Of a DNA stretch of 64,000 nucleotides, positions 1-64,000 are shown piece after piece; the stretch's first letter is position 1; each line of letters opens with the position of its first letter. A program made the position numbers and the translations under genes. The notes under the pieces were generated by a model. It searched no databases. It was not told the DNA's origin and worked only from the letters and a program-made list of their open reading frames with translations. Source of the DNA: an uncultured Holophagales bacterium (GTDB lineage: Bacteria > Acidobacteriota > Thermoanaerobaculia > Multivoradales > UBA5704). Where the stretch lies: the NCBI GenBank assembly GCA_963741305.1, contig CAVUHL010000003.1, positions 1,434,260-1,498,259 on the forward strand, read 5' to 3'.

Positions 1-200
1 TTAGAAGAAGTAATCTCTGGTGCGACGATTTTGCAGATATCGATGGCCACTCCAAGATTCTCCGTTCCGGTCGCTTTGGAGTTGGGGCACTCGCAAGCTT
101 CCTGCTGGGAGACGAAATTGAGGTTTCTACGCGACATATTACGGCCCGACCCGATCACGGACTTTTCTTTACCGCAAGACTAGACACGCATGCGATCGAA

Positions 201-1571
201 ATGCGGTACACGAATCGCCCGGTCGGCACAACGGTCCGGGTTAGAGTAACTGATGCTGTCGCGCGCGAACTGATTAAGAAGCCCGAAGCCTGGGACTGGT
301 ATTGCTTGGGCCACCCCAGGGTTGTCCGCCTCGTCGGAATCGAAGCGGCCGAGATTAAACAAAAAGTTTTTTTCGAAAAACCTGGACAAGAGCTTTCCGC
401 TGGATGGCGTCGTGCGCATGACGCTCGATTTGAAGATATTCACTGGACCTTTGACGACGACTACCCTTATAGCCTTCCTTGCCTAACCTGCAACGGCATT
501 ATCATTCAGAAGAATTGGGCTAAGGTACCTCAGGCCCGTTGGCAGGGGATGAATAAGATCCCGATGTCATTCCCCTGTGTCTCTGTTTTTGACCGAGATA
601 TGTTGATGCCGCTTAGCCTTACCAGGGACGGACTGGACGGCGACTCATACCCCTTCGCCGATGCCTTGTTGAAATCAGTCATGATCGACATCATCTCATT
701 TTTATTGGCCGACCCGCAGATTACTATCGGACATCCAGATGAATACTACTATCCGTATCCTAAACGTAATTCTTCGCCGTCACCGAATTCTCTGAGGAAT
801 AGTAAAAGCCATTTTTTTTCGACGAATATGGGATTTGCGCCTGTCACTCCAAGCCTTCTTCGCCAAGCGGGTGCAGGTGTTATTCGCTTATTATTCGGCG
901 GGGGATTCTACCCTCAGGCAATGTGTGCAAAATTGAATATGTCCCCCGGGGAGATTCCAATGCTCCACTGGTGCGCAAACTGGAGTCCACTCGACCCCGA
1001 GTCAAGCAATGATGATGATGACAAGGACACGCCTTTGAGGCAAATGCTGTGCACCATAGCGGCATCATTGGGGCTCCAGATAGCAAGCAGCAATTACGGC
1101 AGCTTTTTTGGCTGCCGATACAATGGCATGAGAATTCTTTCTAGTGAAGCGACTACTCCTCTCATGCCAGATTGGCTGAATCGTCTACCAGAAATCGCTG
1201 TTCGACGCGAACGCGCACAAGAGCGATTTGATGTCTTTGCCGTCGGAGACTGCCCTTCGACATTCACCGATTGGAACTCAATCGTCTCCGTCTTGGCTGG
1301 GGACAGCGATCTGAGATTGCTATGGGGAAGGCCGTTTGATGATGGCGTCTGCAATAGGGAGGGCCAGCAATTTTGCGTGGTAATTGAGCTTTACCTCGAT
1401 GAGTCAACCCCCCTTGAAGAGGATAGATTCAGCGAGCTTTGGCTAGAAATTTTGGGGGTTCCCCTGGTGCCGTTTGATGAAAATCAGCGTCGAACACGGC
1501 TAGACGAAGTTCTCAGTCGACTGCGAGGGTGTGACGTCGCCAATCGGAATAATGCACGTGCCTCCGAATAA
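201..1571 (+). CDS. hypothetical protein (456 aa) in low-GC accessory segment
   Basis: Long ORF with no antisense competitor; GC clearly lower than rest of window (about 50%); no domain I can recognise; adjacent to transposase. Confidence 0.5.
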   Translation: MRYTNRPVGTTVRVRVTDAVARELIKKPEAWDWYCLGHPRVVRLVGIEAAEIKQKVFFEKPGQELSAGWRRAHDARFEDIHWTFDDDYPYSLPCLTCNGIIIQKNWAKVPQARWQGMNKIPMSFPCVSVFDRDMLMPLSLTRDGLDGDSYPFADALLKSVMIDIISFLLADPQITIGHPDEYYYPYPKRNSSPSPNSLRNSKSHFFSTNMGFAPVTPSLLRQAGAGVIRLLFGGGFYPQAMCAKLNMSPGEIPMLHWCANWSPLDPESSNDDDDKDTPLRQMLCTIAASLGLQIASSNYGSFFGCRYNGMRILSSEATTPLMPDWLNRLPEIAVRRERAQERFDVFAVGDCPSTFTDWNSIVSVLAGDSDLRLLWGRPFDDGVCNREGQQFCVVIELYLDESTPLEEDRFSELWLEILGVPLVPFDENQRRTRLDEVLSRLRGCDVANRNNARASE

Positions 1572-1576
1572 GTTCC

Positions 1577-2410
1577 CCGAATACGTTCCGCTTCCGAATA
1601 CGTTCCAGGGGAGTGTAGCGGGAATGTAGAAGAGAACCAGGAAAATCAATCCCACACGTAGTCATGCGCGGTCCTGCTGCGTTTTTCTGGCGGCGTTTTG
1701 GGGCGCTCGGCGCGTAGATTCACCCTGAACGTGGACTCCCATACAAGTTTTTCGAGCTCATTCTCGGCACTTGGACGTAACCTCTCCCTTCCTGGAGTCG
1801 TCCAGCCCTCAAAAGCCTTGACCAGAATCGCTCGGTGACGCCGATCACCGCCTGCTGCGGTGCGGTCGCTCACGCACGGACGAATGGCAGGCCCGGCGGA
1901 AAGCAGCCGTTAGGAAATCTCGCCGTGCGATCGCCGGCTTTGAGCCTCTCCGCGGCTTCACGGAAGGCCGCAAGGAAGAGGCCGTAGGCCTTCAGCCCGA
2001 ATACGTTCCAGGGGAGTGTAGAAGGAATGTAGAAGAGAAACCAGGAAATCAATCCCACACGTAGTCATGCGCGGTTCTGCTGCGCCTTTCAGGCGGCGTT
2101 TTGGGGCACTCGGCACGTAGATTCGCCCTGCACGTGGACTCCCATCCAAGTTTTTGGAGCTCTTTCTCAGCATTCGGACGTACCTCTCCCTCCTGGAGTC
2201 GTCCAGCCCTCGAAAACCTTGATGAGTATCGCTCGGCGACGGCGATCACGGCCTGCTGCGGTGCAGTCGCTCACACACGGACGAAGGGCAGACCCGGCGG
2301 AAAGCAGCCGTTGGGGAATCTCGCAGTGCGATCGCCGGCCTTGAGCCTCTCCGCGGCTTCACGGAAGGCCGCAAGGAAGAGGCCGTAGGCCTTTCGAAAG
2401 GCCTCGCGGG
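1577..2410. repeat. tandem direct duplication, two units of about 415 bp, including the 3' end of the transposase gene
   Basis: Sequence ccgaatacgttccaggggagtgtag...gaatgtagaagagaaccagg at 1578 recurs at 1997; ORF pairs 1646-1873/2049-2249 and 1870-2058/2271-2388 encode near-identical peptides (KAYGLFLAAFREAAERLKAGDRTARFPNGCFPPGLPFVR). Confidence 0.85.
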
Positions 2411-3191
2411 CTGCCTTGCTGGCTGCATGGAAGCGCGGAGCGGGTGACTTCTTCGTCTTGTTGGGACAGGTATGCGGGTGTTGGCGCAGGATGGCCGTCG
2501 TGCCGAGTGGCTCACGGCCTGTGCGCTTCCGTTCCGCCGCGGCATCGGCATCGATCTCGTTCACCAGCCCTGCAACCAGCTCCCGGTACACCTCCGGGCT
2601 GAGGTGACGCCAGCAAGGGAGCTGCGAGAGCACGACGGTCTCCTCCGTCGCATAGCGCCGAGGCTCGAAGTCCTCTCCCCGAAGCCGGGCCCGGTATTCT
2701 GCGGTCCGGTTGAACCAGGTGCCGCGAACGGGCTCGCCGCTGAGCACGGACTTCACCAAGCTGATGCCCGGCCAGTCCTCGACTCGGGCCACCAGCCCTT
2801 CCTTGACCCCGTTGGCCAGCACATAGCGCAGGCGGTCGACCTGCGCCGCGGGCTCGTCGCTGATCACGATCGCCTCGTAGCGCCGCGACCAGATCTTGTC
2901 CCGCCACTTCCTCAGACGGGCGACCTCGCGGGCCACGTTGGTCTGGAAGTAGCCCATGAAGTCGGCCATGCGCTCGGCGTCCGGAACCCGGATCAGGAGA
3001 TGGTAGTGGTTCGAGGCGACAAAGAAGGCCGAGATCTCGACCGGGTGGAGCCGCTGAGCCTGGCCGAGGACGCCGAGCAGGATCTCATTCAGCACTGGGT
3101 CGGGCCGGAGAAGGTAACGGCTCTGGATGGTGCGGCAGGTGATGTCGACGAGGGAGCCTTCTTCTGGGATGAAGCGGGGTGGTCTTGACAT
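2271..3191 (-). CDS. IS200/IS605-family Y1 (HUH) transposase, long RAYT-like form
   Basis: 306 aa; HYHLL (HuH) motif, conserved Y-containing C-terminal region; size and architecture of REP-associated tyrosine transposases; low-GC context. Confidence 0.7.
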   Translation of the reverse strand: MSRPPRFIPEEGSLVDITCRTIQSRYLLRPDPVLNEILLGVLGQAQRLHPVEISAFFVASNHYHLLIRVPDAERMADFMGYFQTNVAREVARLRKWRDKIWSRRYEAIVISDEPAAQVDRLRYVLANGVKEGLVARVEDWPGISLVKSVLSGEPVRGTWFNRTAEYRARLRGEDFEPRRYATEETVVLSQLPCWRHLSPEVYRELVAGLVNEIDADAAAERKRTGREPLGTTAILRQHPHTCPNKTKKSPAPRFHAASKAAREAFRKAYGLFLAAFREAAERLKAGDRTARFPNGCFPPGLPFVRV

Positions 3192-3493
3192 GATGCCCGG
3201 GTAGAGACGGAAAACGGGTCCAAAATGTCATTCCTGGAAATTCTTCAGGATACATCTGACCTGATGAAAGATTGGCCGGAGCTTTGACAGCGCTGGTTTT
3301 CCGCCAGCAGGGCCAGGAGTGGACCGCTGTCAAGGTTCCCTAGACCCGGTTGCGCACGGTAGAATCAGCCGGCAGACCGGAGGGCGACCCGATTCCCTCC
3401 CAACGAAGAAAAGCGTAAACTAGACGTTAGGCTGAAGCTGGTCTTGTTTCGGGTGCCCGCTCGTTGTCGCGCCCCCACGGAGATTTTCCCATC

Positions 3494-4618
3494 ATGAAGA
3501 AACGGATGTTCTTGATGCTGTTGGCCACGGCCATCTTCATTGCCGCCATTGGCGTGGTGAAGATGCGCCAGATCAAGACGGCCAGCGCGCAGGGGGCTTC
3601 GTTCCAGCCGCCCCCTGAAGCCGTGACCACGGTCGTCGCCAAGCAGGATGTCTGGCCGGCGACGCTGCGCTCCATCGGCACCGTGGTCGCCTCCCAGGGA
3701 GTCATGGTCAGCGCCGACACGCCCGGCATCGTCGAGAGGATTTCGTTCACCTCCGGTAGGGCGGTGCGCGCCGGCGAGGTGCTGGTCGTGCTCGACACCA
3801 GCCAGGAGCGGGCGCAGCTCACCGCCGCCGAATCGCAGCGCGACCTCGCCAAGCTGAACCTCGACCGCATGCGCGACCTGTCGGAGAAAGGGATCATCTC
3901 GCGCTCGGAGTACGACCGGGCCGCCGCCGAGTCCGCCCAGGGCGTAGCCCGGGTGGGCGAGATCCGCGCCACGATCGACCGCAAAGTCATCCGGGCGCCG
4001 TTCTCCGGCGTCCTGGGCATCCGCAAGGTCAACCTCGGCCAATATCTGGCGGGCGGCGACCCGGTCGTCTCCCTTCAGTCCCTGCGCCCGGTCTTCGTGA
4101 ACTTCTCCGTGCCGCAGCAGGCCGTGGGCCGGCTGCAGATGGGCACCGAAGTGAGCGTGACCGCCGAGGGCCAGCCTCTCCTGGAGTCGGGGAAGATCAC
4201 CGCCGTCGACGCCGTCGTCGACGAGGCCACCCGCAACATCCAGGTCCAGGCCACGTTCGCGAACCAGGACGGGCGGCTGCGTCCGGGCATGTTCGTAGAG
4301 GTGCAGGCCAGCCAGGGCGAGAGCACTCCGGTGATCGCGCTGCCGGCTTCCGCGATCAGCTACTCGCCCTACGGCGACTCGGTCTTCATCGTCGAAAACG
4401 TCAAGGGGCCGGACGGCAAGAGCTTCCGCGGCGTCCGCCAGCAGTTCGTCAAGCTGGGCGGCGCGCGCGGCGATCAGGTCGCGGTGGTCACGGGGGTCAA
4501 GCCCGGTGAAGAGGTGGTCAGCTCGGGCGTGTTCAAGCTCAGGAACAACGCCCCCGTCCAGGTCAACAACAAGATCCAGCCAGCGAACAGCGCCACGCCC
4601 CGGCCGGAGGACAGTTAA
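3494..4618 (+). CDS. efflux RND transporter periplasmic adaptor subunit (HlyD/AcrA family membrane fusion protein)
   Basis: N-terminal TM anchor, coiled-coil and beta-barrel regions typical of MFP; stop TAA immediately followed by GTG start of RND pump. Confidence 0.85.
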   Translation: MKKRMFLMLLATAIFIAAIGVVKMRQIKTASAQGASFQPPPEAVTTVVAKQDVWPATLRSIGTVVASQGVMVSADTPGIVERISFTSGRAVRAGEVLVVLDTSQERAQLTAAESQRDLAKLNLDRMRDLSEKGIISRSEYDRAAAESAQGVARVGEIRATIDRKVIRAPFSGVLGIRKVNLGQYLAGGDPVVSLQSLRPVFVNFSVPQQAVGRLQMGTEVSVTAEGQPLLESGKITAVDAVVDEATRNIQVQATFANQDGRLRPGMFVEVQASQGESTPVIALPASAISYSPYGDSVFIVENVKGPDGKSFRGVRQQFVKLGGARGDQVAVVTGVKPGEEVVSSGVFKLRNNAPVQVNNKIQPANSATPRPEDS

Positions 4619-7600
4619 GTGAAAATCACTGACATCTTCATCCGCCGGCCCGTGCTGGCGGTGGTCGTCAACCTGATCATCCTGATCGGCGGCCTGCAAT
4701 CCGTCCGCTCGCTCAGCATCCGCCAGTACCCGCGCAGCGACGTCGCGGTGATCAACGTGACCACTGCCTATGTCGGAGCCAACGCCGACCTCGTGCGCGG
4801 CTTCATCACCACGCCGCTCGAGCGGGTGATCGCGAGCGCCGACGGCATCGACTTCGTGGAGTCCTCGAGCGCCCAGAGCCTGAGCACGATCACGGTCCAC
4901 CTGAAGCTCAACTACGACACCAACGCCGCCCTCACCCAAATCCAGTCCAAGGTGGCGCAGGTGCGCAACACGCTGCCGCCGGAGGCGGAAGCGCCGGTCA
5001 TCAACCTCGCGACGGCGGACAGCGACTTCGCGGCCATGTACATCGGCTTCTCGTCGCCCGACCTCGATGCGAACCAGGTCACCGACTACCTCACGCGCGT
5101 GGTGCAGCCCAAGCTCACCGCGATCAGCGGGGTGCAGCGCGCCGACATCTTCCCCGAGCGCGCATTCGCCATGCGGATCTGGCTCAAGCCCGAGCAGATG
5201 GCCGCTCACGGCATCGCGCCTTCCGCGGTGCGCGACGTGCTGGCGTCGAACAACTACCTCTCCGCCCTTGGCAGCACCAGGGGGTCGATGGTCTCGGTCA
5301 ACCTGACCGCCAACACCGACCTGCAGACGGTGGAGGAGTTCCGCCAGCTCGTGGTCAAGGAAGAGGACGGCGTGGTCGTCCGGCTCGGCCAGATCGCGGA
5401 CGTGGTGCTCGGTGCCGAGAGTTACGACACGGACGTCCGCTTCAACGGCGAGAACGCCACCTTCATGGGCCTCTGGGTGCTGCCCACGGCCAACACCCTG
5501 GACGTGATGGACCGGGTGCACGCGGCCATCCCTGAAATCGAGGCGCAGCTCCCGGCAGGGATGAAGGTCGGCGTCCCCTACGACTCGACGGTGTACATCC
5601 GGGATTCCATCCGCGAAGTCCTGAAGACGCTCACGGAGACGCTGCTCATCGTCATCGTGGTCATCTTCCTCTTCCTGGGCTCGGTGCGCTCGGTGATCAT
5701 CCCGGTGGTGGCCATCCCGATTTCGCTCGTCGGCGCGATCTTCCTCATGCAGACCGCGGGCTTCACGATCAACCTCCTGACCCTCCTTGCCATCGTGCTC
5801 TCGGTCGGCCTGGTCGTGGACGATGCGATCGTGATGGTGGAGAACGTCGAGCGCCACCTGCACGAGGGCAAGAGCCCGTTCCAGGCTGCGATCGATGCGG
5901 CGCGCGAGCTGGTGGGCCCGATCATCGCCATGACGATCACGCTCGCGGCGGTCTACACGCCGGTGGCGATCCAGGGCGGCCTGACCGGCTCGCTCTTCCG
6001 CGAGTTCGCCTTCACGCTCGCCGGCGCGGTTCTCGTCTCCGGCGTGGTGGCGCTGACCCTCTCGCCGATGATGAGCTCGAAGCTGCTGCGCGAGGGTGAC
6101 ACCGAGCGCGGCTTCGCTGGCTTCGTCAACCGGCGGTTCGAGACCGTGCGCAACGTCTACTCGCGCATCCTGGAAGGGACGCTGGCCTACCGGCCGGTCG
6201 TGATCACGCTATGGGTGATCGTCCTGCTGATGATCGTGCCGCTCTACATGTTCTCGCAGAAGGAGCTGGCTCCGGCCGAGGATCAGGGCATCGTCTTCGG
6301 GTTCATCCAGGCTTCCGCGAACTCGACGATCGACCAGACGCGGCTCTTCACGGACGAGATCTACAAGGTCTTCCACTCGTTCCCGGAGACGGACGCCTCC
6401 TTCCTGATCACCTTCCCGACGGGCGGGTTCGCGGGCATGACCATCAAGCCTTGGAGCGAGCGCGAGAAGAGCAGCGCGGAGCTTCAGATGGCAGTGGGGG
6501 CGGAGCTGTCGAAGATCGCGGGCGTGCGGGTCATCCCGATCACGCCGCCTGCCCTCCCGGGCGGGGGAGGAGGGATGCCGGTCGACTTCGTGATCGCCTC
6601 GACGGCCGAGCCCCAGCAGCTCATCGAGATCGGTAATCAATTCGTGCAGAAGGCTTTCGCGAGCGGCAAGTTCATGTTCGCGGACGCCGACCTGAAGTTC
6701 GACCAGCCGCAGACGGAAGTGGTCTTCGATCACGACAAGCTGCGCTCGCAGGGAGTCGACCTGGCGCAGGCCGGCCGCGACCTCTCGGCGCTCCTGGGCG
6801 GCAACTACGTGAACCGCTTCAGCATCCAGGGCCGGAGCTACAAGGTCATCCCGCAGCTCAAGCGCAGCGAGCGCCTGACGGCGGACCAACTGTCCGACAT
6901 CTACGTCACGGGGCCGGAGGGGAGGCTGGTGCCGCTCTCGACCTTCGCGACGCTGAGGACCACGACCGAGCCGCGCGAGGTGAAGCGGTTCCAGCAGCTC
7001 AACGCGGTGCGCATCCAGGGTGTGCCGATGGTCCCGCTCGACGAGGCGCTGACCTTCCTGGAGGACGAGGCGAAGCGCAGCCTGCCCCAGGGTTTCACCT
7101 ACGATTACGCTGGCGAGTCGCGGCAGCTCCGCACCGAGGGCGGCAAGTTCCTGGGCACGTTCCTGCTGTCTGCAATCCTGATCTACCTGGTGCTCGCGGC
7201 GCAGTTCGAGAGCTTCCGCGATCCGTTCATCATCCTGGCCGGCTCGGTGCCGCTGGCGCTGGCCGGAGCGCTGGTCTTCTCCTTCCTGGGCTTCACGACG
7301 CTCAACGTCTACAGCCAGGTGGGGCTGATCACCCTGGTCGGCCTGGTGGCGAAGAACGGCATCCTCATCGTCCAGTTCGCGAACGAGCTGCAGCAGACGG
7401 GGATGGACAAGATCCGCTCGGTCATGGAGGCGTCGTCGACCCGTCTGCGCCCGATCCTGATGACCACCGCGGCCACGGTGATGGGCCACATGCCGCTGAT
7501 CTTCGCGAAGGGGCCGGGAGCCGGCGCGCGCAACAGCATCGGTATCATGCTGGTTAGCGGCATGATCATCGGCACGGTCTTCACGCTCTTCGTGGTGCCC

Positions 7601-7684
7601 TCGATCTACGTGCTCGTGGCGCGGACGCACCGGCCCGAGCAGGTCGAAGGGGAGGTAGGGGAGGGCGAGGCGGTCCCGGCTTAG
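4619..7684 (+). CDS. efflux RND transporter permease subunit (AcrB/HAE1 family)
   Basis: 1021 aa, N-terminus MKITDIFIRRPVLAVVVNLIILIGG..., 12-TM/two large periplasmic loops pattern characteristic of AcrB family. Confidence 0.9.
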   Translation: MKITDIFIRRPVLAVVVNLIILIGGLQSVRSLSIRQYPRSDVAVINVTTAYVGANADLVRGFITTPLERVIASADGIDFVESSSAQSLSTITVHLKLNYDTNAALTQIQSKVAQVRNTLPPEAEAPVINLATADSDFAAMYIGFSSPDLDANQVTDYLTRVVQPKLTAISGVQRADIFPERAFAMRIWLKPEQMAAHGIAPSAVRDVLASNNYLSALGSTRGSMVSVNLTANTDLQTVEEFRQLVVKEEDGVVVRLGQIADVVLGAESYDTDVRFNGENATFMGLWVLPTANTLDVMDRVHAAIPEIEAQLPAGMKVGVPYDSTVYIRDSIREVLKTLTETLLIVIVVIFLFLGSVRSVIIPVVAIPISLVGAIFLMQTAGFTINLLTLLAIVLSVGLVVDDAIVMVENVERHLHEGKSPFQAAIDAARELVGPIIAMTITLAAVYTPVAIQGGLTGSLFREFAFTLAGAVLVSGVVALTLSPMMSSKLLREGDTERGFAGFVNRRFETVRNVYSRILEGTLAYRPVVITLWVIVLLMIVPLYMFSQKELAPAEDQGIVFGFIQASANSTIDQTRLFTDEIYKVFHSFPETDASFLITFPTGGFAGMTIKPWSEREKSSAELQMAVGAELSKIAGVRVIPITPPALPGGGGGMPVDFVIASTAEPQQLIEIGNQFVQKAFASGKFMFADADLKFDQPQTEVVFDHDKLRSQGVDLAQAGRDLSALLGGNYVNRFSIQGRSYKVIPQLKRSERLTADQLSDIYVTGPEGRLVPLSTFATLRTTTEPREVKRFQQLNAVRIQGVPMVPLDEALTFLEDEAKRSLPQGFTYDYAGESRQLRTEGGKFLGTFLLSAILIYLVLAAQFESFRDPFIILAGSVPLALAGALVFSFLGFTTLNVYSQVGLITLVGLVAKNGILIVQFANELQQTGMDKIRSVMEASSTRLRPILMTTAATVMGHMPLIFAKGPGAGARNSIGIMLVSGMIIGTVFTLFVVPSIYVLVARTHRPEQVEGEVGEGEAVPA

Positions 7685-9534
7685 GTCTGGCCGAGCAGCT
7701 CACGAAGGATCCGTCCGCGCCGCTCGTCCAGCATCATGCGGCGGCAGCGGTCCCCCGTGTCCCAGGCCTCTTCCCGCTTGGCCAGGGCGATCTGGACCCG
7801 CACCAGATCAAGGCAGGCATTGGGCAATGCCGGCATTTCCTCCAGGGCATCCTGGAGGAAAGCCTCGGCGTCCGGCAGGTTGTTGCGGGCGATCTCCCGC
7901 CGTGCCAAGGCCAGCGAGCGGTGAGCCGACGGCCGGGTTGCCGTCATCGGCTGCGGAGGGCGGACATCCGAGCGCGCCAGCAGCACCGAGACGGAGTCGC
8001 CGTAGAGGAAGCGCCACCGGCCCGAGCCCAGCAACGTGGAGATGAGCCTGCGCCAGTTCTCCTGGTCGTGGGGCCACAGGACGTAGTCCGCCCCCGCCGC
8101 GTCGATCACGCCTTCCCATCCCGGCCGCAGCCCGTGGACCTGCATGTAGCTCATCTGGGTCTGCGGCGTGAACACCGTCTCGGAGCGTGGGTCGATGTAG
8201 ACCTGAAGACGGCCCTCCGTGCGGTAGTCGACGTAGCCGGCCCAGAGGAAGTAGGAGAAGACCCGTCCCTCGAGCCGGTTCACCTCCGTGAAGTTGAGCA
8301 CCTCCACCGGGATGTTCTCCATGCGGACGAGGAGGGGAAAGGCACGGGGCGTGAGGGGATGGGGAGCCAGCCGGACGAGCCCGGCTGCCAGCGCGAGCAA
8401 CGGCACGGCGATCCGCAACCAGCGCCGCTCCGCAAGCCGGCGCAGGAGCGGCCACTGCAGAAGCCGGGCTCCGGCCAAGCCCAGGAGCAGGGTGTGCGAT
8501 ATGGCGAAGAGAGGGATGAACCGGCGGCTCTGGAGCGACATGGCCAGGGTCAGCGCTCCCAGGGCAAGGCTCAGCCAGGCGGTCCGCTGTGGCGGCTTCC
8601 GAAACAGGACCAGGGCCGAGACGGCGAAGAGCCCGATGGCCAGGGGGTACAGGGGTGACTGGATACCGCCGGGCATGAACGGCGGCAGCCACTCCGTCAG
8701 GGTGGTCCGCGAAGGGGAGTCCGCTTCCAGGGCCAGCTTGAAGGGGTAGAGCAGGGCATCCAATCCGAAGGGGTTGACCAGGCAGGCCAGGAGGCAGGCG
8801 GCCCAGATCCCTGCGAGCTCCAGGAGATGGGTCCTCCTCGCCTGCTGCCCGGGCGGCCCGGGCTCCAAGTCGGGGCCGGGGCTTGGCAGGAGGGCGCAGC
8901 TCGCCAGGCCCAGGGTCAGCACCATCAGGCCGAACACCGCACCGCCGTGCAGGTTGATCCAGAGCAGGAAGAGCAGCGGCAGCGCGCGCGAAGGAGACCG
9001 GCGCAGGAGCATCTGCTGGAGGAGGACGGCATAGAAGAGGAGCGAATACAGGTGCGGCCGGGTGTCGAAGAAGGGGGCTGCGACCACGGCGGCGAACGCC
9101 GTCAGCAGGAAGCTGGTCGGGAAGCTGCCGGACAGCCGCGCCAGGATCCGGAACAGGAGCAGGAAGGTCGCGACGGTGAGCCCCCACTGCCAATAGACCA
9201 GGGAATCGACGCCGAACGCTTGCGCCCAGGAGTGATAGACGACGTCGGAGAGCCACTCGTGATTGTGCCAAGGCTGCCCCGCGGCGGTGAACGACCAGGA
9301 GTCCACGCTGGGGATGGCGCGGTCCGCCAGGATCAGGCGGCCCGCGGCCAGATGGAACCACAGGTCGCTGTTGAGCATGACCGTGAAGCCGGCCAGGCAC
9401 AGGGCCGCGATCCCTGCCGCCAGGTACCAGACCCAGGCCAGCGCCGGCGGAGGGAGCGTGGCCGAGACGGACGGGCGGCCTCCGGCCTGGATGTCAGGGC
9501 CTGCCTGCTTCCGCCGCTCCTTTCGTGGCTTCAC
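7681..9534 (-). CDS. polytopic membrane protein with C-terminal soluble/TPR-like region (possible glycosyltransferase-39/83-like)
   Basis: 617 aa; >10 predicted TM helices in N-terminal 400 aa, C-terminal helical repeat region; 4-nt convergent overlap with RND pump. Confidence 0.45.
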   Translation of the reverse strand: MKPRKERRKQAGPDIQAGGRPSVSATLPPPALAWVWYLAAGIAALCLAGFTVMLNSDLWFHLAAGRLILADRAIPSVDSWSFTAAGQPWHNHEWLSDVVYHSWAQAFGVDSLVYWQWGLTVATFLLLFRILARLSGSFPTSFLLTAFAAVVAAPFFDTRPHLYSLLFYAVLLQQMLLRRSPSRALPLLFLLWINLHGGAVFGLMVLTLGLASCALLPSPGPDLEPGPPGQQARRTHLLELAGIWAACLLACLVNPFGLDALLYPFKLALEADSPSRTTLTEWLPPFMPGGIQSPLYPLAIGLFAVSALVLFRKPPQRTAWLSLALGALTLAMSLQSRRFIPLFAISHTLLLGLAGARLLQWPLLRRLAERRWLRIAVPLLALAAGLVRLAPHPLTPRAFPLLVRMENIPVEVLNFTEVNRLEGRVFSYFLWAGYVDYRTEGRLQVYIDPRSETVFTPQTQMSYMQVHGLRPGWEGVIDAAGADYVLWPHDQENWRRLISTLLGSGRWRFLYGDSVSVLLARSDVRPPQPMTATRPSAHRSLALARREIARNNLPDAEAFLQDALEEMPALPNACLDLVRVQIALAKREEAWDTGDRCRRMMLDERRGRILRELLGQT

Positions 9535-9623
9535 TAGAGGCTATTTTAGCAAAATTCCAGTACGAAGAGCCGGCCTCGCCGTATCCTGCCCCGGCTTGTT
9601 TATAAGTTAAGATAGGGTCAGAA

Positions 9624-12600
9624 ATGACCCGATTTGTGTTGGTTCGTTGGCAGGCTGCGAAGCCGGGCTGGCTGGGGGCTCTTCTGCTCCTCTGCCCGAT
9701 CCTCGCGGCGGCGCTCAATCCGTCGCTCGCGGTCACCCAATACCGCCACGACCACTGGACCCGCCGTGAAGGTCTGCCGCAGATGAGCGTGAACGCCGTG
9801 CTGCAGGACCGCGCCGGCTTCCTCTGGCTCGGCACCCAGGAGGGGCTCGCCCGCTTCGACGGCGTCTCGTTCCGTGCGTTCAAGTTCGAAGACACTCCGG
9901 CGCTCGGCAACAGCTTCGTCGGGGCTCTCTTCGAGGACCGCCGCGGCCGGCTCTGGATCGGCGCGGGCGCGGGAAACATCTCCTGGTTCGACGGGGAGAC
10001 CATCGTCGGGCTCCCGCGCGGCGGCACGCTGCGCGGGGTCGCCTTCGGCTTTGCAGAGGGGTCAGAGGGCGAGCTGTTCGTGGTATTCCGCGGCGCCGGG
10101 CTCCACCGCATCGTGGGAGACCGGCTCGAAGCGGTCGTGGACCGCGACGGACGTCCGCTCGGCCAGATCGGCTCTCTCCTGCAGGGCCGGAACGGCGAGG
10201 TCTGGGCGGGCGGGGAAGGCAGGCTGTTCCGCTATCACCAGGGAGGTTGGACCCGCTACGACTTTCCGGGGTTGCCGGAGAGGCGTGTGACCGCCCTCGC
10301 CGTCCACCCGGATGGCGAGGTCCTGTTCAGCGAGGAGACCCAGACCGTGCGCCGGATGCGTGTGAAGGGCCGCTCCCTCGAGGACTCACTGGAGGAGATA
10401 CAGCCGGGCTGGCAGCTTCCCGCCGCCGTGCGCACGCTCTTCGTCGACCGCGACCGGACGGTCTGGATCGGCACCGAGAGCGGCGTGGCGCGCCGGCGCG
10501 CCGATCCTAAAGGCAGTATGGAGCTCTGGCCCCAAGGGCCGAGATCGACGGCCAACACCTTTTTCGAAGACCGGGAGGGAGGGCTCTGGGTCGGCACGAA
10601 CCTGGAGGGCCTCCAACGGTTGCGGGCGGACGAGGTCGTCCCCCTCGGCGCCAAGGAGGGCCTTCCGGACGACAAGGCCTGGAACGTCATGGCGGCTTCC
10701 GACGGCGCGCTCTGGGTGACCACCGACGGCGGTCTGGCACGGATCGTCGACGGCCGCATCGAGCGCGTCTCGGTGCCGGGGCTGCCGGGTGGGGACGGGG
10801 TCGCCCTGGGCGAGCGGCGCGACGGCTCGGTCTGGGTCGGAACCTACCGCTATGGGTTGTTCCGGCTGCCCCGTGACGATCGCGACGATGAGCCGCTCCT
10901 CCGGTTCACGGCTGATGAAGGGGTGCCGCCCGGGCCGGTCACCGTGGTCTTCGAGGATTCGCGGGGCAGGCTCTGGGTCGGCAGCCGCGAGGGCCTGGCG
11001 GTCGAGACAGGCAGACGATTCCAGGCGGTGCCTCTGGTCAAAGGCGGTACCCAGCCGTACATCTCGGCGATGGTCGAGGATCGGAAAGGGACGCTCTGGA
11101 TCGCCACCAACGTCGGCCTGTTCGCACAAAGTCCCGCGGGCGGGATCCGGCGCTACGGCCACGTCGATGGTTTGGCGAGCACGGCGATCTACGCGTTACT
11201 GCTCGACCGCGACGGCCGGCTCTGGATCGCGACCGGCGGCCAGGGGGTCCAGATCCTCGACGCCGGCCGGTTCCTGACGGTCGACCGCCGCCACGGCCTG
11301 CCCACCGGCTCGGTGACCTGGATGGTGGAGGACGACCGCGGCGGGCTCTGGTTCTCCTCGAACTTGGGCCTTTTCAGTGCCGGCCGGCAGGCTCTGCTGC
11401 GGACCGCGAGGGGGGAGACGAAGAGTGTCGAGTTCCGGCGCTTCGGCCTTGGCGATGGCATGCTCGAGGAGGAGTGCGCCGGCACCGGTCAGCCAGCCGG
11501 AGCGCGGACCCGCGACGGCCGCGTCTGGTTCCCGACCGCGGCCGGGTTGGTCTCCGTCGATCCCTCGCGGCTCACGCAGCCCGTCCCGCCCCCGGCCGTC
11601 TTCAAGGCCCTCGTCGTGGATGGCCGCTCGGCGCCGCTTCACCGGGGCCTGGGGGAGATACCGATCGAGCTCGCGCCTGGCCGCGGCGACATCGAGGTCC
11701 GCTTCACCGCGCTCGGCCTCGACGAGGCCCAGGGTACGCGGTTCCGCTACCGGCTGGACGGCTACGACGACACCTGGATCGAGGCCGGCCAGCGCCGGTC
11801 GGCGTTCTACACCCGCCTCGCCCCCGGCTCTTACGGTTTCGAGGTCCAGGCGCTCCACGACGACGGCGGCGCCTGGAGCGCTCCGGCATTGCTCGCGTTC
11901 CGGTTGCGCCCTCATTTTTTTGAGACGGCCTGGTTCCGCTCGCTCCTCGCGGCCGCCGCCGTTCTGGTGCTGTACGGCGGCATGCGCTGGCGGAGCCGGC
12001 GCCTTGAACGGCGGGCGGACGAGCTGTCGCTGGCCAACCGGAGCCTCGCGGAGGCGGCCGAGCGGCAGACGGCGCTGAGGCAGGAGGCCGAGGGCGCGCG
12101 GCGGCGGGCCGAGCAGGCGCAGCTCGAGGCCGAGCATCACGCGCGCGAGGCGCGCCGCGCCGAGGAGGCAAAGGGCGCGTTCCTGGCCACGATGAGCCAC
12201 GAGCTGCGGACGCCGCTCAACGGCGTTCTGGGCTTCTCCAGCCTGTTGCTCGATTCGACGCTCGATCCGCGCCAGCGCGAGTTCATCGAGATCATCCGGA
12301 CCAGCGGCCAGACCCTGCTGTCGCTCGTCAACCAGGTCCTCGACCTCTCGCAGAGCGACCGGGGCAAGCTCACGCTCGCGGCCGAGCCGTTCTGGGTGCC
12401 CGACTGTTTCGAGGAAGCCGTGGAGCTGGTGGCGCCCGCCGCCGCCGAAAGGGGGCTCGACCTCGCGCTCGCGATCGATACGGACGCCTGCCGCTTCGCG
12501 GTCGGCGACCGGACCCGCGTGCGCGAGATCGCCACCAACCTGCTCGCCAATGCGGTCAAGTTCACCGAGTCGGGCGGGGTCCTGGCCAAGGTCTCCGCGC

Positions 12601-13568
12601 GCATCGAGGAGAGCCGTCTCGCCGTCATCCTGGAGGTCTCCGATACCGGCATCGGCATCGCTGCCGAGAACCTCTCGCGGATCTTCCAGCCGTTCGAGCA
12701 GGTGGATGCGAGGCTCGCGCGGCGTTACGGCGGCGCCGGGCTCGGCCTGGCGATCGCCAGCCGGCTCTGCTCGTGGATGCAGGGGACGCTGACCGTGGAC
12801 AGCGAGCCGGGCAAGGGCTCGACCTTCACGGCCACGGTCCGGCTCGACCTCGACTCTGCGGCCGACGCACCTGTGGGCATCCGTCTGGACGGCCGGGCCG
12901 TCCTGCTCGCCGGCCTTTCCTGCCAGACCCTGGAGGCGCTCGAGCGGCAGCTCCGATCCTGGGGCGCCGTGGTTTCGCCGTCCTCTGGGGAAGCGGACTT
13001 TGGCATCACTGCCGCGGAGCATGGGAATGAGATCCCCTGGATACGGCTGGTGCCGCAGGACGCGCCGCCCGTCTCCTCGGAAACCGTCCTGCGCCGCCCC
13101 CTCCGGCCGAGCCGCCTCGCGGCCGCGGTCCTTGACGTTCTCGCACCGGCCCCGGAGGCCGTGCCTGCCGGCTCGCCCGCGATGTCTACCTCCATCCTTC
13201 CCTCCATCCTGATCGTGGAGGACGATCCGGTGAGCCGGCAGTTGGTGCATGCATGCCTCGTCGGCCTCGGCTGCATCCCCGACGCCGTCGAAAGCGGCGA
13301 GGCTGCGCTGGAGGCCCTCGAAACCAAGCGGTACGACCTCCTCCTGCTCGACATCCAGATGCCGGGAATGGACGGCTACGAGGTGGCGCGCCGGGTGCGG
13401 GCCCGGTTCGGGAGCCATCCCTGGATGGTCGCCCTCACCGCGGCGACCAGGGAAGGGGACCGCGAGCGCTGCCTCGCGGCGGGGATGGACGACTACCTGA
13501 GCAAACCCATGCGCTTCGAAGAGCTCGCCGCGGTGGTGGCGGAGCGCAGCGAGTGGGCAGCGCATTGA
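9624..13568 (+). CDS. hybrid sensor histidine kinase/response regulator with periplasmic two-component-regulator-propeller (Reg_prop) and Y_Y_Y domains
   Basis: Signal/TM N-terminus; repeated W..G..GL..FDG motifs; TM helix about aa 770; coiled coil; HisKA ([15 protein letters not shown]), HATPase_c, C-terminal REC ([13 protein letters not shown]...[14 protein letters not shown]). Confidence 0.85.
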
Positions 13569-16500
13569 AGTTTATCAAGCCAGGCTGGCTGTGGATTCTT
13601 CTGCTCCTCTGCCCGGTCCTGGCGGCGGCGCTCGATCCGTCGCGCGCGATCACCCAGTACCGCGCCGACCGGTGGACCCGCCGCGAAGGCCTGCCCCAGA
13701 TGAGCGTGCTCTGTGGGCTGCAGGACCGCGCCGGCTATCTCTGGCTCGGCCTGCAGGAAGGCCTCGCCCGTTTCGACGGCATCTCGTTCCGCACGTTCAA
13801 GGTCGAGGACACTCCGGCGCTCGCCAGCAATTATGTCTCGGCGCTGTTCGAGGACCGCCGCGGCCGGATCTGGGTCGGCAGCGACACGGGAGACCTCTCT
13901 TACTTCGATGGCGAGGCGCTCGTCGCACTGCCGCGCAGCAAAGTGCTGCGCGGGCTCGTCGTCGGTTTCGCGGAGAGCCCCGGCGGCGACCTCTTCGTCG
14001 CATTTCGCGGCGCCGGGCTCCAGCGCCTCGCAGGAGACCGGCTCGAACCGGTTGCGGACCGCGGCGGAGGCCAGATCGACAACCTCAGCTCTCTGGCGCA
14101 GGGCCGGGACGGCGAGGTCTGGGCCGGTGGGGAAGGCGAGCTCTTCCGTTTTCTCCGCGGCGGTTGGACCCGATTCGACCTGCCCGGGACGTCGGGACGG
14201 CCGGTGACGGCCCTCGCCGTCCATCCGGACGGCGAGCTCCTGTTCAGCGAGGACGGCCAGACGGTGCGCCGTGTACGCCTGAAGGGCCTCTCCCTGGAGC
14301 CGGTGCAGCCGGACTGGCAGTTGCCCGCTCGCGTGCTCGCACTCTTCCTCGACCGCGAACGGACGCTCTGGATCGGCACCGGGAGCGGCGTGGCGCGCCT
14401 GCGCGCAGAGGCAGGCATCGCCGGCATCGAGCCCTGGAGCGCCGGACCGCGCTCGGCGGTCGCCGGCTTTTTCCAGGACCGCGAGGGCGGGCTCTGGATC
14501 GGCACGAACCTGGAAGGGCTCCTGCGGCTGCGGGCGGACGAGGTCGTCCCCTTCGGGACCGCGGAAGGCCTGCCGGACGACAAGACCTGGAATGTCATGG
14601 CGGCCTCCGGCGGCGGGCTCTGGGTGACGACCGAGAGCGGCCTCGCGCGGATCGCCGGCGGCCGCGTCGAGCGCATCTCGGTGCCGGGGCTGCCGGGCGG
14701 GGACGGGGTCGCCCTGGGCGAGCGGCGGGACGGCTCTATCTGGGTCGGGACCTACAGTTACGGGCTGTTCCGCCTGCCCCGCCACGATCGCGACGATGAG
14801 CCGCTCCGCCGGTTTACGGCCGCCGAAGGGCTGGCGGCCGGGCCGATCGCCGTGGTGTTCGAGGATTCACGGGGCAGGCTCTGGGTCGGCAGCCGCGACG
14901 GCCTGGCCCGCGAAAGTGAAACGCATTTCCAGGGTGTCCCCCTGGTCGAAGGAGACGTTCAGCCGTACATCGGGTCGATCATCGAAGACCGGGAGGGGAC
15001 GGTCTGGATTGCCACCAGCGCCGGCCTGTTCGCGCAGGGCTCAAGAGGTAAATGGCGCCGCTACGGCGACAGCGACGGCCTGGCGAGCGCGTCGCTCAAC
15101 GCTCTCCTGCTCGACCGGGATGGACGGCTCTGGATCGCCACCAACGGCCAGGGGCTCCAGGTGCTCGACGGCGGCCGCTTCCTCACGGTTGACCGCCGCC
15201 ATGGACTGCCGACGGGCACGCTGTCCTGGATCGTGGAGGACGACCGCGGCGGGCTCTGGATCTCCTCGAACCTGGGCCTTTTCCGTGCAGACCGGAGGGC
15301 GTTGCTGCGGGCCGCGAAGGGCGTCGCGCAGCGCGTCGAGCTGCGGCGCTTCGGCATCGGAGACGGCATGGGCGAGGGGGAGGCTGCCGGCACCGGGCAG
15401 CCTTCCGGAACGCGGACCCGCGACGGGCGCGTCTGGTTCGCGACCGGCTCCGGCCTGGTCTCGGTCGATCCCGCACGGCTCGTGCGGCCCATCCCGCCCA
15501 AATCCGCCCTCGAGACGGTCGTCGTGGACGGCCGCTCCTCGCCGCTCACCCGGAAGACGCCGCTCGTTTTCGCGCCCGGCCGCGGCAACGTCGAGATCCG
15601 GTTCACCGCGCTCGGCCTCGACGAAGCCGCGGGCACGCGCTTCCGCTATCGGCTGGACGGTTACGACAAGGCCTGGATCGAGGCCGGCCAACGCCGGTCG
15701 GCCTTCTACACCCGTCTCGCCCCTGGCTCATACCGTTTCGAGGTCCAGGCCCTCCACGACGACGGCGGGGCCTGGAGCTCGCCGGCAACGGCCGTGTTCC
15801 GGCTGCGCGCCGATTTCTACGAGACGGCCTGGTTCCGCTCGCTCCTCGCGGCCGCCGCCCTTCTGGCGCTGTACGCTGGCGTCCGCAGGCGGAGCCGGAG
15901 CCTCGAACGGCGGGCGGCCGAGCTGTCGCTGGCCAACCGGAGCCTCGCAGAGGCAGCGCAACGGCAGGCGTCCCTTCGGGAAGAGGCCGAGGGCGCGCGC
16001 CGGCGGGCGGAGCAGGCGCAGCTCCAGGCCGAGCAGGCGCAGATCCAGGCGGAGCAGGCGCAGCTCCAGGCCGAGCACCACGCTCGCGAGGCGCGCCGCG
16101 CCGCGGAGGCCAAGGGAGCGTTCCTGGCCACCATGAGCCACGAGCTGCGTACGCCGCTCAACGGCGTTCTGGGCTTCTCCAGCCTCCTGCTCGATTCATC
16201 GCTCGATCCGCGCCAGCGCGAGTTCATCGGAATCATCCGGAGCAGCGGCGAGACCCTGCTGTCGCTCGTCAACCAGGTCCTCGACCTCTCGCAGAGCGAC
16301 CGGGGCAAGCTCACGCTCGCGGCCGAGCCGTTCTGGGTGCCCGACTGTTTCGAGGAAGCCGTCGAGCTGGTGGCTCCCGTGGCCGCCGAAAAGGGCCTCG
16401 ACCTCGCGCTCGCGATCGACACCGAGGCCTGCCGCCTCGCGGTCGGAGACCGGACCCGAATGCGCGAGATCGCCACCAACCTGCTCGCCAACGCCGTCAA

Positions 16501-17521
16501 GTTCACCGAGTCGGGGGGCGTCCTCGCCAAGGTTGGCGCACGCATCGAGGAGAGCCGCCTCACCGTCGTCCTTGAGGTCTGCGACACCGGCATCGGCATT
16601 GCTGCCGAGAACCTCTCACGGATCTTCCAGCCGTTCGAGCAGGTGGACGCGAGGCTTGCGAGGCGTTACGGCGGCGCCGGGCTCGGTCTGGCGATCGCCA
16701 GCCGGCTCTGCTCGTGGATGCAGGGGACGCTGAGCGTGGAGAGCGAGCCGGGAAAGGGCTCGACCTTCACGGCCACGGTCCGGCTCGACCTCGACTCTGA
16801 GGGCGACGCACCCACGGGCATCCGTCTGGACGGCCGGCTCGTCCTGCTCGCCGGCCTTTCCGGCCAGACCCTGGAGGCGGTCGAGCAGCAGCTTCGATCG
16901 TGGGGAGCCGTGGTTTCGTCGTCCTCCGGGCCTTCAGGGGAGGCCGACCAGGACTTCACGTTCGGAATCGTTGCGGATGCCGTGGAGCACGGAGGCGCGA
17001 TCCCGTGGATACGGCTCGTATCCCAGGACGCGACCCCTGCCTCAGCGGAGCCCGTCCTGCTCCGTCCGGTCCGGCCGAGCCGGCTTGCGGCCGCGGTCCT
17101 GCGCGTACTCGCGCCCGTCACCGAGGCCGCCGGCTCGCCCGCGGGATCCACCTCCATCCTTCCCTCCATCCTGATCGTGGAGGACGACCCGGTGAGCCGT
17201 CAGCTGCTGCGCGCATGCCTGGTCGGCCTCGGCTACACCCCCGATACCGCCGAAAGCGGCGAGGCGGCGCTCGAGGCCCTCGAAGCCCGGCGCTACGACC
17301 TCCTCCTGCTCGACATCCAGATGCCGGGAATGGACGGCTACGAGCTGGCGCGCCGGGTGCGGGCCCGGTTCGGGAGCCGTCCCCGGATGGTCGCCCTCAC
17401 CGCGGCGACCATGGAAGGGGACCGCGAACGCTGTCTCGCGGCGGGGATGGATGCCTACCTGAGCAAGCCCATGCGCTTCGAAGAGCTCGCCGCGGTGGTG
17501 GCGGAGCGCACTCTCCGATGA
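13565..17521 (+). CDS. hybrid sensor histidine kinase/response regulator, tandem paralogue of preceding gene
   Basis: Same architecture, about 75-80% identical protein; probable TTG start at 13565 overlapping stop of upstream gene (ATTGA); contains expanded QAEQAQ coiled-coil repeat. Confidence 0.85.
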
Positions 17522-17566
17522 GAGCCGATGCTTGTGGTATGTTCCCGCGCCGGGATCATCTCTCTT

Positions 17567-18277
17567 ATGTCTCCGAAAACTCAGGGCTTGGCTGTAGTTA
17601 GCGGCGGCGGGACCGGCATTGGCCGCGAGATCGCGCTGGAGCTTGGACGCCGCGGGTTTGACCTCGCTCTGCTCGGCCGGCGCGAGGAGCCGCTCCGCCA
17701 GACCCTGGAGGAGTCCGGAGCCGATGGCCTCGCCCTGGTCTGCGACGTGCGCGACGCTTCCCGGCTCCACCAGGCCGCGGATCAAATCCACTCCCGCTGG
17801 GCGGCAGCCGAGGTGATCGTCCCGGCCGCCGGGGTCGCTCACATCTCCCCTTTGACGGATCTGACGGCAGAGGCTTTCGCGGAGACCGTGGACGTGAACC
17901 TCACCGGCACGGCGCTCCTGGTCCGCGCCTTCCTGCCCGGCATGAAGGGGAGGGGACGGGGATGGATCTTCCCTCTCCTCTCCGTGGCGGCCCGCCGGGG
18001 CTTTCCAGGGTGGTCTGCATATTGCGCCAGCAAGTGGGGACTGGCTGGGCTCGTGGCCGCCCTGCGGGAAGAGCTGGCCGGGACGGGCATCCGCATCACC
18101 GCGCTCTACCCGGGGGCCACCGACACTCCCATCTGGGACACGGCTCCGGGCAAGTGGGACCGCTCCAGGATGGTGCCGCCGCACGAGGTCGCCCGCGCCG
18201 TGGGCTTCGCCCTCGACGCCGATCCTTCCACCTTGGTGGAGGAGATCCACCTCGGCCCCGCGGGAGGCGCGCTGTGA
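17567..18277 (+). CDS. SDR-family short-chain dehydrogenase/reductase
   Basis: TGxxxGIG Rossmann motif (VVSGGGTGIGREIA), YxxxK catalytic motif (YCASK); alternative start 17528. Confidence 0.75.
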   Translation: MSPKTQGLAVVSGGGTGIGREIALELGRRGFDLALLGRREEPLRQTLEESGADGLALVCDVRDASRLHQAADQIHSRWAAAEVIVPAAGVAHISPLTDLTAEAFAETVDVNLTGTALLVRAFLPGMKGRGRGWIFPLLSVAARRGFPGWSAYCASKWGLAGLVAALREELAGTGIRITALYPGATDTPIWDTAPGKWDRSRMVPPHEVARAVGFALDADPSTLVEEIHLGPAGGAL

Positions 18278-18987
18278 AGAAGACCTGGCTCCTGCTCCTG
18301 ACTCCCTTCCTGCCGCTCCTGGTGCTGCTGCCGGGCGGCGGCTGGCTGCTGGGCCTGCTCTCGCCGCTGACGGTCTATCCCGGGTTCGCAGCCCGGGTGC
18401 GGGAGCGCGACTACTGGGGCGCCTGGCGGCTCGGCATCTTCTGGGCGCTGCTCCTGAGCATGGGGGTGATCCTCCTGGTCTTCCTGATGCCGGAGGCGGC
18501 GCGCGACGGGATCGTCGCGGGCGAGCGCTACCGCCAGGAGATGTTCGGCTGGATCGCGACCGGCGAGGGCAAGGAGAACGAGTGGCGCCAGTTCCTCCCC
18601 GAGCACCTGCTTCATCTGGCGGTCTTCCTGCTCCTCACCTGGGCGAGCGGCGGCTACCTCGGGCTGGTCCTGGGCGCGGTCCTCACCGCCTACATGAGCT
18701 ACTTCGTCGGGAGCTACGCCGCGGCGAGCGGGCATCCGCTGCTGGGGTCCTTTGCCGCCTGGGTCCCGTGGTCCGTGATCCGGGTGTGCGCGTTCGTCCT
18801 GTTCGGCGCGGTGTTCGCCCGGCCGCTCCTGGTCCGCAAGGCGTGGCCGTTCGATAGGTTAGAGTACCGGCTGATGGCTGTGGCCGCGTCCGGCATTGCG
18901 GCGGATATCCTGATCAAAATCATCGTCGCCCGTCCCTACGGGCTCTTCCTGCGGCAGATGGCCCGGAGCATGATGGCCCTGCTTTAG
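18274..18987 (+). CDS. hypothetical integral membrane protein
   Basis: GTG start overlapping SDR stop (GTGA); about 6 predicted TM helices; no recognised family. Confidence 0.45.
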   Translation: MKKTWLLLLTPFLPLLVLLPGGGWLLGLLSPLTVYPGFAARVRERDYWGAWRLGIFWALLLSMGVILLVFLMPEAARDGIVAGERYRQEMFGWIATGEGKENEWRQFLPEHLLHLAVFLLLTWASGGYLGLVLGAVLTAYMSYFVGSYAAASGHPLLGSFAAWVPWSVIRVCAFVLFGAVFARPLLVRKAWPFDRLEYRLMAVAASGIAADILIKIIVARPYGLFLRQMARSMMALL

Positions 18988-18999
18988 AGGACCCATCCC

Positions 19000-19476
19000 A
19001 TGAGCGAGATTCGAGAGATCCAGGGATCGTTGAGCGCGGCCGGCCGCCGGTTCGCGGTCGTGGCGTCGCGCTTCAACTCCCGCGTCGTCGAGCTGCTGGT
19101 CTCCGGCGCGGTCGACTGCCTGCGCCGGCACGGGGCCGACGACATCACCATCGTCCGGGTGCCCGGCGCGTGGGAAATCCCGCAGGCGGCCGAGGAGCTG
19201 GCTGCCGGCGAGCCGAGGTACGACGCCATCGTCGCCCTCGGGGTGGTGATCCGCGGCGAGACCCCGCACTTCGACTACATCTGCTCCTCGTGCAGCCGCG
19301 GCCTCGCGTCGCTCTCCAAGCGCCACCGCATCCCGGTCGGCTTCGGCGTCCTCACCTGCGACACCTCCCAGCAAGCGGAGGAGCGGGCCGGCGGCAAGGC
19401 CGGGAACAAGGGGTGGGAAGCGGCCCTCGCGGCCCTGGAGATGGCCGATCTTTTCGCCCAGCTGCATTCCTCCTAG
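19000..19476 (+). CDS. ribH: 6,7-dimethyl-8-ribityllumazine synthase
   Basis: 158 aa; conserved lumazine synthase sequence ([10 protein letters not shown]..., [21 protein letters not shown]); followed by nusB as in canonical ribH-nusB pair. Confidence 0.9.
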
Positions 19477-19552
19477 CGGAGCGGTCCCGGGCCGGCTATG
19501 ATTGCCGGCTCTTGAGACCCCCATCCCCCCGGGGTCCTTTTGAGGCGAGGCA

Positions 19553-20062
19553 ATGAATCCGGCACGACGTCGTATATCCCGCGAGATGGCGGTCCAGATG
19601 CTCTATCAGAGCGATCTGGGCGGCAGTACGCTTCCCCAGATCTTCCATAACTTCGACCTGGCCGAGTACCTGGCGCGGGAAGAGCTGGGCAGCGAGCAAA
19701 GGGTTTTGACCCGCGAGGAGGAGCGCGCCGAGCACCAGCGCCGCAAGCGCCAGGCCGAGGAGGCGTTCGCCTTCGCCCAGGGGCTGGTGACGGGCACCAT
19801 CGACCACCGCGAGCAGGTCGATGCCCTCATCCGCGAGCAGGCCGACAACTGGCGCCTGGAGCGCATGCCGCCGGTGGACCGCAACGTCCTGCGCCTGGCT
19901 GTCTTCGAGATGCTTTACGAGACCGACACGCCCAAGCTCGTGATCGTGGACGAGGCCATCGAGCTGGCCAAGAAGTTCGGCTCCGAGCAGTCCGGGCGGT
20001 TCGTCAACGGCCTCCTCGACGGGCTCCTCAAGCAGCACACCTTCCCCGGCAGCCTCACATGA
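19553..20062 (+). CDS. nusB: transcription antitermination factor NusB
   Basis: 169 aa; NusB family sequence and position after ribH. Confidence 0.85.
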
Positions 20063-22446
20063 CCCACTATGACCATAAGGCCGTCGAGGCCAAATGGCAG
20101 GACCGGTGGGAGAAGCAGCGGACCGCCGAGGTAGACCTCCGCCAGGCGCGGCAGAAGTACTACATGCTCATGATGTTCCCCTACCCCTCGGGGGACCGCC
20201 TCCACGTCGGGCACGGGCGCAACTACATCCTCGGCGACGCCCTTTACCGCTACCTGCGCATGAACGGCAAGCGGGCCTTCAACCCGATGGGCTGGGACGC
20301 CTTTGGCCTGCCCGCCGAGAACGCCGCCATCCAGCGCGGAGTCCATCCCAAGGACTGGACCTTCGGCAACATCAAGGTCATGAAGGAGCAGTTCAAGCGC
20401 TGGGGGATCCTCTTCGACTGGAGCAAGGAGCTCGCCTCCTGCACCCCCGAGTACTACCGCTGGAACCAGTGGCTCTTCCTGCGCATGCTGGAGAAGGGGC
20501 TGGCCTACAAGAAGAAGGCCCCGGTCAACTGGTGCCCGAGCTGCCAGACCGTGCTCGCCAACGAGCAGGTGGTCGAGGGCGCCTGCGAGCGCTGCGGCAC
20601 CCCGGTCGTCCAGCGCGACCTGGAGCAGTGGTTCTTCCGCATCACCGGGCACGCCGACCGCCTGATCGCCGGGCTCGACGGCCTCGAGGGCTGGCCCGAG
20701 AAGGTCAAGGTGATGCAGCGCAACTGGATCGGCCGCTCCGAGGGCGCCGAGATCGACTTTGCCGTCCAAGGCCTCAAGAAGAAGATCACCGTCTTCACCA
20801 CCCGGCCGGACACGCTCCACGGCGCCACCTTCCTGGTCCTCGCACCCGAGCACCCGCTGGTCCCGAAGCTGATCGAGAAGCACCCCGGCCTGCCGGAGCT
20901 GGAGGAGTGGATCGAGATGACCCGCAATACCCCCCGCATTCAGCGGGAAGGGGAGGGGACTCCGAAGGAGGGCAGGGACACCGGGCGCAAGGCGATCAAC
21001 CCCGCGACCGGCGAGCCGATCCCGATCTGGATCGCCAACTACGTCCTGCCCGACTACGGGACCGGCGCGGTCATGGGCGTGCCTGCCCACGACGACCGGG
21101 ACCTGGCCTTCGCCCAGCAGGAGGGGCTCGCCATCCGCCAACTCGACGAGCTGGAGTCCTCGCCCGAGGCGGTGGGGAAGTTCATCCAGTGGATCGAGGA
21201 GAAGGGCTTCGGCCGGGCCAAGGTGACCTACCGGCTGCGCGACTGGCTGATCTCCCGCCAGCGCTACTGGGGGACGCCGATCCCGGTGGTCTACTGCGAG
21301 AAGTGCGGCGTGGTGCCGGTTCCCGACGACCAGCTTCCGGTCGAGCTGCCCTATGACGTGGAGCTGACCGGCCGCGAGGGCAACCCGCTCGCCCGCCACA
21401 AGGGATTCGTCGAGACCGCCTGCCCGAAGTGCAAGAAGCCGGCGCGGCGGGAGACGGACACGATGGACACCTTCGTGGACAGCTCCTGGTACTACCTGCG
21501 CTTCCTCTCGGCCAAGGACCCCAACCGCATCTTCGATCCCGAGCTGGCGGAGAAGTGGGCGCCGGTGGACCAGTACATCGGCGGCATCGAGCACGCCATC
21601 CTCCACCTGCTTTACGCCCGCTTCATCTGCCGGGTGCTCCACGACATGGGTTTGGTCGGCTTCGAGGAGCCGTTCAAGAACCTCTTCAACCAGGGGATGA
21701 TCACCCGCCTCTCGGAGAAGTCCGGGCGGATCGAGAAGATGTCCAAGTCGCGGGGGAACACGGTCTCGCCGGACGAGCTGATCGAGGAGATGGGCGCGGA
21801 CACGGAGCGCGTCTATACCCTGTTCCTCGGCCCGCCGGAAAAGGAAGCCGAGTGGAGCGACGACGCGGTCGCGGGTGCCTGGCGCTTCCTCCTGCGTGTC
21901 TGGCGGATCGCGGAGAAGATCCCCGGCGCGCCGCCGATCGGGCCCTCCGACGCCGAGCTGGAGCGCGAGCGCCACGCCACGATCCAGCGGGTGACGCACA
22001 GCTTCGAGCGCTTCTCGTTCAACACCGCGGTGGCGGCGCTGATGGAGCTGTCCAACTCCCTGGCCCGGGCGCTGGACGACCTGACCGCGACGCGCCTGCA
22101 GTGCGAGAGGACCTATGAGACCCTGCTCCAGCTCCTGCACCCCATGGCTCCGCACATGACCGAGGAGCTCTGGGAGCGGATGAATCACGTCGAGGGGCTC
22201 CTCGATACGTCCTGGCCGGAGTACGATGAAGCGAAGCTCCGCCGCGCGCGCATCGAGCTCGTGGTGCAGGTGGACGGCAAGCTCCGCGACCGGGTCGAAG
22301 TCGATGCCGGCGCGGGGGACCGCGAGGTGAGGGAGGCCGCCCTGGCGAGCGCCAAGGTGCGGGAGCATCTGGCCGGCCGCGAGCTGGCCAAGGCCGTGGT
22401 GGTCCCCGGCCGGTTGATCAACCTGGTGACCCGGAGGTCCGCATGA
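20059..22446 (+). CDS. leuS: leucine--tRNA ligase
   Basis: 795 aa; HIGH motif ([16 protein letters not shown]), KMSKS (KMSKSRGN), CP1 editing domain; ATGA overlap with nusB. Confidence 0.95.
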
Positions 22447-22964
22447 ACCCCAAGCGCTCGGCCGCCCTCGGCCTTCTACTTTTAACTCTTACCGGCTGCG
22501 GCTACGCCCTGGTGGGGCGGGCTAGCAGCAACGTCCCGGAGGACGTCCGCGAGGTCTACATCCGCCCGCTGGTGAACCAGACCCAGCGCACACAGGTGGA
22601 GCAGGCCCTGACCCGCGCCATCGCGGACGAGATGGTGACGCGCAACCGCTTCTCGGTAGTGGGAACTGCCGAAGGGGCGGACGCCGAGCTCTCCGGCACG
22701 GTGGTTGGCTTCGACGTCCGTCCGGTGACCTTCGATGCCTCCGGCCGCGCCACGCAGTACGAGATCGTGGTCCTGGCCCAGATCGCCTTCAAGCGCGTGG
22801 GCTCCGACGATGTGATCTGGAGCAACGACCGCTACGTCTTCCGCGAGAGCTACGAGGTCGAGGCCACCGAGACCGCCTACTTCGACCGTGAGGACACTGC
22901 CATCGAGGAAGCCGCGGAGAAGTTCGCGGAGACGATGGTGAGCGATCTGCTGGAGGGGTTCTAG
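22443..22964 (+). CDS. lptE: LPS-assembly lipoprotein LptE
   Basis: 173 aa lipoprotein (lipobox LTGC) directly after leuS with ATGA overlap, the conserved leuS-lptE arrangement. Confidence 0.7.
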
Positions 22965-22972
22965 GGAGAGCC

Positions 22973-23150
22973 CCCCGCAGGGGGCGGCATGTAATAGCCC
23001 GGCACGTGAGTGCCGGGTTTGGGAGATCCAACGCAGTCCAGCCCCGTAGGGGCGGCATACCCGGCATGCCGCCCCTACGGGGCTGGACTCTGTTCCTGCG
23101 CAACGACCCGGCGCTCACGCGCCGGGCTATTTCATGTCGCCCCTGCGGGG
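22973..23150. repeat. compound nested palindrome containing a GTAGGGGCGGC REP-type element; probable bidirectional terminator region between convergent lptE and rpsT
   Basis: Outer 30-bp inverted repeat ccccgcagggggcggcatgtaatagcccggc / gccgggctatttcatgtcgcccctgcgggg; inner hairpins cccggcacgtgagtgccggg, cccggcgctcacgcgccggg; central perfect palindrome ccagccccgtaggggcggcatacccggcatgccgcccctacggggctgg. Confidence 0.8.
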
Positions 23151-23161
23151 CTTAAGACGGC

Positions 23162-23434
23162 TTACGCCGCCTGCTTCATCTCGGCGACGCGCTTGGCGAG
23201 GCGGGCCTTGTAGCGCGAGGCGGCGTTCCGGTGGATGATCTTCTTCTGGGCAATCTTGTCGATCACGCTGAAGGTCGTGGGCAGCAGGGCCTCTGCCGCC
23301 GAAGCGTCGCCACTGGACACGGCGATGCGGAGGTTCTTGATCGCGGTGCGGAGGCGCGAGCGGTGAGCCCGGTTGCGTGCCCGTTGCTGCAGGTTCTGAC
23401 GGTGCCGCTTCTCGGCAGACTTCGTGTTCGCCAT
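23162..23434 (-). CDS. rpsT: 30S ribosomal protein S20
   Basis: 90 aa, MANTKSAEKRHRQNLQQRARNRAHRSRLRTAIKN... is canonical S20. Confidence 0.9.
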   Translation of the reverse strand: MANTKSAEKRHRQNLQQRARNRAHRSRLRTAIKNLRIAVSSGDASAAEALLPTTFSVIDKIAQKKIIHRNAASRYKARLAKRVAEMKQAA

Positions 23435-23453
23435 AGTTCCTCGATGCTGTTCT

Positions 23454-23490
23454 GTTGAAAAAACGAAGTCGCACCGCGCAGAGGTGCGAC
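23454..23490 (-). terminator. intrinsic terminator of the tol-pal-cpoB operon
   Basis: Minus-strand hairpin gtcgcacctctgcgcggtgcgac followed by TTCGTTTTTTCAAC immediately after cpoB stop. Confidence 0.6.
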
Positions 23491-23511
23491 GGGAATTTAT
23501 ACCACCAGGGG

Positions 23512-24402
23512 CTAGGTCGCGTCAACTCCGATTTCGCGCAGGCGCTGGCGGGCCAGGTTCGCCTCGTCGCTCGTCGGGTACTGCCGGATCACGTGCCGGA
23601 GCTGGACCACGCCCTGGGAGCGCTCGCCCAGCTCGAGGTGGGCGTAGCCCTTCTTGAGCGTGGCCGCCGCCACCTTGTCGCTGCGCGGGTAGCGCTTCAG
23701 CACCGCGTCGAACTGGTCGACCGCCTGCCGGAACCGCCGTTGGCGGTAGTAGCACTCGCCGATCCAGTACGTCGCGTTGTCGGCCAGGTCGGTCGCCGGG
23801 AAGTTGTCCAGGTACTCCTGGAACTCCCGCAGAGCGATGTCGTAGCTGCCCTTCAGGTAGTCGTTGTAGGCGGAGTTGTAGAGCGTCTGGGGATCGGCCC
23901 CGGAGCCGGCGCCGGGGTTCTGCTGCTGCTGCGGCGGCGTCTGGGCCGGCGGCTGCGGATCCCCTCCAACCCCGCCGGTCCCTTCAGGGACGGTGGCCGG
24001 CGGCAGCGATGGCATCGAACGGAACGTCTTCAGCTCCTGGTTCGTGGCCGCGATCTGCTGGGAGAGCTGCGCCAGGCGGTAGTTCGTGTCCTCGAGCTTC
24101 GCCTGGAGCTCGTCGATCTGGCTCGACAGGTCCTGCAGCTTGACCTGCATGTCGGCCTCGGTCTTGAGGAGGGACTCCATCTGCCGGCCCATGTTGCTAC
24201 CCAGGGTCGTCATCTGGCTGGAGACTTCCTCCTTGCTCGGGGCCTGTTTCTGGATCTGCAGGACCTGGCGCTGGATGTCGGCGAGCTGCGTGTTCAGCCC
24301 CTCGATGTCCTGCGGGGTGACGCACCCCGTGACGAGTATCGCCACGGGGGCCACGAGGCAAACGGCGAAGGAGAGGGTGCGGCGCAGCATGTTCCGGCTC
24401 AA
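23512..24402 (-). CDS. cpoB: Tol-Pal system protein CpoB/YbgF (coiled-coil plus TPR)
   Basis: 296 aa; lipoprotein-like signal, long Q-rich coiled coil, C-terminal TPR (YNDYLKGSYDIALREFQEYL...); position after pal. Confidence 0.8.
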   Translation of the reverse strand: MSRNMLRRTLSFAVCLVAPVAILVTGCVTPQDIEGLNTQLADIQRQVLQIQKQAPSKEEVSSQMTTLGSNMGRQMESLLKTEADMQVKLQDLSSQIDELQAKLEDTNYRLAQLSQQIAATNQELKTFRSMPSLPPATVPEGTGGVGGDPQPPAQTPPQQQQNPGAGSGADPQTLYNSAYNDYLKGSYDIALREFQEYLDNFPATDLADNATYWIGECYYRQRRFRQAVDQFDAVLKRYPRSDKVAAATLKKGYAHLELGERSQGVVQLRHVIRQYPTSDEANLARQRLREIGVDAT

Positions 24403-24992
24403 CCGACGTTGGCCCGTCCGGTGATGATCATGTGGGCGCGGCGGTTCTGCGACCAGCAGCTATCCGCGGACTCGGTGCAGACCGGGCGCTCCTCGCCGTA
24501 GGTGATGATGCGCAGGCGGCCGCTGTCGACACCCAGGGAACCCAGGTAGTCGCGGACCGCATTGGCGCGCCGGTCGCCCAGGGCCAGGTTGTACTCATTG
24601 GTGCCGCGCTCGTCGGCGTGGCCTTCGATCGTCACCTGGAACGTGGTCTGCGCCTTGAGCAGCTCGGCATTGCGGGCCAGCCGCTCGCGGGTCTCGTCCG
24701 AGAGCGAGATCTCGTCATACTCGAAGAACACGTCCGGGCTGAATCCGCGGCGCCGCAGCTCGTCGTTCACGACCTGCAGGTCGGCGGACAGCATCGGGTC
24801 CTCGGTCTCGTCCTCGGTCGCCGCCGCCGGGGTCTGCACGACCTCCTCGACGATCGTGGTCGGCGGCGGCTGCACGACTTCGGTCTCGACCGGAAGGTCG
24901 GTCGGCGGCGTTGCCGGCTTCTTCTTCGGGCAACCGGTCAGGAACGTCACCAGAAACGGGACCACCATCCATATCATCAGCTTGCGGTTCAT
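24399..24992 (-). CDS. pal: peptidoglycan-associated lipoprotein Pal (OmpA-family)
   Basis: Lipobox LTGC, OmpA C-terminal domain (TIEGHADERGTNEYNLALGDRRANAVRDYL); RBS GGAGAGG upstream of ATG at 24992. Confidence 0.85.
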   Translation of the reverse strand: MNRKLMIWMVVPFLVTFLTGCPKKKPATPPTDLPVETEVVQPPPTTIVEEVVQTPAAATEDETEDPMLSADLQVVNDELRRRGFSPDVFFEYDEISLSDETRERLARNAELLKAQTTFQVTIEGHADERGTNEYNLALGDRRANAVRDYLGSLGVDSGRLRIITYGEERPVCTESADSCWSQNRRAHMIITGRANVG

Positions 24993-25044
24993 GCTCTTCC
25001 TCTCCATGTCAAAACAACGGGACCTCTCGGGGTTTTTCACTTTA

Positions 25045-26406
25045 TCACGGCTCAACCGGGATTCTCGACCAGTCGGGCATGTCGTTGTTGCCTTCCTGGG
25101 TTACCTGCTGCACGTTTCCGCCTGTGACGTCCATGACATAGATCTGTTTGCGCCCGCTGCGGCGCGAGACGAAAGCGATCTTTCGCGCATCCGGCGAGAA
25201 GGTCGGCGCCTCGTTGTCACCCGGCCCGGAGGTCAGCACCCGGGTGGCCAGGGTAACCACGTTGGTGACGGCGATCTGGAAGCGTCCGCCGCGCCGGCTG
25301 CTGTAGACGACCAGGTCCCCCTCGGGGCTCCAGGACGCGCCGTCGTTGTAATCCCCGTCGAAGGTCAGGCGCCGCTGGTCCGTCCCCTCGGGGTCCATGA
25401 CATAGATGTGCGGGTTGCCCCCCCGGCCCGAGGTAAAGGCGATCTGGCTGCCGCGCGGGCTCCAGGCCGGGTTCGTGTCGATCGCGTTCGAGTGGGTCAA
25501 CCGCCGCATGCCCTTACCGCTCCGGTCGGTGCTGAAGATCTCCACGTTCCCCTCCACCGAGCGGGCGAAGGCCACGCGGCCGCCATCCGGCGAAAAGCTG
25601 GGGGTGGTGTTCATCGAGCCGGAGGTCACCACGGGCTGCTTGCGGTTCGTGGCCATGTCGGCCACGTAGATCGAGGGTGGGCCGTTGAAGAAAGAGGTGT
25701 AGGCCAGGGCGTCGCCGCTCGGGCTCCAGGCCGGGGACATGGAGGTCGAACGGTGGCCGGTGATCCGGCGCTGGTTCTGGCCGTCGTAGTCCATGACCCA
25801 GATCTCCTTGTGGCCGGAGCGGTCGCTGGTGAAGGCGATGCTCGACAGCGAGATCCCGGGCCTGCCGACCAGGTAGCGGATGACCTCGTCGGCGAAGGTA
25901 TGTCCGATGCGGCGCGACACGGTGACGCTGCCTCGGTAACGCTTGGCCAGGATCGGCTGGGCGCTGGCGATGTCGAACAGCCGGCCCTCGAAGACGATCC
26001 TGTCCCCCTCGGCGCGGATGTCGCCGAGGAGAAGGGTCTCGGCGCCCAGGGCGCGGAACGGCTCGACGTCGCGCTGCATGTCGCCGCTCCACTTGACCGC
26101 GCCGATCCGGTCAGGGCCGATGATCTCGAAGTAGCCCGAGTTCTCCAGGTCCCGGCGCACGGTCTGCTCCATCTCGCGGGCCGCGGTGGCCGCCGGGCCG
26201 GAGAGGGTCTGGGTGCCGCGGAAAGGCGGCATCGCCAGCTTCATGGGCGGCCGCTGGCCCCGGTTCAGCTCCAGGGTGACCTCGGGGGCCTGCTCAGGCG
26301 GGTTACCGGTAGGAGGAGGCTCCTGGGCGAAGATCCGCGGCAGGGAGAGGCCTGCCACGAAGAGGACGGCGGAGGCGGTCAGGGCCAGGGCTTTCGATTT
26401 CATCAT
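25045..26406 (-). CDS. tolB: Tol-Pal system beta-propeller protein TolB
   Basis: 453 aa; signal peptide, TolB N-domain then repeated ...SPDG..IAF.S.R.G...IY.M propeller blades. Confidence 0.9.
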   Translation of the reverse strand: MMKSKALALTASAVLFVAGLSLPRIFAQEPPPTGNPPEQAPEVTLELNRGQRPPMKLAMPPFRGTQTLSGPAATAAREMEQTVRRDLENSGYFEIIGPDRIGAVKWSGDMQRDVEPFRALGAETLLLGDIRAEGDRIVFEGRLFDIASAQPILAKRYRGSVTVSRRIGHTFADEVIRYLVGRPGISLSSIAFTSDRSGHKEIWVMDYDGQNQRRITGHRSTSMSPAWSPSGDALAYTSFFNGPPSIYVADMATNRKQPVVTSGSMNTTPSFSPDGGRVAFARSVEGNVEIFSTDRSGKGMRRLTHSNAIDTNPAWSPRGSQIAFTSGRGGNPHIYVMDPEGTDQRRLTFDGDYNDGASWSPEGDLVVYSSRRGGRFQIAVTNVVTLATRVLTSGPGDNEAPTFSPDARKIAFVSRRSGRKQIYVMDVTGGNVQQVTQEGNNDMPDWSRIPVEP

Positions 26407-26428
26407 TCCCCTAGAGTCATCGGATGGT

Positions 26429-27283
26429 TTAGCGGACGATCAGGTGTACGCCGAGGTCCTCGTTCTTGTAGGCCCTCGGCAGAGGAGGAAACGGAGCGGC
26501 GTTCTGCACGGCGCGGAGGGCTGCGAGGTCGAACGAATTGTACCCGGAAGACTGCTCGACGGTCAGGTCGGTCATGGCGCCGTCGCGGCTGATACGGAAG
26601 AAGACCACCGCCTTGACGCCGCTGCCCATGGACGGGCGCGTCCACTGGGCGTCGATGAGCGACAGCATCCGGTCCAGGTAGTAGGCGTAGGTGAAGTCCG
26701 GGTTGTCGAGGCCGCCCACCTCGGAGCCGAAGGCGGTGGTGCCGAGCGGGTTGCCCTGGGGACCGCCCCGCCGGCCGAGCTGGTCGCCCGTCTCTCCCGG
26801 AGCGGTGCCGGAGGTTCCTTCCTCGGTCTTTCCCGATCCTGCGCGCGAAGTCGCCCCCTTGTCCGGGGTCGGGCTGGACGCTTCAGGAGGCTTGGGCGTC
26901 GGCTTGACCGGCTCCGGCTTCTTTTTCTTGTCGCTTTCCGGATCTGGGAGGCTGGGCACGTCGTCCGCGGGCTCCGGCTTCGGGGGAGCGGCTTCCGGTT
27001 CGGGCGGTGTCTCAGGGGTGGGCGCCGGGGTCTCGGCCGCGGGCGCGGGGGGTGTCTTGCGCCGCGGCGGAGCGGGGCGGCGGACGCCCAGCGCCTGGGC
27101 CGGGATGATCTGCACCGGCACGAACTCCAACGGCGGCGGGGGGGTCTTGAGGCGCGGCGCCAGCAGGACGACCGCGAGCAGAAGCCCGTGCAGCGCCAGG
27201 GCGGCCAGGAAGCTGCGCGCCGCGGCGTTGCGCCCAAATTGCCTGGAGCGGTCGGCCAGGACTCCGTTCACCTCGCGGCTCAC
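26429..27283 (-). CDS. tolA: TolA (TonB-family C-terminal domain) protein
   Basis: N-terminal TM anchor, Pro/Lys/Glu-rich linker, TonB_C-like C-terminal domain; located between tolR and tolB. Confidence 0.65.
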   Translation of the reverse strand: MSREVNGVLADRSRQFGRNAAARSFLAALALHGLLLAVVLLAPRLKTPPPPLEFVPVQIIPAQALGVRRPAPPRRKTPPAPAAETPAPTPETPPEPEAAPPKPEPADDVPSLPDPESDKKKKPEPVKPTPKPPEASSPTPDKGATSRAGSGKTEEGTSGTAPGETGDQLGRRGGPQGNPLGTTAFGSEVGGLDNPDFTYAYYLDRMLSLIDAQWTRPSMGSGVKAVVFFRISRDGAMTDLTVEQSSGYNSFDLAALRAVQNAAPFPPLPRAYKNEDLGVHLIVR

Positions 27284-27284
27284 G

Positions 27285-27719
27285 TCAGCTCCGTCCCTCC
27301 TGAGGAGGCCGCTCGGTGATCATCCCCACGCGGACGATCCCGCCGCGGTGGAGGATGTCGAGCACCTCGATGATCTTGCCGTACGGCACTTCTCGGTCCC
27401 CTTTGAGGAAGACGCTCTCGTCCCCCCGGCTCTTGATCTGGTCGCTGACCCGCTCCACGAGGTCCTCGGTCGCGACCCGGCTCTCCTGGAGATAGACGTT
27501 GCCATCCCGGTCAATGGAAACCACGAGCGGATCCTCGACCCGCATCGGCAGGTTCGTGGCATCGGCGCGGGGGAGGGCGACCTCGACCCCCTGGTGGAGC
27601 ATGGGCGCCGCGATCATGAAGATGATGAGGAGCACCAGCATCACGTCCACCAGGGGCGTGACGTTGATGTCCGCCAGCACCGGATCGTCGTCATCTCCTC
27701 CGCCTATATTGAAGGCCAT
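27285..27719 (-). CDS. tolR: TolR (ExbD/TolR family)
   Basis: 144 aa; INVTPLVDVMLVLLIIFM motif typical of ExbD/TolR. Confidence 0.85.
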   Translation of the reverse strand: MAFNIGGGDDDDPVLADINVTPLVDVMLVLLIIFMIAAPMLHQGVEVALPRADATNLPMRVEDPLVVSIDRDGNVYLQESRVATEDLVERVSDQIKSRGDESVFLKGDREVPYGKIIEVLDILHRGGIVRVGMITERPPQEGRS

Positions 27720-27728
27720 ACCATCCTC

Positions 27729-28445
27729 CTAGGTGAAGTTCCGCTCGGCCAGGTTGAGGAACTCCAGGATGAAGTCCTCCAGCCGTCCGCGGAGCACGCG
27801 CACCCGGTGCGAGAAGTAGTTGTAGCCGATCAGGGCGGGGATGGCGGCGGCCAGTCCCGCGGCGGTGTTGATGAGCGCCTCGGAGATGCCGGGGGCCACG
27901 GCCACAATGGAGGTCGAGCCGGTGAGGCCGATGTCGCCGAAGGCGCCCATGATGCCCCAGACCGTGCCGAAGAGGCCGATGAACGGGGTCGCGGCGGCGG
28001 TGGTGGCGAGGAACGTGGTCCAGGCGGCGATGTTCTGCAGCTCCACATGGGCGGAGCGGCCGAGGGTGCGCTGCAGCGCCGGAATTGAGGTAATGCGGTA
28101 GACCTTGCGGTCGCCCTCGGGAGCCTGGGCCTTGATCTGGCTGTCGATCTCGGCGTAGCCGGCCTGGAAGATGCCCACCAGGGGAGAGGCCCGGAGCTTG
28201 CCCGCCTGGGCGTTGACCTCGCTGAAGCGCTGGCTGCGGTGGAAGGCCTCCAGGAACTTCTCGCTCTGCTGGTCGGCGCGGCGGAGCTGGACAAGCTTGC
28301 CGATCATGACGGCCCAGGAGCCGAGGGAAAAGAAGACCAGGATGGCGAGGATGACCTTCGCCATGGGCCCGGCATCCCAGAAGCGGTCGAGCAGGCTCTG
28401 GCCCTGCTCGGGGCCGAGCTGAAACATGAATGCAATCAAACCCAT
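27729..28445 (-). CDS. tolQ: TolQ (MotA/TolQ/ExbB proton channel)
   Basis: 3-TM protein with conserved ExbB/TolQ C-terminal helices (TVWGIMGAF...LINTAAGL); alternative start 28472. Confidence 0.85.
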   Translation of the reverse strand: MGLIAFMFQLGPEQGQSLLDRFWDAGPMAKVILAILVFFSLGSWAVMIGKLVQLRRADQQSEKFLEAFHRSQRFSEVNAQAGKLRASPLVGIFQAGYAEIDSQIKAQAPEGDRKVYRITSIPALQRTLGRSAHVELQNIAAWTTFLATTAAATPFIGLFGTVWGIMGAFGDIGLTGSTSIVAVAPGISEALINTAAGLAAAIPALIGYNYFSHRVRVLRGRLEDFILEFLNLAERNFT

Positions 28446-28458
28446 CACTCTCTCTTCC

Positions 28459-29295
28459 TTATACGGAGCCAAGCGGCTGATTGTCCACCGCCGCCGGCTC
28501 TTCGGCGACCGGGGGCAGGATGACTTTGTGGCGGCGGAGGAAATCGTCCCGCGCGGCCTCGACGACCGCGAGGGCCTCGTCCAGGGTATCCACCCAGACA
28601 GCCGCGTCGATGTCCGCGGGGGAGGCGTAGCCTCGGGCGATGATCTCGTGCTCGATGAAGCTGCGCAGGCCGCGCCACATGGGGCCGACGAAGATCAGGG
28701 GCCGGTCCTTGAGCATCTTGACCTGGAGGAGCTGGAACACCATCAGGGCTTCCAGGGTGGTGCCGATGCCGCCGTCCACGACGAGATAGGCATGGGAGAG
28801 CCGGATGAACTGGTGGAGCCGGGAGAAGAACGTGCTGTGCTGGGCGACCTCGTCCAGGAACGGGTTGGGTTGCTCCTCCATGGGGAGGAGGATGGTGAGG
28901 CCGAACGACCGCGTCTTGTAGCGGTAGGCGCCGGCGCGGGCCCCTTCGTTGGCGGCGCGCATGAGCCCGGGCCCGCCGCCGGTCACGATGTCGCACCCCA
29001 TGTAGGACAGGCGCCGGGCTAGCTCCTTGACCTCGCCGTACATGGCGTCGCTCTCCTGCAGGCGGGCGGACCCGAAGATGGCCACCCGGAAGTACCGGCG
29101 TTCCATGGGGGCCCTGCGGTCGAGCCAGTTGATGATCCTGTAGGCCGCGAGGATGCTGCGGTCGAACGCGCGCAGGGCATAGGTCCGGCCTTTGCGGCGC
29201 CACCTCTGGGCCGGGGTTTCGCCCTGGGGGGCGGCCGGCTGGGGGTAGGCGAGAGGACGGCGCTGAGGCGGAGTTTTGGGGGTCGGCGGCATCAC
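28459..29295 (-). CDS. LOG-family protein (cytokinin riboside 5'-monophosphate phosphoribohydrolase-like, TIGR00730)
   Basis: Motifs VAIFGSARL, IVTGGGPGLM, GGIGTTLEAL typical of LOG/YvdD; GC3-rich N-terminal extension suggests the long start, alternative ATG at 29106. Confidence 0.7.
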   Translation of the reverse strand: MMPPTPKTPPQRRPLAYPQPAAPQGETPAQRWRRKGRTYALRAFDRSILAAYRIINWLDRRAPMERRYFRVAIFGSARLQESDAMYGEVKELARRLSYMGCDIVTGGGPGLMRAANEGARAGAYRYKTRSFGLTILLPMEEQPNPFLDEVAQHSTFFSRLHQFIRLSHAYLVVDGGIGTTLEALMVFQLLQVKMLKDRPLIFVGPMWRGLRSFIEHEIIARGYASPADIDAAVWVDTLDEALAVVEAARDDFLRRHKVILPPVAEEPAAVDNQPLGSV

Positions 29296-29312
29296 GTTGT
29301 AAATCGAGGCGC

Positions 29313-29594
29313 TCAGCGCGAGGGAATCCAGATCTTCTGCGCCGCCACGATTTCGGCGCCTTCGGGGAGGGTCAGGGGCTTGGGGGAGTTGGTGAAAAAG
29401 CCGATCCCCTTGTAGCTGGTGAGGTAGTCGTGCCCGCCGGACAGGTATCCACCGAGGGCGGAGATCACCAGGGGATCCGTGCTCCGTCCCAGGATCTTGA
29501 GGAAGTCGTCCGGCTCCACCCGCACGATCGTACCCGAAGCCTTGATGGCCTGGACAACCTGCTCTGCCACAACCGCCGCCCCTTCTGGACCCAT
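29313..29594 (-). CDS. small conserved hypothetical protein (93 aa)
   Basis: Clean ORF with high GC3, occupying the slot upstream of tolQ where ybgC usually lies; no family recognised. Confidence 0.4.
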   Translation of the reverse strand: MGPEGAAVVAEQVVQAIKASGTIVRVEPDDFLKILGRSTDPLVISALGGYLSGGHDYLTSYKGIGFFTNSPKPLTLPEGAEIVAAQKIWIPSR

Positions 29595-29718
29595 CGCCCC
29601 ATTCTCCTTTTCAGCCGCGCCCCGACACCGGGCCGTCCCGGGTATCTTATTGGATTTGTTGGATGAGTGCAGGTGGGCGGTGTCCTGCTAGACTATGCGG
29701 CATAGGAGCTCCGCCATC

Positions 29719-30141
29719 ATGGTGACCCGAAAAGTCGAGCTGACCGAAGAACAGAACGAGACGCTCGAGCAGATCGCTGCCTCTCAGGGCCGGTCCGTCG
29801 CGGACCTGATCCGGACCGGCGTGGACGTGCTGCTCAAGGACGTGACCAGGAGCGGCTCCGGGCGGGCACGAAGCCTTTCCCAGAGAGAGTCCGAGCTCCT
29901 GCTCGGCATCAACCGGGGTCTGCCCGGCGACCAGGAGGAGAGATACCGGGAGCTCATGACCCGGCGCCGGACCGGCAGCCTGGCTGCCGAGGAACACCAG
30001 GAGCTTCTACGGCTGACTGACGAAGCGGAGCGGTTGCAGGCCGAGCGCATCGAACGTCTTGCCGAGCTTGCGCGCCTCCGGGCCAAGCCGCTCGTCGCCT
30101 TGATGGAGGAGTTGGGGGTCCAACCCTCTCCGAATGCCTGA
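29719..30141 (+). CDS. ribbon-helix-helix-like small protein (possible antitoxin/transcription regulator)
   Basis: N-terminus VELTEEQNETLEQIAASQGRSVADLIRTGV fits RHH beta-strand/helix pattern; coiled C-terminus; no partner toxin adjacent. Confidence 0.4.
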   Translation: MVTRKVELTEEQNETLEQIAASQGRSVADLIRTGVDVLLKDVTRSGSGRARSLSQRESELLLGINRGLPGDQEERYRELMTRRRTGSLAAEEHQELLRLTDEAERLQAERIERLAELARLRAKPLVALMEELGVQPSPNA

Positions 30142-30301
30142 GGGCCGCCCCGGGAGCGAGCAGAGGGAGGCGGTCCGGCTGAACCGGCCCGGGCTCGTCA
30201 ACCTCCGTCGGGCTCTTGTCCGATGCGGCGAGCACCCGCCCCGGGAGCTTGCCGCCCCGGGCTAGTACCTCGTCAGAGTCCGAGTGACGGATAGCGTTCA
30301 T

Positions 30302-30359
30302 GTAGGGGCGGCCCTTGTGGCCGCCCTCCGGAAGGGCACCCACAAGGGGCGCCCCTACA
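30302..30359. repeat. REP-type palindrome (GTAGGGGCGGC family)
   Basis: gtaggggcggcccttgtggccgccc ... ccacaaggggcgcccctac, near-perfect inverted repeat beginning with GTAG. Confidence 0.7.
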
Positions 30360-30404
30360 GAGGGACGATCCATCTTTTCCGGCGTGACAGGGTACTAGGG
30401 TGCG

Positions 30405-30680
30405 CATGGCGCTCCCCGGCGTGCGCACGCCGTTTTCGTCGGGGAGAAGACGCCCCCCTGCGTTGACGACGCGCTCCCCGATGTCCGCATGCAGCCAACG
30501 CAGGGGAGAGAGGCTTTCCCCCACGCCTACGGCGCGCTCCCTGACGTCCGCGGGCCGCCAACACTGGGGAGAGGCTCCTCCCCGCGAGGGAGAACACCGC
30601 TCCCGTACGTGTGCAAGCCGCCAGCTCGGGGGCTGGCGCGCTCCCCGACGTGCCCGAGCTGCCCGCCTGGGCCTCTCACC
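30405..30680. repeat. tandem degenerate repeats (about 60-100 bp units, four copies) sharing GCGCTCCCYGAYGTSCGC
   Basis: Units begin at about 30405, 30470, 30533, 30636 with shared gcgctccccgatgtccgc / gcgctccctgacgtccgc / gcgctccccgacgtgccc and ggggagag segments. Confidence 0.6.
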
Positions 30681-30865
30681 CAACCCGCGGGTAGAACGTT
30701 GCAACCCGGCTCCGGAATGTTTCAACCGGCGGGTTGAACGTTGTAACCCGCCGGTTGGCCGTCCCAACCCGCGGGTTGAATCATTCCAGCCGGCTCCCGA
30801 ATGATTCCGGAACGTTCGCGAATGATTCCACCCGGCGGTTTGCCTCCTCAACCCGCGGGGGGAAT
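30680..30865. promoter_or_regulatory. array of at least five AACCCGCGGGTT-like palindromes upstream of the EamA/GNAT-aminotransferase operon
   Basis: caacccgcgggtagaacgttgcaacccgg, caaccggcgggttgaacgttgtaacccgccggttgg, caacccgcgggttgaatcattcc, cacccggcggtttg, caacccgcggggggaatgttgcc; spacing about 28-45 bp. Confidence 0.4.
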
Positions 30866-30917
30866 GTTGCCGGTCCCGGGTTTGGCGTCCCGCGGACACG
30901 GTAGAATGCTTCCCCGG

Positions 30918-31832
30918 ATGTCCATAGCCAATCCCGAGCCGGGTCGCTCGCGCGCCGGGGCGATCCTGGCGGCGCTGTTCGCGGTCGTGGTGTGGGGCGC
31001 CTCGTTCATTGCGACCAAGATCGCGGTGGGGGAGGCCGCCCCGCTCACGGTCGTGTGGCTGCGCTTTGGAATGGGCGTGGCGGTGATGGGAGTCGTCGTG
31101 CTCGCCCGCCGGCAGCTCTCCCTGCCCGCGAAGGGGGACCTCGCCTACTTCGCCCTGCTCGGCTTCCTCGGGATCGCCTTCCACCAATGGCTCCAGTCCA
31201 ACGGGCTGGTGACCTCCCAGGCGAGCACGACTTCCTGGATCGTGGCCTCGACTCCGATCTTCATGGCCATCCTGGGCTGGATGGTGCTGGGTGAGGGGGT
31301 GAAGCCTCTGGCCGCCGTGGGGATCGCGGTGGCGGCCTTCGGAGTGCTGGTGGTGGCCACGCGCGGCAACCTCTCCTCGCTGGCTGCGGGCCGCCTCGGC
31401 GCGCCGGGGGACTGGCTGATCGTTGCCAGCGCTCCCAACTGGGCGGTCTTCTCGGTGCTCTCCCGGCGGGGGCTCAAGCGCTACCCCTCGGCGGGCATGA
31501 TGTTCTGGGTGATGACGTTCGGCTGGCTGCTGAGCGGTTTCCTTTTTTTGGCCGGTCCGGGGATCTCGGACATTTCGCGGCTGACCACACGCGGGTGGAT
31601 GGCCGTGGTCTTCCTTGGCGTTTTCTGCTCGGGGCTGGCCTACGTCTTCTGGTACGACGCGCTCAGCCGGCTGCCTTCCTCGCAGGTAGGGACCTTCCTC
31701 TACATCGAGCCGCTGGTCACGGTCGCGATCGCCGCCTCGATGCTCGGCGAGAAGCTGACCGTCCCCACCCTGGCCGGCGGCCTCGCGATCTTGATAGGAG
31801 TATGGATGGTGAGCTTGCGGAGCCCGTCATGA
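30918..31832 (+). CDS. EamA/DMT-family transporter (metabolite exporter)
   Basis: 10-TM protein with duplicated EamA domains; ATG at 30918 (M40 of longer ORF) preceded by the repeat region. Confidence 0.8.
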   Translation: MSIANPEPGRSRAGAILAALFAVVVWGASFIATKIAVGEAAPLTVVWLRFGMGVAVMGVVVLARRQLSLPAKGDLAYFALLGFLGIAFHQWLQSNGLVTSQASTTSWIVASTPIFMAILGWMVLGEGVKPLAAVGIAVAAFGVLVVATRGNLSSLAAGRLGAPGDWLIVASAPNWAVFSVLSRRGLKRYPSAGMMFWVMTFGWLLSGFLFLAGPGISDISRLTTRGWMAVVFLGVFCSGLAYVFWYDALSRLPSSQVGTFLYIEPLVTVAIAASMLGEKLTVPTLAGGLAILIGVWMVSLRSPS

Positions 31833-33400
31833 CTGCCATTCGGTTCAAAATTGCGAGCGAGGCGTCCGAGCTCGAGCAGATCCACCGGCTCAACCACGCC
31901 ACGTTCGCCGAGGAGATCCCGCAGCACCCCCGCAACGGCGACGGGGTCCTGATCGACAGGTTCCACGACCAGAACACATACGTGATCGCCCTCGACGGAG
32001 ACCAGCTGTCCGGCATGCTCGCGGTGCGGACGAACCGCCCGTTTTCGCTCGACACGAAGGTCCCGGAGCTCGACAGCCATCTTCCCGAAGGCCGTTCCGT
32101 TTGCGAGGTCCGGCTCCTTGCCGTCGCGAGCGAGCGCCGGAGGGGGTCCGTGTTCCGCGGGCTGATGCGCCTCGTGACGCAGCACTGCCTCAGCCAGGGT
32201 TTCGACACGGCCGTGATCTCCGCGACGGTCCGCCAGCTCAAGCTGTATGGCCACATGGGCTTCAAGCCATTCGGTCCCCTGGTGGGCACGCCGGAGGCGC
32301 AGTTCCAGCCGATGTACCTGACGCTCGAGGACGCGCGGGAGCGCTGGCGTGCCTTCGAGCCCGCAAGGGTGCGGCTCCTGCCCGGCCCTTTGAGCGTCCA
32401 TCCCACCGTCCGGCGGGCTCTCGCAAGGCCATCCATCCCGCACCGCTGCGGCGAGTTCGCCGCGATGCTGCGCGAGGTGAAGGCGCGGCTGCGCGAGCTG
32501 GCTGGAACGGAGCGGGTCAGCCTGCTCTTCGGCAGCGGCACCCTCGCGAACGACGCCGTGGCCGCACAGATCTCGCGGGAGGGCCGTATCGGAGACATTG
32601 GCTTGATCCTCGTCAACGGCGAGTTCGGCGAACGGCTGTGCGACCACGCCCGCCGCTTCGGGCTCGCTCATTCGGCCCTGCGGACGGAGTGGGGGAGCGT
32701 GTTCGACTATGAGCACGTGGACGACCTCGTGGCACAGGCGGATTGCGGCTGGGTCTGGGCCGTCCACTGCGAGACGTCGACCGGGGTCCTCAACGATCTC
32801 GACATCCTGAGGAGCATCTGCCGGCACCGGGGCAAGCGGCTGTACCTGGACTGCATCAGCTCGATCGGCACGGTGCCCGTGAATCTTTCCGGCGTCCGTC
32901 TCGCCTCGGGCGTCAGCGGCAAAGGGCTCGGGTCCTTCGCCGGGGTGTCGATGGTGTTTCACGACCACGCGATCGAGCCCGCGCCGGACCTGCCCAGGTA
33001 CCTGGACCTCGGCTGTTATGGACAGGAGGACGAAGTCCCGTACACCGTCTGCTCGAACCTGATCGCAGCGCTGCGGGCGGCGCTCGACCGCCAACGGTTC
33101 GAAGAAAGGTTCTCCCACGTCGCTGGCCTGGCGTCATGGCTCCGCGCCTCTCTTCGGGACCGAGGCCTGTGCATCCTGGCTCCGGACGCCCATGCCTCAC
33201 CGGCGGTCACGACGATCGTGCTCCCTCCCGAGGTGCGGTCGTGCCGGGTCGGCAGCGCTCTGGAGGAAAGGGGGTACGAGCTCAGCTACTCCAGCTCCTA
33301 CCTCCGCGAGCGGAACTGGATCCAGATCTGTCTCATGGGAGAGCACGGGCGCGAGGAGCTCGCGTCCTTGCCCCGGCTTCTGAAGGCCGCGGCAGAATGA
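31829..33400 (+). CDS. fusion protein: N-terminal GNAT-like acyltransferase domain plus C-terminal class V (PLP-dependent) aminotransferase
   Basis: ATGA overlap with EamA gene; residues 1-170 acyl-CoA N-acyltransferase-like, residues 180-524 aminotransferase class V fold (SLLFGSGTLANDAV..., lysine region SGVSGKGLGSFAGVSMV). Confidence 0.7.
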   Translation: MTAIRFKIASEASELEQIHRLNHATFAEEIPQHPRNGDGVLIDRFHDQNTYVIALDGDQLSGMLAVRTNRPFSLDTKVPELDSHLPEGRSVCEVRLLAVASERRRGSVFRGLMRLVTQHCLSQGFDTAVISATVRQLKLYGHMGFKPFGPLVGTPEAQFQPMYLTLEDARERWRAFEPARVRLLPGPLSVHPTVRRALARPSIPHRCGEFAAMLREVKARLRELAGTERVSLLFGSGTLANDAVAAQISREGRIGDIGLILVNGEFGERLCDHARRFGLAHSALRTEWGSVFDYEHVDDLVAQADCGWVWAVHCETSTGVLNDLDILRSICRHRGKRLYLDCISSIGTVPVNLSGVRLASGVSGKGLGSFAGVSMVFHDHAIEPAPDLPRYLDLGCYGQEDEVPYTVCSNLIAALRAALDRQRFEERFSHVAGLASWLRASLRDRGLCILAPDAHASPAVTTIVLPPEVRSCRVGSALEERGYELSYSSSYLRERNWIQICLMGEHGREELASLPRLLKAAAE

Positions 33401-33406
33401 GCGGCA

Positions 33407-33542
33407 TTTTTCCTGGGACCGCCGGCATCCTGCCGGCATTGTCCGGAGGAATCAGCCGGAACGGCCGACAATGCAAGAAGGACGGGCCTTCGGCCCGATG
33501 TCTCAAGAATGCCGGCAGGATGCCGGCGGTCCCAGGAAAAAA
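33407..33542. repeat. hairpin element: 34-bp perfect inverted repeat flanking a conserved AAGAAGGNCGGGCCTTCGGCCCNATGT core
   Basis: tttttcctgggaccgccggcatcctgccggcatt ... aatgccggcaggatgccggcggtcccaggaaaaaa; second family member at 58057-58160. Confidence 0.8.
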
Positions 33543-33569
33543 CCCCTGGTTTGCCATAAAGGTCAGTCT

Positions 33570-34412
33570 ATGAATCGCCGCCAGTTCCTCCGCTTGAGTG
33601 CCACCGCGGCCGCCGCCGCGGCCGGGGTCGGGATGTATACGTGGCAGGTCGAGCCGCATTGGGTGGAAGTCGTGAAGCGGGATCTCCCGATCGGCGGGCT
33701 GCCGCCGGAGCTGGCCGGGGCGCGCATGGTGCAGATCAGCGACATTCACGTGGGGCCGCGAGTCAGCGACGAATACCTGATCGATTGCCTCCGGAGGGTG
33801 GCGGACCTCCGGCCTGACTTGCTTGTGATCACCGGCGACTTCCTCAGCTACAGCCATGAGGCGGGGGAGGCTCAGTACGAGCAGCTCCGGCGCGTGCTCT
33901 CGCATCTTCCTCATGGACGTCTGGGGACGGTGGGAATCCTCGGCAATCACGATTACGGCCGGGCGTGGTCCGAGCCCGATGTGGCTTTGCGCGTGATGGC
34001 CGAGGCGGAGCGGGCGGGGATCCGGATGCTCCGCAACTCGTGCGCCACGGTGCAGGGGCTCGACCTCATCGGCGTCGACGACCTCTGGGCGGAGCATTCC
34101 GACACAAGGCGGGCCTTGGAGCAGCGCCGCAGCGAGGCGGCGGTAGTCCTCTGCCACAACCCCGACGCCATGGACGAGCTGGACTGGGGCGGCTACCGCG
34201 GCTGGATTCTCGCCGGCCATACTCACGGCGGGCAGTGCAAGCCGCCCTTCCTACCGCCGCCCATGCTTCCGGTCCGGAACGCCCGCTACACCGCGGGCGA
34301 GATTCCCCTCTCCGAAGGCCGCCGCCTTTACATCAACCGCGGGCTCGGGCATCTCCTCCAGGTGCGTTTCAACGTGCGCCCGGAGATCACGGCGTTCACG
34401 CTGGTGAAATAG
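33570..34412 (+). CDS. Tat-signal metallophosphoesterase (calcineurin-like phosphoesterase)
   Basis: MNRRQFLRLSATAAAAAAG twin-arginine signal; motifs DIHVG, GDF, GNHD, GHTH of metallophosphatases. Confidence 0.75.
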   Translation: MNRRQFLRLSATAAAAAAGVGMYTWQVEPHWVEVVKRDLPIGGLPPELAGARMVQISDIHVGPRVSDEYLIDCLRRVADLRPDLLVITGDFLSYSHEAGEAQYEQLRRVLSHLPHGRLGTVGILGNHDYGRAWSEPDVALRVMAEAERAGIRMLRNSCATVQGLDLIGVDDLWAEHSDTRRALEQRRSEAAVVLCHNPDAMDELDWGGYRGWILAGHTHGGQCKPPFLPPPMLPVRNARYTAGEIPLSEGRRLYINRGLGHLLQVRFNVRPEITAFTLVK

Positions 34413-34534
34413 ATCTGTCAATCCTTCCGTAGGGAATACTCGCTTTTGCGGAAACGTTGATTGGAGCGAGCCGCCGGGAAGGTCTGCGGCTCTCATTCGA
34501 ACAACGAAGCACTTCTCAGAAGGAGAGCAACTCC

Positions 34535-35512
34535 ATGAAGAGACTCCTTGGGCGAAAGCTCGCCCTGACGGCTGTCCTCTGTGCCTCCCTGCCCGGCGCG
34601 CTCCACGCCGGTACCCCCTACACCGACACGCTCGACGCCAACCGCAACCGGCTCTTCGCTGATTGGGCTGCCCGGCACGGCCAGTCCGGAAACCTTTGCC
34701 AAGCGTGGGAAAACATGAACTGTACCGCCAAGGGCGCCTTCCTCACTCTCACGCACCGTCTCCAGGTCTCTTACATGCCGGACAACAAGACACCGCTCGA
34801 TCATGTGGATGGCATGTATGGCATCGTCGGCTACGACGGCCAGTGCCACGGCGATGGAAACCGGATCTTCGTGTCCACGGACGACTACCTCTGGTACGCC
34901 ATGGCCTACGCCAACATGGGTTACGTCATGCACCTTGACCAGAACGGCAACAATTACTGGACGGTCAGCGACGACATCATGGGGCCTCACGATCCGTTCG
35001 ATGCCAGCAACATGACGTCCTACGGCCACCCGCGGGGCCAGCTGCACTTCTGGGGCTCCGATTACGGCTTCTGGGTGGAGGTCCAGCGCGACGGTGTTCC
35101 CCCCGGCGTCGTCGACGAAAACATGATGGAGTTCGATCAGGACTACGACTGGAACCATCCGTCGAGCACCGAGTGCACCTACGACACGGACGGTTGCGAC
35201 ACTTGCGAGTCGGGGTACAACAAAGCCGGCTTCTCGGATGGAACGGGGCGGATGATCTATGCCCGGCAGCATCCCCACATCGAGGGCTGGTTCGCCGGTC
35301 CCGATTACGAGTGGGCTCCCGCGGGCTGCGAGCGCAAGTGGTGCGGCGGCTGCGGAAGCTGCGAGGCACAGACTTCCTGGGGATATCAGGCGGGACACCC
35401 GGCCTGGACCTGCTCGCAGGTCCCCTGTGGCCCGAACACCAATTACTCCTGCACGCTGGACGGCTACAAACAGCGCTGCGACTATCCCAACGGCTGGGTC
35501 CCGGCCAACTGA
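34535..35512 (+). CDS. secreted cysteine-rich hypothetical protein
   Basis: RBS AGGAGAG 8 nt upstream; signal peptide MKRLLGRKLALTAVLCASLPGALHA; about 20 Cys, Trp/Tyr/Asp-rich, no family recognised. Confidence 0.55.
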   Translation: MKRLLGRKLALTAVLCASLPGALHAGTPYTDTLDANRNRLFADWAARHGQSGNLCQAWENMNCTAKGAFLTLTHRLQVSYMPDNKTPLDHVDGMYGIVGYDGQCHGDGNRIFVSTDDYLWYAMAYANMGYVMHLDQNGNNYWTVSDDIMGPHDPFDASNMTSYGHPRGQLHFWGSDYGFWVEVQRDGVPPGVVDENMMEFDQDYDWNHPSSTECTYDTDGCDTCESGYNKAGFSDGTGRMIYARQHPHIEGWFAGPDYEWAPAGCERKWCGGCGSCEAQTSWGYQAGHPAWTCSQVPCGPNTNYSCTLDGYKQRCDYPNGWVPAN

Positions 35513-35605
35513 TCAATCAGCCCCGGCGCCCAACGCCCATGCCAAGCCGCGTTCATGCTGTAGCGAAGTGCAGGCATGAACGCGGCTTGAGCGCCTTGTC
35601 AGGTG

Positions 35606-36292
35606 TCATTTATTCGCGTGTGGGTGAGGAAGATCTTGCACCCACCATGTCGGGTGCTGAGGCCAGCCGGGTGGTGAGTCCGCCCAGCCTTCCTGACGCC
35701 CGAATGGCAACAGGTCTCGCATGGTGTTGGCGAAGACCAGCCGGTCAACCCCGCGTTGCGAGGTGGTGTAGGTGCGGTAAACCTCGTCGCCATCGCGGAG
35801 GAACACGCTAAGCAGGAAGCCGTCGCCAGCTCCACAGTCGGCGGAGAACGTCGTGCCTCGCGAGGACGCGAACGGCACGTGCATCCAACCCTGCCGCTCC
35901 CACACCCTCCGCAACTGCTCCAGCTGCATGTCGGACACTGTTGCCCAACTCACGCCAGCTTGGGCGAGCCGTGTGAGGCCATTCGCCGGGATGCCGTCGG
36001 TGACCCACGTGCAACCTGGACAAAGGTGGTCCGGGCCGAGGTCCATGAACTGGTAAAGCAGCAACTGGTCATGCCCGGCGAAGAGGTCGAGTAACGAGAC
36101 CGGGCCGCTCGGAGCCGCGAACGCGTAGTCGGATCGAAACCGAACCATCGGCAACCGGCGACGCTGAGCCGCCACTGCGTCCTCGGCGTGGGTAACCTTC
36201 TTCTCGGCGGCAAGGAGTTCCGCGTGGGCCTGAGCCCACTCTTCGGCACTGACGACGTTTGGCTTCGCGCCCGTAGCATGTGGTGTGTTCAT
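35606..36292 (-). CDS. DUF899 thioredoxin-like family protein
   Basis: Pattern EEWAQAHAELLAAEKKVTHAEDAVAAQRRRLPMVR...YAF..PSGPVSLLDLF.G...LLLYQFM.....CPGC matches DUF899; alternative start 36331. Confidence 0.6.
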   Translation of the reverse strand: MNTPHATGAKPNVVSAEEWAQAHAELLAAEKKVTHAEDAVAAQRRRLPMVRFRSDYAFAAPSGPVSLLDLFAGHDQLLLYQFMDLGPDHLCPGCTWVTDGIPANGLTRLAQAGVSWATVSDMQLEQLRRVWERQGWMHVPFASSRGTTFSADCGAGDGFLLSVFLRDGDEVYRTYTTSQRGVDRLVFANTMRDLLPFGRQEGWADSPPGWPQHPTWWVQDLPHPHANK

Positions 36293-36482
36293 AGTTCTCT
36301 TCTCAATCAGCGGAAACGCCCGCGATGACACCTACGCCTGGGGGCCTGCAGCGCGCACCTGGGCACGCGCCCAGCCGTCCTGTGCAGCGCACGACCGAAC
36401 TAAAGCTTCCTACATGGAACATGCCTATGACTCTACTCTGCCGTCTCTACCGTTGTACAGTGGGTTCTTTCCCAATGGCGCC

Positions 36483-37085
36483 CTACTGACTAGCGCCTAG
36501 GTAAGTTCCAAATAGCTGAAGACTGAACCCTGCAACAAGAAGAAGAAAGCCGAGAACGCCGACCGTGCCATCGGGCGTGCGAGCCTCGACAAACTCAAGA
36601 ACGCGAATTGGCAACTTGATCGTACCGGTAATCAGCATGTGCACCAGTTCCCCGAGGCCCCATAGCCCGATACCACCTCCAAAAAGCAACGCGAATAACA
36701 CTAATGGTATGCTGAAGTATAGGGGCTTTTCCCAGAGCCATATACCAGCCTGCGATAGCCACGCAACGAGACGCCCGTCAAACAGTTGATTAGCAAGTAC
36801 AAGCACGAAAAAGCCAGCGACGTAATGTAGGGTTATGAAGAGACCTGCATACCTTTCGCTGGGTATTTCACCATCTTCCCAAGCTTCCGGAGGAGTTGCC
36901 TCTGTCTCCTCATCGACAACCCGAATGCGCCGAATGCGTGGCGAGAGAGTATATCTGTAGGCACTCCGAAATACTCTCTCGCGTAGCACACGGAGGTTTT
37001 CGAGTTTGATCGCCTCGACAGCTACAAAGAAAGCTCCAATGATATCCAGCACTAGCCCAATCATCGTGAAGTGGTACGACTCCAT
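36483..37085 (-). CDS. hypothetical 4-TM membrane protein (200 aa), lower-GC islet
   Basis: ORF with four hydrophobic segments, GC about 52%. Confidence 0.45.
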   Translation of the reverse strand: MESYHFTMIGLVLDIIGAFFVAVEAIKLENLRVLRERVFRSAYRYTLSPRIRRIRVVDEETEATPPEAWEDGEIPSERYAGLFITLHYVAGFFVLVLANQLFDGRLVAWLSQAGIWLWEKPLYFSIPLVLFALLFGGGIGLWGLGELVHMLITGTIKLPIRVLEFVEARTPDGTVGVLGFLLLVAGFSLQLFGTYLGASQ

Positions 37086-37119
37086 AGATGTCGCTCAAGA
37101 CGGCCAACGGAGGTGCTGC

Positions 37120-37434
37120 TCAGCGGCCGTAAAGCGAAGCTTTTCGGTCCGCTAGAGCTGCCGGGCTGTTAGGCTCATCCCCTACGGACGTCGGCGGGAT
37201 AAGCACCCAAGCGTCTTGCTGGGCCACCGGTAACGCTTGCGTGCCCGGGGGATCACCAACATGCAAGAGTATGTAAGTCGGTTCTTCGTGCCTGTTGGTG
37301 ACCTGAGAAACCTCGTAAGAGACTCGAGTCTCGCCGACGCGGCGAATCCGATCGCCCTTCTTAAACTTCGGTGTGAACACTTCGGCCATATGCGTGCCCC
37401 CTGAGTTACTGTCGTGATGGTAACCGAATGTCAT
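37120..37434 (-). CDS. hypothetical small protein (89-104 aa)
   Basis: ORF in lower-GC islet, possible start at MAEVFTPKFKKGDRIRR. Confidence 0.35.
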   Translation of the reverse strand: MTFGYHHDSNSGGTHMAEVFTPKFKKGDRIRRVGETRVSYEVSQVTNRHEEPTYILLHVGDPPGTQALPVAQQDAWVLIPPTSVGDEPNSPAALADRKASLYGR

Positions 37435-37481
37435 AGTTTAAGAAACGTTACACAGGTCACCTAAGACGTTGAAATGATGAA

Positions 37482-37871
37482 CTATCTAATGAACGCCAAG
37501 GCGAGTGCAGTGAAGAGCATAGCACCAAGAAGCTGGTGACCCTTAAGCGCCAACTCAGGTGCTTCAGGGACGCGCCCCCGGACAAAGACGTCGGCGAGAA
37601 TCGCGCCGAACCCAGCAATTAGGTACAGCAGCATCATGCCCAAGTACGCTCCGAGAATGCTGGCGACGTGCCCGAGTAATCCAGGAACTTCAGGCTCCAG
37701 CTCCGCTCGGAAGACACCGTAAAGGACGATACCAGCTACCAACCAAAGGATCACTTTCCTCCCGGTTGTGGGCGTGCGTCCGTGGTAACCGTCCAAGGCA
37801 ACTCTGAGCGTGGGACTTGGCTCAGGTGTACTGTAGAGATGCTTGTTCAGGAGACGAGTGAGCAGGTTCAT
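37482..37871 (-). CDS. hypothetical 3-TM membrane protein (129 aa)
   Basis: ORF in lower-GC islet, hydrophobic segments. Confidence 0.4.
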   Translation of the reverse strand: MNLLTRLLNKHLYSTPEPSPTLRVALDGYHGRTPTTGRKVILWLVAGIVLYGVFRAELEPEVPGLLGHVASILGAYLGMMLLYLIAGFGAILADVFVRGRVPEAPELALKGHQLLGAMLFTALALAFIR

Positions 37872-38005
37872 CGGAGGTTCTCCATACTAGAGCCTGATCA
37901 ACAGCTAGCCATTGTTGCCAGACGCCTAACGGTGTATGAGTTCAGATGCAACACGAGCGCGAACGCGCGAGTGTTGTCCGCTACGACGAGGAGTTAGGCG
38001 ACCAG

Positions 38006-38584
38006 TCAATTCCGGGCCGACTGAGCTTCTTGTGGACAGGGAATGTTTCGCCAGCGACTCGGCGGACGGTAGAGGTCGGCGTTGACGTAGTAATCTGTCA
38101 GGAAGCCGAGGGATGTAATGACCACGATGTTGGCGCAGAGCGCTTCGTCGGGCACTTGACTTTCGTCGAGGGCTGCAACAAAGACCTCGACTTGCTTTGG
38201 CGCAAGCCTGATGGCTCCCTCTGGAGGTGGCTTCACTTGAATCCCGCCGTCGCGAAGCGTATTGCCCCGCTCATCAATGAAATTAATTCGTATGGCGCGC
38301 AACCAAATTTCCTTGCGGCTCGTGTTGACAATTCCTACGGACACCTCGGCTACACCGCTGGTGGGTTGTACCTCGACCGACTCCGCGTCTTCCCTGAGCC
38401 TGTCGTTGAGCTGAATGCCTAGCGATAGCACGGCGAGTAGCAGGCCTGCGGTGGCCACGATGCTATTGAGCACCTCGTGGGAAGATGCCTTCCTCTTGTC
38501 CGGTTCTTCGGGCATCGGGTTCGCTCCGATGGGCGCCTCTAGATCAGGATTCGACGAATTTCTGCCTTGCCGACAATCGAGCAT
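38006..38584 (-). CDS. hypothetical single-pass membrane protein (192 aa)
   Basis: ORF in lower-GC islet; one TM helix (VLNSIVATAGLLLAVLSLGI). Confidence 0.4.
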   Translation of the reverse strand: MLDCRQGRNSSNPDLEAPIGANPMPEEPDKRKASSHEVLNSIVATAGLLLAVLSLGIQLNDRLREDAESVEVQPTSGVAEVSVGIVNTSRKEIWLRAIRINFIDERGNTLRDGGIQVKPPPEGAIRLAPKQVEVFVAALDESQVPDEALCANIVVITSLGFLTDYYVNADLYRPPSRWRNIPCPQEAQSARN

Positions 38585-38885
38585 GCCCGGTGACTTATGA
38601 GAGCATGTCGATAAGCTTTTCGTTTCTGCACTTTAGCCTATGGTACGCCTAAGCCATGATCAGGTCAACTCAGCCAGGGTGTCGCGTAAGCCTTCTCCCT
38701 TTCGGAACGGGGCAGGACGCTTATGCGGCGTACTTCGGCCTGAGTCGCGGTCGTAAGTGGCTGATTCGAGAGCGGTGGCCCTGGAGCGGGCCATCCTTGC
38801 AGAAAGACGAGATCCCTGTCGCGGAGCCCGAAGGTGCGGCGACTTCTGCGTCAGAAGCGTGACAGATAAGCTGCCGGAGGCCTCG

Positions 38886-39404
38886 TCACGAATGGCTCTC
38901 TTTCTTCCTGGCAGGCGGCGGCTCCTTGGTGTAGAGGGCCTCTTGGTTCGCCTTGCCCGCCCGGACTTGATGGATGCGCCGCGCGGCGCTCATGCGGCGG
39001 AGGATCAAGGAGACGGCGGGCGGCTCTGCCGGCTGGCGCAGCGCCTGGGGGAAGCGGCGGTTGACCTCGTTGACCACGAGCCTCGTACCGAACCGCTCTC
39101 CGTCCGGACGGTCGGCCACGACCCGCTCCACCATCCCGGCCAGCGTCGGATGGCGTCCGAGGTCCTCTGCCGGTGGAGGCGCGGCCGATACCGGGACCGG
39201 AAAGTCGAGATCCGCCGCCACTGCCGCTACCGACCGGAACGACTCGAGGTGCGTCGTCGCATGCTCGAGCTCGGCCTCGCGCAGAGCCCGCTGCTCCCGG
39301 TGGTGCTCCTCCTGCCGGGCGTGCAACCCTATCTGCTCCTGCAGGGACTCGATTTGTCTCTCCAGGTTGACCAGAATCTCGGACAGCGAAAGGTTCAGGG
39401 CCAT
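38886..39404 (-). CDS. hypothetical coiled-coil protein (172 aa)
   Basis: ORF with heptad-like N-terminus (LSEILVNLERQIESLQEQIGLHARQEEHHREQRALREAELE); directly downstream of the 21-bp array. Confidence 0.4.
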   Translation of the reverse strand: MALNLSLSEILVNLERQIESLQEQIGLHARQEEHHREQRALREAELEHATTHLESFRSVAAVAADLDFPVPVSAAPPPAEDLGRHPTLAGMVERVVADRPDGERFGTRLVVNEVNRRFPQALRQPAEPPAVSLILRRMSAARRIHQVRAGKANQEALYTKEPPPARKKESHS

Positions 39405-39529
39405 CGTCCATCCTCATCGTCGAGACAGCCAGCCGGAACGCTACCCGTCAGGAGCCGCAAGTCGCGTCATCCTTTCCGATAAGCTCCACAGGCCGGGGGT
39501 TTCTGATGCGACGATAGCACAGGACGCGC

Positions 39530-40125
39530 GGTGGACCCTATCGGTGATGCGACCAGGAGCTGCGCGCGCGAGACAAACCCATCGCCGTCGCGGCAATCCC
39601 CATTCTGCCGCGACTTTGCCTTAAGTCGCGTCAGAAAGACCCATGGTGCCGCGACTTCAGCCAAAGTCGCGTCACCACAGCCTATCGGTGCCGCGACGAA
39701 ACCTGGAGTCGCGTCAGCAAAAGGATTCGTGACGCGACTATACCCTTCGTCGCGTCACTGTAATTCATCGTCGCGTCACCAAAGCCTATAGTCGCGTCAC
39801 GAAGCTTATGGTCGCGTCAGAAAAGCCTTGAGTCGCGTCATCAATGCTTATGGTCGCGTCGGCAAAGTCTTGAGTCGCGGCAGGAAAACCCGTAGTCGCG
39901 TCGCGAAGCTTATCGCTGACGCGACGATGGGTTGGGTCGCGGCAAAAAAGTCCAGAGTCGCGTCGGCAAAGGCCGGAGTCGCGTCAAAATGCCTTTCGGC
40001 GGGACGCCGAAGCTCTTGCGGCAGACGGCGAAGCCTTGGGTCGCGGCAGAAATGGCCCGGGTCGCATCACGAGAGCTTCGCGCAAGGCGGCGAAGCGTTG
40101 AGTCGCGACAGAAAAGCTCGTTGGC
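39530..40125. repeat. tandem array of about 27 copies of a 21-bp unit with conserved core AGTCGCGTCA (consensus GTCGCGTCANNAAAGCNTTNN)
   Basis: gtcgcgtcaccaaagcctata gtcgcgtcacgaagcttatg gtcgcgtcagaaaagccttga gtcgcgtcatcaatgcttatg gtcgcgtcggcaaagtcttga ...; constant 21-bp period, variable 3' half. Confidence 0.85.
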
Positions 40126-40132
40126 CTGGAGG

Positions 40133-41821
40133 TCAGTTCTTTTTCCAGCCCGTCCAACCCGGTCCCCGAACCACCCGTCCCGGCTTGGCGCCCGTGTGCT
40201 CGCCATCCTTGAGCACCTGCACGCCGTTGACCCAGACGTGGCGGACGCCCGTCGAGTACTGGTGCGGCTTTTCATAGGTGGCGTGGTCCTGCACCTTGGC
40301 CGGATCGAACACGGCGAGGTCCGCGAAAAACCCTTCCTTGAGCGTGCCACGCTCGCGGATCTTCAGGTTCTCGGCGGGCAGGGAGGTGAGCTTGCGCACG
40401 GCTTCTTCCAAGGGGATCACCTTCTCGTCGCGCACGTACTTGCCGAGCATGCGGGCGAAGTTGCCGTAGGCCCGCGGGTGCGGGTTGGACTTGAGGAAGG
40501 GGCCCTCGGGTGCCAGCGCTTCGCCGTCGGAGCCAAAGCTCATGTAGGGGAGCGCGACCTGGCGCTTGACGTTCTCCTCGGACATCACGAAGTAGATCGT
40601 TCCCACCCGGCTGTCGTCCTCGATGACCAGGTCCATGGCGGTCTCCTCGGGCGACTTGCCGCGCATCTTGGCGATCTCAGCGAGGGACTTGCCCGTGAGC
40701 GGCTTGAGCTTGTCGTTCTTGAAGGCCACCAGCAGGGTGTTCTCCGGCCCCGCGGCAAGAAAAAGGTTTTCCCACTCGTTGGTCGGGGTGGACATTTCCT
40801 TCTTCAGGCGCTCGCGGATGGCGGGGTCCTGCATGCGCTCTTTCCAGGCCTTGAGGCCGCCTTCCTGGACCCACGGCGGCATGGCGGCGTCGAGCCCGGT
40901 CGCGCCGGCCGTGTAGGTGTACATGTCCGTGGTGATCCGCATGCCGTTGGCGCGTGCCTTCTCGATCTTCTCGAGCACCTGGTCGAGCTTGCCCCAGTTC
41001 TGTTTGCCGGCTGCCTTGAGGTGGTAGATCTCGGCCGGGATCCGCGCCCGCCGCGAGATGTCGATGAGCTCGTCCACGGCTTCGAGCAGGCGGTTGCCTT
41101 CGCTGCGCATGTGGGAGATGTACATGCCGCCGTACGGGGAGGCCTCCTGGCACAGGGCCACGAGCTCCTCGGTGCCGGCGTAGAAGGCGGGCGCGTAGAT
41201 CAGGGAGGAGCCCACGCCCAGGGCGCCCTCTTCCATGGCCTGCCGCACCAGGGCCCGCATGCGCTGCAGCTCGTCGGGCGTGGGGGGCCGGTTCTCGTAG
41301 CCCAGCTCGTGGACGCGCACGGTGGTCGCTCCCACGAAGCTGGCCACGTTCGGCGAGGTCCCGCGCTTTTCCAGGTGCTCCAGGTACTCGCCGAGGGTGG
41401 TCCAGGTGATGGGAAACTTGATGTCCCCCTGCTGCTCGACGTACTCCTTCTTCATGGCCTCGTTGAGCGGTCCCATGGACCAGCCCTCGCCCATGACTTC
41501 CAGGGTCACGCCCTGCCGGATGTCGCTCTGGCCGCGCCCGTCGTGGATCAGGGAGTCGGTGGCCCAGCTCAGCATGTTGATGAAGCCGGGCGCCACGGCC
41601 AGGCCTTTGACGTCGACCTCGCTCTTGCCTGTGGCTTTGCCCAGGTCTCCGACCTTGGCGATGCGGTCGCCCTTGATGGCGACGTCGCCCACGTAGGGCT
41701 TACCGCCGCTGCCGTCGTAAATCGTGCCGCCGCGGAGGATCACGTCGTACTCTTCAGCGGCGAGGGGGAGGGCGAAAAGGACCAAGGCGAGAGATAGGCG
41801 GCTTAAGAGGCGGATTGTCAT
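40133..41821 (-). CDS. D-aminoacylase (N-acyl-D-amino-acid deacylase), amidohydrolase family, secreted
   Basis: Signal peptide; YDVILRGGTIYDGSG...VAIKGDRIAKVG...GLAVAPGFINMLSW metal-binding HxH-type start and overall length typical of D-aminoacylases. Confidence 0.8.
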   Translation of the reverse strand: MTIRLLSRLSLALVLFALPLAAEEYDVILRGGTIYDGSGGKPYVGDVAIKGDRIAKVGDLGKATGKSEVDVKGLAVAPGFINMLSWATDSLIHDGRGQSDIRQGVTLEVMGEGWSMGPLNEAMKKEYVEQQGDIKFPITWTTLGEYLEHLEKRGTSPNVASFVGATTVRVHELGYENRPPTPDELQRMRALVRQAMEEGALGVGSSLIYAPAFYAGTEELVALCQEASPYGGMYISHMRSEGNRLLEAVDELIDISRRARIPAEIYHLKAAGKQNWGKLDQVLEKIEKARANGMRITTDMYTYTAGATGLDAAMPPWVQEGGLKAWKERMQDPAIRERLKKEMSTPTNEWENLFLAAGPENTLLVAFKNDKLKPLTGKSLAEIAKMRGKSPEETAMDLVIEDDSRVGTIYFVMSEENVKRQVALPYMSFGSDGEALAPEGPFLKSNPHPRAYGNFARMLGKYVRDEKVIPLEEAVRKLTSLPAENLKIRERGTLKEGFFADLAVFDPAKVQDHATYEKPHQYSTGVRHVWVNGVQVLKDGEHTGAKPGRVVRGPGWTGWKKN

Positions 41822-41830
41822 CCGCGGAGC

Positions 41831-43654
41831 TTACCACTCGCCGGAAAGGGGGATGCGGCCTGCCGCGGGCGGGCCGAAATGGATTTCCCAGTCGGCTGGG
41901 CCCTGGTCGAAGGCGTCCTTGAGGAGGAACACGGAGGTGGCGGGGATGTAGAGGCCAATGCCGTCCTTGCCGTCACCGTCCCAATCGCCGGCGATCGGAA
42001 TCCAGCCGGCCTTGGGCAGGCCGAAGCGGACGAAGATGTCCGCGTCTCCACTCATGAGCTGGTTCTTCAGACGGAAGGCGCCCCGGGCCGGATCGTAGAA
42101 GCCGGCGCTGTCCCGGCCGTCACCATCCCAATCGCCCGTGACCGGCAGCAAGCGGCTGTGCGGCGGGCCGAAGCGGAAGGAGAGCTCGGTCCCATCCCCC
42201 TGCATCCGAAAGGTCGAGGTGGCGCGCTCGTAAAAGCCGACCGTGTCCCGGCCGTCGCCGTCCCAGTCGCCGGTCAGGGGCACCGCTCCCTGCTTCGTCG
42301 ATTTCCGCGCATCGTACAGCTTGACCGTGGTGCGTCCATCGCCGTCCCAGTCGCCCGCGAGCGGGAGCCAGCCTTTTCCTGGGAGGCCCATCTTCACGGT
42401 GCGGTCCTCGGGTCCGGAGAGGTGGAGGTCTTTGACCAGGAGGCGCGCGGCAGAGGGCTCATAGAGCGCCACCGTATCGACCGGGTGAGCCGGGGCGAGG
42501 CGGAGCAGGCGGCCGGCCAGGGTGGTCAAGACCAGCTCGCCGTGCGAGTCCTCCCCGAAGGAGGTGACGTAATCGGCCCGCACTGGCAGCTCGCGCACCT
42601 GCCATTGATCGGATTTCCGCTCCGCTGCCCAGAGCTGGCCATTGCAAGTGTCACCGAAGATGTAGGCCCCGTGGAGGTGGGGGAGGGCGGTGCCGCGGTA
42701 CACATAGCCGCCCGTGATCGAGTAGCACGGGTCGTCCTCGTGGGCGTACTCCAGGATTGGAGAGGTGTAGAGCGGCGAGTCGCAGGGGGGCGTGTCCTCG
42801 GGGCAGCCTTCGGAGGTGTAGCAGACGGTCCCCTCGAGGACGTTCCAGCCGTAGTTGCGCCCTCCGGGGCTCCCCGCCGGCTCGAAGTCGATCTCCTCCC
42901 GCAGCTCTTCCCCTACGTCGCCGATGTAGAGGTCGCCGGTCTGCCGGTCGAAGGAGAAGCGCCAGGGGTTGCGCAGGCCCGTGGCCCAGACTTCCTCCCT
43001 CATGGATGTACTGCCGCGGAAGGGATTGCTGGGCGGGATGGCATACGGGGATCCGGAGTCCACGTCGAGGCGCAGGATCTTGCCGAACAGCGTCGCGCCT
43101 TGCTGGGCAAAGCACATCGGATCGCCGCCTACATGCCCTTCGCTGCCGCCGTCTCCGATGCTGGCATAGAGGTAGCCGTCCGGCCCGAACTGGAGCTGCC
43201 CGCCGTTGTGCTCCTGGTAGGTCTTGGGAACGCGGAGCAGGATCTCGCCGCTCGCGGGGTCGGCCCGGTTGGGATCGGGGGACACCCGGTAGCGGGCGAT
43301 GACCACCGCGCCTTCGAGGTCCGTGTAGCAGACGAAGAAGAGGCCGTTGTGCCCATAGTCCGGATGGAAGGCAAGGCTCAGGAGGCCGCGCTCGCCGCCG
43401 GTGCTGACCAGGGCTTGGAGGTCCAGGAAGGGCTCGGAGCGGAGCGCGCCTCCGGAGAAGACATGGATCACGCCCTTCTGCTGTGTAAGAAAGAGACGAT
43501 CATCATCAGCGCTCGTGACCGAGGTGAGCCGGAACAGGTCGGTGCCCAGGTCGATCAATGCTGCAGCCGGCGGCGGCCCCACCGGCTGGAAGACCGCCGC
43601 CGTGGAAGTTAGAGGCAAAAGCCAGAGCAGCGCCGCAGCGCAGAGCTTACCCAT
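41831..43654 (-). CDS. PQQ-dependent sugar dehydrogenase (soluble glucose/sorbosone dehydrogenase beta-propeller) with C-terminal FG-GAP/VCBS-like GDWDGDG repeats
   Basis: Signal peptide; GSDH-like segment (RGLLSLAFHPDYGHNGLFFVCYTD, HNGGQLQFGPDGYLYASIGDGG); four GDWDGDG repeats at C-terminus. Confidence 0.7.
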   Translation of the reverse strand: MGKLCAAALLWLLPLTSTAAVFQPVGPPPAAALIDLGTDLFRLTSVTSADDDRLFLTQQKGVIHVFSGGALRSEPFLDLQALVSTGGERGLLSLAFHPDYGHNGLFFVCYTDLEGAVVIARYRVSPDPNRADPASGEILLRVPKTYQEHNGGQLQFGPDGYLYASIGDGGSEGHVGGDPMCFAQQGATLFGKILRLDVDSGSPYAIPPSNPFRGSTSMREEVWATGLRNPWRFSFDRQTGDLYIGDVGEELREEIDFEPAGSPGGRNYGWNVLEGTVCYTSEGCPEDTPPCDSPLYTSPILEYAHEDDPCYSITGGYVYRGTALPHLHGAYIFGDTCNGQLWAAERKSDQWQVRELPVRADYVTSFGEDSHGELVLTTLAGRLLRLAPAHPVDTVALYEPSAARLLVKDLHLSGPEDRTVKMGLPGKGWLPLAGDWDGDGRTTVKLYDARKSTKQGAVPLTGDWDGDGRDTVGFYERATSTFRMQGDGTELSFRFGPPHSRLLPVTGDWDGDGRDSAGFYDPARGAFRLKNQLMSGDADIFVRFGLPKAGWIPIAGDWDGDGKDGIGLYIPATSVFLLKDAFDQGPADWEIHFGPPAAGRIPLSGEW

Positions 43655-43682
43655 ACGGATGCTGAATTTATAAGCAATTCTC

Positions 43683-45604
43683 TCACCAGGGGAAGCTGCC
43701 GAAGGCTTTCTCTTTTGGCCATAGCTCGTCGAGGGTGTCCGCCTCGTAGAGCCGGCCTCCCTTCATCACCCAGCGCAGGCTGGTGGTGTTGAGGATGTCC
43801 TCCAGCGGGTTCTTCTCCAGGACGAGCAGGTCGGCGAGCTTGCCGGCGGCAGCCAGCGGCGGAGCTTGCGCTGGTCCTCGGGCCTGAGGCGCGAGAGGAA
43901 GAGCTCCTTGTTGGCCGTCCCCGGGCCGCTGACGCCGAGGGTCGGCGAGTAGAAGTAGCCGGCCTGGCCAAGGAGAAGACCGGGTCGCCGCTGGTGAAGA
44001 CACGCGGCCCGGTCATCCCTCCGGCCTCGAGCGTCTCGGAGGAGGAGAACGTGTTCTGCGAGCCGGAGTCCGGATCGAAGGTGGTCGTCACTCCATAGGC
44101 GAGGTACGCCGCCGCCTCGTAGTTGTGCCAGGGGATGATCTCGGCCTGCCCTTCGTTGTGGTGAGCATGCATGTCGACGAAGCCCGGGATCACGGTCGTC
44201 CCGGCCGCGTCGAGGACGCGGTCCACCCCTCGGACGTCGCAGTCTCCGAGGCAGGAGATGCGTCCGTCGCGCACGACCACGGTCCCCTTCTCGATGACCT
44301 TGCGGCCCTCCAGGGTGACGAGCCGCGCTCCGGTGAGAGCGATGCTTCCCCGGGCGCGGGCTCGCGGGCTCTCCAGCCTCACGTCTCGCGCCTCCAACTT
44401 GCAGTTCGGAGGATTCCTGCAGAGGTAGAACCGGTCGCCATCGCCAATCCCAAGGGTGGTGGAGTCGATCCAGCGCGGGGAAAGGCCGCCGTCGGTTGTG
44501 AGCCGCCGGCCGGCGAAACCCTCGGCCTCGTAGTCGAGGAACGGCGGCTTGCCATCCGGCCCGGGCTGCGGGAAGGCATGGACGAATACCTCGTCCCCCT
44601 CTTCCCAGGCGAGCCAGCGGCCATCGGGCGAAGGGGTGACCTCGTCGGCGTTGCGGAAGGCCGCATGCACCCGCCGATCGCCGCCATTGCGGTCGACCGA
44701 CACCAGGTCGGTGAGGAACCAGCCCTCCTCTTCACGGTGCTCGGGGAAGTAGATCCTTCCCTCGGGGCCGAACGAGGGGCGGACGATCTCGCGCCGGTGG
44801 CTGTAGGGCTCGTAGACGAACCGCGGCCGGCTGACTTTGGTTAGAAGACGGGGTTTTCCTCCATCAGAAGGGAGCAGGGCGATCTCGTAGCCGGTATTGT
44901 CCGCCCAGGTGAGCGCGGAACCTTCCCGATTACCGCGAACGATCAGCAGCTCGCGGCCATCGGGGGTCCAGACCGGGTGCAGGTACGGCCGTCCAGCAGG
45001 TCGCCGCGGATTTCATTGGAGTCTTCGAGCGGAGTCAGGGCCTGGTAATAAAGATAGCGGCGTCCCGGGAAGGGGAGGGCCACTCCACCGTCCCCTCCAC
45101 CAGCAGCTCCTCTTTTGCGTCTTTCGCGTCGGGACCGTCGAGCGGGATCCGGAACAGGCCATCCCCGCGCTTGGCAAAGAGGTGCTTGCCGTCGGTGCTC
45201 CAGGCAGGCTGGAGGAGGCGGTATCGGGGATCGGTGGGGACCCGCCGGGGGGCCGAGCCGTCCGCGTTCATGATCCAGAGGTGGGGATGGCCGGCGCGGT
45301 CGGAGACGAAGGCGATGCGCTTGCCGTCCGGGGAGAAGCGGGGATGGATGTTGAGCGCCACTCCGCTCGACTGAGTCAGGCACTCGGCCTCGCCTCCGGA
45401 GGCCGGAAGGCGGTAGACGTGGCCAAGCAGGTCGAAGACGATCCACTTGCCATCCGGGGATAGGTCGAGGGACATCCAGGTCCCTTCGCGGGTGGTGAAG
45501 TCGATCTTCCGGACCTTGCCGCGGGGCTGAGACACGTCCCAGGGCGATTCCGCCATTGCTGGGGCTGCAAGCAGGGCAATCAGGGCGAGCGCTTTCAAGG
45601 TCAT
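43683..45604 (-). pseudogene. amidohydrolase with N-terminal TolB-like beta-propeller, disrupted by at least four frameshifts
   Basis: Protein-like translation continues across four reading frames (45035-45604 ...EELLVEGTVEWPSP | FPGRRYLYYQALTPLEDSNEIRGDLLDG | RPYLHPVWTPDGRELLIV...GFVDMHAHHNEG...VFTSGDPVFS | GQAGYFYSPTLGVSGPGTANKELFLSRLRPEDQRKL | AAAGKLADLLVLEKNPLEDI...); signal peptide present. Confidence 0.55.
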
Positions 45605-45624
45605 CTGCTAAAGTCTCCCCATCG

Positions 45625-46440
45625 ATGAGAAAGATCGTCCTGATCGCTCTCGGGATTTTGGCCGCCTTCCTATTACTCCTGAACATGCTCGACGGTTTCG
45701 TTCGTCAATCCATCTATCCGGCCCCTCGGGTGAGGGTGCCTCCGGCTCCGGCGCCGCTGGAAGAGGTGGTCTTCGACCTCGCCACGGGTGAGCGGATCGT
45801 GGCCTGGGCCCACTCCGATCCGGCGCTGCCGCCCGGCCGGCCGGCGGTGGTTTTCTTCCATGGCAACGGGGAGAACCTGGAGACGATGAGGATGTCCGGG
45901 ACCTTCGACGAGCTCGCCCGGCTGCGGGTCGCCTGGATCGCCGTGGATTACCCGGGCTACGGCCGTTCCACCGGAGACCCATCCGAACAGGGGGTGATGG
46001 CGGGAGCTGACGCCGCGGTCGCTTGGCTGAGGGAGCGTCACCCCAGCCGGCCGCTGGTCCTCTGCGGCTGGTCGCTCGGCGCGGCAACGGCCATCGGCAC
46101 GGCGGCGCGGCATCCGGAGGAGCACATCCGCGGACTGATCGCCCTGAGCCCGTGGACCTCGCTGCCCGACGTGGCCCGCATCCACTTCCCCGGCATCATG
46201 GTCAAGTCGATCCTGAAGGAGAAGTACGACTCCCGGGCCGCGGCGAAGAAGGTCCGGGTGCCCTCTCTGGTGATCCACGGCGAGCTGGACAACCTGATCC
46301 CGGCGGAGCAGGGCAAGGAGGTCGCCGCCGCTCTCTCGGCGCGGTGGGTGCCTGTCCCCTCGGCCGGGCACAACGATCTGCTGGCCAAGGACGAGGTGTG
46401 GATGGAGATGGAGCGGTTTTTGGATGGGTTGGTGAAGTAG
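45625..46440 (+). CDS. alpha/beta-fold hydrolase
   Basis: N-terminal TM/signal, GWSLG nucleophile elbow, HG oxyanion motif (VVFFHGNGEN), C-terminal D/H. Confidence 0.7.
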   Translation: MRKIVLIALGILAAFLLLLNMLDGFVRQSIYPAPRVRVPPAPAPLEEVVFDLATGERIVAWAHSDPALPPGRPAVVFFHGNGENLETMRMSGTFDELARLRVAWIAVDYPGYGRSTGDPSEQGVMAGADAAVAWLRERHPSRPLVLCGWSLGAATAIGTAARHPEEHIRGLIALSPWTSLPDVARIHFPGIMVKSILKEKYDSRAAAKKVRVPSLVIHGELDNLIPAEQGKEVAAALSARWVPVPSAGHNDLLAKDEVWMEMERFLDGLVK

Positions 46441-46653
46441 CCCTCACCCCCGACCCCTCTCCCGGCCGCACACCCGGACCCCCGGGAGAGGGGAGGCCTC
46501 GAGATCCACCGGCGTCGCCATCCGTGGCTTGTAGCAGGGGATAACCTGGTTCACCAGCCACGTATGGCCACGTATGGCGATGACGCTGGATCTTGCGCGC
46601 CCCCCTCTCCCGGGGGTCCGGGTGTGCGGCTGGGAGAGGGGCTGGGGGTGAGG
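46441..46653. mobile_element. MITE-like element copy A (about 210 bp, 53-bp terminal inverted repeats)
   Basis: Left arm ccctcacccccgacccctctcccggccgcacacccggacccccgggagaggggag, right arm cccctctcccgggggtccgggtgtgcggctgggagaggggctgggggtgaggg; internal about 100 bp bounded by gagatccac / ggatct. Confidence 0.75.
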
Positions 46654-46656
46654 GTT

Positions 46657-47373
46657 TTACCCAACCAGCCGTAGCCCCGCCCGCACATACTCCCGCACCC
46701 GCTCCGAATCCAACCGGTCTTCCTCATCCCGCAGACAGGTCTCCGCGTCGAAGCTCAGCTCCGGGAACTCGGCGAGCAGAGGCTCGAGAAGGTGGAGGTT
46801 CGAGGCGCTCAGCCCTCCAGCCACGCCGAGCCCGAGCCCCGTGTCCGCCAAGGCGCGCAGGAAGGGGAGGAGGGCCGCGGGATCGAGCGGGCGGCCCTGG
46901 CCTCCGCTCGCGTCGAGGAGGAGATCATCGGCCAGGCCGGCGATCTCCCTCGCACGGCGGGCGGCTTCTTCCGGCGGGCCCGCCAGCATGCCGGCGTCCA
47001 TCTGGATCACGATCCGCAGCCCTCGGAGGGCCTCAAGATCGTCCCGCGAAGGCCAGACCCCGTTGATCTGGAAGCCGTGGAGGTTCGGCCCGCATCTCTC
47101 GGCCACAGCGGCGAGCTGGCGGCCGAGCGTGGCGGGCTCGTCGGTGTAGTAGTGGACGAGGTTGAGGGCGATCGGATGGTCCGGGAAGATCTCCGGGATC
47201 GCCTCCACCGTAGGAAGGCGCCTGGGGCTCCTCTCCGGCAGGCCCGCGCAGGTCCGCCGGCTCGCGAGCACGCCCACCATGAGGAGACGGCGCGAGGTGA
47301 GAGGGACGAGAGCGAGGGCCTCGCTCACCTGGGCCGCGGTGGTGAAGCCCGTCACTCCGATGTAGGGACTCAT
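46657..47373 (-). CDS. hypothetical protein, possibly phosphoribosylanthranilate-isomerase-like TIM barrel; last gene of cytochrome operon
   Basis: 238 aa; MSPYIGVTGF... N-terminus and Gly-rich phosphate-binding-like C-terminus; 4-nt overlap with upstream gene. Confidence 0.35.
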   Translation of the reverse strand: MSPYIGVTGFTTAAQVSEALALVPLTSRRLLMVGVLASRRTCAGLPERSPRRLPTVEAIPEIFPDHPIALNLVHYYTDEPATLGRQLAAVAERCGPNLHGFQINGVWPSRDDLEALRGLRIVIQMDAGMLAGPPEEAARRAREIAGLADDLLLDASGGQGRPLDPAALLPFLRALADTGLGLGVAGGLSASNLHLLEPLLAEFPELSFDAETCLRDEEDRLDSERVREYVRAGLRLVG

Positions 47374-48680
47374 GAACCTCCGAAGCGCACGCCGAGCTTC
47401 TTGAGGAAGTCGAACGGGGGGACGCCGCCGGCGAAGACGAAGACCCAGTCGTTGGGGAGCTCGACCTCCTGCTCCTTGACCTTGAGCTTGACGCGGCCGG
47501 GGCCGATCTCGACCGGCTGCGAGCCGAAGAGCGGCTTGACCTTGCCGGCGGCGAGGAGCGCGTCAAGGGCGTCCTGGTTCTTCTTCTTGAGCCGCACGAG
47601 CTTGTCCCGGCGATAGGAGAGGGTCACCACGTTTCCTGTCTGGCAGCTCAGGCCGATGGCGGCTTCCGCGGCGCTGTCCCCGCCTCCCACCACCAGGATT
47701 TTCTGTCCCCGGTACCCCTCGGCATCGATGAGACGATACATCACCTTCGACAGCTCCTCTCCGGGCACTCCGAGCTTGCGCGGCGTGCCGCGGCGGCCCA
47801 GGGCGAGCACGACCGCCCGCGTCCGGACTTCCTCCCCGCGCGCCGTGCGCAGGGTAAATATACCGTCCTCCTCTCTTTGCACTTCCCTCCGGATGTCAAT
47901 AACCGCCTCGCCGAAGCGCACATCCAGAGTGTGGTCGCGGACCAGCCCTTCGAAGAGATCGAGGAGGACTTCCTTGCTGTACTCCTCCCGGTCCAGCGCT
48001 CCCCAGGGCGGAAGCTCGACCTTTTGAGTGAGGACCATCTTGCGCCGCGGGTAATGGAGGAGGCTCCCGCCGAGAGTCTCCTCGCGCTCGAAGACGGCGT
48101 AGGAGAGGCCGGAGGTCGCGGCGGTGAGGCCGGCGCTCAGCCCGGCTGGTCCGGCTCCGACGATCGCGACATCCAGGATGCCGGGCGTCTTCTCGGTCCG
48201 TGGCAGATGCTCGATAACCCGGCGTCCCTGGAAAGCCGCGTTGCGGACGAGGGAGAGGCCGCCTAGCTCGCCTACGATGTAGATACCGGAGACGGTGGTC
48301 TGGTAATGATCGTCGAGGAGGGGAACGTCCTCCCTCGATTTGAGGTCGCCGAGGCCGACCTGGATGGCGCCGACCGGGCAGGCTTCTTCGCAGCGGCCAT
48401 GCCCCACACAGCGCAGGCCATTGACCACCACCGCCGTGCCCCCTACGACTCCGAGCACATCCCCCTCAGGGCAGGCTTTGACGCAGGCTCCGCAGCCGAT
48501 GCAGCGGCTCGGATCGATGTAGGGGAACTGGGCCGCGGGCTTGTCGATGCCCAGGGCCGCGGCTTCCTCCTTGCGCTCGCGGTCCAGCTTCACCCGCCGA
48601 CGGAAACGGAGCAGGTAGGGGAGGACGATCAGGCCCGCGATCAGGAGGGCCGCGCCCCAGACGAGGACCGGCTCCGTCAA
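47370..48680 (-). CDS. membrane-anchored FAD/NAD(P)-binding oxidoreductase with 4Fe-4S dicluster ferredoxin domain
   Basis: Probable TTG start overlapping upstream stop; N-terminal TM; two CxxCxxCxxxCP motifs (CIGCGACVKACPEG, CVGHGRCEEACPVG); GxGxxG dinucleotide motifs (VAIVGAGPAG, ILVVGGGDSAAE). Confidence 0.7.
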   Translation of the reverse strand: MTEPVLVWGAALLIAGLIVLPYLLRFRRRVKLDRERKEEAAALGIDKPAAQFPYIDPSRCIGCGACVKACPEGDVLGVVGGTAVVVNGLRCVGHGRCEEACPVGAIQVGLGDLKSREDVPLLDDHYQTTVSGIYIVGELGGLSLVRNAAFQGRRVIEHLPRTEKTPGILDVAIVGAGPAGLSAGLTAATSGLSYAVFEREETLGGSLLHYPRRKMVLTQKVELPPWGALDREEYSKEVLLDLFEGLVRDHTLDVRFGEAVIDIRREVQREEDGIFTLRTARGEEVRTRAVVLALGRRGTPRKLGVPGEELSKVMYRLIDAEGYRGQKILVVGGGDSAAEAAIGLSCQTGNVVTLSYRRDKLVRLKKKNQDALDALLAAGKVKPLFGSQPVEIGPGRVKLKVKEQEVELPNDWVFVFAGGVPPFDFLKKLGVRFGGS

Positions 48681-50428
48681 AATCGGTATCCCAGCCCCAG
48701 GGTCATGCGCTGCCCTTCGATCTCGTCTCCGGTGAGGACTTCCAGCTCGGCCTGGCCGAAGAGGTCCAACGGTAGCTCCAGCCAGAGCGAGGCGCGGGCC
48801 CATTGGGTGGTGGTCTCCTCGTCGACGAGCAGCGACTGCCGCGACAGGGTACCGCCCAGGCCGAGGCTCAGTTCGTGCCCGCCGCCGAAACGCCGGCCGA
48901 CCCGAGTGGTGACGAGCAGGCCGTCGGTGGTCGGATTGGTGAAGCCAAGCACGTCGGCGCCCACGAACAGCTTCAAGCCGGACAGCTCCGGGTGCCAGGC
49001 GCCCACGCCGAGGGAGAAGCTCGTCTCGGAGTCGGCGCCCTCGATCCCCTCATCGCGGGCATCCAGGGCATGCGCGCCCGCGGTCACGGAGAAGTTGAGC
49101 CCCCGCGCCGGACCGGTCTGATAGCTGACCCGCAGCCCCTGCCGCGTCAGGTCGTCGAACAGCTCCGTGGGGATGAAGCGGCTCTCCTCGGTGAGGAAGC
49201 GCTCGAAACGGTCGTAGGAGATCACCAGGCGGCTGCGCTCCGAAAGGCGACCCAGGGCGGTGAGCGAGAGTTGGGAGAGCTGCGAGGTGCTGCCGGCGGC
49301 CTCCTCCCTCCAGCCGGTGTTGAGGTCCAGCTCGGCGTGCTGAAAGAAGGTCCAGCGCTGGCCGGGGTCGTAACGGGTCTCGATGGCCACGAACTCGCGG
49401 CTGATGTCGGTCTCTCCCTCTTCGCGGACTCCGGCCACGAAAAGCTCGAGTCCGTTCGACTCCGGGGCGATGCGGACGAAGGCGCCGTACTTGGATCCGG
49501 AGCCGTCGAAGCCCAGCTCCTCGATGTTGGGCCGGCGGCCGTAGAAGCCGCCCACCTCGAGCGGTCCGAGGACGCGCACCTTGCCGAGGCCGCCATCCAG
49601 GTAGCCGATGCCCACGAACGGGCCAGCGCCGAGGCGGCCGACCCGGAAGCCATAGCGGGCGTCCTCCGGCTCATAGATCAAGGACAGCTCGTAGAGCCGG
49701 TCGCGGCTCGTGGATTCGGGAATGCCGCCGATACTGCTCACGAGCCGACGCTCGCGCTCCTCGTCGAGGCTGCGCATCCGGAGCCGGAGTTGGAGCGGAG
49801 TACCGACGATGTCCCGCACCCGCACGTTGAGCCGTGCGGCCGTGCGGTTGAAGTCGCGGCGGCTCTCGGTGCCATCCGAAAAGACCTCGCTCTCCAGGGA
49901 GACCGCGCCGGTCACGCGGGTCCGGGTTGGACGCGGGCTTTCCGTTCGCGGGATGGGCTTCTCGGTCCGAGGAGCTTCCGCCGGCGGGGGAGCAGGAACG
50001 GGAGCGGGAGCCGCCTCGCCGATCCGCCGCACGCGGTCATCCGCCTGGATTGCCTTGCGTTCGTTCAGGACGCGGCAGGAAGCCGAGTGCTCCGCCGTGA
50101 AGAGAACCTCGATCTCCGCGATGACTTCACTCCCGCGGACGACCTCCAGCCGGTCTCCCACCTCGATCCCCGAAGCCCGGCCATTGTTCAGATAAATCGT
50201 ATCCGCGGACCTGTAGCGCACCGCGAGGGGGTTCTGAGCCATCAACGGCACGGCAATCAGCAGGAAAATGTAGGGGCGGGTCTTGTGCCCGCCCGGGAGG
50301 GGGAAGATCCCGCTCCAAGATCCTGCCGAATTTCGTTCCCGGACGTTTCCCCCACCCGGGCGGGCACAAGACCCGCCCCTACAGACGAGGGCCACGAGAT
50401 GGACGAGATAAAAGAAGTGCCTTTTCAT
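48677..50428 (-). CDS. outer-membrane beta-barrel (porin-like) protein
   Basis: 583 aa, alternating amphipathic beta-strand pattern, C-terminal ...LGLGYRF (terminal Phe); N-terminal region reads through a REP palindrome so true start may lie near 50270. Confidence 0.55.
   Translation of the reverse strand: MKRHFFYLVHLVALVCRGGSCARPGGGNVRERNSAGSWSGIFPLPGGHKTRPYIFLLIAVPLMAQNPLAVRYRSADTIYLNNGRASGIEVGDRLEVVRGSEVIAEIEVLFTAEHSASCRVLNERKAIQADDRVRRIGEAAPAPVPAPPPAEAPRTEKPIPRTESPRPTRTRVTGAVSLESEVFSDGTESRRDFNRTAARLNVRVRDIVGTPLQLRLRMRSLDEERERRLVSSIGGIPESTSRDRLYELSLIYEPEDARYGFRVGRLGAGPFVGIGYLDGGLGKVRVLGPLEVGGFYGRRPNIEELGFDGSGSKYGAFVRIAPESNGLELFVAGVREEGETDISREFVAIETRYDPGQRWTFFQHAELDLNTGWREEAAGSTSQLSQLSLTALGRLSERSRLVISYDRFERFLTEESRFIPTELFDDLTRQGLRVSYQTGPARGLNFSVTAGAHALDARDEGIEGADSETSFSLGVGAWHPELSGLKLFVGADVLGFTNPTTDGLLVTTRVGRRFGGGHELSLGLGGTLSRQSLLVDEETTTQWARASLWLELPLDLFGQAELEVLTGDEIEGQRMTLGLGYRF
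50269..50390. repeat. REP-type palindrome (GTAGGGGCGGG ... CCCGCCCCTAC) with about 65-bp loop, inside 5' end of the beta-barrel ORF
   Basis: gtaggggcgggtcttgtgcccgcccgg ... ccgggcgggcacaagacccgcccctac; arms closely resemble the REP at 30302. Confidence 0.7.
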
Positions 50429-50430
50429 CT

Positions 50431-51300
50431 CTACTCCCTCCCCTGCGGATGGCAGGACAGACAGGCGTTGCTCTCATAGCGGTAGCCGCGGACGTCGTCG
50501 TCGTCGTGCTCCTCGTCCATCTCTCTCCGATTGTGCTCGTGGCAGTTGAGGCAGGAGAAATTCTGGAAGCTCCCCTGGTTGACCGACGTGTGGCAGTCCG
50601 AGCAACTGTTCCAGACCCCGCGGTGCGGGCCGGAGAAGATGGGGAAGAACCGCGCGTCGTGCGCCCGGAAGTCCGCGTCCGAGAAGTCCGAGGTGGTGTG
50701 ACAGGTCTCGCAAGTCGTCGGGAACCCGGAGCGGACGTGGTCGGGCTGCGCCCGGCGGTAATCCTCGGCGTGGCAGGAGAAGCAATCCATCGGCGTGCCG
50801 CGGAACTCGAAGGGCGGGCTCCCCCGGTGGCAGGAGCCGCAATCCACCGCCGCGTGGGCTCCGGTCAGCGGGAACAGGCTCGCGTTGTGGATCTCGAACA
50901 CCCGGCGCCGGCTGTCCCAGCCATGCGGCGAGTGGCAGCTCTCGCACGAGAGCCCCAACTCGCCCTGGTGCGGGTCGCGGTGGCAGTCCGCGCACGCCGA
51001 GGCCACGCGCTGGAACCGGAGATCCTGGTGGCACCCCAAGCAGGCGACCTTCTGGTGGCTCTTGATCAGGGCGAACCCGGTCTCCTTGCCATGATCGAAG
51101 GGCAGGGGCTCGCGCAGCGGGCGCCATCCCTCGGGGGAATGGCAGTGCTCGCAGCCCCAGCGCAACGGGCCATGCGGATTGCCGCCGGTGGTCTCCTGGC
51201 CCTGAGCCCGGCCTCGAGTCTGGCCCTGCGCCGTTCCCAGGATGGCTGCGGTCAGGAATCCGGCAGCCAGCAGGAGTTGTAGGAGCAGCCGTTTCTTCAT
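50431..51300 (-). CDS. decahaem c-type cytochrome (periplasmic/secreted)
   Basis: Signal peptide MKKRLLLQLLLAAGFLTAAILGTAQG; ten CxxCH motifs (CEHCH, CLGCH, CADCH, CESCH, CGSCH, CFSCH, CETCH, CSDCH, CLNCH, CLSCH) in 290 aa. Confidence 0.85.
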   Translation of the reverse strand: MKKRLLLQLLLAAGFLTAAILGTAQGQTRGRAQGQETTGGNPHGPLRWGCEHCHSPEGWRPLREPLPFDHGKETGFALIKSHQKVACLGCHQDLRFQRVASACADCHRDPHQGELGLSCESCHSPHGWDSRRRVFEIHNASLFPLTGAHAAVDCGSCHRGSPPFEFRGTPMDCFSCHAEDYRRAQPDHVRSGFPTTCETCHTTSDFSDADFRAHDARFFPIFSGPHRGVWNSCSDCHTSVNQGSFQNFSCLNCHEHNRREMDEEHDDDDVRGYRYESNACLSCHPQGRE

Positions 51301-52973
51301 GTGGTTCTCCCGTGACAACCTTCGCAGGTGATCGGAAGCGGTTTGAAGCGGACGACCCGGCCTTCAGATCGATGACACGCGCTACAGGGCAGGCGGGCGT
51401 GGGCTCCCACCAGCTTGAAGCGCGAGTGCCGGTCGTGATCGAACGTGACGCGGGCCCAGCTCTGCACCGAGTGGCACGATTGGCAGCCCGCCTGGACGAG
51501 CTGCCCCTCATGGGGATCGCCATGGCAGGCATTGCAGGCTTTGGGAGTGCCTTGAAACTTCCCCTGCTTGTGGCATTGGCCGCAGGACACCTTCTGATGC
51601 CCGCCTTCCAAGGGGAAGCCGGTCTTCGTGTGATCGAAGGCCGCGAGATGCGTCCAGCCCTCGATCGAGTGGCACGTCCGGCACCCCTGCGGACCCTGGA
51701 CGCGGCTCACCTGCCCTTTGTGGGGATCGCCGTGACAGGCCTGGCACTCGGTGGACTCCCACTTGAAGCGGATCACCCCGGAGGCGTTCTTCTTGTGACA
51801 GGAGATGCAGGGCACCGCGAGGTGAGCCCCCTGAAGAGGGAAGCGGGTCTTCTGGTGCCGCTCCAGGGGGAAGGTCGAGGGAGAGAAGCCCGACAGCGTG
51901 TGGCAGCTCTCGCAGGCCGAGCTTGCGATCTGTCCCGCGTGGACGTTCTTGTGACAATCCGCGCACGCCTGGAACTTTGCGAAGCGCAGGCTCCGGCCAG
52001 AGGTGTGGCAAGACTGGCAGCTCACCTTCTGATGCTGCCCGCGCAGGGGGAAGCGGGTCTTGTCGTGATCGAACTTTGCGCTGCTCCCCACCTTCCATCC
52101 GGCGGTGGAGTGGCACTGCTGGCAAGTCGTGCCGAGCCGCCCCTGGTGCGGGTCCTTGTGGCAATCGGTGCACCGCTGGTGCGCCAGCTTCGTGAACTTT
52201 CCCGATTTGTGACAGCTCGCGCAGGCCACGGCCTTGTGCTGGCCGGTGAGCGGGAAGCCGGTGCGGTCGTGATTGAAATTGGCCATGGCACCCGTCTTCC
52301 ACCCGGCAGTGGAGTGGCACTGCTGACAGGTAGCTCCGAAGCGTCCCTGGTGCGGGTCCTGGTGGCAGCTCGCGCAGCTCTGGTGCTGGATTCCCTTAAA
52401 CTGCCCGCTCGGGTGACAGCTCGCGCAAGCGACCTTCTGATGCAGTCCGGTGAGAGGAAAGACCGAATGGTCGAGCTTCGCAAGCGGCTTCCAAGCCACC
52501 GTCGTGTGGCAGGAGACGCAGGCCTTTTGAGCGAACTGGCCGCGGTGCTCGTCCCGGTGGCAGGAACGGCAGGTGGGGGAGAGCCCGAGAAAGGTTTTCT
52601 TCGGCGGACGGTGGCAGGACTGGCAAGCCTGCTTCGCGTGCGCTCCTTGCAGCGGCCATCCGGTCGAGCGGTGATCGAATCCAGCCTGTCCCTTCTTCCC
52701 CCAATCGATGAGCTTGAACTCCCGTCCGTGGTGCTCGATGTGGCAGGTCTGGCAGGCGCGGTACTCGGGCCGGGCGTGAAGCCGGCTGGACTTGATGGCG
52801 GTGTGGCAGTCGAGGCACTTCGAGGGCGCCACACCCTGGCCGGCCTGGTGGCACTTCAGGCAGTTGGCGCTCCCTTCCAGCTTGGCGTGCGGCTGGCTGA
52901 GCTTGCCGGGGGAGAGCTGGGCCGCGAGGGGGGCCGAAGCGAGGAACAGCGCCAGGATGATCCCCTTTCGCAT
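51297..52973 (-). CDS. large multihaem c-type cytochrome (about 23 CxxCH motifs)
   Basis: Signal peptide MRKGIILALFLASAPLAAQ; CxxCH repeated about every 22-25 residues through 558 aa. Confidence 0.85.
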   Translation of the reverse strand: MRKGIILALFLASAPLAAQLSPGKLSQPHAKLEGSANCLKCHQAGQGVAPSKCLDCHTAIKSSRLHARPEYRACQTCHIEHHGREFKLIDWGKKGQAGFDHRSTGWPLQGAHAKQACQSCHRPPKKTFLGLSPTCRSCHRDEHRGQFAQKACVSCHTTVAWKPLAKLDHSVFPLTGLHQKVACASCHPSGQFKGIQHQSCASCHQDPHQGRFGATCQQCHSTAGWKTGAMANFNHDRTGFPLTGQHKAVACASCHKSGKFTKLAHQRCTDCHKDPHQGRLGTTCQQCHSTAGWKVGSSAKFDHDKTRFPLRGQHQKVSCQSCHTSGRSLRFAKFQACADCHKNVHAGQIASSACESCHTLSGFSPSTFPLERHQKTRFPLQGAHLAVPCISCHKKNASGVIRFKWESTECQACHGDPHKGQVSRVQGPQGCRTCHSIEGWTHLAAFDHTKTGFPLEGGHQKVSCGQCHKQGKFQGTPKACNACHGDPHEGQLVQAGCQSCHSVQSWARVTFDHDRHSRFKLVGAHARLPCSACHRSEGRVVRFKPLPITCEGCHGRTT

Positions 52974-52974
52974 C

Positions 52975-53802
52975 CTATTGCCAGGCGTAGCCGGTCATGA
53001 TCGCGACCGCGATGTGGAGGATCATGAAGACGTACATCACGACCGCGAAGGGTTTGTGCAGGACGTGCCAGTGATGAAACAGCTCCTGAAGCCGGCTCCA
53101 CAGCAACAGCCGCCGCTGGAGGAGCGCCTTCTGGCGGATTGTCCGCAGCAGCTCGGCGGATCCCCGATGGCGGGACAATCGGTGGAACGAGCGCAGCCGC
53201 CAGCGCAGGCGGATCCCGTCCAGAGGCATGCGGAAGAGGGACGGCGACAGGTCCGCCGCGAGAGCCTCCAGCTCCTTGAGCGGCCCCTCTCCCAGCTCTT
53301 CTTTCAGCCGCAGGGAGAGCTCCGCATTCAGCTCCTCGACCTCCTTGAGGCTGAGCTGATCGCCGGCCCGCGTGCGTGGGATCTGGAGGTAGAGGTAGCG
53401 CCCAAGGACCCCCGAGAGCGCCACCACCACCATCGACCAGAAGCTGAGCGCCACCAGCCCGTGCACCTTGAACGAGCTGTGGAGCACCACCAGCAGCGGC
53501 CCGATCACGCCGCAGAAGATGTGGAAGTCGAGCCAGTCGCGGAGCTTGCCCGCGCCGCGTAGCGCCTTGGTCCGCTTGCGCACCGAGTAGACGAGCATCA
53601 CGACCATCAGCGACGAGCCCACGATGCCGAGCAGGTGCCCGCGCGAGCCGCCGGGCTTGAGCGTCCAATAGTCCTCGTGCCGCGGACGCTCGATCAGGGG
53701 GGTGCCGTAGTACGAGCTGCCCTCCCACGCGAGGACGGCAATGACCGCCAGCGCGGCGGCGTAGACCGTGGTCAGGACGAGCTTGCGGACGGGCAGCTTC
53801 AT
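52975..53802 (-). CDS. integral membrane protein with intramembrane histidines, putative dihaem cytochrome b (quinol-interacting)
   Basis: 5 TM helices with His in helices (DFHIF, VVLHSS, HHWHVLH, MILHIA); first gene of the cytochrome operon. Confidence 0.45.
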   Translation of the reverse strand: MKLPVRKLVLTTVYAAALAVIAVLAWEGSSYYGTPLIERPRHEDYWTLKPGGSRGHLLGIVGSSLMVVMLVYSVRKRTKALRGAGKLRDWLDFHIFCGVIGPLLVVLHSSFKVHGLVALSFWSMVVVALSGVLGRYLYLQIPRTRAGDQLSLKEVEELNAELSLRLKEELGEGPLKELEALAADLSPSLFRMPLDGIRLRWRLRSFHRLSRHRGSAELLRTIRQKALLQRRLLLWSRLQELFHHWHVLHKPFAVVMYVFMILHIAVAIMTGYAWQ

Positions 53803-53844
53803 ACCAATAGAGGTAAGACAGGCGCGGGGGGCGGTTTGGAACAG

Positions 53845-54054
53845 GCCTCACCCCCGGCCCCTCTCCCGGCCGCACACCCGGACCCCCGGGAGAGGGGAGC
53901 GCGCGAGATCCACAGACATCGCCATATATCGCTCGCCCGGTAGAAACCCGGTCCTGCTGTGGACAAGCCACTTATGGAGTTGCGGTTGGATCTGGAGGCC
54001 TCCCCTCTCCCGGGGGTCCGGGTGTGCGGCGGGAGAGGGGCTGGGGGTGAGGGG
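53845..54054. mobile_element. MITE-like element copy B (internal segment inverted relative to copies A and C)
   Basis: Same 53-bp terminal inverted repeats; internal gcgcgcgagatccac...ggatctggaggcc is reverse complement arrangement of copy A. Confidence 0.75.
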
Positions 54055-54092
54055 CCGCGGAAGGTCCGGTCTAAACCAGGTCTAAACCGGAC

Positions 54093-54488
54093 CTAAACCG
54101 GCTTCGGAGCCCACGCGTGGAAGAAGCTGACGATCTCGGCCACGGAGAGCAGCGCATTGGCATTCCGGAACTCGCCGTCCGTCTGCGCCTTGACGAGCGT
54201 GCCATCGGGCTCCAAGATCGCAATCGCCGGGATGCCGCGCACGACGTCCATGCCGTAGTCGGCCATGATGTCGAGGTTCTGGTTGCGGTTGCCCACCGTG
54301 ATCTTCACCACGATGTAGCTCGGTTCGAGGATGGGCGTGACGAGCCGGTGGGTGAGCGCCCGGTTCAGGGCGTAGCAGTCGGGGCACCAGTCGGCGCCGA
54401 ACACGACCGCCACGCGCTTGCCCTCCCTACCGGCAAGCTTCAAGGCGGCGTCGATGGCCGCGTGGGCATCGGCCTCGTAATCGTTCAT
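54093..54488 (-). CDS. thioredoxin-fold protein (WCPDC active site)
   Basis: CxxC motif WCPDC about 40 residues from N-terminus, length 131 aa. Confidence 0.7.
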   Translation of the reverse strand: MNDYEADAHAAIDAALKLAGREGKRVAVVFGADWCPDCYALNRALTHRLVTPILEPSYIVVKITVGNRNQNLDIMADYGMDVVRGIPAIAILEPDGTLVKAQTDGEFRNANALLSVAEIVSFFHAWAPKPV

Positions 54489-54502
54489 GCTGTCTTCCTC
54501 CC

Positions 54503-55411
54503 TCATTCATAGGATCGGATGGTGGCCAGGGTCAGGCGCCCGGCCCAGTCCAGGGTCTCCGGAGTGACTTTCTCCGGAGTATCCAAAGGTGAATGATAGG
54601 ACGGTTCGACGCCGGTCCAAAGCCAGCCCGTCTCGATCCCCCGGCTGGCGAAGGGCACGGAGTCCGAGATCTGGGGGGTGAAATGCTCCCGCACAGGCAC
54701 GCCGAGCCCGCTGGCGAGGCCGAGCATCCGCTGGTGGACGCCGCGCTTCATGTTGATGCGAAGGGTGGAGAGAAGAGCATCCCCGCGGCCGATCATGTCC
54801 AGGTTGATCATGGACACGAGGTTGCGCGCCGCCTCGGGAGAGAGGCTCTGGGCATAGTACCGGGAGCCGACGACGGACTGTTGCTGAGGCCCGGGCCGCC
54901 CCTCCTCGGCCCCGAACGCCACGAACACCACCGGCAGCCGGGCAGGGCGAGCCGCCAGCACCCGGGCCAGCTCCAGGAGGACCGCCACACCCGAAGCGTT
55001 GTCATTGGCCCCCGGGCTCCCCACGACCGTGTCGTAGTGCGCGCCGACCAGGAGGTAGCGGTCCACCGCCGGATCGAATTCCGGGCCGGAGGGCAGAGCC
55101 ACGACATTGGCGGAATCCCCGCCGCCGGGAAGGGGCACCGGCTGGCGCTCGACCCGGTAGCCCGCCGCCGCCAGGGCCTTTTCGACATAGGCCGCAGCGC
55201 GAGCCTCCGCAGGGCTGCCGGTGGGCCGGGGACCTGACGCGAGCGCCCGCAGGTGGGCCATGGCCTTTTGGAGGTCGATCGCCTCCCCTTGGACACGCAC
55301 CACGGGCCGGGGGGTTGGGGGCGGCGGGGGCTCAGGCTGCTCGCGGCAGGCGGCGAGCAGCAGGGAGACCGTTAGGACGGAAACCCATCGCTTGGACAGG
55401 GCGGAGAGCAT
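54503..55411 (-). CDS. M28-family zinc aminopeptidase lipoprotein
   Basis: Lipobox LLAAC; HxD...D...EE...H metal-ligand pattern (GAHYDTV, NDNASGVAVLLE, GAEEGRPG). Confidence 0.75.
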   Translation of the reverse strand: MLSALSKRWVSVLTVSLLLAACREQPEPPPPPTPRPVVRVQGEAIDLQKAMAHLRALASGPRPTGSPAEARAAAYVEKALAAAGYRVERQPVPLPGGGDSANVVALPSGPEFDPAVDRYLLVGAHYDTVVGSPGANDNASGVAVLLELARVLAARPARLPVVFVAFGAEEGRPGPQQQSVVGSRYYAQSLSPEAARNLVSMINLDMIGRGDALLSTLRINMKRGVHQRMLGLASGLGVPVREHFTPQISDSVPFASRGIETGWLWTGVEPSYHSPLDTPEKVTPETLDWAGRLTLATIRSYE

Positions 55412-55435
55412 TGGGGACAGTTTACCCGCGGAAGG

Positions 55436-55639
55436 CCCTCACCCCCGGCCCCTCTCCCATCCGCACACCCGGGCCCCCGGGAGAGGGGAGGCCTCTAGAT
55501 CCAGCTTCCATCTCCACCTGCGGCTTGCCCTGTCTCGTTTCTCCGGGCGAGCCCCGTACGGTGATGTCGGTGGATCTCGCGCGCCCCCCTCTCCCGGGGG
55601 TCCGGGTGTGCGGCCGGGAGAGGGGTTGGGGGTGAGGGC
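55436..55639. mobile_element. MITE-like element copy C
   Basis: Same terminal inverted repeats (cccctctcccatccgcacacccgggcccccgggagagggg ... cccctctcccgggggtccgggtgtgcggccgggagagggg), internal ggcctctagatcc...ggtggatctcgcgcgc. Confidence 0.75.
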
Positions 55640-55677
55640 CGGTAACTTCCCCCACCCACTTCCGTAAACTACCCCTG

Positions 55678-57759
55678 ATGAAGATTCGCACCCAGCTCGT
55701 CCTGGCCTTCCTGCTGCTCTCCGTATTACCCCTCACCGGGATCGTCCTCTACTCCTACGCCTCCTCCCAGCGGGCCGTGCGCAAGGTGGTGGAGGCCGAG
55801 GCCGAGGAGCTGACGCAGCAGATGAACGGCCGCATGTCCACGATCCGGGCGGAGCTGGGGCGCAGCGCCGAGCGGGTGGGCGAGATGCAGATGGCCTCGC
55901 TGCTGGATCGGCAGACGGAGGAGGAGCTGGAGAAGGATTTCCCCGAAGTGCTCCGGGCCATGGGCGAATCGGCTTCCCTGGTGGACTCCCTGGAATTCAC
56001 GCCGTCCGTGCCCGCCGCCCCGCCCGCGCCTTCAGCAAAAGCTCCTCCCGCTCCCGAGCTTCCCACTCCCCGCGTGTCCGGCGACCCGACAGCTCTTCCC
56101 GCTTCGCCTGCTCCGCCCGCCCCGCCGCCGATGGTCATCGACGTCCGGGAGATCCTGGCAGAAGTCGAGAGGGCCCATGGAGAGGTCGGAGCCATCCAGG
56201 ACGACCCGGAGATCCAGCGGGTGATCGAGCAGGCGAACCGGATCGCAGCCGAGGCGGTGGCTGGCGGCCGGGTCATCGTCCACTCGACGCCGGAAATGCC
56301 GGACACGTCTGAGAAAAGGGCGGAGCTGGAGAGGAAGGTTCGCCAGGCCGAGGCGCGCAACCGGGAGCTGGAGGCCCGGCTCGAGAAGCAGCGCAGGGAG
56401 ACCCGTCTCCTCATCGGCAAGGACATCGGGGCCCCGGTCAAGGAAGAGGGAGGGCGCGTGGTCGGCTGGGTCCGCGTCCAGGTCCGTCCCGAGGAGATCC
56501 TCAGCCGGGTGCTCGGAAGGACCCAACGCGAGCGAGGGGAGATCCCGTTCGCCGTCGACGCCGAGGGCAACGTCCACACCGCGAACGAGGAAGACCTGCA
56601 GAAGATCAAGGCCCTCCCGATCACCCGGAGCCTGGTCGATTCCTCCCGGCAGATCCTCGACGGCTGGGTCGTCGTGACCTCCAACAAGGACGAAGAGAGC
56701 GGGCTCACCCTCGGCGTGGCGCGGCCGATCCGGCAATCCCTCGAAGAGCTCAGGCGCACCGCGGCGCGCAACTTCGGCTACGGCCTGGCCCTGATCGCCT
56801 TCGCCCTGGTTGGCATCCTGCCGCTGTCGAACCGGATGACCCGGGACGTGGGCGTCCTGCAGCAGGGCGCGGAGCGGATCGCGCAAGGGGACCTGGCGAC
56901 GCGGGTCTCCGTGCGGTCGCGCAACGAGATCGGCGCCCTGGCCACGGCGTTCAACCGCATGGCCGGGGACCTGCGCACCAACCAGGAGAAGCTCGTCGAG
57001 CAGGAGACCGAGCAGCGCCTCCTGCGCAGCGAGTACGAGCGCAAGACCCGCGAGCTGGAAGAGGCCCGCACCTTCCAGCTCTCCCTCCTGCCCAAGACCC
57101 TGCCCGCCCATCCGCGCTTCGAGATCGCCGTCTCCATGCAGACCGCGACCGAGGTCGGAGGCGACTACTACGACTTCCACCTGTCCGAGGACGGCATCCT
57201 GACCACCGCGGTGGGGGATGCCACGGGGCACGGCGCCCGGGCCGGGACGATGGTGACGGTGGTGAAGAGCCTGTTCTCCGCCGACTCCGGAAGGTCCGCG
57301 CCGAGGGACTTCCTGGCCGAGGCCGCCGTGGCCGTGAAGCGCATGGAGCTGGAGCGGATGGCCATGAGCCTGACCCTCGCCCGCATGGATGGGAAGACCC
57401 TCACGCTAGCCGCCGCCGGCATGCCCCCCGCCCTGCTGTACCGCGCCGCATCCCAAGAGGTGGAAGAGATCGCCCTGGAGGGGATGCCGCTGGGCGGTCT
57501 CGCCTACGACTACCAGGAGCTGAGCCTGAAAGTGGCCTCTGGAGACACTCTGCTCCTGATGAGCGACGGTCTCCCCGAGCTGCAGGACGAGCAGGGCGAG
57601 CCCTTCGGCTATCCCCGGGTGCGCCAGGGCTTCCAGGAGCTGGGAAGCTGGACTCCGGAAGAGATCATCGCCGGTCTGGGTGACGCAGCGCGCACCTGGA
57701 CCGGCGGAAAACCCCCCAACGACGACGTGACGTTCGTAGTGCTGCGCTTTAGAGCGTAG
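55678..57759 (+). CDS. membrane sensor with HAMP domain and PP2C-type (SpoIIE/RsbU-like) serine phosphatase domain
   Basis: Two TM helices flanking periplasmic region, HAMP (LQQGAERIAQGDLATRVSVRSRNEIGALATAFNRMAGDL), coiled coil, PP2C motifs (GGDYYDF, GDATGHG, SDGLPE, NDDVT). Confidence 0.8.
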   Translation: MKIRTQLVLAFLLLSVLPLTGIVLYSYASSQRAVRKVVEAEAEELTQQMNGRMSTIRAELGRSAERVGEMQMASLLDRQTEEELEKDFPEVLRAMGESASLVDSLEFTPSVPAAPPAPSAKAPPAPELPTPRVSGDPTALPASPAPPAPPPMVIDVREILAEVERAHGEVGAIQDDPEIQRVIEQANRIAAEAVAGGRVIVHSTPEMPDTSEKRAELERKVRQAEARNRELEARLEKQRRETRLLIGKDIGAPVKEEGGRVVGWVRVQVRPEEILSRVLGRTQRERGEIPFAVDAEGNVHTANEEDLQKIKALPITRSLVDSSRQILDGWVVVTSNKDEESGLTLGVARPIRQSLEELRRTAARNFGYGLALIAFALVGILPLSNRMTRDVGVLQQGAERIAQGDLATRVSVRSRNEIGALATAFNRMAGDLRTNQEKLVEQETEQRLLRSEYERKTRELEEARTFQLSLLPKTLPAHPRFEIAVSMQTATEVGGDYYDFHLSEDGILTTAVGDATGHGARAGTMVTVVKSLFSADSGRSAPRDFLAEAAVAVKRMELERMAMSLTLARMDGKTLTLAAAGMPPALLYRAASQEVEEIALEGMPLGGLAYDYQELSLKVASGDTLLLMSDGLPELQDEQGEPFGYPRVRQGFQELGSWTPEEIIAGLGDAARTWTGGKPPNDDVTFVVLRFRA

Positions 57760-57769
57760 GCAGCGAGCG

Positions 57770-58045
57770 GGGCGGGCTCCGCCCCACTTGGGGGAGCATC
57801 CGCCCTAAATGGGGCGGCGTCCGCCCCGTATGGGGGAGCGATTGCCCCACATGGGGCGAGAGTCGCCCAAAAAAGGGCGAACGCTCCCCCAAGTGGGGGA
57901 GTTACTCCCCCAGCTAGGGCGATGACTGCCCCACATGGGGCGAGCGTTGCCCCATCTGGGGGGAGAGCTCCCCTTTTTGGGGCGGACGTTCCCCCATCTG
58001 GGGCGGACGCTGCCCCACAAAGGGCGAAGACCGCCCCAGATTCCC
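57770..58045. repeat. tandem array of about 13 copies of a 21-bp unit, each containing a GCCCC-N4-GGGGC mini-hairpin
   Basis: ccgccccacttgggggagcat ccgccctaaatggggcggcgt ccgccccgtatgggggagcgat tgccccacatggggcgagagt cgcccaaaaaagggcgaacgct ...; strict 21-bp phase. Confidence 0.85.
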
Positions 58046-58056
58046 GAGCTACTCCC

Positions 58057-58160
58057 CTGGGAGCGCCGGCGTCTCGCCGGCCCACGCTCCCCGCCCCCGA
58101 AGAAGGTCGGGCCTTCGGCCCAATGTTTTTTAGGAAGCCGGCGAGACGCCAGCGCTCCCA
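58057..58160. repeat. hairpin element, second member of the GGGCCTTCGGCCC-core family; includes probable intrinsic terminator for the PP2C gene
   Basis: 25-bp inverted repeat ctgggagcgccggcgtctcgccggc / gccggcgagacgccagcgctcccag flanking cgaagaaggtcgggccttcggcccaatgttttttagg. Confidence 0.75.
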
Positions 58161-58205
58161 GGGGGCTCGCGCGAGCAGAGGAGGAGGGCCGATGCGCGTG
58201 ATATC

Positions 58206-60191
58206 TTGAGAGAAACCTACGACGAGCCCGAATCCATGCCCTCCCACCCCTACGCGCCGAGTCGTTCCCAGAGCGCGCGCCTAGCGATCGACTTGGTCGC
58301 CCCCAAACGCTCGGCTCACGCTTCCATCCGAGGCTATCTGTACCAAGCTTGCGTAGGGGTGGAGCGCTGGCTGTCTCTGAAAGAGGGAGAGGTGCTGCTG
58401 TGTGAGGGCGATGAAGACTTGGACAGACTGCTCTTAGAGGAGGGTTTAGGCGTTATTGAGCAGGTAAAGGTGCGATCTCGGCCGGTCGAAGATCGAGTGC
58501 TGAGGGAGAGCTTGCAACGCTTCGCCGAGACCTTTGTGGCCCTGCGCCAGAGGGGGGAGGACCGCCAATTCGTCTTCATCTGCACAGCAGAGCGGGCCCG
58601 AGCGGGCCGTCGCTTCGACGGGATTGATCCAATGTCGTATTGGCTGGAGGGCGGGGAGAAGCGCTCGGAAGTGGAGCAGGAGACCGCCCGGGGAGCGGTG
58701 CGCCGGTGGCTTGCCCTAGAGACGGAATCGGCTACCAAGGACGGCGGTAACCTCCGGCACCTAGAGGGGGCCCTTGCTTGGCTGGACGGAGAGGTGGGGC
58801 GCTGGAGGGCGTTTCTTGACCGAGTTGAGTGGCGCTTCGGAGCGCCGGACATAGACGGAGTACGGGCCGTGATCGAGGAACGCCTGCAGCAGCGCTCCGA
58901 CGCCAACTCCCTACCCTTGGGTGAGGTCTTGGTGGACTGGCTGGTGAGCCGCGTCTTGAAGGCCTCGAGCCATCCCGGGCCAGTGGAGCGGGTGCTCACC
59001 CGGGAGGGGTTGAACGAACTCTTGGTCGAAGTGGCCGGGGAATTGACGGATTGGAGCCGTCGCCAGGGCTTTAACATCCGACAGGCTTTCAAGGAACTCG
59101 CCGGTCTGGGACCTCTCCTCACGCCAGGCGTTGCCTCGCTGCCTCTAGTGCATACAGACCACGGACAAAGTGGCCTTGTGCCCCCCGGCAAGCTACTGAC
59201 CGCCGCCTATGAGGTGGTTCCATTCGAGGAGGAAGCCCGCGCCGGGGAACTGGGTGAGTTAGAGGCTTGGTGCAACGAGAAGCGGTCTCGGATGGCTTGG
59301 TTATGGACGGGCGAACTAGGTGCTGGTAAAACGCGTTTGGCGATTGAGCTCTGTAGACGCCTAGCTGCCATTGGATGGGAGACAGGATTTCTCCGCTTGG
59401 ACGTGAGGACCGACGACTTGGAATCCCTGGTCCGGGGAGTCCTCCCTCGTTTAGTTGTCGTAGACAATGCTCAGACCCGCCTGGAGCTGTTGAAGGCGGT
59501 GCTCACGCGGGTCGGAGAGGCCCAGGGGCCGCCGAAGTTGCGGCTGCTTCTGCTCGCGCGACAGGCGGGCGCTTGGTGGGGGCTGCTCAAGCTAGCTAGT
59601 AGGGATGCAGAAGATTTGCTCTTGAGTTCCCCCATCGCCAGATCTCTGGGTCCCTTGGTGAAGAACGAAAGGGAGATCCTGGAAGCCTATCGACGAGCAC
59701 TCATCTCTTTTCACGAAATAACACACCAAGCAATGCCGGAGGATTTTTCTCCGCCCGTTTTTTCAGCCGAAGAGGCTCGATTGCCCCTTCTCCTTCACAT
59801 GCGGGCACTGGAGTCTAAAGACGTTGGCACCCTTCCGGGTGCTGACGGCTTGCTTTCCCGCCTTGTTAACCGTGAGAGGATGATCTGGGGAGCTGCCCTT
59901 CAAGATCTTAGGATTCTTTATGGCTCTATCCCTGCTTGTGCAGAGGGGATGATCGAGAAAACGATGGCATCTATTACGATGCTAGGTGGAGTGAGCAATC
60001 AAGTAGAGGCGGAGGCCGTTGCGGAGGCGGCGGGGTCGCATTCACCTGCTGAAAGGCGAGTTATCATAGAAGTGCTTCATCGTCTCTATTCTGGTCCAGA
60101 AGTTGGGGGGCAATTTGTGCAGGCGCTTCAACCGGACCGTCTCGGTGAGGAACTAGTCGCCCAGGTTCTGGGAGGACGCCATGACCGATAA
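58206..60191 (+). CDS. STAND-class P-loop NTPase with about 330-aa N-terminal domain of unknown function (possible PD-(D/E)xK-like nuclease effector)
   Basis: Walker A GELGAGKTRLAIELCRR, Walker B RLVVVDNAQ, helical C-terminus; N-domain motif ...VLLCEGDEDLD...VIEQVKV; GC about 58%, lower than backbone. Confidence 0.6.
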   Translation: MRETYDEPESMPSHPYAPSRSQSARLAIDLVAPKRSAHASIRGYLYQACVGVERWLSLKEGEVLLCEGDEDLDRLLLEEGLGVIEQVKVRSRPVEDRVLRESLQRFAETFVALRQRGEDRQFVFICTAERARAGRRFDGIDPMSYWLEGGEKRSEVEQETARGAVRRWLALETESATKDGGNLRHLEGALAWLDGEVGRWRAFLDRVEWRFGAPDIDGVRAVIEERLQQRSDANSLPLGEVLVDWLVSRVLKASSHPGPVERVLTREGLNELLVEVAGELTDWSRRQGFNIRQAFKELAGLGPLLTPGVASLPLVHTDHGQSGLVPPGKLLTAAYEVVPFEEEARAGELGELEAWCNEKRSRMAWLWTGELGAGKTRLAIELCRRLAAIGWETGFLRLDVRTDDLESLVRGVLPRLVVVDNAQTRLELLKAVLTRVGEAQGPPKLRLLLLARQAGAWWGLLKLASRDAEDLLLSSPIARSLGPLVKNEREILEAYRRALISFHEITHQAMPEDFSPPVFSAEEARLPLLLHMRALESKDVGTLPGADGLLSRLVNRERMIWGAALQDLRILYGSIPACAEGMIEKTMASITMLGGVSNQVEAEAVAEAAGSHSPAERRVIIEVLHRLYSGPEVGGQFVQALQPDRLGEELVAQVLGGRHDR

Positions 60192-63100
60192 AAGGCATGA
60201 GGGAGCCACACTCCCGAGTAAGCTCCTCCAGGTTGGAGGTCCGGCTGGCAGAAAACATCTCCTCACTTCTCTCACTCGTCTTGCCGCAAGGCGCCCTGAA
60301 GCGCGAGGTTGGTTGAAGAGCGCTCTATCGGAAAATTTAAAGGAACTAATGGAACCAGCCGTCTTAGTCGCATTCGAGACAGGCGATCCTATAGGCCAAG
60401 TTCTGGCGGAACTGATTGAGGAGCAAGGGGACGAGCAGATTGTTCGACAGCTGCAAGAACTCTGTGATCAGCCGCAATTTGAGAATTCCATACCTCTGCT
60501 CGAATTAGGCGTGATAGTAACAAAGAAGGTCCTAGAGAGTTACGGGTTAGATTTTTCCTCTGAACCTGCCGATAGGGTGCGGGCTTATGCTCATCTCTTG
60601 GAGAATCTTGCTACCCGCCTTGGAGCCCTGGGTCGACTGGAGGAAGCGCTAGAGCACGCTGAGCATGCCGTGGGTCTCTTTCGGGGTCTGCCCCCCGAGA
60701 CTCCTGATGTAGCAGCCGATTTGGGGAGAAGCTTAACCAACTTGGGCCTCCGTCTCAGTGCTTTAGGTCGTGTAGAGGATGCACTTTCAGCGAGCGAGGA
60801 GTCGATAAGTCTGGTTCGGCAGTCGTCTCGCCTTCAGTTCGCAAATCACGTCAATGTTCAGATCCTGGGTGATAACAACGTCGTCCTCATCGGCAGATCC
60901 CGCCTCGACCTTACGCTCTACCGCGGGCGGAGGGGGGCGGCTTTTTCCTCTCCTGGGGAGGCGGGCGAGGCAGCCGAGGTCCTCAGCCCCTATGCCATGG
61001 CGGTCCCTCTCGTAGGCCGGGAGCGGGAATGGTCCGATCTCTGGACTTGGCTGAACAGCGGCTTGTCTGTATCCATCCGTGTCGTCACCGCGCCTGGCGG
61101 TGGCGGCAAGACGCGCCTTGCACTGGAACTCTGCGAGGAGGCTGTCCGCCGGGGGTGGTACGCCGGCTTCGTGAAGACTACAGCGCCCTTGGACTCTGTT
61201 GCAGGAAAGTTGCCGCGCCCGACGCTCGCTGTGGTGGACTACGCCGCCGCCCGGCTCCCCTGGCTGCGGGAGTGGTTGGCCGACCTCGCCAGTTCGCCGC
61301 CCGTCGGCGGTCCGCTGCGCATCTTACTCCTCGAACGGAACGCTGATCCGGCGTTGGGTTGGTGGGCGGAGACGTTCCGGAGGGGGAGTTGTGGAGATGC
61401 AGCAGTCCGGCACCTGCTGGATCCTGCCGATGGTCCCTACCCACTCCCACCACTTCGCCAGGTGGAACAACGGCGGGCTATCCTAGAAGCAACGCTCCGG
61501 AGCATCGGGAGCGATTTACGGCTACCGACGCGCGAGGAGCACCCGGACTTCGACCGCCAGTTGGCGACGCTGAGTTGGGGTGGCGAGCCGCTCTTTCTTA
61601 TGATGGCTGCCCTTACCGGAGCGAAGTGCGGTCTGGGGCACGTCCTCTCCTTGAATCGGGCAGACCTAGCCTTCGAGGTCGCTCAGCGGCGCGAGTTGAA
61701 CCGGATTAGTCAGATCGGGATGAGCCGCCTAATCTCAGAGTCTTTGGTCTGCCACATGGCGGCCTACGTGACCCTCTGCCAAGGACTTACGCGCGAGCAA
61801 GCGGAGGTAGCAATTGTAGTTGAGGACGAGGCATTGCGGCACGATCGTCTCAGTGATCCGCTGGTGATCTACGGGGCTCTGTACAACGCCCTTCCTGGAG
61901 CCGGGAATGCCATCGCGCCCATTCTGCCTGATGTGGTCGGGGAGGCTGCAATCTTGATGGCGCTCGGCGAGATGGATTTGGCAAAGGCTAGCGAGGCGGT
62001 CGTCCGAGCAGCAAACCAGGCACCGGAAAGGGTAGCAGCGACTGTGATGCGGATGGTCCAGGACTTCGGTGATTACGATAGCCGGCCAATAGAATGGCTG
62101 AACCGACTGACCGAAGACGTTATCGATTTAGAGGGATTGAAGAGGCTCGTTGGTCAGTTGCCAGAGAAGACTATAGTATTACGCGAGTTCTCTGCTAAAG
62201 TGATGGCGGCGCTGCTCGAGCGACTCCGTGGGGAAGGCGAAAAGGAAGGCATAGCTCTAGCCAGCAATAATCTTTCTATATATCTGGCCTCCCTTGGCCG
62301 TAGAGAAGAGGCGTTGGAGGCAGTGCAAGAGGCGGTTTTCCTATACCGTGATTTAGAGCAGTTCCGTCCTGATGTGTTCGGCCCCGACCTTGCAACATCG
62401 CTCAACAACCTATCCAATAGTCTGAGCGAACTTGGCCATAGTGAAGAGGCTTTGGTGGCGGTGCAAGAGGCGGCTTCCCTATACCGGAATCTAGCGCAGT
62501 CGCGTCCTGATGCGTTCGGGCCAGACCTCGCAACATCTCTCAACAACCTGTCCAACCGTCTGAGCGATCTCGGACGTCGTGAAGAGGCTTTGGAGTCAGT
62601 GCAAGAGGCGGTTGCCCTATACCGGAATCTAGTGCAGTTCCGTCCTGATGCATTCGGTCCGGATCTCGCGACATCTCTCAGCAACTTGTCCAACCGCCTG
62701 AGCGATCTCGGTAGGCTGGAGGAGGCTTTTAACTCGGTACAGGAGGCTGTAGATCTGTACCGTGAGCTGTCGTTTTTGCGACCCGATGCTTACCGTCCAG
62801 ACTTTGCGACGTCTCTCAACAACCTATCCAACCGCCTAAGCGCCCTTGGCCATCGCGAAGAGGCATTGGCGGTCGTGCAGGAGGCGGTGGATGTGTACCG
62901 CGAGCTTTCGCAGGCTCGTCCCGACGCGTTCTATCCGAATCTTGCGCTATCACTCAACAACCTTTCCAATCATCTGAGCGCTCTTGGCCGTCAAGAAGAG
63001 GCTCTGGAGGCCGTGCAGGAGGCATTAGCTGTATATCGTGAGCTTTCTCAGTCTCGTCCCGACGCGTTCCGTCCGGACACGGCGAAGTCGCTCAACAACT

Positions 63101-63765
63101 TGTCGAATTATCTGCGCGCTCTTGGCCGTCCTGAAGAGGCTCTAAGGGCTGTCGAGGAGTCGGTGGCTGTATACCGTGAGCTTGCGCCATTGCGTCCGGA
63201 GGCATTTCGTCCGTACTTGGCAATTTCGCTCAACAACCTATCTGTTCATCTGAGCGCTCTTGGCCGACGTGAAGAGTCGCTGGAGACAGTAGAGGAGGCA
63301 GTGGATGTCTATCGCGAACTTTCGCGGTCCCGTCCTGATGCGTTCCGGACGGATCTTGCGACGTCGCTCAACAATCTTTCCAATCGGCTGAGCGATCTTA
63401 GCCGCCGTGAAGAGGCTCTGGCGGCAGTGCATGAGTCAGTGGCCATCCGGCGCGAGCTTTCGCAGTCCCGTCCTGATGCGTTCCGGCCGGACCTTGCCTC
63501 CTCTCTCCACAACGTTGCCCTCCGGCTGCAGGAACTTGGCAGGCTTGGTGAAGCGCTGGAGGCCTCGGAAGAGGCCGTCCGCATGCTCCTGCCTTTCTTC
63601 CAAGCGCTTCCGGCAGCTTTTCGGGGCTGGATGACATGGATGACCAGCTTGTATCAGAAGTTATCGGTGGAGAATGGCCGACAACCCGATCCCGAGCTGA
63701 TCCAAGCGATCGCCTCTTCATCGGAGCGAGTCGAGCCTTCTTCTGACCCAGGGAGCCCATCATGA
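60181..63765 (+). CDS. STAND-class P-loop NTPase with two N-terminal and about eleven C-terminal TPR (TPR_10/12-like) repeats
   Basis: ATG overlapping upstream stop by 11 nt; Walker A VVTAPGGGGKTRLALELCEE, Walker B TLAVVDYAA; eleven 42-aa repeats SLNNLSNRLSxLGRxEEALxxVQEAVxLYRELSQSRPDAFRPDLAT. Confidence 0.7.
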   Translation: MTDKRHEGATLPSKLLQVGGPAGRKHLLTSLTRLAARRPEARGWLKSALSENLKELMEPAVLVAFETGDPIGQVLAELIEEQGDEQIVRQLQELCDQPQFENSIPLLELGVIVTKKVLESYGLDFSSEPADRVRAYAHLLENLATRLGALGRLEEALEHAEHAVGLFRGLPPETPDVAADLGRSLTNLGLRLSALGRVEDALSASEESISLVRQSSRLQFANHVNVQILGDNNVVLIGRSRLDLTLYRGRRGAAFSSPGEAGEAAEVLSPYAMAVPLVGREREWSDLWTWLNSGLSVSIRVVTAPGGGGKTRLALELCEEAVRRGWYAGFVKTTAPLDSVAGKLPRPTLAVVDYAAARLPWLREWLADLASSPPVGGPLRILLLERNADPALGWWAETFRRGSCGDAAVRHLLDPADGPYPLPPLRQVEQRRAILEATLRSIGSDLRLPTREEHPDFDRQLATLSWGGEPLFLMMAALTGAKCGLGHVLSLNRADLAFEVAQRRELNRISQIGMSRLISESLVCHMAAYVTLCQGLTREQAEVAIVVEDEALRHDRLSDPLVIYGALYNALPGAGNAIAPILPDVVGEAAILMALGEMDLAKASEAVVRAANQAPERVAATVMRMVQDFGDYDSRPIEWLNRLTEDVIDLEGLKRLVGQLPEKTIVLREFSAKVMAALLERLRGEGEKEGIALASNNLSIYLASLGRREEALEAVQEAVFLYRDLEQFRPDVFGPDLATSLNNLSNSLSELGHSEEALVAVQEAASLYRNLAQSRPDAFGPDLATSLNNLSNRLSDLGRREEALESVQEAVALYRNLVQFRPDAFGPDLATSLSNLSNRLSDLGRLEEAFNSVQEAVDLYRELSFLRPDAYRPDFATSLNNLSNRLSALGHREEALAVVQEAVDVYRELSQARPDAFYPNLALSLNNLSNHLSALGRQEEALEAVQEALAVYRELSQSRPDAFRPDTAKSLNNLSNYLRALGRPEEALRAVEESVAVYRELAPLRPEAFRPYLAISLNNLSVHLSALGRREESLETVEEAVDVYRELSRSRPDAFRTDLATSLNNLSNRLSDLSRREEALAAVHESVAIRRELSQSRPDAFRPDLASSLHNVALRLQELGRLGEALEASEEAVRMLLPFFQALPAAFRGWMTWMTSLYQKLSVENGRQPDPELIQAIASSSERVEPSSDPGSPS

Positions 63766-64000
63766 TCGATCCTGCAATCGTCGCAACAGCCGTCGTATCC
63801 GTACTCTCCCCCTACTTCGTAGAAGCCGCCAAGGCCGGTGCGAAGAAGATCGGGGAGGCGACCTTCGAGGGAGCCGGCAAGCTGTACAAGACGCTCAAGG
63901 AGCGTTTCACCGAGCCCGCCGAGGAGAAGGCCCTGGCCAAGCTGGAGGCCGCGCCCGAGAAGCCGGACGCCCAAGCGGCCTTGCGGCTGTTTCTGGAGGA
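63762..64000 (+). CDS. hypothetical protein, 5' partial (runs off window end), translationally coupled to TPR-NTPase gene
   Basis: ATGA overlap with upstream stop; MIDPAIVATAVVSVLSPYFVEAAKAGAKKIGEATFEG... open to end of window. Confidence 0.4.
   Translation, partial: MIDPAIVATAVVSVLSPYFVEAAKAGAKKIGEATFEGAGKLYKTLKERFTEPAEEKALAKLEAAPEKPDAQAALRLFLE

Follow-up and report, generated by a model that had tools for sequence, protein, structure and literature searches.

The window, a stretch of 64,000 nt of acidobacterial DNA, ends in a cluster in which two adjacent genes each encode a STAND NTPase, one joined to an N-terminal nuclease domain and the other to a TPR array. An earlier note on this DNA had proposed that effector and sensor are divided here between two paralogous STAND proteins. 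Is this a new kind of conflict system, or does the layout have another origin? The reading frames themselves are real: the ORFs at 58206 to 60191 and 60181 to 63765 (1,194 aa), both on the + strand, overlap by 11 nt, and a third ORF begins at 63762 with an ATGA overlap and exits at the window end. A fourth gene of the cluster lies beyond the window and was found on Logan contig L001. The cluster is flanked by a HAMP/SpoIIE phosphatase gene on one side and by a lipoprotein gene and an ABC2/peptidase-M1 pair on the other. Its GC content is lower than that of the rest, as had been noted, but the figures are 59.4% (58206 to 64000) versus 66.6% (remaining window), not 58% versus 69%. GC3 is 0.61 to 0.65 in genes 1 and 2 and 0.89 in the adjacent SpoIIE gene. 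Features are listed in Table 1.

Table 1. Features of the cluster, in window coordinates.
Feature	Position	Strand	Description
Hairpin array	57769..58027	.	~12 small tandem hairpins, 21-nt period, CCCCAnnnTGGGG; TRF and inverted-repeat search
37-nt inverted repeat	58045..58173	.	Arms 58045-58081 and 58137-58173, 86% complementary
Left junction	58175..58282	+	B-type NLR leftover: upstream region, ATG 58236, first ~15 codons (MPSHPYAPSRSQSA)
Gene 1	58236..60191	+	651 aa; Cap4/DUF4297-type PD-(D/E)xK nuclease (residues ~24-300), STAND NTPase (~335-646)
Nuclease signature	58401..58469	+	E57-G-D59-E-D61-L-D63 (58401-58424); E75-Q-V-K78 (58458-58469)
Gene 1 Walker A/B	59310..59477	+	GELGAGKT 59310-59333; LVVVDNAQT 59451-59477
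Split point in former A-type ORF	60171..60207	+	+1 frame shift; collinearity with P0002/P0003
Gene 2	60181..63765	+	1,194-aa chimera: A-type tail (residues 1-217), truncated amyloid-like motif, B-type STAND NTPase, ~ten 46-aa TPRs
A-type remnant in gene 2	60181..60831	+	Helical linker and first two TPRs
Right junction	60829..60894	+	B-type N-terminal motif remnant, RLQFANH then VNVQILGDNNVVLIG; DNA alignment with gene 4, L006, L010
Gene 2 NTPase core	61090..61338	+	Walker A APGGGGKT 61090-61113; Walker B LAVVDYAA 61225-61248; ILLLER 61321-61338
TPR_10/TPR_12 array	62254..63603	+	~ten units, 138 nt = 46 aa each, ~75% alike; Pfam, TRF, unit list
Gene 3	63762..64000	+	Bell-like; codons 1-79 of 131 in window, remainder on L001 5708-6103

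About two thirds of the ~80 full-length homologues of gene 1 are one-chain proteins of 1,000 to 1,130 aa with the order nuclease, NTPase, TPR_10/12; we call this family, gene 1 included, A-type. The PD-(D/E)xK nuclease suspected at the N terminus of gene 1 is borne out and is of the Cap4/DUF4297 type. Its CEGDEDLD...EQVK motif, with conserved catalytic-type residues, is invariant or near-invariant across 64 homologues and aligns with the E..EDVD and Q.K motifs of the solved DUF4297 proteins 8xav and 8ziq. Solved DUF4297 proteins are also the best PDB sequence matches of the domain. Structure prediction agreed: an AF2 model (pLDDT 88.8) has an alpha-beta-beta-beta-alpha-beta core with the signature on strands 1 to 3, Foldseek matches include 9c1m_G and 6wam_F, and among known structures the gene 1 model matches SeAvs3 best. 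All 15 A-type N-domains tested match PADLOC LmuA (best E 2.7e-15), and 11 of the 15 match DUF4297; the gene 1 domain itself matches LmuA at E 5.8e-8. The domain is thus homologous to the nucleases of DUF4297-HerA, Lamassu (LmuA) and CBASS (Cap4). However, gene 1 has no HerA, LmuB/SMC or SAVED partner, and its nuclease shares a chain with a STAND NTPase.

The A-type family resembles Avs3/Avs7 both in the order of Cap4-type nuclease, STAND NTPase and TPR sensor and in the conserved ED.D...EQ.K signature of its Cap4/DUF4297-type nuclease. In the published Avs3/Avs7 mechanism, binding of a phage protein to the sensor is followed by tetramerisation of the NTPase and DNA cleavage by the Cap4 domain. 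However, A-type proteins combine an NTPase of the Pfam nSTAND5 type with a sensor built as a regular TPR_10/12 array, and the A-type gene here ends after two TPRs, is split, and is embedded in another NLR gene. The earlier placement among NLR-like/Avs-like STAND proteins named the right neighbourhood, that of bacterial proteins related to the NLR immune sensors known from plants and animals; the PADLOC Avs and bNACHT HMMs matched no protein of the cluster. The STAND NTPase of gene 1 includes helical and winged-helix parts, and the protein has no TPR sensor. In its Walker B region, DNAQT replaces the family-invariant DYAET (Y411N, E413Q), and H546R falls at another family-invariant NTPase position. 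What genes 1 and 2 still do can be inferred only: gene 1 is probably either inert or under weak regulation. "Inert" is a judgement, because gene 1 as a whole departs from the family consensus at 17 of 160 positions (rank 11 of 64), which is no extreme value.

The two NTPases, with Walker A motifs GELGAGKT (59310-59333) and APGGGGKT (61090-61113), are related, as the note had recognised; they are paralogous, with 30% identity over 331 aa (E 6e-14). The gene 2 NTPase core fits the consensus of a second type of NLR, here B-type; the B-type body of gene 2 keeps 82 of 86 highly conserved positions and deviates at 4. HMM scans found the expected TPR_10/12 units and a DUF4297/LmuA-type N-domain, but the B-type NTPase falls outside Pfam NB-ARC and NACHT and gave only weak nSTAND5/AAA_16 matches. 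The TPR array of gene 2 is presumed to be the ligand-sensing part. Its description needed revision, having been given as 13 TPRs (2 plus 11) with near-identical 42-aa copies. The unit is 138 nt, or 46 aa, the copies match at about 75% of their DNA, and there are ~10 C-terminal and 2 N-terminal units, with 12 TPR_10 stretches found by Pfam.

The N-terminal part of gene 2 has a different history. Residues 7 to 217 are collinear with residues ~600 to 850 of more than 40 one-chain A-type homologues, directly after the equivalent of the gene 1 end (43% identity to P0002 644-853, 42% to P0003 630-837). B-type homology restarts at ~60848, and gene 2 is a B-type body from residue ~226. On the other side, 58175 to 58282 shows 87% nucleotide identity to the 5' ends of two B-type NLR genes (L010 3498-3609 and L006 1544-1638), and this identity stops at ~58282. 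Gene 1 most likely begins at ATG 58236, because this is the called start and aligns with the start codons of those B-type genes; the 661 aa counted earlier from TTG 58206 thereby become 651. Since gene 1 carries a B-type 5' end and gene 2 a B-type body, an A-type segment of ~2.6 kb lies inside a B-type NLR gene. At the right junction, the first half of the B-type motif is gone, including a 98% conserved G (F220 here), and the remnant has a pair score of 38, under 40.

In a close relative (L013), the flanks are 91 to 95% identical and genes 3 and 4 are kept at 94% identity, yet genes 1 and 2 are absent. The low GC3 of genes 1 and 2 relative to the SpoIIE gene also speaks for a strain-specific block. 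Their arrangement was found in none of the other loci and homologue contexts examined. Neighbourhood conservation divides the cluster: genes 3 and 4 recur, whereas the block of genes 1 and 2 does not. The one-chain homologues, the collinear continuation in gene 2, the B-type halves and the absence elsewhere all argue against a division of effector and sensor by design. On these sequence comparisons, the tandem-STAND layout is a strain-specific, one-off chimera made by rearrangement, not a new kind of system. An Avs3/Avs7-like piece of ~2.6 kb (nuclease, STAND NTPase, helical linker and first two TPRs) would have landed in a second B-type NLR gene, within its amyloid-like motif, and would itself have been broken by a +1 frame change into two ORFs. 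Because of the insertion and the frame break, gene 1 would be a sensorless nuclease-NTPase on a B-type start codon. Gene 2 would have gained a new SD and ATG and would otherwise be an intact B-type NTPase-TPR sensor, its signalling motif decapitated and an A-type leftover serving as a cap. The gene 2 ORF runs intact for 1,194 codons from an ATG with a strong SD, and neither junction disturbs the reading frame. Given this, the chimera could be in use rather than merely tolerated.

At the split point, GGAGGA (60171-60176) stands 4 nt ahead of the gene 2 ATG, the gene 1 stop is at 60189 to 60191, and the spacer is ~37 nt versus ~15 nt in one-chain homologues. The two products might still act as a two-protein NLR, in which the A-type fragment of gene 2 re-joins the end of gene 1 and the gene 2 sensor/NTPase activates the Cap4 nuclease-NTPase in trans, as a sensor/helper pair. 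The split does fall in a poorly conserved inter-domain linker, GGAGGA and an ATG overlapping the gene 1 stop suggest translational coupling, both fusions keep the reading frame, conservation is good in the NTPase/TPR body of gene 2, and the catalytic-type residues of the nuclease are intact. Two-gene systems with a STAND NTPase in each gene are also predicted for the nSTAND2 clade, as a recurring system (Kaur et al. 2021), and genes 1 and 2 share that adjacency. However, theirs is another NTPase clade, and the pairing here occurs in one genome only, missing even from the 91 to 95% identical relative, and is explained by insertion. Gene 1 is substituted at family-invariant NTPase positions, and A-type and B-type genes are repeatedly broken at differing points, which resembles birth-and-death turnover rather than design. 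We therefore consider a working pair unlikely.

A sequencing error or programmed frameshift within a single ORF, encoding a giant double NLR, is very improbable. Single-chain homologues do run collinear with the two ORFs, and the frame change is limited to 60157 to 60188. However, the NCBI window and the Logan assembly of a sequencing run (L001) are identical over all 5,946 shared bases, and the junction has no long homopolymer. Compared with the homologues it has ~22 nt more, so the split is no mere 1-nt slip. Joining the ORFs would take a +1 shift, and no -1 slippery heptamer fits.

We give hardly any weight to the reading of these proteins as STAND signalling or transcription regulators (AfsR/SARP- or MalT-like) instead of conflict systems. 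The NCBIfam AfsR and FxSxx_TPR models do match gene 2, but only across the TPR units and far under the cut-offs (63 versus 1430 bits; 129 versus 300 bits). None of the four proteins has an HTH, BTAD or other DNA-binding domain, and at the N terminus, members of the family carry nuclease, TIR, PNP or protease modules or amyloid-like motifs. The earlier note had listed two observations that would speak against its view, a regulator-type DNA-binding domain and an N-domain lacking a catalytic motif. Neither was made: domain scans of the cluster proteins found no DNA-binding or SARP domain, and the nuclease motif is conserved.

Gene 3 encodes a Bell-like protein of 131 aa with a hydrophobic N-terminal helix (KD 1.71) and Asp at position 3; in the predicted model, five helices are followed by a disordered tail. 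The Q/N/G-rich C-terminal tail, QQTANITGDRNTNVQISGSGNRVGNG, has a ~25-residue motif in common with the N terminus of gene 4, a B-type NLR of 789 aa that adjoins gene 3 just past the window. The "coupled third gene" of the note is thus a conserved partner, motif-linked to a gene outside the window. A Bell-like gene adjoins a B-type/nSTAND5 NLR in nine of ten independent loci, often with a 4-nt overlap; L015 has a Bell-like gene without a neighbouring NLR. The order NLR then Bell is common among these loci. The Bell/NLR motifs score 42 to 61, with 39 to 50% identity and z of 5.7 to 9.1, and count as pairs by the criterion of Dyrka et al. 2020. Other B-type NLRs carry TIR or Mrr_cat at the same hinge instead of the motif. 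A Bell-like profile search returned 4,056 clusters, mostly proteins of 120 to 150 aa with G/N/Q tails.

These features resemble Bell/BASS (Dyrka et al. 2020) and Bab/Agp (Ibarlosa et al. 2024). There, too, the helical protein is small, carries a hydrophobic helix at its N terminus and has an acidic residue at position 2-3, and its C-terminal ~25-aa motif recurs at the N terminus of the neighbouring NLR; the genes are collinear and overlap or lie apart by a few nucleotides, and the motif is interchangeable with TIR or nuclease effectors. However, the host belongs to Thermoanaerobaculia (Acidobacteriota), not Actinobacteria or Cyanobacteria, the motif could be placed in none of BASS1-11, and NLR-then-Bell gene order is common here. 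The NTPase is nSTAND5-like rather than Pfam NB-ARC or NACHT, and the original Bell/BASS screen would therefore have missed pairs of this type. Judged by motif pairing and gene order, genes 3 and 4 are a conserved functional unit in the known Bell/BASS amyloid-signalling layout.

Upstream of the genes are, as described before, the hairpin array (57769-58027) and the hairpin element (the 37-nt inverted repeat, 58045-58173). The array has a counterpart in relative L013 (7418-7793, 74 to 76% identical) and is not cluster-specific; a comparison with Rfam gave no family. Between the arms of the inverted repeat lies a terminator-like hairpin (58109-58121) with a T run after it, and sequences resembling the arms also occur beside other Bell/NLR loci (L007, L012).

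If fungal HET-S/NWD2 and E. coli Bab/Agp are a guide, binding of a ligand to the TPR array would drive nucleotide-dependent oligomerisation of the gene 4 NLR. The clustered N-terminal motifs may then adopt an amyloid fold and template the Bell-like tail, freeing the hydrophobic N-terminal helix of gene 3 to damage the membrane, with regulated cell death or abortive infection as the outcome. Such a pair might instead serve an aggregating bacterium in kin/non-self recognition or in developmental cell death, since Bell/BASS pairs come mainly from multicellular or aggregating prokaryotes and have been likened in the literature to fungal heterokaryon incompatibility. We regard this as quite unlikely, because Bab/Agp, the sole bacterial system with an experimental test, acts against phage by abortive infection, and because the L013 hotspot holds a ParE toxin-antitoxin pair, as defence islands often do. 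Based on the observed domain identities, collinearity, junctions, absence from the close relative and motif pairing, the best explanation of the whole, with a probability of about 65%, is a conserved Bell-like/NLR unit (genes 3 and 4) beside a strain-specific chimera (genes 1 and 2). The region is a variable chromosomal hotspot of a Thermoanaerobaculia-like acidobacterium, with two kinds of STAND NTPase plus TPR conflict genes.

The cluster at the end of the window holds a fragmented one-chain Cap4-STAND-TPR gene inside an amyloid-motif NLR gene, beside an intact Bell-like/NLR pair, all of them known kinds. Gene 3 runs off the window end, and we read the rest of the cluster from L001, a Logan assembly contig of the same locus that is identical to the window at all 5946 common bases. 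On this contig, gene 3 is completed at 131 aa, and gene 4 (789 aa, NTPase plus TPR) starts 7 nt past it. Beyond gene 4 lie a minus-strand lipoprotein gene and then an ABC2-membrane/peptidase-M1 gene. The GC content is 59.4% in 58206-64000 versus 66.6% in the remaining window, and GC3 is 0.65 in gene 1 and 0.61 in gene 2 versus 0.89 in the adjoining SpoIIE gene. Each TPR unit spans 138 nt (46 aa); copies are about 75% identical, and about 10 of them are C-terminal and 2 N-terminal. The outline drawn in the earlier note stands, with slight errors in the start codon, the length and number of the repeats, and the GC figures.

Coordinates of features in the window and in related Logan contigs
Feature	Sequence	Position	Strand	Remark
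ORF 1 (gene 1)	window	58206-60191	+	11-nt overlap with ORF 60181-63765
ORF 2 (gene 2)	window	60181-63765	+	1194 aa
ORF 3 (gene 3)	window	starts 63762	+	ATGA overlap (4 nt) with gene 2; runs off window end
Hairpin array	window	57769-58027		CCCCAnnnTGGGG, period 21 nt, about 12 small hairpins; separates gene 1 from the SpoIIE phosphatase gene
Inverted repeat	window	58045-58173		37 nt, 86% complementary; surrounds terminator-like hairpin 58109-58121 and T run
Matches to inverted-repeat arms	L012; L007	6216-6249; 7177-7207		about 30 nt; beside other Bell/NLR loci
ParE toxin/antitoxin pair	L013	6878-7401		cargo at site
Hairpin array counterpart	L013	7418-7793		same site; 74-76% identical
PKD-domain protein	L013	7965-9449		cargo at site
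DUF8196 protein	L013	12478-13047		cargo at site
Transposase fragment	L006	1-230		cargo at same chromosomal site
Separate TPR-array or split-NLR ORF	L002	8947-9813		break points differ among these four
Separate TPR-array or split-NLR ORF	L004	10648-11574		
Separate TPR-array or split-NLR ORF	L005	10141-11352		
Separate TPR-array or split-NLR ORF	L016	2122-4835		
Bell-like gene	L015	5001-5381		no adjoining NLR; overlaps a 148-aa ORF

No Rfam family matched in 57500-64000. The 37-nt inverted repeat is present as a single copy within the window and might represent a small mobile element or a REP-like one.

The N-terminal domain of gene 1, in which the earlier note had seen a possible PD-(D/E)xK signature, proved to match known nucleases. 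The PADLOC LmuA model matches residues 24 to 259 (E = 5.8e-8). Among the N-domains of 15 homologues tested, LmuA matches all 15 (best E = 2.7e-15) and DUF4297 matches 11. A PDB search with the single sequence of gene 1 gave only a marginal Hda match; an N-domain profile was needed to reach DUF4297, and its best PDB matches are the solved DUF4297 proteins 8ziq and 8xav. In that alignment, RSAHASIRGYLYQ, EGDEDLD, and EQVK pair with RSA..IRGY.YQ, E.IEDVD, and Q.K of 8ziq/8xav. The earlier note had allowed that a catalytic motif might be lacking; EGDEDLD and EQVK are conserved in a 64-sequence alignment, where E57, G58, D59, D61, D63, E75, Q76, V77, and K78 vary hardly or not at all. The AlphaFold model of gene 1 (pLDDT 88.8, pTM 0.90) has an alpha-beta-beta-beta-alpha-beta core, with these conserved residues on its first three strands. 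The domain is a Cap4/DUF4297-type PD-(D/E)xK nuclease with catalytic-type residues. We rejected membership in Lamassu (LmuA plus the SMC protein LmuB). Gene 1 has only the nuclease domain in common with that system, and no SMC-like gene that could be an LmuB partner is found in the locus or its L001 continuation.

The NTPase fold of gene 1 is STAND/NLR-like. A Foldseek search of the PDB with the gene 1 model returned SeAvs3 as the top match (E = 7e-8), followed by HerA-DUF4297, Cap4, plant NRC2/3, and EfAvs5. The earlier description of NLR/Avs-like conflict genes was right in kind, and the nuclease domain is real. The PADLOC Avs models match none of gene 1, gene 2, gene 4, and the one-chain homologue P0002, and PADLOC bNACHT matches no protein of the cluster. 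The Pfam nSTAND_NTPase5 model (PF25199) gives 19.4 bits for gene 1 and 20.2 bits for gene 4, both below the 34-bit gathering threshold. We assign the nSTAND5 clade by homology, because most gene 1 homologues carry a precomputed PF25199 match. NTPases of this type also occur with nucleoside phosphorylase, HTH, glycosyltransferase, and trypsin-like protease N-terminal modules (P0080, P0083, P0081, P0082/P0085, and P0086), which is typical effector swapping. A SARP/AfsR regulator, the alternative named in the earlier note, is contradicted: none of the four proteins has any DNA-binding domain, such as the N-terminal OmpR-type/BTAD one, and the AfsR match is confined to TPR units, scoring 63 bits where the cut-off is 1430. 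Membership in an FxSxx system was likewise rejected, since the matches cover TPR units only and fall far below the cut-off.

In gene 1, Walker A, R442, and the Asp of Walker B are all retained. Of 160 positions strongly conserved in the family, gene 1 differs from the consensus at 17, which places it 11th among 64. Two of the substitutions, Y411N and E413Q, stand beside the Asp of Walker B, and another, H546R, falls in the winged-helix region; the residues replaced by these three are 97 to 100% conserved. The His replaced by Arg is 97% conserved in the family and lies in the first winged-helix helix (window 59868-59888, residues 545 to 551). A candidate counterpart is His545 of SeAvs7, a conserved residue of the nucleotide pocket.

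About 80 homologues span about 96% of gene 1 at 37 to 59% identity, and about two-thirds of them are 1000 to 1130 aa long with TPR_10/12 repeats on the same chain. Avs3 and Avs7 likewise carry nuclease, NTPase, and TPRs on one chain, whereas gene 1 is without a sensor of its own. It ends ahead of the sensor, and the continuation and two TPRs are encoded by gene 2. Residues 7 to 217 of gene 2 are collinear with residues 644 to 853 of P0002 (43% identity), directly after its gene 1-like part, and also with residues 630 to 837 of P0003 and with more than 40 others at residues ~600 to 850. Because of this collinearity with one-chain homologues, gene 1 and the first 217 residues of gene 2 must once have formed a single ORF. 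Its interruption falls at 60171-60207, with a +1 change of frame, and GGAGGA stands 4 nt 5' of the gene 2 ATG. The split is unlikely to be a sequencing artefact, as the 5946 identical bases of L001 and the window argue against it. A programmed frameshift is also unlikely, since the spacer at the split is about 37 nt compared with about 15 nt in homologues, which speaks against an artefact as well.

Such breaks are not confined to this locus. We sought a conserved gene 2-like partner beside the short A-type homologues (A-type denoting the Cap4-STAND-TPR family) and found none; in L002, L004, and L005, the missing TPR array is instead a separate downstream ORF. In L016, an NLR like those with the amyloid-like motif (B-type) is split too. 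Therefore, breakage at various points is common in these genes. That NLR genes of both types often occur as two ORFs could reflect frequent decay, fission that is tolerated, or repeats that assemble poorly.

Starting at about residue 226, gene 2 is a B-type NLR, sharing 67% identity with gene 4 and 69% with the NLRs of L006 and L010. Of the 86 positions highly conserved in B-type proteins, it retains 82. Both the gene 2 body and gene 4 have Walker A/B motifs and TPR_10/12 repeats, and their NTPase is a paralogue of the gene 1 NTPase, which was modelled as STAND-like. B-type homology also reappears on the other side of the A-type segment. Window 58175-58282 is 87% identical to the B-type NLR genes of L006 and L010 over the upstream region, the start codon, and the first ~15 codons (MPS.P.APSRSQSA). 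This left homology ends at ~58282 and resumes at ~60848, leaving an A-type segment of ~2.6 kb between, and both of its junctions are in frame with the flanks. The simplest reading of these alignments is that an A-type fragment, itself split, was inserted into a B-type NLR gene, with only ~14 to 24 nt replaced. No A-type, B-type, or Bell-like copies were found elsewhere in the window.

Gene 3 is matched by none of the Pfam, NCBIfam, and PADLOC models. It has an Asp at position 3 (at least 90% conserved), and its first helix is hydrophobic (KD 1.71 for residues 5 to 23). Its predicted body, modelled on the 95% identical P0182, has five helices in residues 4 to 99 (pLDDT 71). In the tail, QQTANITGDRNTNVQISGSGNRVGNG, G/N/Q/S/T make up 69% of the residues, and the monomer model shows it as disordered; this composition and predicted disorder are consistent with amyloid formation. 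We regard gene 3 as a putative Bell-like gene, tied to the published Bell family by features and not by common accessions. A Bell-like profile found 4056 clusters at E ≤ 1e-3 in a 50%-identity library. Among the best 145 of them, 133 are ≤180 aa, most 120 to 150 aa, with varied G/N/Q-rich tails, and 116 of these 133 have an acidic residue at positions 2 to 5. A contig scan of genomes with a narrower alignment returned 4 loci only, all in Thermoanaerobaculia MAGs.

Nearly all B-type NLRs start with a sequence matching the Bell tail, in gene 4 SRSQSASVSGADNVNVQIQGDNNVVHLG. We aligned the Bell tail and the NLR N terminus within each locus (BLOSUM62, gaps 14/4) and applied the thresholds of Dyrka et al. 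(a score of 40 or more over 15 aa or more). Genes 3 and 4 scored 57 over 28 aa, with 13 identities and z 8.5. Seven further pairs scored 42 to 61, also the overall range, over 21 to 28 residues at 39 to 50% identity (z 5.7 to 9.1 versus shuffles), all above the thresholds. In 9 of 10 independent loci a Bell-like gene adjoins a B-type/nSTAND5 NLR, lying downstream, upstream, or on both sides and often overlapping it by 4 nt; a tiny gap or overlap is also seen in L006, L008, L013, L014, and L016. The conserved unit thus seen by sequence comparison is gene 3 with a B-type NLR. Other B-type NLRs carry a TIR (P0119) or an Mrr_cat nuclease (P0126) at the motif position, the usual NLR logic of swappable N-terminal effector or adaptor modules at one hinge. 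Fusion forms exist as well (P0331, 1178 aa; P0219, 617 aa): an NLR with a C-terminal Bell-like domain, and a longer protein with an N-terminal Bell-like domain and motif.

Comparison with L013, a contig from a close relative, separates this unit from genes 1 and 2. The flanks are 91 to 95% identical and genes 3 and 4 are 94% identical; genes 1 and 2 are absent. The order in L013 is M28 peptidase, HAMP/SpoIIE, ParE toxin/antitoxin, hairpin array, PKD protein, Bell-like, NLR, DUF8196, lipoprotein, and ABC2/M1. In L006, which has the downstream flank in common at 90% identity, the order is Bell136, NLR761, Bell131. Since cargo differs among relatives between the SpoIIE and the lipoprotein/ABC2-peptidase M1 genes, the site is a variable cargo hotspot. 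No gene 1/gene 2-like arrangement occurs among the other examined contexts of A-type or B-type homologues, and the chimera is strain-specific. The earlier proposal of an effector and a sensor split across two STAND proteins is not supported, given the one-chain homologues, the absence of genes 1 and 2 from L013, and the lack of any other such locus among those examined.

Gene 2 retains a motif remnant, RLQFANHVNVQILGDNNVV, whose pair score with the gene 3 tail is 38, below the threshold of 40, and which lacks a Gly that is 98% conserved. Gene 2 appears to be a B-type sensor that is still competent, although its signalling motif is damaged. In Avs3 and Avs7, the NTPase forms a tetramer once the sensor has bound a phage protein, and Cap4 then cleaves DNA; the Avs7 sensor lobe helps keep the Cap4 domain inactive and is required for activation. 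By analogy, gene 1, with no sensor and altered NTPase residues, would most simply be a leftover. One could instead imagine a working sensor/helper NLR pair that arose when one gene was inserted into another, in which the A-type fragment of gene 2 docks on the truncated gene 1 and B-type sensing of a ligand activates Cap4 in trans; the half-motif and the Bell-like gene might switch on a membrane effector as well. In favour of such a pair, genes 1 and 2 appear to be translationally coupled, the junctions are in frame, the catalytic-type residues of gene 1 are intact, and two-STAND systems have been predicted in another clade. However, the arrangement comes from a single genome, and we consider a working pair improbable. 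If real, it would give one sensor for two death effectors and an NLR caught in the act of gaining an N-terminal module.

For the intact pair, the layout of genes 3 and 4 is that of the Bell/BASS amyloid-signalling NLR pairs (Dyrka et al.) and of Bab/Agp, an abortive-infection antiphage system demonstrated in E. coli. By analogy, a ligand bound by the TPR array would cause the NLR NTPase to oligomerise. The clustered N-terminal motifs would then form an amyloid nucleus and serve as a template for the Bell-like tail, after which the hydrophobic N-terminal helix of the Bell-like protein may attack the membrane. The role of the pair may be either phage defence or kin recognition.

The cluster offers a clean, junction-resolved example of bacterial NLR modular evolution, in which the insertion of one NLR gene into another falls precisely at the N-terminal signalling hinge of the recipient. 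It also calls for caution in annotation, as tandem STAND genes in such hotspots may be rearrangement products, and many family members are split. The pair would modestly extend amyloid-motif (Bell/BASS-type) NLR signalling to Thermoanaerobaculia. It would extend it also to an nSTAND5-like NTPase clade that NB-ARC/NACHT-based screens would miss: the B-type NTPase does not match Pfam NB-ARC or NACHT, one of which the original screen required, and has only sub-threshold nSTAND_NTPase5 and AAA_16 matches. The profile search suggests that there are thousands of related small Bell-like proteins.
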